A stretch of DNA of 24,000 bases from contig NZ_JAQTIC010000009.1 of the NCBI RefSeq assembly GCF_029433445.1, positions 41,202 through 65,201 on the forward strand. The letters run 5' to 3'. The position numbers were made by a program, and so were the translations under genes. This document shows positions 1 to 24,000 of this stretch, piece by piece. Source of the stretch: Lactobacillus sp. ESL0701 (GTDB lineage Bacteria; Bacillota; Bacilli; Lactobacillales; Lactobacillaceae). Every line of letters begins with the position of its first letter. Within the stretch, counting starts at the first letter, position 1. The notes beneath the pieces were generated by a model, which was not told where the DNA came from, ran no database searches, and saw only the letters and a list, made by a program, of their open reading frames with translations.

Positions 1-303
1 AAACGGCTAGTTGTTGTCTTTCAGCCGCATACATTTTCACGGACTAAAAAATACGCTAAGGATTTCGAAGAAATTTTGCGTGATGTTGATAAAGCTTATA
101 TAACGCCGATTTATGCGTCTGCTCGTGAGAGTGCTGGCGATATATCAAGTGAAGACTTAACTGCGCAAATTCCAGGCTCAGAAGTCATTGATTTGGCTAA
201 TATTGCTGATTTAACCCAAAATCATGATAGTGTTATTGTCTTCATGGGTGCCGGTGACATACCAAAATACGAAGATGCCTTCGCAAAATTATTGCAAAAA
301 TAA
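1..303 (+). CDS. murC: UDP-N-acetylmuramate--L-alanine ligase MurC, C-terminal fragment (5' end lies outside the window)
   Basis: Frame 1 is open from base 1 (KRLVVVFQPHTFSRTKKY...), so the ORF-track Met at 76 is internal. The VFQPHxxSRT motif and the ...VFMGAGDI... tail are typical of the MurC C-terminal domain. Stop TAA at 301-303. Confidence 0.8.
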   Translation, partial: KRLVVVFQPHTFSRTKKYAKDFEEILRDVDKAYITPIYASARESAGDISSEDLTAQIPGSEVIDLANIADLTQNHDSVIVFMGAGDIPKYEDAFAKLLQK

Positions 304-314
304 AATTAACTAAG

Positions 315-343
315 AAACTAGTTGCAACGCGACTAGTTTTTTT
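315..343 (+). terminator. Rho-independent terminator after murC
   Basis: aaactagttg (315-324) pairs with cgactagttt (330-339), with one G-U pair and a 5-nt loop caacg. A T-run follows to 343. Confidence 0.75.
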
Positions 344-385
344 AAATTATAAGTAAGTCAGTAATCTGCTAGAAACCGTTAAAAC

Positions 386-394
386 TGTTAGAAT
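386..394 (+). promoter_or_regulatory. Candidate extended -10 promoter element for polA
   Basis: TGtTAGAAT at 386-394 fits the TGnTATAAT class. There is no good -35. The ORF-track ATG at 393 lies inside this element, which argues for the ATG at 435 as the polA start. Confidence 0.4.
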
Positions 395-434
395 GGTATG
401 TGAATTAACTGACGATTTAATAACGAGGAGAATT

Positions 435-3107
435 ATGGCTGATCAAAAATTACTTTTAATTGATGGTAATTCCGTTGCCTTTCGTGCGTTTTATGCACTT
501 TACCGGCAGCTTGAAAACTTCAAAAATGCGGAAGGTCTGCACACTAATGCCATTTATACTTTTAAAAATATGCTGGATGTTCTACTAAAAGATGTTCAGC
601 CAGACTATGTCTTGGTTGCCTTTGATGCTGGCAAGACAACTTTTAGAAATAGCATGTATGATGACTACAAGGGCGGTCGCCAGAAAACACCGCCGGAATT
701 ATTAGAGCAGTTGCCATATATTCAAGAAATGCTGCATGATTTAGGAATTGCGACTTACGAACTAAAGAATTATGAAGCCGATGATATTATCGGGACTTTC
801 GCGCGCCTTGGTGAAGAACAAAATATGGCGGTAACAATTGTGACTGGAGATAAGGATTTAACTCAACTAGCTTCAGAAAAAACAACGGTCATGGTAACTA
901 AGTCTGGCGTTTCAGACCTAGAAGCATATACGCCAGAGCACATGAAGGAAGTTAATGGCGTGACGCCAACTGAATTTATTGATATGAAGGCACTGATGGG
1001 GGACAATTCCGATAATTATCCTGGGGTAACTAAGGTTGGTCCTAAGACAGCTTCACGTTTAATTCAGCAGTATGGTTCAGTTGAGGGACTTTACGAGCAT
1101 GTAGCTGATATGAAGAAGTCCAAGTTAAAGGAAAACTTAATTAACGACAAGGATAAGGCCTTTTTAGCTAAAAAGTTAGCGACGATTAACTGTGAAAGTC
1201 CAGTGACCATTGACTTAGCTGGTGTTAAGCGGCAAAAGGTTGACCAAGACAAATTGCGGCAGTTTTACGAAAAGATGAATTTTCGTAAATTTTTAAATCA
1301 ATTGGATGCAGCAGATACTGCTTCTGGTGAAAATGCGCCTGAAACAGAAGTTCAGATTGACTATGTTGAACTTACTAAAAAGCTGATGGAACAAATTAAG
1401 GTGACTGAAGGAGATACTGTCAGCTTTTATTTGGGGATGCTCGGCGCCAATTATCATTTGGCAGAATTTATTGGCTTTGCCCTTAAAGTTGGTGAGCAAA
1501 CCTATGTCAGCCGCGATGTTGAACTTTTACAGACTGAGCAATTAAAGCAACTTTTAGAAAATGATAAAATTCAAAAAGATGTCTTTGACCTTAAACGAAC
1601 AATGGTTGGTCTCAATCGGTTGGACATCCAAGTTCAAGGAATTGATTATGACATGCTGCTGGCATCATATTTAGTTAATAACGAGAATAATTCCAATGAC
1701 ATGGGGGAAGTTTGTCATTTATACGGTGACTATTCAGTTAAAAGTGACTTTGAAGTTTACGGCAAGGGCAAAAAGGAACACATTCCCGACGATGACCAAA
1801 TCTTATTCAGCCACCTTGCCAGCAAGGCCCAGTCGATTGTTAGATTGAAGGATGAATTATTAAAGCGTCTGAAGGATCATGAACAAGACGACTTGTTTGC
1901 CAGTATTGAAATTCCAGTAGCGCGCGTTTTAGCCGTGATGGAAATGAACGGTATTAAGGTTCAGGCAGGTACTTTAATTCAATTGCAGAATGAATTTGCC
2001 GTGGAATTGCAAGACCTTGAAAACAAGATTTATCAAGAAGCTGGAGAACGTTTTAACCTCAATTCTCCTAAGCAATTAGGGCATATTCTGTTTGAAAAGA
2101 TGGGTTTGCCGCCAATTAAAAAGACAAAAACCGGTTATTCAACCTCAGTTGACGTTTTGAACCAGTTAAAAGACCAAAGTCCAATTATTGATGAAATTTT
2201 GACTTACCGGCAGATTGCTAAAATTCAATCGACTTACGTTAAGGGGCTGCTTGATGTTATTCAAAAGGATAGTCGCGTTCATACGCGTTATTTGCAGACG
2301 CTAACAGCGACAGGACGTTTGTCTTCAGTTGATCCTAACTTGCAAAATATTCCGACTAGAACAGAAGAAGGTAAACAAATCAGAAAGGCCTTTGTCCCAA
2401 GTACGCCGGATGGCTACATTTTCTCTTGTGATTATTCTCAAATTGAATTGCGGGTTTTGGCACAGGTTTCTGGTGATGAGAACATGCAGGAAGCCTTTAA
2501 GACAGGCTATGATATTCACTCACACACGGCAATGAAGATATTCCACTTAGATTCTCCAGATGAAGTGACACCGTTAATGCGCCGCCGAGCAAAGGCCGTT
2601 AACTTTGGGATTGTTTATGGGATTTCCGATTACGGTTTATCTAAGAACTTGGACATCAGTCGAAAACAAGCCAAGGAATTTATTGATAATTACTTTGAAC
2701 AATATCCGCAAATTCGTGACTATATGGACAAGGCTGTTCAGGAAGCACGTGAAAAGGGTTATGCCGAAACAATTATGCACCGTCGCCGTTACTTGCCTGA
2801 TATTCATGCTAAGAATTTCAATGTGCGGTCATTTGCGGAAAGAACCGCGATAAATTCACCAATTCAGGGGTCAGCTGCTGATATTATTAAGATTGCCATG
2901 ATCAACATGCAGAAGAAGTTGGATGAATTACACCTCAAGACAAAAATGGTAGTTCAGGTTCATGATGAGCTGATTTTTGATGTGCCTAAGGATGAACTGG
3001 AAACGATTAAGAAGATTGTTCCCGAGGTTATGCAGTCAGCAGTCCAGCTTGATATTCCGTTAATTGCTGATTCCGGTTGGGGTCACAATTGGTATGATGC
3101 AAAATAA
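435..3107 (+). CDS. polA: DNA polymerase I
   Basis: The ATG at 435 is preceded by GAGGAG (425-430). The N-terminus LLLIDGNSVAFRAFYAL is the 5'-3' exonuclease fold. Pol A-family motifs are present: A (DYSQIELRVLA), B (RRRAKAVNFGIVYG) and C (VQVHDEL). Confidence 0.95.
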   Translation: MADQKLLLIDGNSVAFRAFYALYRQLENFKNAEGLHTNAIYTFKNMLDVLLKDVQPDYVLVAFDAGKTTFRNSMYDDYKGGRQKTPPELLEQLPYIQEMLHDLGIATYELKNYEADDIIGTFARLGEEQNMAVTIVTGDKDLTQLASEKTTVMVTKSGVSDLEAYTPEHMKEVNGVTPTEFIDMKALMGDNSDNYPGVTKVGPKTASRLIQQYGSVEGLYEHVADMKKSKLKENLINDKDKAFLAKKLATINCESPVTIDLAGVKRQKVDQDKLRQFYEKMNFRKFLNQLDAADTASGENAPETEVQIDYVELTKKLMEQIKVTEGDTVSFYLGMLGANYHLAEFIGFALKVGEQTYVSRDVELLQTEQLKQLLENDKIQKDVFDLKRTMVGLNRLDIQVQGIDYDMLLASYLVNNENNSNDMGEVCHLYGDYSVKSDFEVYGKGKKEHIPDDDQILFSHLASKAQSIVRLKDELLKRLKDHEQDDLFASIEIPVARVLAVMEMNGIKVQAGTLIQLQNEFAVELQDLENKIYQEAGERFNLNSPKQLGHILFEKMGLPPIKKTKTGYSTSVDVLNQLKDQSPIIDEILTYRQIAKIQSTYVKGLLDVIQKDSRVHTRYLQTLTATGRLSSVDPNLQNIPTRTEEGKQIRKAFVPSTPDGYIFSCDYSQIELRVLAQVSGDENMQEAFKTGYDIHSHTAMKIFHLDSPDEVTPLMRRRAKAVNFGIVYGISDYGLSKNLDISRKQAKEFIDNYFEQYPQIRDYMDKAVQEAREKGYAETIMHRRRYLPDIHAKNFNVRSFAERTAINSPIQGSAADIIKIAMINMQKKLDELHLKTKMVVQVHDELIFDVPKDELETIKKIVPEVMQSAVQLDIPLIADSGWGHNWYDAK

Positions 3108-3119
3108 GGAGATAAATTA

Positions 3120-3950
3120 ATGCCAGAAATGCCGGAAGTCGAAACAGTGCGCCGCACGTTGCTTCCCTTAATTAAAGGAAAAACAATTAAAGAGGTCACC
3201 TTGTGGTATCCTAAAATTATCGCCAGCGACCATGATGAGTTTGTTAAACAAGTTACGGGACAGAAAGTTTTAACCATTGACCGTTATGCTAAATACTTGT
3301 TAATTCGCTTAAGTGGCGATTTAACGATTGTGTCGCACTTGCGTATGGAAGGTAAATATCGGCTGACAACAATTGCCGCACCTAAGGATAAGCACGATCA
3401 CGTGCAGTTTACTTTCACTGATGATACAGCTTTGCGCTATAATGACGTGCGTAAATTTGGCCGCATGCAGCTAGTTGCAACGGGAACAGAAAAGATTGTC
3501 ACTGGAATTAGTAAACTTGGTTTTGAACCTAATTCTACCGAGTTTACGGTGGAATTTTTAGCAGCAGGACTTAGCCGCAAGAAGAAAAATATCAAGAGTA
3601 CCTTGCTTGACCAAAGTATTGTTGCCGGGTTAGGCAATATCTATGTTGACGAGGTCTTGTGGCAAACGAAAATTCACCCGTTAAGTGTTGCTAGTCAAAT
3701 TCCTAGGGAAAAAGTGGCAGAACTGCATGACAATATTAACGCACTAATTACCTTAGCGATTGCCAAACGTGGTACTACTGTGCATACTTATCTTGATGCT
3801 AATGGTGAAACCGGCGGCTTTCAAAAAATGTTGCGGGTCTATGGTCATCAGGGTGAACCGTGCGCGCGCTGTGGCAATTCACTTGAAAAGATCAAGGTTA
3901 ATGGTCGGGGGACGACTTTTTGTCCTGAGTGCCAGGTGGTTTACAAATGA
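3120..3950 (+). CDS. mutM: Formamidopyrimidine-DNA glycosylase (Fpg/MutM)
   Basis: The N-terminus MPEMPEVETVRR matches the canonical Fpg start MPELPEVE with catalytic Pro2. The C-terminal zinc finger is CARCG...FCPECQ. RBS AAGGAG at 3107-3112. Confidence 0.93.
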   Translation: MPEMPEVETVRRTLLPLIKGKTIKEVTLWYPKIIASDHDEFVKQVTGQKVLTIDRYAKYLLIRLSGDLTIVSHLRMEGKYRLTTIAAPKDKHDHVQFTFTDDTALRYNDVRKFGRMQLVATGTEKIVTGISKLGFEPNSTEFTVEFLAAGLSRKKKNIKSTLLDQSIVAGLGNIYVDEVLWQTKIHPLSVASQIPREKVAELHDNINALITLAIAKRGTTVHTYLDANGETGGFQKMLRVYGHQGEPCARCGNSLEKIKVNGRGTTFCPECQVVYK

Positions 3951-4561
3951 CACTAGTGTTGGGCTTAACAGGTGGAATTGCCAGCGGTAAAAGTACCGCC
4001 GATGCCTTTTTTAAAAAGCAGCAATTGCCGATTATTGATAGCGACCTAATTGCTCATGATATTTTGAATGTTGGCGAAGCTGGTTATCATCAAGTTGTCC
4101 AGCAATTTGGCAGCAAGTTTTTAAATTCAGACCAAACGCTTGATCGTCACAGGCTTGGCGAAGTGGTGTTCAGTAACCCTAAGCAATTGAGTATCTTGAA
4201 TAAAATTACCCACCCGTTGATTTTTGAAATAATTCAGACTAAAATTACGCAAAATAAACAAGCTAATGAAGAGCTGGTTATTCTGGATGCGCCAGTTTTA
4301 TTTGAATCGGGCGCACAGAAATATTGCGACAAGACATTGCTAATTACAGTTCCTGAAAAAACGCAGATTAAGCGACTGATAACGCGTGATGGCTTAACGC
4401 GTAAGGCGGCACTGAATCGGATTAACAGCCAAATGCCACTTGCACAAAAAATCGAGTTGGCCGACTATGTAATTACAAATACTGGTACAATAAAAGAGTT
4501 AGAGGTCCAATTGGCCCAGTTGCTACTTAAATTAAAAGGAGAGAAGAATGGAATGTCCTAA
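3947..4561 (+). CDS. coaE: Dephospho-CoA kinase
   Basis: MTLVLGLTGGIASGKST carries a P-loop right at the N-terminus. The ATG at 3947 overlaps the mutM stop (ATGA). The ORF-track start at 3929 would add a non-conserved extension. Confidence 0.9.
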   Translation: MTLVLGLTGGIASGKSTADAFFKKQQLPIIDSDLIAHDILNVGEAGYHQVVQQFGSKFLNSDQTLDRHRLGEVVFSNPKQLSILNKITHPLIFEIIQTKITQNKQANEELVILDAPVLFESGAQKYCDKTLLITVPEKTQIKRLITRDGLTRKAALNRINSQMPLAQKIELADYVITNTGTIKELEVQLAQLLLKLKGEKNGMS

Positions 4562-5027
4562 TTGTCGGCAAAATGCCTCGCGCGTAATTGATTCTCGTCC
4601 TAGTGATGAAAATCGGGCAATTCGCCGTAGACGTGAATGTGAAAATTGTGGTTTTCGGTTTACAACCTTTGAACGCATGGAAACTACGCCATTGTTAGTC
4701 ATTAAAAATGACGGTACAAGAGAGCCATTTAGCCGCAAAAAGATTTTGCATGGTGTGATGGCTGCTGGGCAAAAGCGTCCAATTACTAGTGCTCAATTTG
4801 AGCAGCTAGTTGACCACGTTGAAAACAAGGTTAGAAAACAAGGCGTCAGCGAAATTTCATCAAAGAAAATCGGTCAAATTGTCATGGACGAATTGGCTGA
4901 TATTGACGATGTTGCTTACATTCGATTTGCCTCCATTTACCGCGAATTTAAAGATATGTCCAGTTTTATGAAGACGATGGAAGATATGATTGCTAAACGT
5001 GAGGAGAAGGGAACTACTGATGTTTGA
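4548..5027 (+). CDS. nrdR: Transcriptional repressor NrdR (zinc ribbon plus ATP-cone)
   Basis: MECPNCRQNASRVIDSRP...RRRRECENCGFRFTTFE is the hallmark NrdR zinc ribbon, followed by an ATP-cone. RBS GGAGAG lies upstream. The gene overlaps the coaE end by 14 nt. Confidence 0.95.
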   Translation: MECPNCRQNASRVIDSRPSDENRAIRRRRECENCGFRFTTFERMETTPLLVIKNDGTREPFSRKKILHGVMAAGQKRPITSAQFEQLVDHVENKVRKQGVSEISSKKIGQIVMDELADIDDVAYIRFASIYREFKDMSSFMKTMEDMIAKREEKGTTDV

Positions 5028-6369
5028 GACCGCTAATCCCAAACAACCTTTTTTTATTATTAATCAAGTAACGGTTTTTCCGCAGGATTTGCAAGTTTTA
5101 ATTAAATTGTACCAACCACTAGTTGGTGCTAGTGGTATTGCTCTTTACTTAACTTTGGTGGCTGATTATGATGCGGCGGCAATTTTGTCTGACAGTAAGG
5201 GCATTTACCATCTGCAAGAGCAGCTTGACTGCAGTTTGAAAGAATTGTTCCAAGCACTGCATAAGCTAGAGGCAGTAGGACTTGTTAAAACGCGCATTAT
5301 TAAGAATGAAATCATGGGGCAAGTGCTGCTGTTTTCTTTAACTTGCGTGCCCACTAGTAGTGAATTTTTTGCGACAGCCTTGCTGGCTAGTTTATTAAAA
5401 GAAAAAGTCGGCGTGACAACTTTTCAATCGTTGAGTCATGCTTTTGCTCGGGAAAATAAGCGTAGGGAGAATCAGGTTAACGGCATGCAAAATGCTAAGG
5501 ATGTTTCCGCATCATTTATGGATGTTTTTCGTTTGCCAGATGAGGAAGCAATTAGTCCCTCGCAAGATGTCCAGCAAGCAGCCCAAGAAAATCAAGCTCA
5601 GCCAGCTGCTAAGGCCAGGGTTAACGAGCAAGATACGATTGACTGGCAGTTTATGAAGGAGCAGTTTGAAATTTACCAAATTGCTGCAAGTGAAATTGAC
5701 AAAAATCAGGCGGCGATTAGGGGAATAATGCGCACTTACGGCTTGTCGGAGCAGGAATTTGTTGACGAAACCTTGCCATGCCTGCATGACAGTTATGAAC
5801 TTAATATGCCGCAGATTAAGCGAACCATTGCGGAAAATATTCACGCTGAAGGCACGCGCAAAAATTTACAGCAAACACAAGATCAACAAGCTTCAATTCA
5901 AGACAATTCTAGTTTGAGCCTGCGTGACCAGCGAATTTTGCAGTTAGCGCAGACGAAGTCACCGGCGCAATTTTTGTACCGCTTGAAGACTGACAAGCAT
6001 GATTATGTTGATGCCAGTGAATATAAAGTGCTGGATAATCTGTATAATCAAAAAGATATTCCAGCAGAATTACTCAATATCTTGACCTATGCCTGCTTGA
6101 ACAGTGGACCGTCGGTGTCTTATCGTTTGGCTAATACAATTCTGCATGATTGGCTGCAGCATGGTGTTAAGACAGGCAGTCAGGCTTTGGAATATATGGA
6201 GAAGCGTCAGCAGAAGAAGAGTTACTATCCTCGTTATTCGACAAAAACTAAAAAGGTTGAAAAGGGTACCGACTGGAGTAAGCATGATAAGACAGTTCAA
6301 ACTGATAAGACGGCTAGTGAGTTGAAGGATTTTCTTAAGAATTTAGAGGATCAAACTGGACTTAGGTAG
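5020..6369 (+). CDS. dnaB: Replication initiation and membrane attachment protein, Firmicute DnaB type (not the helicase)
   Basis: Position between nrdR and dnaI matches the Bacillus and lactobacilli order. The ATG at 5020 has GAGGAGAAGG at 5001-5010. The protein is about 450 aa with a Q/E-rich linker, typical of this family. It overlaps the nrdR end by 8 nt. Confidence 0.8.
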   Translation: MFETANPKQPFFIINQVTVFPQDLQVLIKLYQPLVGASGIALYLTLVADYDAAAILSDSKGIYHLQEQLDCSLKELFQALHKLEAVGLVKTRIIKNEIMGQVLLFSLTCVPTSSEFFATALLASLLKEKVGVTTFQSLSHAFARENKRRENQVNGMQNAKDVSASFMDVFRLPDEEAISPSQDVQQAAQENQAQPAAKARVNEQDTIDWQFMKEQFEIYQIAASEIDKNQAAIRGIMRTYGLSEQEFVDETLPCLHDSYELNMPQIKRTIAENIHAEGTRKNLQQTQDQQASIQDNSSLSLRDQRILQLAQTKSPAQFLYRLKTDKHDYVDASEYKVLDNLYNQKDIPAELLNILTYACLNSGPSVSYRLANTILHDWLQHGVKTGSQALEYMEKRQQKKSYYPRYSTKTKKVEKGTDWSKHDKTVQTDKTASELKDFLKNLEDQTGLR

Positions 6370-6379
6370 GTATTATACA

Positions 6380-7279
6380 ATGCAACAAATAGGCGATATT
6401 TTAAATAAAGTTAATCCTGAAATTAAAGAAAAATATAATTTAAATAAGATTTACCAACAAGTATTAACTGATCCGGATATTCAAAAATTTATTCATGAAA
6501 ATGAAAATAAAATTACTCAGAAAATGATAAACCAGAGTTTGTCAAATTTATATGAATATTATTCACAACGACATAATCAAGATCCTGTTATAACCGGATA
6601 TCGGCCTGAATTGTTTTTGAATCATAATGCAATTGATCTGCGATTTGTACCTGATTCAAATAAATTGATTCGAGATCGTGAAAACAATACTAAACTACAT
6701 TTGAACTTAATCGACTTGCCTGAAAAATTGCGTAAAGTTCATATAAGCGAAATTGATTTGACTAATGAGCGAAAAGGCGTGGTTGACTTAATAATTAAAT
6801 TTTTATCTAAATATAGACGTAATCCTCATCAGAAGGGACTTTATTTAGAGGGAAATTTTGGAGTAGGTAAGACATACATTTTAGCAGGACTTGCTAATCA
6901 TGTAGCTGCTATGAACAAGAATGTTGTCTTTTTACATGTACCAACATTTATTGCAAAGTTATCGAGTCATTTTGAAGATAATAGTTTGCAAAATGAAATT
7001 GATCGTGTGAGTCAGTGTGATTTATTAATTTTAGATGATATTGGTGCAGAAACTTTGAGTCAATGGTCACGTGATGATGTGTTAGGTGTTATTTTACAAG
7101 CGCGTATGGATAATGTTCTGCCAACATTTTTTTCATCTAATATAGATATGGATAAACTTGAAGAACATTTTAAGGTGACTAAAAATGCTGTTGAGCCAGT
7201 TAAGGCAGCTCGTTTAATGGAAAGGATAAGAACTTTAGCCAAAGAAGTAGAAATTAAAGGAAAAAATAGAAGAAGATAA
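6380..7279 (+). CDS. dnaI: Primosomal protein DnaI (helicase loader, AAA+)
   Basis: Walker A GNFGVGKTY and Walker B LLILDDIGAE. The size and the position after dnaB fit DnaI. The gene is noticeably AT-rich compared with dnaB. Confidence 0.88.
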   Translation: MQQIGDILNKVNPEIKEKYNLNKIYQQVLTDPDIQKFIHENENKITQKMINQSLSNLYEYYSQRHNQDPVITGYRPELFLNHNAIDLRFVPDSNKLIRDRENNTKLHLNLIDLPEKLRKVHISEIDLTNERKGVVDLIIKFLSKYRRNPHQKGLYLEGNFGVGKTYILAGLANHVAAMNKNVVFLHVPTFIAKLSSHFEDNSLQNEIDRVSQCDLLILDDIGAETLSQWSRDDVLGVILQARMDNVLPTFFSSNIDMDKLEEHFKVTKNAVEPVKAARLMERIRTLAKEVEIKGKNRRR

Positions 7280-7302
7280 AATATAGTTTCAAAGTATTTT
7301 TA

Positions 7303-7345
7303 ACCTACCAATTGAGAAAAACTTACTTGGTAGGTATTTTTATTG
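7303..7345 (+). terminator. Rho-independent terminator after dnaI
   Basis: acctaccaa (7303-7311) pairs with ttggtaggt (7327-7335). The hairpin is followed by atttttatt. Confidence 0.7.
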
Positions 7346-7402
7346 ATTTTTGTTTTATAATTAAAATTATAGATTTACGTATCAAGTGGAGAAATGATAA
7401 GA

Positions 7403-8974
7403 ATGACAAATAATAGAGAATCTCAAGAGACAGTTCAACGACAGGAATTACATCGAAAAATTTGGGCAATTGCTGATAATGTTCGTGGAGCAGTAGATGG
7501 ATGGGATTTTAAACAGTATGTTCTTGGAATTTTGTTTTATCGCTTTATTTCAGAAAATATGACAGAATTTTTTAATTCAGCTGAGCATGAAGCTGGAGAT
7601 GATGATTTTGATTATACTGAATTATCTGATGAAGAGGCACGAGAGGATTTTGAGCCAGGAACAATTGAAGATAAGGGCTTTTTTATTTTACCTAGTCAAT
7701 TATTTGCTAATGTTTTAAAAGCTTCAAAAAACAATGAGAATCTAAATACTGATTTGGCTAATATTTTCAAAAGTATAGAAAAAAGTGCTGAAGGTCATCC
7801 ATCTGAAGATAATATTAATGGCTTATTTGCTGATATTGATACTACTAGTAATAGATTAGGCGGAACTGTTAAAGAAAAAAATGATCGTTTAAGAAAAATT
7901 CTTCAAGGTATTGCTAATATTCAATTTGATAATTTTCAAGATAATGATATCGATGCTTTTGGTGATGCTTATGAATACTTAATTTCAAATTACGCTAGTA
8001 ATGCTGGAAAATCTGGAGGGGAATTTTTTACACCACAAACTGTATCTAAATTGCTTGCTAGAATAGTTACTGATGGTAAAACTGAAATTAATAAAGTATA
8101 CGATCCAACATGTGGAAGTGGCTCTCTACTACTACAGATGAAAAAACAATTTGATGATCATGTAATTAAAGAGGGGTTTTTTGGTCAAGAAATTAATATG
8201 ACAAATTACAATATGGCACGCATGAATATGTTTTTACATGATGTCAATTATAGTGATTTTTCAATTAAGCGCGGTGATACGCTTTTGCATCCAATGCATG
8301 AAAATGATAAACCATTCGATGCAATTGTTTCTAATCCACCATATTCTCAAAAGTGGCCTGGCAATAATGATCCAACTTTGATTAACGATCCACGTTTTGC
8401 ACCAGCTGGTAAATTAGCACCAAAGAATTATGCTGATTATGCCTTTATCTTACATTGTCTCAGTTATCTTTCTTCACAAGGATTGGCAGCAATAGTTTGT
8501 TTTCCAGGTATTTTTTATCGTAAAGGTGCAGAAAAAACTATTAGACAATACCTGGTTGATAATAACTTTATTGATTGTGTAATTGCTTTACCAGAAAATT
8601 TGTTTTTTGGTACAACAATAGCAACTTGTATTATGGTGCTGTCAAAACATAAGAAAGATAATACAACACTTTTCATTGATGCCAGTAAAGAATTTCAAAA
8701 AGAAACAAACAATAATATTTTAAATAATGATAATATTACTCATATTGTTCAAGAATTTCGTGAACGTAAAGATATTGATTACTTTGCTAAAAATATTAGT
8801 CATGATGAAATTGCTAAAAATGACTACAATATGTCGGTTTCAACTTACGTTGAAAAGGAAGATACACGAGAAAAAATTGATATTGATGTTTTGAATAAGC
8901 AAATTGATCAAACTGTTAAAAAGATTGATCAATTAAGAGCTGATATTAACAAAATAGTTAAGGAATTATTGTAA
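7403..8974 (+). CDS. hsdM: Type I restriction-modification system, N6-adenine DNA methyltransferase subunit HsdM
   Basis: HsdM N-terminal domain ([36 protein letters not shown]). AdoMet motif I is [10 protein letters not shown] and catalytic motif IV is NPPYSQKW. The ATG at 7403 has better spacing to GGAGA (7387-7391) than the ATG at 7394. Either start is possible. Confidence 0.93.
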
Positions 8975-8992
8975 GTAAAGAAGGTGAGGCAA

Positions 8993-10819
8993 ATGTCAAA
9001 GATTGATGAATTGCTAAAAGATGAACATGTTGAATGGAAAAAATTGGGAAGTGTTCTAAATTATGAACAACCAACTAAGTATATTGTTAGTTCTACCAAC
9101 TATGACTCAAGTTATAAAATACCAGTCTTAACTGCAGGTCAAACTTTTATATTAGGATATACAAATGATAAAGACGGAATATATATTGCTTCAAAAGATG
9201 AACCGGTAATTATTTTTGATGACTTTACAACTTCTAGTCATTGGGTTGACTTTGACTTTAAGGTCAAATCGTCTGCAATGAAATTACTTAGACCTAAAAA
9301 TAATGAGATAAATTTGAGATATTGCTATCATTATATAAAAACAATAAGTATAGATATAGCGGAACATAAGCGAATGTGGATTTCCAAATTTTCACAAATA
9401 AAGATACCAGTTCCTTCTCTTGAAGTTCAACAAAAAATAGTAGAAATACTTGACAAATTCACAGATTATGTTACTGAATTACAGTCTGAATTACAGTCTG
9501 AATTACAGTCTAGACAACAACAATATTCTTATTATAGAGACAAATTATTATCTGAGGAATATTTGACTAAACTCTCTGAAAAGCTTGATAAACTAGGGGG
9601 GAAGAAGCAAGAAGTTAATTGGGTTCTTCTTTCTGACGTTGCAAAAATAAAAAATGGAAAAGATTGGAAATCTCTTGGCAAAGGTAAAGTTCCAGTTTAT
9701 GGCAGTGGTGGAAAAATGAATATTTCGGTTAATAAATCTGCATATTCTAAACCAACTGTATTAATTCCACGAAAAGGTTCAATAGATAATGCTTTTTACC
9801 TTGATGAACCTTTTTGGAATGTTGATACTATTTTTTATACTGAAATTGATGAAACTAGAATTATACCAAAGTATTTTTTCTATTTTGTTCAGAGCTTTGA
9901 TGTATCTCGATTGAGTACTAATCCTACTAGACCTAGTTTAACGCAAACAGATTTAAATAAAATACAGATACCAATACCACCTCTATTGATTCAAAATCAG
10001 GTTGTTTCGGTACTAGATAGATTTCAAGATTTGTTGAATAATACAGAAGGATTATTACCAGAAGAAATAGACCAAAGGCAAAAGCAATACGAATATTATC
10101 GTGATCAGCTCTTGACATTTGACTTTAATATGATAAGAACGAACGAACGAACGAACGAACGAACGATAACTAATTACTTCTTTGATATTTTAAATGCTGC
10201 CGCTAAAGCAGTTGGAATAAGACTAACTGGTGGCGTGGAATGGAAAACATTAGGAGAAATCACTGAAAGAGTTTCAACAGTTAAGTTTGAAAATGACACT
10301 AAATCATATTTTTATATTGACTTATCTTCTGTTGATAGACAAAACCATGTAGTAGTAACTGCTTCTTTAGTTAATAGACTAACAGCTCCAAGTAGGGCAA
10401 AACAGTTGATTAAGGAACATGATATTCTATTTGGTGGAACTCGCCCAATGTTAAAAAGATTTGCATATGTTAATAAAAAATTTGATGGTCAGATTGCAAG
10501 TACAGGATATACAGTACTAAGATGTAATAATTCAAATGTTATTTCTAAATTTATTTATTATCAAATTCAAACAAATAAATTCTTTAATTATATTAAAAAT
10601 ATTCAGAAAGGAACAAGTTATCCATCAGTAACAGATAATCAAGTGAAAAAATATAAAGTGCTAATTCCGACATATACAATTCAAGCCGAAATAGTAAAAG
10701 CATTAGATAGATTTAATACTCTAGTTAATAATATATCTGAAGGCTTACCTAAAGAAATTGAATTGAGACAAAAGCAGTATGAATATTATCGGGAACAATT
10801 ATTTGATTTTAAGAAGTAA
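8993..10819 (+). CDS. hsdS: Type I R-M specificity subunit HsdS, atypical 608-aa form with three TRDs and three conserved helices
   Basis: TRD1 is about 9029-9412 (EWKKLG...[14 protein letters not shown]...[11 protein letters not shown]). CR1 is 9413-9553. TRD2 is about 9608-9967. CR2 is 9968-10126 ([26 protein letters not shown]). A linker carrying (GAAC)7 follows. TRD3 is about 10235-10663 (VEWKTLGEI...APSRA...STGYTVLR). CR3 is 10664-10816 ([26 protein letters not shown]). The ATG at 8993 follows AAGGTGAGG. The track's 8984 start is a GTG. Confidence 0.9.
9474..9511 (+). repeat. Perfect 12-bp tandem repeat (ctgaattacagt) x3 plus 2 nt, in frame, inside the hsdS central conserved region
   Basis: Units lie at 9474-9485, 9486-9497 and 9498-9509. 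They encode [13 protein letters not shown], just upstream of the RQQQYSYYR helix. Confidence 0.95.
10137..10166 (+). repeat. Tetranucleotide simple-sequence repeat (GAAC)7 plus GA inside hsdS
   Basis: Seven perfect GAAC units span 10137-10164 and encode [10 protein letters not shown]. The flank gaTAAcTAAtt carries a TAA in each of the two alternative frames. Confidence 0.97.
10167..10819 (+). other. Distal half-hsdS module (TRD3 plus C-terminal-type conserved helix), currently fused in frame to hsdS
   Basis: It has the architecture of a single-TRD HsdS half. No ATG lies between the SSR and TRD3; the first in-frame ATG is at 10448, inside the TRD. The only nearby start is the GTG at 10235, which abuts GGTGG with no spacing. 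Translation therefore appears to depend on read-in from upstream. Confidence 0.6.
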
Positions 10820-10837
10820 TAAATTAAGGGAGATGCA

Positions 10838-11977
10838 ATGAAGGATAAAGAGTTTGCTTCGCTAAATGACGTAGCAAAAGATCTCAAAAAAAGTAATAAG
10901 AAAGTTACATTATTGTATGCGTTTAATGCAACGGGCAAGACAAGACTTTCTATGAAATTTAAAGATCTTGTAAATGAGACTGATGATAGTGGAGAAGAAG
11001 TTAAGCATATTATTTATTTCAATGCATTCACCGAAGATTTATTTTATTGGGATAATGATTTAGAAAATAATTTAGAACGTATTTTAAAAATAAATACTTC
11101 TTCAGCTTTTATTACATTGATTAAAAATCAAGGCATGGAGAATAGAATAGCAGAAAAATTTCGTGAATTTGCTTCCTCAAAGATTGAGCCACAAATAAAT
11201 GTTGAGACTGGTGAAATTACTTTTAGTATTCCAACTGGTGATAATGAAGCGGTTGATAATATTAAAATTTCAAAAGGTGAAGAAAGCATCTTTATTTGGT
11301 CAGTTTTTTATGTTTTGTTAGAAACCATTATTTCTGAATTAAATGAAGATAAAGAAGATCGTAGCACTAATGAATTTAATCAAATTCATTATATTTTTAT
11401 TGATGATCCAATTTCATCTTTAGATGATAATAATGCAATTGATACAGCGATTGACCTAAAAGAATTAATTGTAGGTTCCAGAAATGAAGATTTGCACTTT
11501 ATTATTTCCACCCATCATGCTCTATTTTATAATGTTTTGTTTAATGAACTTAGGCGTGATCGAAATATTAAAGATAATAAAGTTTCTTTCTTTTCTCTGC
11601 AGAAAAAAGAAAATGAAATTGGTTATGTTTTAAATAGTCAAAATGATTCACCTTTTGGTTATCATTTGATTGTAAAAGAAGAAATAGAAAATGCAATTAA
11701 AGAAAACCGAATTAAAAAATATCATTTTTTGTTGTTTAGAAATCTTTTAGAAAAAACTGCTACTTATTTAGGTTACAAAAATTGGAGTGAGCTTATAATT
11801 GGCGATGATATTTCAGAAGATAATAGGAATGGATACGTTCGTAGAATTAACTTATACAGTCATAGTAAACAGGCAGACCTTGAATATAAAGAATTGCGGC
11901 CTGAAGAAAAAAATATGTTAAAACTACTCTTTAATAATTTTATTAAAGAGTTTAAGTGGGAGGTAAAAAATGACTGA
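10838..11977 (+). CDS. prrC: PrrC-like anticodon nuclease (ABC/AAA_13-type NTPase domain plus C-terminal RNase domain)
   Basis: It lies between hsdS and hsdR, the prr-locus position. Walker A is AFNATGKT (aa 28-35), an ABC-signature-like motif is ISKGEES (aa 144-150), Walker B is YIFIDDPISSLDD (aa 185-197) and the H-loop is STHH (aa 224-227). C-terminal R301-x3-E305 (FRNLLEKT) and H342 (NLYSHS) match the spacing of the PrrC Arg-Glu-His triad (R320/E324/H356 in E. coli). Length is 379 aa versus about 396 aa for E. coli PrrC. RBS AGGGAG at 10826-10831. Confidence 0.75.
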   Translation: MKDKEFASLNDVAKDLKKSNKKVTLLYAFNATGKTRLSMKFKDLVNETDDSGEEVKHIIYFNAFTEDLFYWDNDLENNLERILKINTSSAFITLIKNQGMENRIAEKFREFASSKIEPQINVETGEITFSIPTGDNEAVDNIKISKGEESIFIWSVFYVLLETIISELNEDKEDRSTNEFNQIHYIFIDDPISSLDDNNAIDTAIDLKELIVGSRNEDLHFIISTHHALFYNVLFNELRRDRNIKDNKVSFFSLQKKENEIGYVLNSQNDSPFGYHLIVKEEIENAIKENRIKKYHFLLFRNLLEKTATYLGYKNWSELIIGDDISEDNRNGYVRRINLYSHSKQADLEYKELRPEEKNMLKLLFNNFIKEFKWEVKND

Positions 11978-14900
11978 ATCACATTTGAAATATAAAGTGA
12001 AGGTACCAGTTGCAGAATTACCTAACCAAATTATTCTCGCTGAATTTAAACCTAGGGAGCATGTACAAAAGAGTTATCAAACAGAAGCTGAATTAGAAGA
12101 AAATTTGCTTATTAGATTACAAGCTCAAGGCTATGAATTCTTATCTGCAAGTTCTTCTGCGGATTTATATGTTAATTTGAAAAAGCAAATTGAAAAGCTA
12201 AATAAAGTTGAATTTACGTCAAAAGAATGGCAACGCTTTTTGAATGAATATCTTGATAAGCCCAATGACGGAATGATTGAGAAAACACGTAAAGTCCAGA
12301 TTGATAGCGTCAAAGATTTTATTTTTGATGATGGTCATTTGAAAAATATCAAAATAATTGATAAAAAGTGTCTTAGTAACAATTATGTACAAGTAGTTCA
12401 TCAGATTAGCCAAACTGGGACGCATCATAATCGTTATGATGTAACTATTTTAGTTAACGGGCTTCCCTTAGTGCATATTGAGCTAAAAAAGCGTGGCGTC
12501 AACCTTCACGAAGCATTTAATCAAATTCATAGATACAGTAAAGAAAGTTTCAATTCAGATAATTCTTTATATAAATATGTTCAGCTTTTTGTCATTTCTA
12601 ACGGAACATACACAAGATATTTTGCCAATACTACCGCACAGGATAAAAATCATTATGAATTTACATGTGAATGGGCGGATGTTAAAAATCGACCAATTAG
12701 AGATTTAGAAGATTTTACAGCTACTTTTTTTGATAAGACTACTTTATTGGAAATAATTACAAAATATTGCGTTTTTAATTCTGATAACAAACTTTTGGTT
12801 ATGAGACCATATCAAATTGCAGCAACTGAACGAATTTTGTGGAAAATTCGTTCGAGTTATTTATCAGGAAAAGCTGGAACAATTGATGCAGGTGGGTATA
12901 TTTGGCATACTACGGGTTCTGGTAAAACCCTAACTTCTTTTAAAGTTGCTAGGTTGGTTACTCAATTAGATTACATTGCTAAAGTGTTTTTTGTTGTAGA
13001 TAGAAAAGATTTAGACTATCAAACAATGAAAGAATATCAAAGTTTTGAAAAAGACAGCGTTAATGGTAGCAAAAATACTAAAGCATTGAAGCAAAATATT
13101 GAAAAAGAAGATAATAAAATTGTTGTTACGACAATTCAAAAACTAAATGAGTTTGTAAAAAAGAATCCTAATCATGAAATATATCAGAAGCATTGCGTTT
13201 TAATTTATGATGAATGTCATCGTTCACAATTTGGTGAGGCGCAAAAAAATATTAGGAAACATTTTAAATATTATTATCAATTTGGTTTTACAGGAACACC
13301 GATTTTCCCTGAAAATGCTGCTGGTGCAGAAACTACAGGTAGCATTTTTGGAGCACAGTTGCATAGTTATATTATTACTGATGCAATTCGCGATAAAAAA
13401 GTATTAAAATTTATGGTTGACTACAATGATAGTAGGCCAATTTTTAAATCTGCAGAAATTGAACAAGATGAAAATGAGTTAGCTAAAATAAAAACTAAAA
13501 AGTTATTACTGCATCCTGATAGAATTCATGAAATTACTAAATATATTCTCAAAAATTACGATCTCAAAACACACAGAAATGAGCAATATGATATTAAGAG
13601 TAAACGCTTGAATGGTTTTACTGCTATGTTTGCTGTACAGAATATTGAAGCTGCAAGGTTATATTATGAAGAATTTAAAAAGCAGCAAAAGAATATACCT
13701 GAAGATAAGCGATTGAGAATAGCTACTATTTTTAGTTTTGCAGCTAATGGTGAGCAAGATGCAGTTGGTAGTATTGCCGATGAAAATTTTGATCCTAGTA
13801 AACTAAATTATAGTGATAAGGAATTTTTGGATGAAGCGATTAAGGATTACAATAATTTCTTTACTCCTAAAAAAAATTACTCAACTGATGGCAAGTTATT
13901 TCAGAATTATTATCAAGATTTATCCAAGGAAGTAAAAAATAGAGAAATAGATTTGTTGATTGTAGTTGGTATGTTTTTGACTGGATTTGATGCACCAACT
14001 TTGAATACTCTATTTGTTGACAAAAATCTTAGATATCATGGATTAATTCAAGCTTTTTCTAGAACTAACCGGATTTTAAATAAAGTTAAAACTTTTGGTA
14101 ACATTGTTTGTTTTCGTGATTTACAAAAACCAACTGAAGATGCAATTAAGATTTTTGGTGATAGTAATAGTGTTAATGTGATTCTTGAGAGAAGTTATCA
14201 AGATTATTTAAATGGTTTTGTTGAAGAAGAAACTGGGAAAGTTGTTAAAGGATATAAAGACCTATGTAATGAAATGATTGACAAGTTTCCTGAACCAACA
14301 AAAATTGAAACAGATTCTGATAAAAAGGAATTCGTCCAATTGTTTGGGGAAATTTTGAAATCTGATAATATTTTAAAAAATTATGATTCATATCAAGATT
14401 TTGATCAAATTATTTCTGATAGACAATTACAGGATATGAAGAGTACATACGCGGATATTCGCGAAGAGGTTTTGGAAGAGAAGCACAATAAAGCTGCTAG
14501 TGATACATCTTCAAAAATTGATTATTCTGATATTGAATTTCAAGTTGATTTATTGAAGACAGATGAAATTAATCTTGATTACATTTTAAAATTAATTTTT
14601 GAAAAGTCTAAAAAGAACAAAGATATTGGTTCGTTAAAAGTTGAGGTAAAGCGAATTATCCGGTCAAGTCTAGGTATTCGTGCTAAGGAGGATTTGATTT
14701 TGGGTTTTATCAATCATACTGATTTATCCAAATTTGAAAATTCTTCTGAAATTCTTGATTCATTTTATTCTTTTGCTAAAAAACAAAGAAAAGAAAATGT
14801 ACAAAAACTGATACAAGATGAACATTTAAAGGAAGGTGCGAATAACTTTATTGGAGATTCCATTGACAAGGGTTATGTTAATTATAATGGCTCTGAACTT

Positions 14901-15008
14901 GATAATATTTTACCTCCAGTTTCACGTAGACATGGTGCTCGTGAAGCAAAAAAACAGAGTATTTTAAGGAAAATACAAAAAATAGTAGAGGTCTTTTCAG
15001 AAACATAA
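11970..15008 (+). CDS. hsdR: Type I restriction enzyme, endonuclease/translocase subunit HsdR
   Basis: The PD-(D/E)xK nuclease core is YDVTILVNGLPLVHIELKK. SF2 helicase motifs are I (HTTGSGKT), II (YDECHRSQ), III (GFTGTP) and VI (QAFSRTNR). At 1012 aa it is in the size range of EcoR124I-type HsdR. The ATG at 11970 follows GGGAGG and overlaps the prrC end by 8 nt. Confidence 0.93.
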   Translation: MTESHLKYKVKVPVAELPNQIILAEFKPREHVQKSYQTEAELEENLLIRLQAQGYEFLSASSSADLYVNLKKQIEKLNKVEFTSKEWQRFLNEYLDKPNDGMIEKTRKVQIDSVKDFIFDDGHLKNIKIIDKKCLSNNYVQVVHQISQTGTHHNRYDVTILVNGLPLVHIELKKRGVNLHEAFNQIHRYSKESFNSDNSLYKYVQLFVISNGTYTRYFANTTAQDKNHYEFTCEWADVKNRPIRDLEDFTATFFDKTTLLEIITKYCVFNSDNKLLVMRPYQIAATERILWKIRSSYLSGKAGTIDAGGYIWHTTGSGKTLTSFKVARLVTQLDYIAKVFFVVDRKDLDYQTMKEYQSFEKDSVNGSKNTKALKQNIEKEDNKIVVTTIQKLNEFVKKNPNHEIYQKHCVLIYDECHRSQFGEAQKNIRKHFKYYYQFGFTGTPIFPENAAGAETTGSIFGAQLHSYIITDAIRDKKVLKFMVDYNDSRPIFKSAEIEQDENELAKIKTKKLLLHPDRIHEITKYILKNYDLKTHRNEQYDIKSKRLNGFTAMFAVQNIEAARLYYEEFKKQQKNIPEDKRLRIATIFSFAANGEQDAVGSIADENFDPSKLNYSDKEFLDEAIKDYNNFFTPKKNYSTDGKLFQNYYQDLSKEVKNREIDLLIVVGMFLTGFDAPTLNTLFVDKNLRYHGLIQAFSRTNRILNKVKTFGNIVCFRDLQKPTEDAIKIFGDSNSVNVILERSYQDYLNGFVEEETGKVVKGYKDLCNEMIDKFPEPTKIETDSDKKEFVQLFGEILKSDNILKNYDSYQDFDQIISDRQLQDMKSTYADIREEVLEEKHNKAASDTSSKIDYSDIEFQVDLLKTDEINLDYILKLIFEKSKKNKDIGSLKVEVKRIIRSSLGIRAKEDLILGFINHTDLSKFENSSEILDSFYSFAKKQRKENVQKLIQDEHLKEGANNFIGDSIDKGYVNYNGSELDNILPPVSRRHGAREAKKQSILRKIQKIVEVFSET

Positions 15009-15032
15009 TATAAGTTTTCTATTAAAAAGTTC

Positions 15033-15060
15033 TTGCATTTAAATGTCGTTTGCGTATAAT
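15033..15060 (+). promoter_or_regulatory. Sigma-A promoter of the thrS leader
   Basis: -35 TTGCAT (15033-15038), a 16-nt spacer, then -10 TATAAT (15055-15060). Confidence 0.7.
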
Positions 15061-15066
15061 TAAGTG

Positions 15067-15279
15067 CAACGAATGAACATGATGTTACTCAACTCAGAGA
15101 GAAGGACGTTTTTCTGGAAGTCTTTCATGAGCAAGACCCCACTCATTCTACTAATAAAGGTTTTAACAAAGGCTGGATTCCATTATCAATCTTAAGAGAG
15201 GGTTAGAGGTACTCTAATCTATTTGGGTGGAACCGCGTTAATATACGTCCCAGTGCTTAATTGCACTGGGGCTTTTTTT
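15067..15279 (+). promoter_or_regulatory. T-box riboswitch leader (threonine-specific) with intrinsic terminator
   Basis: Stem I helices are GAATGA (15071-15076) with TCATTC (15143-15148), and CATGA (15078-15082) with TCATG (15125-15129). They enclose an internal loop containing ACC (15136-15138). An AGAGAG box lies at 15096-15101 and a distal TGGAA at 15115-15119. The T-box sequence atttGGGTGGAACCGCG lies at 15221-15237. The terminator is cccagtgc/gcactggg (15249-15270) plus T7. Confidence 0.85.
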
Positions 15280-15295
15280 GTTTATGGAGGTAAAC

Positions 15296-17227
15296 ATGAG
15301 TTTTTCAATTACTTTGCCTGATGGGTCAAAACGTGACTATGACCAAGCTATTTCAATTGCCGATTTGGCACATGATATTTCGACCTCACTTGGTAAGGCT
15401 GCCTTGGCTGGAAAAGTTAACGGCGAATTAAAGCCAGTTGATTACGAATTAAATGATGATGCAGAAGTAGCAATCATTACTGATAAAGATGAAGACGGTT
15501 TGAACGTTTTACGTGCAACTGTTGCCTTTGTTTTTGAAGCAGTAGCTAAGAAGGCTTATCCAGAATTGCGGTTGGGTGAACACGCTGCTGATCGTGATGG
15601 CTTTTTCGTTGATACTGATAAAGAAAACCAAATCAAAATTGGTGAATTGCCACAATTAGAAAAGGCTATCCAAAAGGCAGTCAAGAGTGGTGCCAAGATT
15701 GAACAAGTAGAGATGTCCAAGAGCGAATTAGAAAACATTTTTAAAGATGACAAGTTCAAGCTTGAATTGTTAAAGGCTGAAGGCGACACCGTTGAAGCAT
15801 ATAAGTTAGGTGACTTCGTTGACTTAGGTTTTAGTGCACTTTTGCCAAATACCGGTAAAATTAAGCAATTTAAGTTGCTCAGTGTTGCTGGTGCTTATTG
15901 GCAAGGTCAATCTTCTAATCCAATGCTGCAACGGATTTCTGGAACTGCCTTTTTCAAGAAGGCTGATCTTGATGCTGATATTAAGCGTCGCGAAGAAATT
16001 AAGGAACGCGATCACCGGACAATCGGTCGTGACCTTGACTTATTCTTCGTTGACCCGAAGGTTGGTGCAGGTCTTCCTTACTGGATGCCAAAGGGTGCCA
16101 CTATTCGCCGCGTGATTGAACGCTACATCATTGATAAAGAAGTTGCTCGTGGTTACCAACACGTTTACACACCAGTATTGATGAACTTGGATGCTTATAA
16201 GACTTCTGGTCACTGGGCACACTACCGTGATGACATGTTCCCACCAATGGACATGGGTGATGGTGAAATGCTTGAATTAAGACCAATGAATTGTCCATCA
16301 CATATTCAAATTTACAAGCACCATATTCGTTCATACCGTGAATTACCAGTACGGATTGCCGAACTGGGGATGATGCACAGATATGAAAAGTCAGGTGCTT
16401 TGTCAGGTTTGCAACGAGTTCGGGAAATGACTTTGAATGATGGTCACACCTTCGTTACTTTGGACCAAGTCAAAGATGAATTTGCGAGAACTTTGCAATT
16501 AATCATGGATGTTTACAAGGACTTTGACATTACTGACTACTACTTCCGTTTGTCATACCGTGATCCAAAGAATACTGAAAAGTACTTTGCTAATGATGAC
16601 ATGTGGGAAAGAAGTCAATCAATGCTTAAAGGTGCTATGGATGACATGGGTCTTGACTATGTTGAAGCAGAAGGCGAAGCAGCATTCTATGGTCCTAAGC
16701 TTGATATTCAAACTAAGACAGCTTTGGGCAGCGATGAAACCATGTCGACCATTCAACTTGACTTCATGTTGCCAGAACAATTTGATTTAACTTACATTGG
16801 TCAAGATGGCGAAGAACATCGTCCAGTTATGATTCACCGCGGAATTGTTGGTACGATGGAACGGTTCATTGCTTATCTAATTGAAATTTACAAGGGTGCT
16901 TTCCCAACTTGGCTGGCTCCAGTTCAAGTAGAAATTATCCCAGTTAACCTTGATGCTCATGGCGATTATGCTAAGAAGGTTCGCGACGAATTAAATAAGC
17001 GTGGTTTCAGAGCAGAAGTTGATTTCAGAAATGAAAAATTAGGTTACAAGATTCGTGAAGCTCAAACCCAAAAAGTTCCTTACACGCTTGTTTTGGGTGA
17101 TAAGGAAATGGCAGATAATGGTGTCAACGTTCGTCCTTACGGTACTGACAAAGAAATTGCTAAGAGCTTAGACGAATTCATTAAAGAAATTGAGGCTGAT
17201 GTTAAGTCATATTCACGCGAAAAATAA
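15296..17227 (+). CDS. thrS: Threonine--tRNA ligase
   Basis: The ATG at 15296 follows GGAGG (15286-15290). The protein has a TGS domain N-terminus, class II core motifs ([30 protein letters not shown]) and a C-terminal anticodon-binding domain. The track start at 15278 lies inside the terminator T-run. Confidence 0.95.
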
Positions 17228-17410
17228 CCAAGAATAAGTAAGAATTAGAAAACATATTATTAATTTCGGCACTTTTAAATTTAAAAAATCTGTTGGTATT
17301 GTCTGTCGAGTTACAAATGTAGTGTAGACGATTGGCCTTACTGGATTTTAGCTAGCTGAGTGTTCAATTTGATACTTAAATTTTCTACTAATATTAATGA
17401 GGAGAAATTT

Positions 17411-18148
17411 ATGTCGATGATCGAATTCCGCAATGTGCAGAAATTTTATGGTAAGTTTCATGCTTTACACGATATTAATCTAAAAATTGATCGGGGAGAA
17501 ACCGTTGTTTTAATTGGTCCCTCCGGTTCTGGTAAAAGTACGTTAATTCGGACAATTAACCAGTTAGAATCGATTGAAGGTGGGCAATTAATCGTTAATA
17601 ACCGCGATTTGTCAGACCCTAAGACTGACACCAATCTTTTGCGCCGCGATGTTGGAATGGTTTTTCAGCATTTTAATCTTTACGCGAATAAAAATGTTTT
17701 GGAAAACATTATGTTAGCACCGCGAATTGTAAGCCGTATGCCAGAAGCTGAAAATAAGCAGCGGGCACTAGAATTACTAAAAATGGTTGGCTTAGCTGAT
17801 AAGGCAGAGAACATGCCGTGCCAACTATCCGGCGGGCAAAAGCAACGGGTTGCAATTGCCCGGTCACTAGCAATGCGCCCTAAATTACTACTCTTTGACG
17901 AACCAACATCAGCACTTGATCCAGAGATGATTGATGAAGTATTGCAGGTTATCAAAAAAGTCACAACAGATAGTGACATGACTTCATTAATCGTGACGCA
18001 TGAAATGGGCTTTGCTAAAGAAGTAGCTAACCGCGTAATTTTTATGGATCAAGGTCACATTATCGAAGATGATGCCAGCCGAGACTTTTTCCAGCAGCCA
18101 CAAACTGAACGTGCACAACAATTTTTAAGTAAAATTATTGCGCATTAA
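17411..18148 (+). CDS. Polar amino-acid ABC transporter ATP-binding protein (GlnQ/ArtP-like)
   Basis: Walker A GPSGSGKST, signature LSGGQKQRVAIAR and Walker B LLLFDEPTSALD. The ATG at 17411 follows GAGGAG (17400-17405). The track start at 17360 is an unsupported extension. Confidence 0.9.
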   Translation: MSMIEFRNVQKFYGKFHALHDINLKIDRGETVVLIGPSGSGKSTLIRTINQLESIEGGQLIVNNRDLSDPKTDTNLLRRDVGMVFQHFNLYANKNVLENIMLAPRIVSRMPEAENKQRALELLKMVGLADKAENMPCQLSGGQKQRVAIARSLAMRPKLLLFDEPTSALDPEMIDEVLQVIKKVTTDSDMTSLIVTHEMGFAKEVANRVIFMDQGHIIEDDASRDFFQQPQTERAQQFLSKIIAH

Positions 18149-18160
18149 GGAGTGACCATC

Positions 18161-18976
18161 ATGAAAAAGAAATTTTGGTTAATTCCGGTTCTGTTTTGTA
18201 TGTTGTTTTTATCTGGCTGCCGGCAAAAGGTTGCCGATCAGGCAGTTTTGAAAAATGCGCAAAGCTCTAAGACAATTACTTGGGGTGTCGAAGCAGATAT
18301 GAAACTCTTTAGTTTGATTGACGTGCGTGACGATGTCCATAAGGGGTTCGAAATTGACCTTGCCAAAGCAATTACTAAGCAGATTTTAGGACCGAGCGGT
18401 CAAGCTAAGTTTGTGACCGCAACAGCTCAATCTCGGATTCCGCTGCTCAAAAATGGTAATGTGGATGCGGTAATTGCCACAATGTCGATCACTCCTGAGC
18501 GTAAAAAAGTAATTGATTTTTCTAATTCGTATTTCGATGCGGGCGAGTCCTTGCTTGTGCCAGTTCGTTCGAGCATTAAAAACGTGCATGATTTGAATGG
18601 GAAAACCGTTATCGGAATTGTTGGTGATAATTCTTCTGAAGTAGTTAAAAAGTTTGCTCCCAAGGCAAAAGTAATTGGGATGCAAAACTATGGTCAAGCT
18701 GTAAGTGCTTTGAAATCGCATCAAGGTGATGCCTTGGTGTCAGATAATGGGGTACTTTATGGCTTGGCAGTTGAAAATCCTAGTCTAGTTGTAACTGGTG
18801 GCACTTTTACCAAAGAACCGTATGGCATTGCCATTAATAAGCAGCAAAAGCCGTTTGAACGGGCGGTTAATCGTGCAATTACCCAGCTGCAGCATAGTGG
18901 GGAATACAATCACTTGATTAAAAAATGGTTTGGTCAAGTTCCTGGATTTAACTACAAGGAGATGTATCAACAATGA
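18161..18976 (+). CDS. Amino-acid ABC transporter substrate-binding lipoprotein
   Basis: MKKKFWLIPVLFCMLFLSGC is a signal peptide with lipobox LSGC. The body is a family-3 solute-binding protein (VDAVIATMSITPERKKVIDFS). The ATG at 18161 follows AAGGAG. Confidence 0.88.
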   Translation: MKKKFWLIPVLFCMLFLSGCRQKVADQAVLKNAQSSKTITWGVEADMKLFSLIDVRDDVHKGFEIDLAKAITKQILGPSGQAKFVTATAQSRIPLLKNGNVDAVIATMSITPERKKVIDFSNSYFDAGESLLVPVRSSIKNVHDLNGKTVIGIVGDNSSEVVKKFAPKAKVIGMQNYGQAVSALKSHQGDALVSDNGVLYGLAVENPSLVVTGGTFTKEPYGIAINKQQKPFERAVNRAITQLQHSGEYNHLIKKWFGQVPGFNYKEMYQQ

Positions 18977-19611
18977 TTAATATCTTTACCCATTTTGGTA
19001 GTCAACTTGTAGTTGGTCTGGGTTGGACTTTATTGTGCAGCTTGATTACCCTAGTTTTTAGTTCAATCATTGGAACTGTACTTGCGCTTTTGCAAATGTT
19101 GCCGAGTAAATTAGTTCATTTGTTGTGCCGAATCTATATTGAAGTCTTTCGTAATATTCCGTTGTTAGTCATTGTAATGTTCTTATACTTGATTATTCCG
19201 TTATATTTCTTTAAAATTAACGGCTTCACTGCCGGAACAATCGGCTTGACGCTCTACACGTCGGCATTTATTGCCGAAATTATCCGTTCTGGAATCCAGT
19301 CGGTTGAAGCGGGGCAGCTGGAAGGCGCCCGCTCAACAGGGATGACTTACTGGCAGGCAATGCGTTATGTGGTTTTGCCGCAAGCTTTTAAAATCGTTAT
19401 TCCATCTCTTGGCAATCAATTTGTCAATTTGATTAAGGATTCTTCTATTTTGGCCTTTGTGGCTGGGTTTGATTTGCTTTATCAAGCCAATGCGATTGCA
19501 TCAAAGACATTTGATACAATCAATAGTTATTTGGTGGTTGGTATATTGTACTTGCTTTTAACAATGCCATTAAGTTACTACATGCATTATTTAGAAAAGA
19601 AATTAAGCTAG
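18973..19611 (+). CDS. Amino-acid ABC transporter permease (His/Glu/Gln/Arg/opine family)
   Basis: A multi-TM protein with the EAA-loop region AEIIRSGIQSVEAGQLEGARSTGMTYWQAMRYVVLPQA. The start overlaps the SBP stop (ATGA). Confidence 0.88.
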   Translation: MINIFTHFGSQLVVGLGWTLLCSLITLVFSSIIGTVLALLQMLPSKLVHLLCRIYIEVFRNIPLLVIVMFLYLIIPLYFFKINGFTAGTIGLTLYTSAFIAEIIRSGIQSVEAGQLEGARSTGMTYWQAMRYVVLPQAFKIVIPSLGNQFVNLIKDSSILAFVAGFDLLYQANAIASKTFDTINSYLVVGILYLLLTMPLSYYMHYLEKKLS

Positions 19612-19624
19612 GAGGGCAAAAACG

Positions 19625-20278
19625 ATGCAAACTTGGACTAATGCTTTTTCGTGGATTAATATTCGCTTTTTATTATTGGGATTAAAGGTTACACTTTTCA
19701 TTTCCCTAATTGTAATGGTTTTGAGTTTTATTATTGGCTCATTACTGGGAATTTTACGTTTTGCTAAAATCAAGTACGTTTCGGCAACTGTCGGCTTTAT
19801 TGTTGATATTGTCAGAAACCTGCCGTTATTACTAATTATTTTCTTTACTTATTTTGGTTTACCTAACTTTGGTTTTCGCCCTGATGTTATTCCGGCAGCA
19901 ATCATTGCGATGACAGTTTTTGAATCTGGGATGATTGCAGAAATTGTGCGTTCAGGAATTCAATCGGTAGCACCCGGACAAATGGAAGGTGCCTGTTCAA
20001 CGGGAATGAATTTTGCCCAGACAATGTGGCATGTCGTCTTGCCACAGGCATATAAACACATAATCCCAACCCTTGTCAGTCAATTAGTATCACTGATTAA
20101 AGATACGTCACTAGCAACAATTATTGTTGTTCCTGAAATGACGCAGCAAGCACAAATTGTTTATGGTCAAAATGCTAACTTTACCTTGCCAATGTTTGTG
20201 GCTTTAGCACTACTTTATTTTGTAGTTTGCTTTACTTTGTCGATAGTGGGCAATCTGGTTGGTAAACAGTTAAGCTGA
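19625..20278 (+). CDS. Amino-acid ABC transporter permease, second paralogue
   Basis: It has the same EAA-loop signature (AEIVRSGIQSVAPGQMEGACSTGMNFAQTMWHVVLPQA). RBS AGGAGGG at 19610-19616. Confidence 0.88.
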   Translation: MQTWTNAFSWINIRFLLLGLKVTLFISLIVMVLSFIIGSLLGILRFAKIKYVSATVGFIVDIVRNLPLLLIIFFTYFGLPNFGFRPDVIPAAIIAMTVFESGMIAEIVRSGIQSVAPGQMEGACSTGMNFAQTMWHVVLPQAYKHIIPTLVSQLVSLIKDTSLATIIVVPEMTQQAQIVYGQNANFTLPMFVALALLYFVVCFTLSIVGNLVGKQLS

Positions 20279-20290
20279 TTTTAAATAGAA

Positions 20291-20338
20291 ATGCATTCAG
20301 ACAATTAGTTTTGATAATTGCTGGATGCATTTTTGTTT
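20291..20338 (+). terminator. Probable terminator of the ABC transporter operon
   Basis: atgcattcag (20291-20300) pairs with ctggatgcat (20321-20330), with one G-U pair, followed by ttttgttt. The 20-nt loop is large, so confidence is moderate. Confidence 0.5.
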
Positions 20339-20365
20339 GCACATCGAAAAGTTTTAGTCAACTTA

Positions 20366-20395
20366 TTGACAAGAATGTAGCAGTAGTACTATAAT
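20366..20395 (+). promoter_or_regulatory. Sigma-A promoter of the infC-rpmI-rplT operon
   Basis: -35 TTGACA (20366-20371), an 18-nt spacer, then -10 TATAAT (20390-20395). Confidence 0.75.
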
Positions 20396-20401
20396 TATTT
20401 A

Positions 20402-20521
20402 TTAGTTGAGAACAAGAAGAAGCTCCCGCTTCTCGCCTAAGTTAAGTTGACCTCTGGGCTAATCGATATTTTCTGTTGATTATGGGCGGGTAACTTAATA
20501 CTCGCCCTTTTTCTTGTCCTC
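20402..20521 (+). promoter_or_regulatory. L20 (rplT) ribosomal-protein leader / transcription attenuator upstream of infC
   Basis: The leader is about 120 nt and structured. There is a small hairpin gaagc-tccc-gcttc (20419-20432). An intrinsic terminator gggcggg/ctcgccc (20484-20507) is followed by tttttctt. A long-range complement pairs 20408-22 (gagaacaagaagaag) with 20507-21 (ctttttcttgtcctc), 14/15 including one G-U. The position matches the Firmicute L20-dependent attenuator. Confidence 0.6.
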
Positions 20522-20542
20522 AAATTAACACGGAGGTGAAGA

Positions 20543-21067
20543 ATTATACCAAGGAATTTAATATTAAACGATCAAATTCGTTCACGCGAAGTTCGTTTAA
20601 TTAATGCAGATGGTGATCAAGTTGGTGTAGTAACTAAGACTGAAGCATTACGGCAAGCAAGTGTTGCGAATTTAGATTTAGTTCTAATTTCGCCTAATGC
20701 TAAGCCACCAGTTGCCCGCATCATGGACTATGGTAAGTACCGTTTTGAACAACAAAAGAAACTCAAAGAGTCTCGTAAGAAGTCCAAGACTGTCAGCGTT
20801 AAAGAAATCCGTTTAAGTCCAACCATTGAAGGTAACGACTTTAACACTAAGTTAAAGCACGCGCAAAAGTTCCTCACTAAAGAGGGTGCTAAGGTTCGTG
20901 TTTCGATTCGGTTCAGAGGTCGTGCAATCACCCACAAGGAATTAGGACGTGAAGTGCTGGAGAAGATGGCTGAAGCCACTGCGGATATTGCTACTGTGAT
21001 TAGCAAACCGAAGATGGAAGGTCGTTCAATGTTCTTAATACTCGCTCCTAAGAGTGACAAAAAGTAA
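20543..21067 (+). CDS. infC: Translation initiation factor IF-3, non-AUG start
   Basis: The frame is open back to a TGA at 20537-20539. The translation (I)[65 protein letters not shown] is a full IF-3 N-domain. The only plausible starts are ATT at 20543 or ATA at 20546, after GGAGGTG (20532-20538). The ORF-track ATG at 20723 truncates the protein. Confidence 0.85.
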
Positions 21068-21095
21068 AAATTAGTTAATTTGGAGGAATTGAAAA

Positions 21096-21296
21096 ATGCC
21101 TAAAATGAAAACCCACCGCGCTTCTGCAAAGCGTTTTAAGAGAACTGCTTCTGGTGAATTAAAGCGTCATCACGCATTTACTGGTCACCGTTTCCACGGC
21201 AAGACTAAGAAGCAACGTCGTCATTTGAGAAAGGCTGCATTAGTTTCACGCAGCGACTTGAAGCGCATCAAACAGATGCTCTCTCAAATGCGTTAA
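21096..21296 (+). CDS. rpmI: 50S ribosomal protein L35
   Basis: [27 protein letters not shown]... is the canonical L35 sequence. RBS GGAGGA lies upstream. Confidence 0.97.
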
Positions 21297-21340
21297 TTAT
21301 CAAGTTAGACGAGAACAACGATATTTAGGAGGAATTTCAG

Positions 21341-21697
21341 ATGCCAAGAGTTAAAGGTGGAACAGTAACACGTAAACGTCGTAAGAAGGTTATGAAGCTT
21401 GCCAAGGGTTACCGTGGCGCAAAGCATATGCAATTTAAGGCTGCAAGTACACAATTATTTGTATCTTACAGATATGCATTCCGTGACCGTAGAAGACGTA
21501 AGAGCGAATTCAGAAAGTTATGGATTGCCAGAATCAATGCTGCAGCAAGACAAAATGATATTTCATATTCTAAGTTAATGCACGGCTTGAAAGTAGCTGG
21601 TGTTGACATTAACCGTAAGATGTTGGCTGACATTGCTTATAACGATTCAAAGACTTTTGCACAATTAGCAGAAACTGCTAAAAAAGCTTTAAATTAA
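21341..21697 (+). CDS. rplT: 50S ribosomal protein L20
   Basis: [29 protein letters not shown]... is the canonical L20 sequence. RBS AGGAGG lies upstream. Confidence 0.97.
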
Positions 21698-21704
21698 TTC
21701 AAAA

Positions 21705-21730
21705 ATGGCGCTTATGGCGCCGTTTTTTTA
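21705..21730 (+). terminator. Rho-independent terminator after rplT
   Basis: atggcgc / gcgccgt forms a stem around loop ttatg (21705-21723), followed by a T7 run. Confidence 0.8.
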
Positions 21731-21803
21731 TGTCAAAATTTATGACCTTGACGCTATTTTTTGATATATTAGACTAAGAATATGCTAGAAAAGGGGGAGC
21801 CAG

Positions 21804-22328
21804 ATGATATTCAGGCCACGTTACACAATTGATACAATCTATCATTTAGATACTGATGTACTCCATGAAATGGATGTTAAGGCAGTGTTCTCGGATTTAG
21901 ATAACACGCTAATTGCATGGAATGAGTTTGAGACGGCTAAGAAAATGGATCAGCTCAATCGCAGGCTGGCTGCTGCTGGTATTACGCTAGTTGTCATTTC
22001 AAATAATAATGCAGCTAGAGTCGGCAAGGTACTTAACCCGTATCATATTGAGTTTGTTGCTAAAGCCAAAAAGCCAATGCCTTTTGCAATTACGAAGAAG
22101 CGGCAGGAAATGGGTTTGACTAAGAAGCAGGTCATGATGGTTGGTGACCAGCTAATCACCGATATTCAAGCCGGTAACTTGGCTGGTGTTGAATCAGTAC
22201 TAGTTAAGCCACTAATTGAGACAGACAAGTGGAATACACGGATTAACCGCTTTTTTGAAAAAATCATCTTTTTCTTTTTAGCAATTTCTCACCGTGTAAC
22301 TTTTAAGGAGACATTAAAAAATGGATGA
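21804..22328 (+). CDS. yqeG: YqeG-family HAD phosphatase
   Basis: HAD motif I is FSDLDNTLIAW and motif III is MVGDQLITDI. The gene lies directly upstream of yqeH, as in Bacillus. RBS GGGGGAG. Confidence 0.85.
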   Translation: MIFRPRYTIDTIYHLDTDVLHEMDVKAVFSDLDNTLIAWNEFETAKKMDQLNRRLAAAGITLVVISNNNAARVGKVLNPYHIEFVAKAKKPMPFAITKKRQEMGLTKKQVMMVGDQLITDIQAGNLAGVESVLVKPLIETDKWNTRINRFFEKIIFFFLAISHRVTFKETLKNG

Positions 22329-23433
22329 TATTATTTGTATCGGTTGTGGCGCCAAGCTGCAATCTGATGACCCCAAGGAAGCCGGCTACTTGCCAGCTTC
22401 GCGACTTAAAAAGGCACTTGAAAGTGAAGCTGAGGCTAATGATCTTTATTGTCAACGCTGCTTTAGGCTGAGACACTACAATGAAATCATGCCGGTTGAT
22501 GTTGATAACGATGACTTTTTGGCACTACTCAATTCTCTAGCTGAAAAAAAGGCATTAATAGTTAATGTCGTTGACTTGTTTGACTTTACTAATTCACTCT
22601 TATCATCAATGAAACGTTTTGTCGGTGATAATGAATTAATTTTAGTTGGTAATAAGTTTGACTTGTTTCCACTTAATTCACGAGAAAGTAAAATTAAAGA
22701 TTGGATGCGGCAGGAAGCAAATCGAGTTGGACTGTTTCCAAAGAAGATTTTCTTAGTCAGTGCTGCTAAAAAGAAAAACTTAACTGATTTAATTGCTTAT
22801 TTAGATAAAAAGTCACGCAACGAAGATGTTTATTTTGTTGGGATGACTAACGTTGGCAAATCCACGTTATTAAACGCAATTATTGACCAGATGGGCGACA
22901 TCAAGAATTTAATTACGACATCGCGTTTCCCAGGGACGACGCTTGACCGAATTGAAATTCCACTGGAAAATGGTCATTTTTTGGTTGATACACCGGGAAT
23001 TATGTCGGAAAATCAATTGGCAACTCACCTTAATCCGCAAGATTTGGCTGCGATTTCACCGCAAAAGCCGCTTAAACCAGCAACTTATCAATTAAAGCCG
23101 GGCAATACCCTCTTTTTGGCGGGTCTAGGACGAATTGATTACTTAAAGGGCGAACCAACCAGCTTTACGGTCTATGTTGCTCGGGACTTGTATGTTCACC
23201 GGACAAAGACGGAAAATGCGGATGAATTTTATCAAAAGCATGTGGGGGACTTATTAACTCCTCCGTCAGAGGGTGAGAATTTGCCGGCACTCAAGGGTCA
23301 AGAAATGCATACGACTTATAAGAGTGACGTCTTATTTGGCGGAATTGGCTTTATTACGGTTCCAGCTGACTGTTTAGTTAAAATATACACGCCTGATAAG
23401 ATTGGTTTGGGAATTAGACGCGCGTTAATTTAG
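22321..23433 (+). CDS. yqeH: Ribosome biogenesis GTPase YqeH (circularly permuted GTPase)
   Basis: The N-terminal zinc finger is CIGCGAKLQ...CQRCFRL. The G motifs are permuted: G4 (GNKFDL) comes before G1 (GMTNVGKSTL) and G3 (DTPG). The start overlaps the yqeG end by 8 nt. Confidence 0.9.
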   Translation: MDDIICIGCGAKLQSDDPKEAGYLPASRLKKALESEAEANDLYCQRCFRLRHYNEIMPVDVDNDDFLALLNSLAEKKALIVNVVDLFDFTNSLLSSMKRFVGDNELILVGNKFDLFPLNSRESKIKDWMRQEANRVGLFPKKIFLVSAAKKKNLTDLIAYLDKKSRNEDVYFVGMTNVGKSTLLNAIIDQMGDIKNLITTSRFPGTTLDRIEIPLENGHFLVDTPGIMSENQLATHLNPQDLAAISPQKPLKPATYQLKPGNTLFLAGLGRIDYLKGEPTSFTVYVARDLYVHRTKTENADEFYQKHVGDLLTPPSEGENLPALKGQEMHTTYKSDVLFGGIGFITVPADCLVKIYTPDKIGLGIRRALI

Positions 23434-23442
23434 AGGCGAAGA

Positions 23443-24000
23443 ATGACGTTTGCAAAAAGTATTGAAAAAAAGCCGATAGTTCAAGTTGAAGAAGAAGAAA
23501 TTGCGCAAGCTCATGGACTGCAGATTGGGATTATGGGCGGCACTTTTAATCCGGTTCATTTAGCCCATCTGGTAGTTGCTGAGCAGGTTCTGACGAAGCT
23601 ACATTTAGATGAAATTTGGTTTATTCCAACAAATATTCCGCCGTTGAAAGATAAGCCGACTGTATCTGCGGAAGATCGAGCAAATATGCTAGAATTAGCA
23701 ACCCAGGACAATCCACGCTTTCGAGTAAAATTATTTGAATTGCTTCGCGGCGGCGTTTCTTATACAGTTGACACGCTGACTTATTTGCATGAAAAAGCAC
23801 CACAAAATCATTATTATTTGATTATGGGCAGCGATCAGGTTAATAATTTAAGTGAATGGAAAGAGCCACTTAAATTAGCCCAATTGGCAACTTTGGTTGG
23901 CATTAGGCGACCAGGCTATGAGCAAAAGCCGCAATTGCCAATGATTTGGGTTGATGTACCAGCAATTGACATCAGCTCAAGCTTAATTAGGCAAACAATC
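23443..24000 (+). CDS. nadD: Nicotinate-nucleotide adenylyltransferase, 5' part (3' end lies outside the window)
   Basis: The ATG at 23443 follows GAGG. The frame stays open to base 24000, which is why it is missing from the ORF track. It contains IGIMGGTFNPVHLAHL (the (H/T)xGH nucleotidyltransferase motif), then ...GGVSYTVDTL... and ISSSLIR. Confidence 0.88.
   Translation, partial: MTFAKSIEKKPIVQVEEEEIAQAHGLQIGIMGGTFNPVHLAHLVVAEQVLTKLHLDEIWFIPTNIPPLKDKPTVSAEDRANMLELATQDNPRFRVKLFELLRGGVSYTVDTLTYLHEKAPQNHYYLIMGSDQVNNLSEWKEPLKLAQLATLVGIRRPGYEQKPQLPMIWVDVPAIDISSSLIRQTI

Follow-up and report, generated by a model that had tools for sequence, protein, structure and literature searches.

The closest described counterparts of the hsdS locus of Lactobacillus sp. 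ESL0701 are the phase-variable 'extended' three-TRD hsdS genes of Mannheimia haemolytica (G[n] tract) and Fusobacterium nucleatum (AAGAC[n] tract; Atack et al., FASEB J 2019;34:1038, PMC7383803). Tract length differs between isolates of these species, and for extended hsdS, REBASE assigns the motif CAACN4GT to the two-TRD and CAACN5TC to the three-TRD form (PMC7383803). In a literature search, no experimental study of extended HsdS proteins since that paper came up. The ESL0701 locus resembles both genes in having three TRDs in one hsdS and a frameshifting simple repeat between the second and the third TRD, which in frame would give a three-TRD protein and out of frame a full two-TRD protein rather than half a protein. 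It differs in the GAAC unit, in its host, a bee-gut-type Lactobacillus (a commensal Firmicute), and in the prrC gene within the operon. Neither Mannheimia nor Fusobacterium occurs among the best 80 loci, and the likeness is one of architecture. An earlier note on this DNA had taken the toggling of a third TRD for an undescribed mechanism. This part has to be withdrawn: the mechanism appears in section 3.4 of Atack et al. 2019 (PMC7383803), and the ESL0701 locus joins that class, the mechanism itself not being new.

Four further groups of systems are related in part. In the NgoAV hsdS of Neisseria gonorrhoeae, a poly-G tract just past a conserved helix shifts the frame and changes specificity (cited in PMC7383803). 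The NgoAV switch alternates between a two-TRD HsdS and a dimerising one-TRD half, whereas the shorter ESL0701 product would already be a complete HsdS. The inverting hsdS systems (SpnD39III of S. pneumoniae, the S. suis hsdS/hsdS' locus, and Mycoplasma pulmonis) likewise alternate the specificities of one Type I enzyme via the expressed TRD, but they rely on inverted repeats, on silent hsdS' copies, and in most cases on a recombinase; the ESL0701 locus has none of these. In EcoR124I and EcoR124II, the spacer is N6 or N7 depending on how many TAEL repeats the central helix contains. These enzymes belong to the same Type IC family, and ESL0701 hsdS has a perfect 12-bp repeat in three copies, encoding (SELQ)3, at the equivalent place; such a central-helix repeat stays in frame and alters spacing, not domain content. 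The gene order hsdM-hsdS-prrC-hsdR is that of the E. coli prr locus, where prrC is embedded in the Type IC system EcoprrI. ESL0701 has the identical order and a strong PrrC match; to our knowledge, no repeat-gated third TRD is described for the EcoprrI hsdS.

Operon and module layout of hsdS

In the window (the whole stretch of 24,000 nt that was analysed), the Pfam and PADLOC matches place hsdM, hsdS, prrC, and hsdR in one tight operon at 7394-15008 on the + strand:

7394-8974, + strand: hsdM, Type I methyltransferase subunit, 526 aa (Pfam N6_Mtase, E 3.5e-116; HsdM_N, E 3.7e-19)
8993-10819, + strand: hsdS in its present in-frame 'extended' state, three TRD-helix modules, 608 aa (ORF list, Pfam, PADLOC)
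10838-11977, + strand: prrC-like anticodon nuclease gene inside the operon, 379 aa (PADLOC PrrC, E 2.4e-126; Pfam AAA_13)
11970-15008, + strand: hsdR, Type IC restriction subunit, 1012 aa (Pfam HSDR_N, SWI2_SNF2, T1R_D3-like, EcoR124_C)

The database name of the hsdM product is Type I R-M subunit M of Lactobacillus sp. ESL0701. The PrrC match runs from residue 5 to residue 377 of the protein and takes in 17-349 of the 372 profile positions. The system is of Type IC (EcoR124 family), with an EcoR124_C domain in HsdR (Pfam E 3.2e-53), an EcoR124-like HsdS, and xELx repeats in the central helix. Matches to promoter consensus sequences inside the operon were no more numerous than in shuffled sequence, and no terminator was found within hsdS.

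The ORF that encloses the tract covers 8984-10819 and comprises 611 aa counted from GTG 8984 or 608 aa from ATG 8993. The ATG is likely the true start of hsdS; a Shine-Dalgarno sequence (GAAGGTGAGG) lies upstream of it, and the gene call on the identical contig of a Logan assembly begins there, too. Apart from the tract and the adjacent stop codons, the gene consists of the following parts:

8993-9400, + strand: TRD1 (boundaries from AF2 secondary structure)
9401-9592, + strand: CR1, central-type conserved helix (AF2 helix at residues 143-185)
9474-9511, + strand: 12-bp repeat CTGAATTACAGT in 3.2 copies inside CR1, encoding (SELQ)3 (TRF, 100% match; repeat family D4)
9593-9964, + strand: TRD2 (best Pfam Methylase_S stretch, residues 214-362 in the 611-aa GTG numbering)
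9965-10126, + strand: CR2, C-terminal-type conserved helix (aligns to residues 302-396 of the 404-aa EcoR124II HsdS)
10169-10222, + strand: conserved linker helix 3' of the tract (AF2 helix, residues 394-406)
10223-10654, + strand: TRD3, the gated domain, predicted to be translated only if n mod 3 = 1 (Pfam and PADLOC specificity-domain matches)
10655-10819, + strand: CR3, second C-terminal-type helix, plus stop codon (module comparison)

Pfam detects three Methylase_S stretches in the ORF, and the PADLOC Specificity_I profiles match residues 3-376 and, separately, 206-608; the former match covers positions 6-409 of the 417-position profile. TRD1 and CR1 align to residues 4-196 of EcoR124II HsdS (7bst_A). 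In-silico translation of tract variants and the EcoR124II alignment bear out the proposal of the earlier note that the tract lies exactly at the junction where one more TRD with its helix adjoins a complete two-TRD HsdS. The three TRDs are mutually dissimilar, TRD3 being without significant similarity to TRD1 or TRD2. CR2 and CR3, in turn, have 30 of 54 residues in common; as both are of the C-terminal type and CR1 is of the central type, this arrangement fits a competition of CR2 and CR3 for CR1. The motif of the linker helix, xISNxYxxxLxEAAxxVxV, recurs across the homologue alignment. At the CR1 position, the homologues contain one, two, or three xELx units, and the (SELQ)3 repeat adds a second and separate kind of variation to ESL0701 hsdS.

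Recombination between CR2 and CR3 was ruled out as the switch, the DNA being only 70% identical over 94 nt (repeat family D1); direct repeats long or similar enough for such a route were not found. Switching of the inverton type was ruled out as well, in the absence of silent hsdS' copies, long inverted repeats, and a recombinase: the ORF list and Pfam revealed neither a second hsdS copy nor a recombinase ORF in the operon, and the inverted repeats found were at most 34 nt long, AT-rich, and of about 71-93% match.

In the AF2 model of the 608-aa form, the three TRD-helix modules are visible and modelled with confidence (pLDDT 83.6), while helix pairing is unreadable and the domain arrangement is not settled at a pTM of 0.48. 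A Foldseek search with this model ranked EcoR124I HsdS first, yet with an rmsd of 31 Å. Residues 383-386, which are encoded by the tract, look like a loop because their pLDDT is below 50. An AF2 control of the two-TRD product was of poor quality (pLDDT 61.4, alignment of only 12 sequences) and was set aside.

GAAC tract and reading frames

Two adjacent elements bear on the frame of the 3' part of hsdS, the first of them located between CR2 and the linker helix ahead of TRD3:

10137-10166, + strand: (GAAC)7 plus GA, simple-sequence tract setting the reading frame; the seven units occupy 10137-10164 (TRF, 7.5 copies, 100% match)
10167-10173, + strand: TAAcTAA, stops of both alternative frames, TAA 10167-10169 and TAA 10171-10173 (in-silico translation)

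TRF thus returned the seven perfect units that had been read by eye at 10137-10166, the trailing GA being included in the 7.5 copies. With seven tetranucleotide units (28 nt), the tract is short. Other GAAC or GTTC runs of at least three units do not occur elsewhere in the window, and for a 20-nt (GAAC)5 probe, 0 matches were expected from 100 dinucleotide-preserving shuffles. The tract itself cannot contain a stop, since GAAC repeats in all three frames read only GAA, CGA, ACG, and AAC.

In-silico translation agreed with the earlier one done by hand, in which seven units read through, the loss of one unit gives NER followed by TAA 10167, and the gain of one ends in DN with TAA 10171. With n = 4, 7, or 10, the frame reads through to products of 607, 611, and 615 aa counted from GTG; n = 3, 6, or 9 ends ...NER at TAA 10167-10169, and n = 5, 8, or 11 ends ...NDN at TAA 10171-10173. 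It is also correct that both other frames terminate within 9 nt, although both alternative frames stop within two sense codons at 3.9% of the codon positions in the genes of the window. Because of this background in AT-rich DNA, the dual stop goes only mildly beyond chance by itself and was given little weight.

The 391-aa out-of-frame product aligns to EcoR124II HsdS (7bst_A) over residues 4-196 and 302-396 of 404 (E 2.2e-71), reaching to 8 residues short of its C-terminus. As the tract sits after CR2, the truncated product retains two TRDs and two helices; for the same reason, a truncating switch of the NgoAV type was ruled out. The out-of-frame state is predicted to yield no half subunit but a whole two-TRD HsdS of the EcoR124 kind, about 390 aa long, and the expectation that any unit change other than a multiple of three leads to such a protein is supported by the alignment.

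The region behind the tract might also be read as a separate half-size hsdS ('S2', TRD3-CR3) that is translated alone in the out-of-frame state and forms a homodimer of palindromic specificity, the present fusion being incidental. Half-HsdS proteins can dimerise, as NgoAV and truncated EcoDXXI do, and these are precedents for such a protein. A possible start is an in-frame GTG (GTG GAA TGG) at 10235-10237, at the beginning of a VEWKTLG motif, which was placed by counting codons from ATA 10166, the first full codon past the tract; REBASE labels downstream parts of this kind S2 genes (PMC7383803). However, ATG and TTG are absent from the TRD3 frame for the first ~90 codons past the tract, the first ATG lying well within TRD3, and the sole GTG has its GGTGG 1 nt upstream, too near for a ribosome-binding site. 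For want of a usable start codon preceded by a ribosome-binding site, independent translation of TRD3, which would give a product of about 22 kDa, was judged unlikely. The promoter-like sites of the operon, which do not rise above the level of shuffled sequence, and the single in-frame ORFs common across species also argue against a separate gene, which makes this reading very improbable.

Tract variation at homologous loci

Exact-protein look-ups retrieved only one other copy of the locus, in the Logan assembly of SRR22533727, which is 100% identical over 9954 nt and also has n = 7. This copy is probably from the same isolate as the ESL0701 assembly, so that a single strain represents the species; the hsd proteins fall in clusters of one or two members. 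Short-read assemblers can collapse repeat tracts (PMC7383803), in which case the real unit number would not be 7 and the fused ORF not the actual state. Nevertheless, a 28-nt tract fits well within one short read, and the GenBank and Logan assemblies are identical base for base. The GenBank protein suffixes 83 (hsdM) and 85 (AAA ATPase) leave one slot between them, which would fit a single hsdS CDS. An assembly artefact is hardly credible on these grounds.

The comparison of unit numbers at homologous loci, which the earlier note had proposed as a check, supports a frame switch. Among metagenome loci that share this junction, the tracts are (GAAC)3, 4, 6, 7, 8, 10, 11, and 15. Within a single lineage with identical flanks, the alleles divide into in-frame (n = 4 and 7) and out-of-frame ones (n = 6 and 8); the homologous loci P0018 (n = 7) and P0031/P0034 (n = 4) share 99% identity. 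The TRD3 frame is open over 200-219 aa, up to the CR3 motif, in seven of nine informative out-of-frame alleles. Tract length is naturally polymorphic at these loci, and the silent TRD3 is mostly preserved.

A frameshifting repeat follows the CR2 motif by 57-66 nt in 13 species-representative genomes, five of which are in frame and seven out of frame (the remaining one is cut by the contig end). All seven out-of-frame genomes have a stop at the tract end or within 15 nt of it and an intact TRD3-CR3 ORF of 197-222 aa. Across the Firmicutes, other frameshifting repeats occupy the same junction (AGAC, ACAG, ACGC, AC, AG, AGTAC, and GCACGCC), with both in-frame and out-of-frame genomes, and at least nine different repeat units occur there across lineages. 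In the S. suis homologues, the number of STVQY units differs by one to three, and both truncated frames are represented. The junction with a repeat-gated third TRD recurs in Veillonella, Streptococcus, Peptoniphilus, Helcococcus, Eggerthia, Lachnoanaerobaculum, and gut metagenome lineages.

These data bear on the possibility of a fixed in-frame linker: the tract would merely encode a flexible (RTNE)n loop of ancestral origin, the three-TRD protein would be the sole functional form here, and slippage would be too rare to matter. The earlier note had regarded homologues with the same three-TRD protein and a non-repetitive linker as a sign that the tract is incidental. Such linkers do exist at the junction in some homologues (S. 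oralis group, P0008, P0056, and P0089), which shows that the three-TRD form can be a fixed state, but many homologues carry frameshifting repeats instead. The shortness of the tract and n = 7 in both assemblies are likewise in keeping with a fixed linker. It is at odds with the GAAC loci that have identical flanks and n = 4, 6, 7, and 8 in both frame states, with the nine or more different frameshifting units at one junction, with the stops that directly follow the tract in the two other frames, in ESL0701 as well as in relatives, and with the silent TRD3 ORFs that stay intact. A fixed linker in ESL0701 therefore appears unlikely.

Proposed switch and its consequences

The preferred reading, to which we assign a probability of roughly 80%, is that slippage in (GAAC)n switches a phase-variable 'extended' hsdS belonging to a Type IC restriction-modification system. 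Slipped-strand mispairing, which presumably takes place in this Lactobacillus as well, would change the frame just past the second conserved helix. Whenever n mod 3 = 1, as at present with n = 7, a loop, a short helix, the third TRD, and the third conserved helix would be added to give the 608-aa three-TRD HsdS of about 71 kDa; at any other n, a stop 1-9 nt past the tract would leave the two-TRD HsdS of about 390 aa and 45 kDa. Both the M2S methylase and the R2M2S nuclease take their target from HsdS, so that the two forms are expected to differ in their recognition motif and the two states to recognise two different sequences. For the two-TRD state, the likeness of TRD1 to EcoR124 and the three SELQ units tentatively predict a GAA half-site with an N7-like spacer. 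By analogy with M. haemolytica, TRD3-CR3 may compete with TRD2-CR2 for pairing with TRD1-CR1 in the extended form.

A more elaborate version, which we consider rather doubtful, is that the three-TRD polypeptide could assemble in several ways, as TRD1+TRD2, TRD1+TRD3, or even TRD2+TRD3. The last is conceivable because residues 206-608 suffice to match a full two-TRD specificity profile. In that case, a single state of the gene would lead to methylation and restriction at two or more motifs simultaneously, and the in-frame count of RTNE units, which in nature is 1, 2, or 3, could tune the assembly ratio. A related and equally tentative idea concerns polarity on prrC and hsdR: the out-of-frame state would leave about 650 nt of untranslated mRNA before these genes, which might lower restriction during the methylation changeover.

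If the (GAAC)n switch operates as proposed, the ESL0701 locus would provide a heritable and reversible alternation of the restriction-modification target, as predicted from the DNA sequence. Switching would alter which phages and plasmids are restricted, and it could alter genome-wide methylation and hence gene expression. A survey of this type had been proposed by Atack et al. as a worthwhile follow-up study (PMC7383803); the present one extends the repeat-gated third TRD beyond the two pathogens of the first description to one fixed junction in many Firmicutes. For the question of how three TRDs fit in an enzyme built for two, this compact Type IC example would be a convenient model, with a TRD1 that closely resembles that of EcoR124I, an enzyme of solved structure.

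The hsd operon and its genomic setting

The hsdS gene that carries the GAAC tract is part of a tight operon of four genes, in which the end of the prrC-like gene (11977) overlaps the start of hsdR by 8 nt.

Genes of the hsd operon (window positions)
7394–8974, + strand, hsdM, first gene
8993–10819, + strand, hsdS, second gene
10838–11977, + strand, prrC-like gene, 379 aa (PADLOC PrrC, E 2.4e-126; Pfam gives AAA_13 only)
11970–15008, + strand, hsdR, whose product contains an EcoR124_C domain

Because of the EcoR124_C domain of HsdR and the match of HsdS residues 1–391 to EcoR124II HsdS (PDB 7bst_A; E 2.2e-71), the operon is assigned to the Type IC systems. The gene order hsdM-hsdS-prrC-hsdR is the same as in the E. 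coli prr locus (EcoprrI). The operon is flanked by dnaI and thrS and lies among consecutive housekeeping genes (polA, fpg, dnaB, dnaI ... thrS, yqeH). The clusters that contain the proteins of the hsd-prrC operon have one or two members each, and all of these come from Lactobacillus sp. ESL0701, whereas the flanking housekeeping proteins (Fpg, YqeH) belong to clusters common to several other ESL Lactobacillus strains; for this reason, the region 7300–15250 resembles an insertion between dnaI and thrS, both core genes, that is specific to this strain. A strong terminator-like hairpin (15247–15272; 10 pairs, 7 of them G-C, followed by a T-run) ends 6 nt upstream of the listed TTG start of thrS (15278). 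It would fit a leader or attenuator; a T-box was not reported there by Rfam at the gathering threshold. The sole Rfam family in the window was L20_leader (20408–20519, 66.2 bits, E 2.3e-11).

The GAAC tract and the modules of HsdS

The tract at 10137–10164 consists of seven perfect GAAC units followed by GA (TRF: 7.5 copies, 100% match), as described in the earlier note. It is the sole GAAC/GTTC run of at least three units in the window, and a (GAAC)5 probe found no match in shuffled sequence. The tract lies inside an ORF at 8984–10819 (611 aa counted from GTG). Since ATG 8993 sits behind a GAAGGTGAGG ribosome-binding site and is also the start called for this gene on a public contig of identical sequence, hsdS most likely covers 8993–10819 and encodes 608 aa. 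When the gene was rebuilt in silico with 3 to 11 units, the frame was read through at unit numbers (n) of 4, 7, or 10. The product ended with ...NER at TAA 10167–10169 for n = 3, 6, or 9 and with ...NDN at TAA 10171–10173 for n = 5, 8, or 11, which reproduced the earlier hand translation of both shifted frames. In all three frames, the repeat contains only the codons GAA, CGA, ACG, and AAC; therefore, the tract itself never blocks translation and the flank decides on termination. The prompt stop in both alternative frames, to which the earlier note had drawn attention, is real, yet only mildly unusual: for 3.9% of all codon positions in the window's genes, each of the two alternative frames reaches a stop after at most two sense codons.

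Three specificity-domain stretches were detected in HsdS by Pfam, and the AF2 model of the 608-aa protein (mean pLDDT 83.6) displayed three modules, each composed of a target-recognition domain (TRD) and a conserved helix (CR).

Modules of HsdS in the AF2 model (residues of 608)
1–136, TRD1 (nucleotides 8993–9400)
137–200, CR1, central type, carries (SELQ)3
201–324, TRD2
325–378, CR2, C-terminal type
approximately 382–391, tract-encoded peptide, pLDDT below 50 at 383–386
393–410, short helix
411–554, TRD3
555–608, CR3, C-terminal type

CR2 and CR3 have 30 of 54 residues in common; the three TRDs are mutually unrelated. Because its alignment with EcoR124II HsdS ends only eight residues short of the C-terminus of the latter, the out-of-frame product is regarded as a complete specificity subunit, that is, the two-TRD HsdS anticipated before. 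The close alignment of TRD1 plus CR1 to residues 4–196 of EcoR124II HsdS (196.7 bits, high share of identities) suggests a GAA-type half-site for TRD1.

The (SELQ)3 stretch in the central conserved helix is encoded by a perfect 12-bp tandem repeat at 9474–9511 (CTGAATTACAGT, 3.2 copies). In EcoR124I/II, the copy number of the TAEL repeat sets the spacer (N6 vs. N7). The SELQ repeat occupies the position of the TAEL repeat, and its three units would match the longer-spacer (N7) form. Among the 120 best homologues, two units were found in 75, three (as in the window) in 33, one in 7, and none in five; a difference of one unit was seen between S. suis alleles. The SELQ repeat is a predicted second, in-frame source of specificity variation in hsdS.

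Junction repeats and frame states in relatives

The only other copy of the locus found, in the Logan assembly of SRR22533727 (probably the same isolate), is identical over 9954 nt and has n = 7. (GAAC)7 also occurs in two relatives approximately 50% identical to the window protein. A metagenome scan with the shared left flank plus at least three GAAC units yielded 17 contigs with n = 3, 4, 6, 8, 10, 11, and 15. Unit number at homologous loci, the comparison proposed in the earlier note, thus varies, and both frame states occur between identical flanks (LTFDVECS ... gttcataatatctaa): this lineage is in frame at n = 4 and 7 and ends with ...NERS at n = 6 and ...NVHNI at n = 8. Nine out-of-frame alleles were informative; seven of them retain a TRD3 frame that is open for 200–219 aa, up to the CR3 motif, as expected for a reversible switch and not for a decaying pseudogene. 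In the two exceptions, L094 and L107, both with an out-of-frame (GAAC)6, the TRD3 frame is reduced to 137 and 67 aa; they may be decaying copies or reflect assembly problems. The closest (GAAC)n lineage (loci L002–L009, gut metagenomes) carries a RhuM-family gene (334 aa; for example, L002 4996–6000) between hsdM and hsdS and a Mrr_cat gene 3' of hsdR, and prrC is absent.

Species-representative genomes contained 13 loci with a frameshifting repeat 57–66 nt past the CR2 motif, one of which is truncated by the end of its contig. The repeat is in frame at five loci: Veillonella parvula (AGAC)7, a Peptoniphilaceae MAG (AGAC)13, two Peptoniphilus (GCACGCC)3, and S. parasanguinis (ACAGT)3. The seven out-of-frame loci (Helcococcus, a Faecalibacterium MAG, Solobacterium, Peptacetobacter (ACAG)24, Eggerthia, Lachnoanaerobaculum (ACGC)9, and S. 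mitis) have a stop at the tract end or at most 15 nt beyond, followed by an intact TRD3-CR3 ORF of 197–222 aa. A G10 tract in two-TRD hsdS genes of Haemophilus haemolyticus (L021 4660–4669) and H. parahaemolyticus (L026 4570–4579), 65 nt past the central helix motif, shares its offset with the tracts behind CR2, but at this position, the predicted switch would be NgoAV-like, with one TRD in one state and two in the other.

At the protein level, the homologue search returned many HsdS of 585–635 aa with the three-module plan of the window, as well as forms of approximately 375–403 aa. The junction after the CR2 motif is repetitive in most of the 120 best homologues (RTNE, encoded by (GAAC)n; THAR, encoded by (ACGC)n; (TH)n; (RE)n; RFDSI; QTDR). 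The STVQY repeat of S. suis corresponds to a five-nucleotide unit; the number of such units varies by one to three among the S. suis proteins, and both truncated frames (...STDKT and ...TRPD) are present. Homologue P0018, with two RTNE units, is 99% identical to P0031/P0034, with one. Since a minority of homologues (the S. oralis group, P0008, P0056, and P0089) have non-repetitive linkers, the extended three-TRD form may also be fixed. P0018 is 94% identical overall to P0027, P0030, and P0038, which have THAR/(ACGC)n instead of RTNE/(GAAC)n and differ slightly in the first residues after the tract; such different units in alleles this similar indicate that the repeat cassette seems to be exchanged or fast-evolving. 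HsdS of [Mycoplasma] anseris (P0108, 844 aa) comprises, at the protein level, four TRD-helix modules and, in two separate places, an (RE)n linker (GREREREREEQ and GREREREREREI) that is preceded by a helix of the C-terminal type. Gating by two independent dinucleotide tracts is probable and would allow more than two states.

Proposed switch and relation to known systems

In the best-supported reading, slipped-strand mispairing would alter n and toggle HsdS between a two-TRD and a three-TRD form, which would change the specificity of methylation and restriction alike. The comparative data support this frame switch, as put forward in the earlier note, well. The operon contains neither a second hsdS copy nor a recombinase as another switching device, and a repeat search of the window revealed no long inverted repeats. 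Recombination between CR2 and CR3 was rejected as the switch, since their coding DNA shares only 70% identity over 94 nt. TRD3 is unlikely to be translated separately in the off state, because a GTG, preceded by GGTGG at a distance of one base, is the sole in-frame start in the first approximately 90 codons.

For the three-TRD form, we favor a competition of TRD3-CR3 with TRD2-CR2 for TRD1-CR1, because CR1 is the sole helix of the central type, whereas CR2 and CR3, both of the C-terminal type, are interchangeable. The same competition is suggested by the M. haemolytica motifs, which change from CAACN4GT to CAACN5TC (PMC7383803). Alternatively, TRD2 might pair with TRD3, which is conceivable because HsdS residues 206–608 alone cover a complete 388-position specificity profile (PADLOC). 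The AF2 model of the three-TRD form (pTM 0.48; rmsd 31 Å to EcoR124I) did not settle the helix pairing, and the two-TRD control model was poor.

Toggling of a third TRD, considered undescribed in the earlier note, had already been published in 2019. In a REBASE survey of repeats in hsd genes (Atack, Guo, Yang, Zhou and Jennings, FASEB J 2019;34:1038, PMC7383803), section 3.4 describes "extended phase-variable hsdS genes" in M. haemolytica (G[n]) and F. nucleatum (AAGAC[n], 5–12 units). The authors also note that many hsdS genes of Mycoplasmataceae contain AG[n] tracts, and they call for a survey of the prevalence of extended hsdS and for work on the mechanism; a later experimental study of extended HsdS proteins was not found in our literature search. 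The window hsdS has all defining features of this class at the sequence level. It differs from the M. haemolytica and F. nucleatum genes in the repeat unit GAAC, the host, and the prrC-containing operon, and these appear to be the new elements here. The locus also differs from the inverton systems SpnD39III and S. suis hsdS/hsdS' and from NgoAV, whose short form is a half subunit, unlike the complete two-TRD product predicted here. One fixed junction with at least nine repeat units across Firmicutes, together with a Mycoplasma protein that has four TRDs and two repeat linkers, modestly extends the published picture.

Follow-up and report, generated by a model that had tools for sequence, protein, structure and literature searches.

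The hsdS gene of Lactobacillus sp. ESL0701 raises the question of what a type I specificity subunit does with three target-recognition domains (TRDs) in one polypeptide. Here, we analyzed a 24-kb stretch of DNA that carries this gene (the window; 24,000 nucleotides), and the features located in it are listed in Table 1. By homology, the gene product is an HsdS of the type IC/EcoR124 family and belongs to an hsdM-hsdS-prrC-hsdR operon, in which prrC lies between hsdS and hsdR as in prr-type loci. Our overall interpretation, which we hold to be likely, is that the specificity gene of this type IC system is of the extended, phase-variable kind.

Table 1. Features of the hsdM-hsdS-prrC-hsdR locus of Lactobacillus sp. 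ESL0701 (positions are those of the window)
Feature	Position	Strand	Basis
hsdM, type I methyltransferase subunit, 526 aa	7394..8974	+	Pfam N6_Mtase E 3.5e-116, HsdM_N; NCBIfam TIGR00497 E 1.3e-211
hsdS, extended ORF, 608 aa, read-through phase	8993..10819	+	ORF, Pfam
TRD1, residues 13-142	9029..9418	+	61% identical to EcoR124I/II HsdS TRD1; boundaries from AF2 secondary structure
CR1, central conserved region: long helix 143-185 and helix 188-198	9419..9586	+	AF2; invariant CR residues in homolog alignment
In-frame 12-nt repeat (CTGAATTACAGT)x3.2, encoding (SELQ)3, inside CR1	9474..9511	+	TRF, 100% matches
TRD2, residues 206-330, NGKDWK...PVYGSGG type	9608..9982	+	Best Pfam stretch 211-359
CR2, C-terminal-type conserved region, helices 331-349 and 356-375	9983..10120	+	AF2, CR2/CR3 direct repeat
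Perfect tetranucleotide repeat (GAAC)7.5, 10 residues encoded, proposed slipped-strand switch	10137..10166	+	TRF score 60, 100% matches
TAA 10167-10169 and TAA 10171-10173, stops of the two alternative frames	10167..10173	+	Sequence reading
Amphipathic helix before TRD3, residues 392-412	10166..10228	+	AF2 helix 394-407; motif conserved across homologs
TRD3, residues 413-560	10229..10672	+	Homologous to T. tengcongensis HsdS TRD1, E 2e-22
CR3, second C-terminal-type conserved region, helices 561-579 and 585-603	10673..10816	+	EcoR124 C-terminal CR match, E 8.3e-18
prrC-like, anticodon-nuclease family ATPase, 379 aa, between hsdS and hsdR	10838..11977	+	PADLOC PrrC E 2.4e-126; Pfam AAA_13
hsdR, type IC restriction subunit, 1012 aa, start overlapping prrC end	11970..15008	+	Pfam HSDR_N, SWI2_SNF2, T1R_D3-like, EcoR124_C (E 3.2e-53); TIGR00348
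Terminator-like hairpin closing the operon	15247..15272	+	10 pairs, 7 GC, then T-run

The open reading frame on the forward strand starts at either GTG 8984 or ATG 8993 and ends at 10819, giving 611 or 608 aa, respectively. ATG 8993 appeared to be the likelier start, because a GGTGAGG motif lies just 5' of it and GTG 8984 falls inside this Shine-Dalgarno-like motif. The order of elements in the 608-aa protein is TRD1-CR1-TRD2-CR2-SSR-helix-TRD3-CR3, and in the read-through phase all three TRDs are in one reading frame. Essentially this parse, with a linker between CR2 and TRD3, had been given in the original prediction together with the expectation of three Methylase_S matches, and both were borne out: the Pfam profile (PF01420) matched three stretches of HsdS (E 2.2e-45), the best being residues 211-359, and independent homology was found for every TRD. 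Residues 1-187 corresponded to TRD1 plus CR1 of EcoR124I/II HsdS (7bst_A, E 3.6e-56; E 2.3e-75 for HsdS against this chain), the TRD2 type was the largest TRD cluster among the homologs, and residues 410-573 matched TRD1 of Thermoanaerobacter tengcongensis HsdS (5ybb_D/3okg, E 2e-22).

The long CR helices were present in the AF2 secondary structure. CR2 and CR3 had both been assigned to the C-terminal type, which agrees with our data: their coding sequences make up a direct repeat of 94 nt with 70% identity, and CR3 resembles the C-terminal CR of EcoR124. The segment VEWKTLGEI, previously taken as a TRD1-like start of TRD3, is not specific for TRD1, given how TRD2 of EcoR124 begins. The helix that precedes TRD3, whose motif [IL][IV]SxxY[FY]xxLxEAAxxVG is kept across homologs, was no guide to whether TRD3 is TRD1-like or TRD2-like, since it resembles both the segment after CR1 (LLSEEYL; compare LISSEYL in P0075) and the N-terminal leader. 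CR1 carries a repeat of its own, (SELQ)3, which occupies the position of LTAELTAEL in EcoR124 and has 4 residues more there than chain 7bst_A. Two S. suis alleles (P0046 and P0025) differ by one unit at this position.

The three-TRD architecture makes sense in the light of a feature that the original prediction had missed when it treated the fusion as a fixed oddity, namely the (GAAC)n tract. This tract, (GAAC)7.5, sits at the CR2/TRD3 junction, where a normal hsdS would end, and its unit is not divisible by 3. The chance expectation in shuffled sequences was 0.00 matches, and the only perfect tandem arrays in the window were this tract and the 12-nt repeat of CR1. At seven units, the tract is of modest length. 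The CR1 repeat, with its 12-nt unit, stays in frame, and the tract after CR2 is the sole frameshifting SSR of the gene. When tract lengths of n=3 to 12 were tried in silico, n=4, 7 or 10 gave a three-TRD fusion of 604-612 aa, and n=3, 5, 6, 8, 9, 11 or 12 gave an HsdS of 386-398 aa that ended after CR2 just past the tract; the fusion is confined to one frame class in three. We propose that slipped-strand mispairing at replication would lead to gain or loss of 4-nt units in (GAAC)n, which follows a complete two-TRD HsdS. For two of these classes, a TAA lying 3 or 7 nt beyond the tract would end translation, and the product would be a TRD1-CR1-TRD2-CR2 HsdS of about 390 aa. For the remaining class, to which n=7 belongs, translation would continue through the repeat-encoded residues, which form a flexible tether, and through a short helix into TRD3-CR3, giving 608 aa.

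The same design recurred in 11 loci examined, in which seven repeat units were found at the junction (GAAC, AGAC, AC, GCAC, AAGC, AGCA and ACAGT); units differing from GAAC occurred in Streptococcus suis, Veillonella, Granulicatella, Peptoniphilus, Peptococcus and a Filifactoraceae MAG. In each of the 11 loci, a single frame continued for 602-674 nt as far as the stop of CR3, and stop codons closed both other frames within 5-19 nt. Tract length varied among these relatives. S. suis strains with identical flanks carried (ACAGT)4, 6 and 8, corresponding to 395, 594 and 403 aa, and the tracts of Peptococcus simiae were (AGCA)13 and 19. At the protein level, otherwise near-identical sequences differed in the number of repeat peptides (RTNE x1/x2, THAR x1/2/3, TH x2/3/5 and STVQY x1/2/3). 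The split state was found in 7 of the 11 loci, and a frameshift-separated distal module, which had been expected to mark an ordinary hsdS plus an orphan fragment, is better read as the other phase of the same switch. The distal frame was intact (204-245 aa) in all seven split-state loci, and a search of these loci for a start codon or ribosome-binding site of the distal module found none conserved; this combination fits reversible switching, not decay. Position 3 was occupied by at least 13 TRD sequence types, some in common with positions 1 and 2, and such diversity indicates selection for DNA recognition at this position. In the S. oralis and S. mitis relatives, which encode a three-TRD fusion, the repeat has decayed to a (GAGTA)~2.6 remnant, and these genes are locked in the fused state; those of S. 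oralis adjoin intact hsdM and hsdR. PrrC adjoins the extended hsdS in Lactobacillus, S. suis and Veillonella.

At the ESL0701 locus, no tract-length variation was seen in the single genome of this species and an identical, independent Logan assembly of SRR22533727, which was found via an HsdM contig search and also has n=7. A metagenome scan with the tract's own flanks and a variable gap gave 0 matches, and a scan for (GAAC)6 gave 120 loci, 0 of which encoded HsdS by tblastn. It might be argued that the shortness or stability of the tract precludes switching at a useful rate, and that the 608-aa protein is constitutive as in S. oralis, with the repeat as a relic. The presence of only seven units, the occurrence of n=7 in both the genome and the independent assembly and the locked fusions known in other lineages would all be in line with this reading, which we nevertheless regard as unlikely. 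The tract is perfect and uninterrupted, whereas relic tracts decay, as in S. oralis; both out-of-frame TAA stops have been kept directly 3' of the tract; and tetranucleotide tracts down to three units are described as varying at about 1e-6 (PMC7383803). We infer that the tract also varies in strain ESL0701 itself.

The original prediction had denied the distal module both an ATG and a ribosome-binding site of its own. An ATG in the frame of the upstream hsdS is in fact present at 10130, 7 nt 5' of the tract; the other part of the claim stands, as no Shine-Dalgarno sequence was found ahead of this codon. Single-TRD half-subunits can dimerise, as with NgoAV and EcoDXXI truncations. With this precedent, and with the ATG so close to the tract, the module could be imagined to be translated alone (for example, from ATG 10130) and to form a dimer of palindromic specificity beside the two-TRD enzyme. 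We consider this very improbable, given that the ATG lacks a Shine-Dalgarno sequence, that none of the related loci conserves a start codon or ribosome-binding site there and that the frame shared with hsdS would make such a product possible only in the fusion phase. Searches for an internal terminator or promoter at the CR2/TRD3 junction found none above shuffle background, and promoter-like matches across the operon were not commoner than in shuffles; therefore, the genes form a single operon. A TTGACA at 10113 is accounted for by the conserved LLTF codons.

The direct repeat formed by CR2 and CR3 might also suggest that TRD3-CR3 is an unexpressed cassette that swaps with TRD2-CR2 via CR2/CR3 recombination, in the manner of a shufflon or an inverting hsdS. 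This idea seems to us scarcely credible. The repeat is merely 70% identical and is direct rather than inverted, long inverted repeats are absent (the best being 34 nt at 71%), no recombinase gene was found among the ORFs of the 24-kb window, and, with the tract as it now stands, the module is read in frame and translated.

An AF2 monomer model of the full 608 aa, based on a 59-sequence alignment, had a pLDDT of 84.8 and a pTM of 0.50. Its domains were confident but their arrangement was not, with an rmsd of about 30 Å against whole HsdS structures (Foldseek). A model of residues 200-608 (TRD2 to CR3), aimed at canonical HsdS folding of that half, had a pTM of 0.56 and a whole-HsdS rmsd of about 25 Å. 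The canonical HsdS arrangement was seen for no TRD pair in either monomer model (whole-HsdS rmsd 24-33 Å). TRD3 itself matched 3okg and 5ybb_D (Foldseek) with an rmsd of 2.5-2.7 Å over about 170 columns, and the tract-encoded residues 379-387 had a pLDDT below 50.

The uncertain arrangement of the three modules, together with an M2S1 complex that is built for two TRDs and a fusion that comes from just one of three frame classes, could be taken to mean that the repeat is a phase-variable ON/OFF switch, in which the three-TRD fusion cannot assemble into M2S1 and read-through turns the R-M system off. Such an inactive form had been raised in the original prediction and is disfavoured by several lines of evidence, so that we give it a low probability. 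A frameshift alone would suffice for an ON/OFF switch and a 220-aa TRD-CR module would be needless, yet this module is intact in every split-state locus and has diversified into its many TRD types. In addition, the locked-fused genes of S. oralis persist beside intact hsdM and hsdR, and extended-state strains of Mannheimia haemolytica are reported to methylate a distinct motif (PMC7383803).

Extended hsdS genes of M. haemolytica (G[n]) and Fusobacterium nucleatum (AAGAC[n]) are presented in section 3.4 of Atack et al. (FASEB J 2019/2020; PMC7383803). Going by the architecture described there, the ESL0701 gene is similar to both in that one ORF contains TRD1, TRD2a, an SSR and TRD2b, that the second TRD is separated from the third by an SSR whose unit length is not a multiple of 3, and that out-of-frame lengths give a complete two-TRD HsdS and in-frame lengths a three-TRD HsdS (here in silico). 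It differs from them in its Gram-positive Lactobacillus host, its GAAC unit and its PrrC-containing type IC operon. The 1+2a form of M. haemolytica is reported to methylate CAACN4GT and the 1+2a+2b form CAACN5TC (PMC7383803), motif assignments that come from REBASE entries and from which it does not follow which TRD recognises the half-site common to both. By analogy with M. haemolytica, the three-TRD protein of ESL0701 would join HsdM in an enzyme of other bipartite specificity, and specificity would be expected to change between the two- and three-TRD forms. The earlier suggestion that the extra TRD-CR module provides an alternative bipartite specificity, with CR3 competing with CR2 for CR1, agrees with the M. 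haemolytica reports as far as the outcome is concerned, but the alternative would be set mainly by repeat-length frameshifting.

We infer the identity of the displaced TRD as follows. Most likely, TRD3-CR3 takes the place of TRD2-CR2 against CR1, because CR3 is a copy of CR2 as regards its type and its length; the flexible tether would then let TRD2-CR2 loop out. It is also conceivable, though rather doubtful, that TRD3-CR3 replaces TRD1-CR1 and not TRD2, contrary to the assumption in the literature, with CR2 serving as the central CR and a CR2:CR3 coiled coil in a circular-permutation-like arrangement; the half-site kept across the switch would then be that of TRD2. Two observations lean toward displacement of TRD1-CR1: in the canonical fold, the end of CR2 adjoins the TRD1 site, and a 388-position PADLOC specificity profile aligns end-to-end with HsdS residues 206-608. 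In the two-TRD phase, about 650 nt of untranslated mRNA precede prrC and hsdR, and because of this, polarity could conceivably lower anticodon-nuclease and restriction levels alongside the specificity change.

Several other systems share part of this design. The EcoprrI-PrrC (prr) locus of E. coli has the same hsdM-hsdS-prrC-hsdR order and type IC character, and PrrC of our locus fits the PrrC model strongly; in the prr locus, hsdS has two TRDs and is not known to carry a repeat tract. EcoR124I/EcoR124II (PDB 7bst) resembles the ESL0701 system in its TRD1 (61% identical), its CR motifs, the 4-aa repeats of its central CR (TAEL in EcoR124) and an HsdR with the EcoR124_C domain, but its HsdS has two TRDs and ends after CR2, with no 3' repeat tract and no third module. 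In NgoAV hsdS of Neisseria gonorrhoeae, the length of a poly-G tract toggles between two active specificity subunits and not between on and off (PMC7383803). NgoAV is thus like the ESL0701 gene in having a frameshifting repeat inside hsdS; however, its tract lies between TRD1 and TRD2 and decides between a one-TRD dimerising half-subunit and a two-TRD protein, whereas the ESL0701 tract lies after CR2, with no frameshifting SSR between TRD1 and TRD2, and decides between two and three TRDs. Spare TRD modules also serve to change type I specificity stochastically, as proposed here, in SpnD39III/ivr (S. pneumoniae), S. suis SsuCC20p and Mycoplasma pulmonis hsd, but these inverting multi-hsdS systems work with inverted repeats, a site-specific recombinase and silent hsdS' genes, all of which are absent from the ESL0701 locus.

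Judged from its sequence, the ESL0701 locus is a further example of the switch described in 2019, here in Lactobacillus. The three-TRD extended HsdS was reported at that time from two Gram-negative species, with apparently little follow-up in the literature searched, and the main text of PMC7383803 mentions neither Lactobacillus nor S. suis loci. Our results show this design to be spread widely through the Bacillota (Lactobacillus, S. suis, the S. oralis/mitis group, Granulicatella, Peptoniphilus, Peptococcus, a Filifactoraceae MAG and Veillonella), with the junction rebuilt from seven DNA repeat units and further repeat-peptide types at the protein level. In genome annotation, an hsdS split at such a tract should not be labelled a pseudogene or an orphan fragment. 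The Lactobacillus locus would also offer a convenient test of TRD displacement, its TRD1 being 61% identical to the GAA-reading TRD1 of EcoR124I.

We confirmed that the 608-aa hsdS ORF is real and starts at ATG 8993, which is preceded by GGTGAGG; an alternative GTG start (8984) falls within this motif. A Pfam domain search returned three Methylase_S stretches, the best of them being the second target-recognition domain (TRD2), and separate homology for each TRD, together with the AF2 secondary structure of the conserved helical regions (CRs), supported the proposed order TRD1-CR1-TRD2-CR2-linker-TRD3-CR3. TRD1 was 61% identical to EcoR124 TRD1, whereas TRD3 matched TRD1 of the T. tengcongensis HsdS (E 2e-22; superposition 2.5-2.7 A). 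In the AF2 models, CR1 formed one continuous helix (residues 143-185), and both CR2 (331-349 and 356-375) and CR3 (561-579 and 585-603) formed a helix-loop-helix; in the translation, the LD.F-to-YYR span was 30 residues in all three CRs. CR2 and CR3 are both of the C-terminal type and correspond at the DNA level to a 94-nt direct repeat (70% identical). Two details of the original prediction needed correction. The start of TRD3, VEWKTLGEI, had been read as TRD1-like but is the generic opening of type IC TRDs, as the similar start of EcoR124 TRD2 shows. The distal module had been said to have neither an ATG nor a convincing ribosome-binding site of its own, but there is an in-frame ATG just upstream of the linker (10130), although no Shine-Dalgarno sequence accompanies it. 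It should be noted that the exact 608-aa protein was missing from a collection of 15 billion proteins in which its neighbours were present as MDF7673083 and then MDF7673085; this accession-number gap suggests that the NCBI record may annotate hsdS with another start or flag it differently.

Features of the hsdS locus and its surroundings in the window
Feature	Position	Strand	Basis or remark
dnaI	6380-7279		one border of the low-GC island
hsdM	7394-8974	+	profile matches
hsdS, long	8993-10819	+	ORF and Pfam Methylase_S
12-nt repeat in CR1	9474-9511	+	perfect, in frame
(GAAC)7.5 array	10137-10166		perfect
prrC-like gene, 379 aa	10838-11977	+	PADLOC PrrC model, E 2.4e-126
hsdR	11970-15008	+	EcoR124_C domain in product
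terminator-like hairpin	15247-15272
thrS	15278-17227		other border of the low-GC island

The supposed linker is a repeat tract, a feature that had been overlooked: its 10 residues are the translation of a perfect (GAAC)7.5 array. In dinucleotide-preserving shuffles the expected number of (GAAC)5 matches was 0.00, and the only other perfect tandem array in the whole window was the in-frame 12-nt repeat in CR1. The sequence right after the tract, GA-TAA-C-TAA, places one TAA in each alternative frame (10167-10169 and 10171-10173). When the gene was rebuilt in silico with 3 to 12 GAAC units, 4, 7 or 10 units allowed read-through to CR3 (604-612 aa), whereas all other numbers led to a stop 3-7 nt beyond the tract and a TRD1-CR1-TRD2-CR2 product of 386-398 aa, which is a canonical HsdS in make-up. 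Thus, the three-TRD ORF is one phase of a frameshift switch, whose tract length would be altered in ESL0701 by slipped-strand mispairing. An ordinary hsdS followed by an orphan fragment, which the original prediction had named as a refutation of the three-TRD gene, is the other phase of this switch.

Exactly such an architecture has been described as 'extended phase-variable hsdS genes' (Atack et al., FASEB J 2019/2020, PMC7383803 section 3.4), with an AAGAC[n] tract in F. nucleatum and a G[n] tract in M. haemolytica, where G12 gives TRD1+2a+2b and G10 or G11 gives TRD1+2a; in M. haemolytica the motif reported for two TRDs is CAACN4GT, and that for three is CAACN5TC (PMC7383803). The window hsdS is a Lactobacillus instance of this known, little-studied class. 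Neither Lactobacillus nor S. suis appears in the main text of that paper, that group's S. suis paper contains no description of the ACAGT hsdS locus reported below, and full-text literature searches found no later papers on the three-TRD mechanism.

The protein search revealed many full-coverage relatives of 560-635 aa, dozens of them from S. suis and the best just 56% identical, as well as shorter alleles (~375-403 aa) spanning the first two TRDs. In most long proteins the CR2/TRD3 junction was a repeat-encoded peptide (RTNE, THAR, TH, STVQY, RQTD, SQSV, DSIRF, RE or NNKQQTT), whose copy number varied among otherwise near-identical proteins. We compared 11 loci as DNA: the window, a metagenome contig, Veillonella parvula, a Filifactoraceae MAG, Granulicatella, Peptoniphilus obesi, two strains of Peptococcus simiae and three of S. 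suis. Tracts of GAAC, AGAC, AC, GCAC, AAGC, AGCA or ACAGT units lay at the equivalent position, and in every locus exactly one frame ran on for 602-674 nt as far as the CR3 stop while the other two stopped within 5-19 nt. Anatomy, frame logic and a design conserved over seven repeat units are directly established. So is tract-length polymorphism in relatives: with identical flanks, the S. suis loci carried (ACAGT)4 (L032, 395 aa), (ACAGT)6 (L031, a 594-aa fusion) and (ACAGT)8 (L033, 403 aa), and the P. simiae loci, both split, carried (AGCA)13 (L021) and (AGCA)19 (L022). Seven of the 11 loci were in the split state, and all seven retained an intact distal frame (204-245 aa), for which neither a start codon nor a ribosome-binding site was conserved; this intact, start-less module, itself directly observed, argues for maintenance by selection and expression by read-through alone. 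In all three S. suis loci, hsdM and the extended hsdS were separated by a RhuM-family gene (PF13310, 3852-4859). In Parvimonas parva (L003), a 402-aa hsdS frame is interrupted about halfway by a G12 homopolymer (4664-4675) and has a distinct 275-aa frame after it; this gene may be phase-variable with its tract at another position. None of 120 metagenome contigs with (GAAC)6 or longer (L034-L153), chiefly from assemblies of seawater and other environments, encoded an HsdS relative; thus, GAAC microsatellites of this length often occur elsewhere for reasons that have nothing to do with hsdS.

The 333 TRDs clustered into 26 types, at least 13 of which were found at position 3; some of these were common to position 1 (including the type of the window's TRD1) and others to position 2. 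This pattern is consistent with diversifying selection on a DNA-reading slot. A group of S. oralis/mitis proteins and a few others had a junction without repeat. In S. oralis DNA only a decayed (GAGTA)~2.6 remnant was left, with intact hsdM and hsdR alongside; the junction in GCA_026782085.1 (L154, 6045-6164) bears the pentanucleotide remnant gagtagagtagag, and its three-TRD hsdS is therefore a locked fusion. Thus, a three-TRD HsdS can be a stable and presumably functional state. Abi_2 and AbiH genes, and no prrC, were present around hsdM at this locus.

The observation of a three-TRD HsdS was confirmed, and its interpretation was supported in part. We favour a model in which TRD3-CR3 would occupy the place of TRD2-CR2 against CR1 and TRD2-CR2 would loop out on a repeat-encoded tether, because CR3 shares both the type and the length of CR2, because the repeat-encoded stretch, predicted as disordered (residues 379-387, pLDDT <50 in AF2), could be such a tether, and because this agrees with the published assignment, although its authors stated that TRD2b replacing TRD2a "would require substantial experimental confirmation" (PMC7383803). 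A topologically simple alternative is that TRD3-CR3 takes over from TRD1-CR1, giving a CR2:CR3 coiled coil. It fits the 388-position PADLOC specificity profile, which aligns end-to-end with residues 206-608, and the canonical HsdS fold, in which the CR2 C-terminus abuts the TRD1 site; the Mannheimia motifs are also compatible with it, since the half-site common to both motifs could belong to either TRD. Neither displacement was singled out by the AF2 monomer models, and the helix preceding TRD3 does not discriminate between them, being similar to the N-terminal leader as well as to the segment after CR1. The 608-aa protein would assemble with HsdM, and specificity would change between phases.

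The perfect repeat in CR1, (CTGAATTACAGT)x3.2, encodes (SELQ)3 at the same central-CR position as the TAEL repeats of EcoR124I/II, where gain or loss of one repeat shifts the spacer between N6 and N7. The S. suis alleles P0046 and P0025 differ by one unit at the central-CR repeat. The repeat would be a second, non-frameshifting route to specificity variation in the same hsdS.

The N-terminal part of HsdS matched EcoR124I/II HsdS (E 3.6e-56), which together with the HsdR domain assigns the system to type IC, and the gene order is that of the classic prr-type locus, hsdM-hsdS-prrC-hsdR. NCBI labels the prrC-like product only as 'AAA family ATPase'. The DnaI, PrrC-like and HsdR proteins are identical to NCBI entries of strain ESL0701, and HsdM belongs to the 90%-identity cluster of the 523-aa HsdM record of this strain. 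The PrrC model also matched beside the extended hsdS of V. parvula (L001 5853-6980, E 1.1e-125) and S. suis (L031 6800-7903, E 3e-137). The two-TRD phase would leave ~650 nt before prrC untranslated (10170-10837), and an 8-nt overlap (11970-11977) couples hsdR to prrC; hypothetically, the phase of hsdS might thus be tied to PrrC and HsdR levels through polarity. The island has a GC content of ~0.29 (7300-15300) compared with ~0.40 in the flanks, which carry polA, fpg, coaE, nrdR, dnaB, dnaI, thrS, an amino-acid ABC transporter, infC, rplT and yqeH-like genes. No recombinase or integrase genes were found across the whole 24-kb window, and the island between dnaI and thrS had neither an integrase or transposase gene nor repeats flanking it within the window. 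Considering this composition and setting, the island is probably a horizontal acquisition.

Our results add to the known class the breadth of the three-TRD design within Bacillota, the many repeat units used at one junction, the locked-fused variants and the PrrC linkage common to the window, V. parvula and S. suis; the EcoR124-like TRD1 of the window allows a clean methylome test.

Follow-up and report, generated by a model that had tools for sequence, protein, structure and literature searches.

We analyzed a 24,000-nt stretch of Lactobacillus sp. ESL0701 DNA (hereafter, the window) and found that it carries an insertion of approximately 7.7 kb (positions 7280..15015) containing the genes hsdM-hsdS-prrC-hsdR, located between dnaI and the T-box leader of thrS. 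The GC content of this island is low (~0.29, compared with ~0.40 in the flanks). All four genes lie on the forward strand. The product of hsdM (7394..8974) is a Type I methyltransferase subunit of 526 aa (TIGR00497, 704 bits; N6_Mtase and HsdM_N domains), and hsdS (8984..10819) encodes an extended specificity subunit. The prrC gene (10838..11977, ATG start) encodes a PrrC-family anticodon nuclease of 379 aa, and hsdR (11970..15008) encodes a restriction subunit of 1012 aa, which was assigned to Type IC on the basis of its HSDR_N, SWI2_SNF2, T1R_D3-like and EcoR124_C domains. The corresponding site is empty in the sister genomes of Lactobacillus sp. ESL0703 and ESL0785, and the island is missing from the closest Lactobacillus genomes. 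Neither an integrase nor flanking repeats were found at the island, which was apparently imported jointly with a divergent dnaI.

The gene junctions agree with the original prediction. An 18-nt gap, which contains the Shine-Dalgarno sequence AAGGGAG, separates the end of hsdS (10819) from the start of prrC (10838), and the start of hsdR (11970) precedes the end of prrC (11977), so that the two genes overlap by 8 nt (ATGACTGA); a GGGAGG Shine-Dalgarno sequence lies just 5' of the hsdR start. The 8-nt overlap is common to the E. coli prr locus and the closest relatives of the window locus. Because scanning this AT-rich DNA for promoters and terminators gave no useful information (56 sites compared with 46 expected), the operon structure was deduced solely from gene spacing. 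The claimed order hsdM-hsdS-prrC-hsdR was likewise found in 80 of 80 related loci and in E. coli; in all 80 loci, which represent many phyla, prrC came directly after hsdS and was followed by a Type IC hsdR.

A search with the PADLOC PrrC profile (PDLC02360), a check proposed together with the original prediction, gave a very strong match to the 379-aa protein (E = 2.4e-126, 419.7 bits; residues 5-377 against positions 17-349 of the 372 in the profile). The predicted match to AAA_13 (PF13166) was also obtained, with a score of 41.3 bits against a cut-off of 36. In BLASTP, the window PrrC shared 45% identity with the 396-aa anticodon nuclease annotated for E. coli in RefSeq (E = 5e-97). The motifs previously assigned to this ORF were confirmed at the residues claimed: the Walker A (P-loop) motif AFNATGKT at aa 28-35 (10919..10942, forward strand), SKGEE at 145-149, Walker B IFIDDPISSLDD at 186-197, STHH at 224-227, and R301, E305 and H342. 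The first of these motifs belong to an N-terminal ABC-type NTPase domain (aa ~1-250) and the last three residues to a C-terminal all-alpha nuclease domain (aa ~255-379).

We compared the window PrrC with E. coli PrrC (EcoPrrC) in a 12-sequence alignment, in which the E. coli numbering matches the published EcoPrrC residue numbers. The R301/E305/H342 triad was aligned column for column with R320/E324/H356 of EcoPrrC, and these columns were invariant. The original prediction had also stated that the triad spacing is reproduced; this is correct for R-x3-E, which is identical to that of E. coli, but not for the distance from Arg to His, which is 41 residues here and 36 in EcoPrrC, owing to an insertion of approximately 5 residues. 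Of the 33 residues that EcoPrrC reportedly requires for its toxicity (Meineke 2010, PMC3025547, Table 1), 29 are identical in the window PrrC. In the NTPase domain, the identical residues K34/T35/R36, K143/K146, D189/D190, S193/S194/D196 and T225/H226 correspond to K46/T47/R48 (Walker A), K168/K171 (signature), D215/D216 (Walker B), S219/S220/D222 (D-loop) and T250/H251 (H-loop) of EcoPrrC, respectively. The PrrC box YFNAFTEDLFYWDND (aa 60-74; 11015..11059, forward strand), a motif specific to this family, contains E66, W71, D72 and N73, which occupy invariant columns and correspond to the essential EcoPrrC residues E88, W93, D94 and N95. In EcoPrrC, this box comprises residues 68-94, is acidic and aromatic, and is confined to PrrC proteins (PMC1484252). 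In the nuclease domain, R301, N302, E305, R335, N338, H342, H276 and H296 share columns with R320, N321, E324, R349, N352, H356, H295 and H315 of EcoPrrC. The active-site region maps to 11738..11865 (forward strand), where R301, N302 and E305 share one helix and R335-x2-N338-x3-H342 forms an Rx4-6H motif of the HEPN type.

Four residues essential in EcoPrrC are changed in the window PrrC, namely H225N, K245H, D276N and H297I. The H225N substitution is tolerated in EcoPrrC, and the position of H297 is occupied by Met in the toxic S. mutans PrrC (SmuPrrC) (PMC3025547). For K245H, D276N and H297I, all at positions essential in EcoPrrC, no tolerated equivalent is on record. No functionally studied PrrC homologue is known that is more than 50% identical to the window PrrC. 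Neisseria and Xanthomonas PrrC homologues were non-toxic in yeast (PMC3025547), and thus homology by itself is no assurance that a given assay will show activity. Judged from the sequence, the ORF at 10838..11977 is very probably an intact PrrC-family anticodon nuclease inside a horizontally acquired Type IC restriction-modification (RM) operon, hsdM-hsdS-prrC-hsdR, of Lactobacillus.

We further examined a predicted structure of the window PrrC (AF2, pLDDT 78). The N-domain matched ABC heads of the SMC/Rad50 type with a probability of 1.0, and the C-domain was modeled as an all-alpha helical bundle with a core pLDDT of >90; a long coiled coil was absent from the model. When the C-domain model alone was used for a fold search, the best PDB match had E = 0.78, and HEPN toxins first appeared at a non-significant E of ~3. 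The HEPN assignment of the PrrC nuclease domain comes from the literature (PMC3710099), and on this basis the window C-domain, in which an Rx4-6H motif (R335/R336...H342) is present, may be regarded as HEPN-type. A PDB sequence search with the window PrrC returned nothing even at E ≤ 1, and neither the sequence nor the fold search revealed a PrrC structure there.

The locus resembles the E. coli prr locus (prrA-hsdM, prrB-hsdS, prrC, prrD-hsdR), in which PrrC accompanies EcoprrI. The two share the gene order, a Type IC partner, an identical 8-nt overlap and an hsdR whose product is 55% identical over its full length, and both PrrC proteins combine an ABC-type NTPase with a C-terminal RNase carrying the same motifs. 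However, the window PrrC is 17 residues shorter than EcoPrrC, with neither the N-terminal nor the acidic-loop inserts. The window locus also differs in its Gram-positive host, its non-conserved tRNA-Lys anticodon recognition peptide (LARP) and its extended three-TRD hsdS, putatively switchable by a simple sequence repeat (SSR), and we know of no Stp-like trigger for lactobacillus phages. The S. mutans homologue (SMU.893) shares with the window PrrC a Firmicute host, membership of the non-LARP class (3 of 11 residues in SmuPrrC) and a position within a Type I hsd locus, and it is toxic in yeast (PMC3025547). According to secondary sources, a relBE pair lies between the S. mutans prrC and hsdR, whereas the window prrC overlaps hsdR. 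Streptococcal PrrC homologues were 46-48% identical to the window PrrC, and the S. infantis and S. oralis loci stood in for that of S. mutans in the alignment. In Klebsiella quasipneumoniae, PrrC170 forms a four-gene system with a Type I RM enzyme, protects against T1 and T7, and depletes tRNA-Lys (PMC11555353); unlike its host, the window host is not a proteobacterium, and we compared the two by description only. Since PrrC170 is active at 35% identity to EcoPrrC, it supports the transfer of function across divergent PrrCs. The PARIS and Ronin systems follow the same logic, in that an anti-restriction protein, by neutralizing or binding Hsd proteins, sets free an abortive-infection effector, but their effectors are unrelated to PrrC and the analogy is functional only.

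The hsdS gene itself has an unusual architecture. It encodes 611 aa from a GTG at 8984, although the true start is likely the ATG at 8993, which gives 608 aa, as does the Logan gene call. Three Methylase_S stretches and three CR motifs (RxxQYxYYR) occur in one frame, and the DNA of CR3 shares 70% identity with that of CR2. A perfect 12-nt tandem repeat, CTGAATTACAGT (3.2 copies; 9474..9511, forward strand), encodes (SELQ)x3 within the conserved region at the center of HsdS; repeats of this type are common in the Type IC hsdS genes of prr loci. At the end of the two-TRD HsdS lies a tetranucleotide tract, (GAAC)x7.5 (10137..10166, forward strand), a putative slipped-strand switch, and the third TRD with its conserved region (TRD 2b; 10167..10819, forward strand) is translated only with the tract in frame. 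In a frame simulation, a change of ±1 or 2 units in (GAAC)n gave proteins of 393-397 aa, and a change of 0 or ±3 units gave proteins of 607-615 aa. The nucleotide sequence thus indicates that the tract should probably toggle HsdS between two-TRD and three-TRD forms, and the partner RM enzyme can probably change specificity.

Such extended, switchable three-TRD hsdS genes are already described as a kind. In Mannheimia haemolytica (G[n]) and Fusobacterium nucleatum (AAGAC[n]), 'extended' hsdS genes encode three TRDs in one frame and two in the other two frames, as in the window (Atack et al. 2019, PMC7383803). The window gene differs from these in its repeat unit (GAAC), its host and its coupling to a PrrC guardian, PrrC not being mentioned in PMC7383803. 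Variation in tract length was not observed within the species of the window but only in a relative carrying the same PrrC (L086/L087), where the tract was (AGCAC)11 with a fused hsdS in one sample and (AGCAC)4 with a split hsdS in another; the tract length was equal in the only other copy of the window locus (L082). The homologous 12-nt repeat was present in three copies in L086 and two in L087. The original prediction had overlooked the putatively phase-variable three-TRD hsdS, as well as the imported island and the routine detection of PrrC by defence-annotation profiles.

We considered whether the protein could instead lack anticodon nuclease function, being a generic AAA_13/ABC ATPase or RloC-like, with its place in the RM operon explained differently. 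In RefSeq, the closest relatives carry only the name 'AAA family ATPase', no NCBIfam model matches the window PrrC, and the AAA_13 match covers only the C-terminal half. However, the PrrC-specific profile matches end to end with approximately 420 bits, compared with 41 for AAA_13, and the PrrC box and every nuclease residue are conserved; this profile score and these residues effectively refute a generic AAA_13 ATPase. RloC also combines an ABC ATPase N-domain with a HEPN-type anticodon nuclease carrying the same Arg-Glu-His residues, but it has a long Rad50-like coiled coil with a zinc hook, is rarely linked to RM genes and excises the wobble nucleotide (PMC3710099). It is ruled out here by the length of 379 aa, within the range of about 360-400 aa expected of a PrrC, the lack of a coiled-coil or zinc-hook insert and the position in an RM operon. 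A protein of either kind is accordingly extremely improbable. With the ORF taken as a PrrC, its role might be mainly that of an addiction (post-segregational killing) module, which would stabilize the RM island by a nuclease freed when the RM complex is lost or disturbed, rather than that of a phage-triggered effector. The island looks mobile without having mobility genes of its own, PrrC homologues occur on 113 plasmids (none of them of Lactobacillaceae), and expression of EcoPrrC in the absence of its partner is toxic (PMC3025547). We found nothing nearly identical to the island on plasmids, and no PrrC homologue in phage genomes. However, E. coli prr and PrrC170, the sole systems put to the test, protect against phage (PMC3025547, PMC11555353), and EcoPrrC, when free, is unstable and restrains its own translation (PMC1484252). 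We therefore regard a mainly addictive role as quite improbable, although the two roles are not mutually exclusive.

The identity of the cleaved RNA is less clear. In EcoPrrC, the anticodon of tRNA-Lys is recognized by the LARP (284-KYGDSNKSFSY-294); the equivalent region of the window PrrC (SQNDSPFGY; 11636..11662, forward strand) is 2 residues shorter and matches at only 2 of 11 positions, which bears out the caution of the original prediction about the tRNA target. A 'DxPFxYH' type occupies this position in 64 of 89 loci, and the LARP is known to define only a subset of PrrCs, not the whole family (PMC1484252, PMC3025547). Since the peptide is not conserved here, as in most homologues, we can only infer the target tRNA. 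By analogy with three homologues, namely EcoPrrC, PrrC170 and the non-LARP SmuPrrC, for which t6A is a positive determinant according to secondary sources (Bacusmo 2017), the substrate would most likely be t6A-bearing tRNA-Lys(UUU), a reading with about an even chance of being correct. The protein might also be a genuine PrrC guardian of the RM enzyme with a different substrate, either a tRNA that is not tRNA-Lys or some other RNA. The divergence and shortening of the LARP region, the prevalence of its variant and the proposal that non-LARP homologues target different RNAs (Blanga-Kanfi 2006, PMC1484252) are consistent with this possibility. However, PrrC170 still depletes tRNA-Lys despite its divergence from EcoPrrC (PMC11555353), SmuPrrC depends on t6A37, which tRNA-Lys carries, in the secondary accounts, and the LARP is not decisive for toxicity (Meineke 2010, PMC3025547). 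A different target is accordingly a possibility of some weight, but an unlikely one.

If the ORF is a PrrC that guards its RM enzyme, the prr paradigm of E. coli suggests a mechanism (PMC1484252, PMC3025547, PMC12707154). PrrC would be produced alongside the restriction enzyme, and its binding to that enzyme would keep it latent. Blocking of the Type IC enzyme by a phage anti-restriction protein would prompt the ABC-type N-domain to activate the C-terminal HEPN-type RNase; in E. coli, activation requires both the hydrolysis of GTP and the binding of dTTP, and the N-domains form head-to-tail dimers (PMC1484252, PMC3025547, PMC12707154). The RNase would then cut the anticodon loop of a tRNA, 5' of the wobble base as expected of a PrrC, leaving 2',3'-cyclic phosphate and 5'-OH ends, and translation would halt, such that the infection would abort. 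An improbable extension of this scheme couples the switch to the guardian: slippage of (GAAC)n would set both the HsdS form that joins HsdM/HsdR and whether ribosomes reach the prrC start, and subpopulations would differ in restriction specificity and in the latency or amount of PrrC, in a bet-hedging, phase-variable abortive infection.

PrrC is a well-known family that defence-annotation profiles already find routinely, and the window locus is a new Lactobacillus example of it that leaves current concepts unchanged. The biology of the family has been tested only in E. coli, one Klebsiella isolate and partly S. mutans, and a literature search found no paper on PrrC in lactobacilli, in agreement with the earlier statement that none has been characterized there. 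Because these searches found no PrrC structure in the PDB, any well-behaved homologue has some value. The locus also provides a compact natural pairing of an RM guardian with a probably specificity-switching hsdS, in which one could ask whether the latency of PrrC depends on the HsdS form. Phage resistance of lactobacilli is of industrial and ecological interest, and if the proposed role is true, a guardian of the Type IC enzyme that cleaves tRNA would have consequences for phage host range, and possibly for transformation with anti-restriction tricks.

The prrC ORF occupies positions 10838–11977 of the forward strand (ATG start, 379 aa). A script motif search located AFNATGKT at residues 28–35 of the encoded protein, SKGEE at 145–149, IFIDDPISSLDD at 186–197 and STHH at 224–227, together with R301, E305 and H342 in the C-terminal region, each where the original prediction had placed these NTPase-head motifs and residues. 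The junctions it described were also confirmed: hsdS ends at 10819, leaving an 18-nt gap that contains the Shine-Dalgarno sequence AAGGGAG, and hsdR starts at 11970, which gives an 8-nt overlap with prrC (ATGACTGA) with the Shine-Dalgarno sequence GGGAGG upstream.

Both profiles to which the original prediction pointed matched the protein: the PADLOC PrrC profile from end to end (E = 2.4e-126, 420 bits) and AAA_13, the only Pfam match (41 bits, cut-off 36). No NCBIfam model and no chain in a PDB sequence search matched. E. coli reference copies were located via an enterobacterial homologue. The chromosome of E. coli strain B1 carries hsdM, hsdS, a 396-aa 'anticodon nuclease' and hsdR, also with an 8-nt overlap; the residue numbers of this nuclease agree with those published for E. 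coli PrrC (EcoPrrC), and it is 45% identical to the window protein (E = 5e-97). In a 12-sequence alignment, invariant columns (EcoPrrC numbering) included K46, T47, R48, E88, W93, D94, N95, K168, D215, D216, S220, D222, T250, H251, N257, E262, H295, H315, R320, N321, E324, N352 and H356. Because R320, E324 and H356 are among them, R301, E305 and H342 correspond to the Arg-Glu-His triad of EcoPrrC, as had been claimed. Furthermore, of the 33 residues essential for EcoPrrC toxicity (Meineke et al. 2010, PMC3025547, Table 1), 29 are identical in the window protein. Among the four that differ, H225N is a change that EcoPrrC tolerates (PMC3025547), D276N falls in a variable alignment column and H297I lies at a position occupied by Met in the toxic Streptococcus mutans PrrC (PMC3025547); the fourth is K245H. 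The 'PrrC box', a motif specific to the family (PMC1484252), is present and reads YFNAFTEDLFYWDND. The profile match, the essential residues and this box show that the gene between hsdS and hsdR is a member of the PrrC family, in support of its reading as a PrrC-like anticodon nuclease.

The full-length AlphaFold model (pLDDT 78, pTM 0.68) contains an N-domain matching SMC/Rad50-type ABC heads (E of about 1e-4, probability 1.0), and the C-domain modelled alone forms a confident all-alpha bundle. A PDB fold search with the latter returned no significant neighbour, HEPN toxins appearing only at E of about 3; the basis for assigning the C-domain to HEPN is therefore Anantharaman et al. 2013 (PMC3710099), together with an Rx4-6H motif in the window protein (R335/R336...H342).

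The mechanism is carried over from E. coli by homology: family membership is shown, and the activity, target, latency and trigger of the window PrrC are inferred. As for the target, LARP, the tRNA-Lys recognition peptide of EcoPrrC (284-KYGDSNKSFSY-294), is not conserved in the window protein (SQ--NDSPFGY, 2/11 residues identical); the 'DxPFxYH' variant found here occurs in 64 of 89 loci, and a LARP-like sequence in 18–24. The Kaufmann group proposed that non-LARP homologues have other targets (PMC1484252), and the divergent peptide agrees with this proposal. However, LARP does not decide toxicity (Meineke et al. 2010, PMC3025547), and PrrC170, a Klebsiella quasipneumoniae homologue that confers protection against T1 and T7, depletes tRNA-Lys although it is only 35% identical to EcoPrrC (PMC11555353). 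In addition, according to work cited in PMC7694415, t6A is a positive determinant for the E. coli and S. mutans enzymes alike. Because these three findings oppose the proposal of other targets, we consider the chances that the window PrrC targets tRNA-Lys(UUU) to be about even.

The neighbouring genes encode HsdM (TIGR00497, 704 bits), HsdS (Methylase_S domain) and an HsdR of the Type IC kind (HSDR_N, SWI2_SNF2, T1R_D3-like and EcoR124_C domains). A scan of species-representative genomes yielded 563 relatives, and 80 loci were retained for context. The predicted prr gene order, hsdM-hsdS-X-hsdR, held in E. coli B1 and widely among these loci: in all 80, prrC was immediately preceded by hsdS and followed by a Type IC hsdR, both in the same orientation as prrC, with hsdM further upstream in 74 (four of the other six have too short a flank to show it). 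PrrC homologues have been described as 'always linked to EcoprrI homologs' (PMC1484252). prrC and hsdR overlapped in 33/88 loci and were separated by 1–50 nt in 44/88, with the window's 8-nt overlap recurring in E. coli and in its own closest relatives; about ten related loci carry an extra 1–1.7 kb of DNA between the two genes. Some Firmicute prr loci contain a RhuM-like gene (Virulence_RhuM) between hsdM and hsdS (L086, 5009–6025; L087, 2636–3652; L001, 5110–6105), an association noted by Anantharaman 2013 (PMC3710099). PrrC is a large and well-recognised family: an exhaustive representative search gave 179 clusters (50% identity) at E <= 1e-30 and 771 at E <= 1e-3, and a word-indexed search at least 7,983 clusters (90% identity). 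Homologues occur on 113 plasmids, and none was found in the phage genomes searched. The closest relative among the matches listed was from Enterococcus entomosocium (70% identity); RefSeq labels close relatives only 'AAA family ATPase'.

The hsdS gene (8984–10819) encodes three target recognition domains (TRDs) and contains two perfect repeats. Within the central conserved region, the 12-nt repeat CTGAATTACAGT (x3.2, 9474–9511) is translated as (SELQ)x3. Such repeats are common in Type IC hsdS genes of prr loci, and this one seems to correspond to the 12-bp repeat of EcoR124I/II, which determines the length of the spacer. The second perfect repeat, (GAAC)x7.5 at 10137–10166, lies exactly at the expected end of a normal two-TRD HsdS. 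In simulation, changes of ±1 or 2 units (2/3 frames) led to a TAA stop right after the tract (393–397 aa), and the present length or ±3 units to reading of the third TRD (607–615 aa; 611 aa in the present frame). Both tract states were seen between two metagenomic copies of one related locus encoding the same PrrC (P0013): L086 has (AGCAC)11, a fused HsdS of 651 aa and three 12-nt repeats, and L087 has (AGCAC)4, an HsdS split into 429 + 181 aa and two. In a prr locus of Streptococcus infantis, (AGAGT)3 occupies the equivalent place, with a third TRD behind it, and only these three lineages among 82 prr loci scored have such an hsdS. The window hsdS is unusual, yet of a described kind, matching the extended phase-variable hsdS of Atack et al. 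2019 (PMC7383803). These authors, who made no mention of PrrC, reported it from Mannheimia haemolytica and Fusobacterium nucleatum and found different motifs to be methylated by the two HsdS forms. G10 homopolymer tracts in or beside hsdS in two other prr loci, from Haemophilus parahaemolyticus (L071, 4875–4884) and a member of the Muribaculaceae (L078, 7377–7386), may mark further phase-variable specificity subunits beside PrrC.

The best named DnaI matches were from Lactobacillus sp. ESL0703, ESL0679 and ESL0785 (66–70% identity). ESL0703 and ESL0785 share the synteny polA-fpg-coaE-nrdR-dnaB-dnaI-thrS, with the thrS leader directly after dnaI, an empty site. Since homology to ESL0703 restarts at 15016, the hsdM-hsdS-prrC-hsdR island is an insertion of about 7280–15015 in the dnaI–thrS gap. 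Its GC content is about 0.29 vs 0.40 in the flanks; neither an integrase nor flanking direct repeats were found in the window sequence, nor a near-identical copy in a plasmid search. Windowed identity to ESL0703 is 90–96% in both flanks but only 63–73%, with lower GC, over about 6100–7279 (the dnaB 3' end and all of dnaI), adjoining the island. Most probably, homologous recombination brought in the island along with a foreign dnaI allele; an essential replication gene seems to have been swapped for one imported with the restriction-modification-prrC block. Beyond it, a T-box leader upstream of thrS (15060–15255; 56 bits, E = 8.5e-12, under the Rfam gathering score of 93) has a terminator hairpin at 15247–15272, and further downstream, ahead of an ORF at 20723, positions 20408–20519 match the leader of ribosomal protein L20 (RF00558, 66 bits).

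A literature search found no characterised lactobacillus PrrC, consistent with the original prediction, and PrrC appears to be uncharacterised in lactobacilli in the literature searched. The PrrC family, its genomic habit and even extended hsdS genes are already known; the PrrC interpretation of ORF 10838–11977 is supported and of modest interest.
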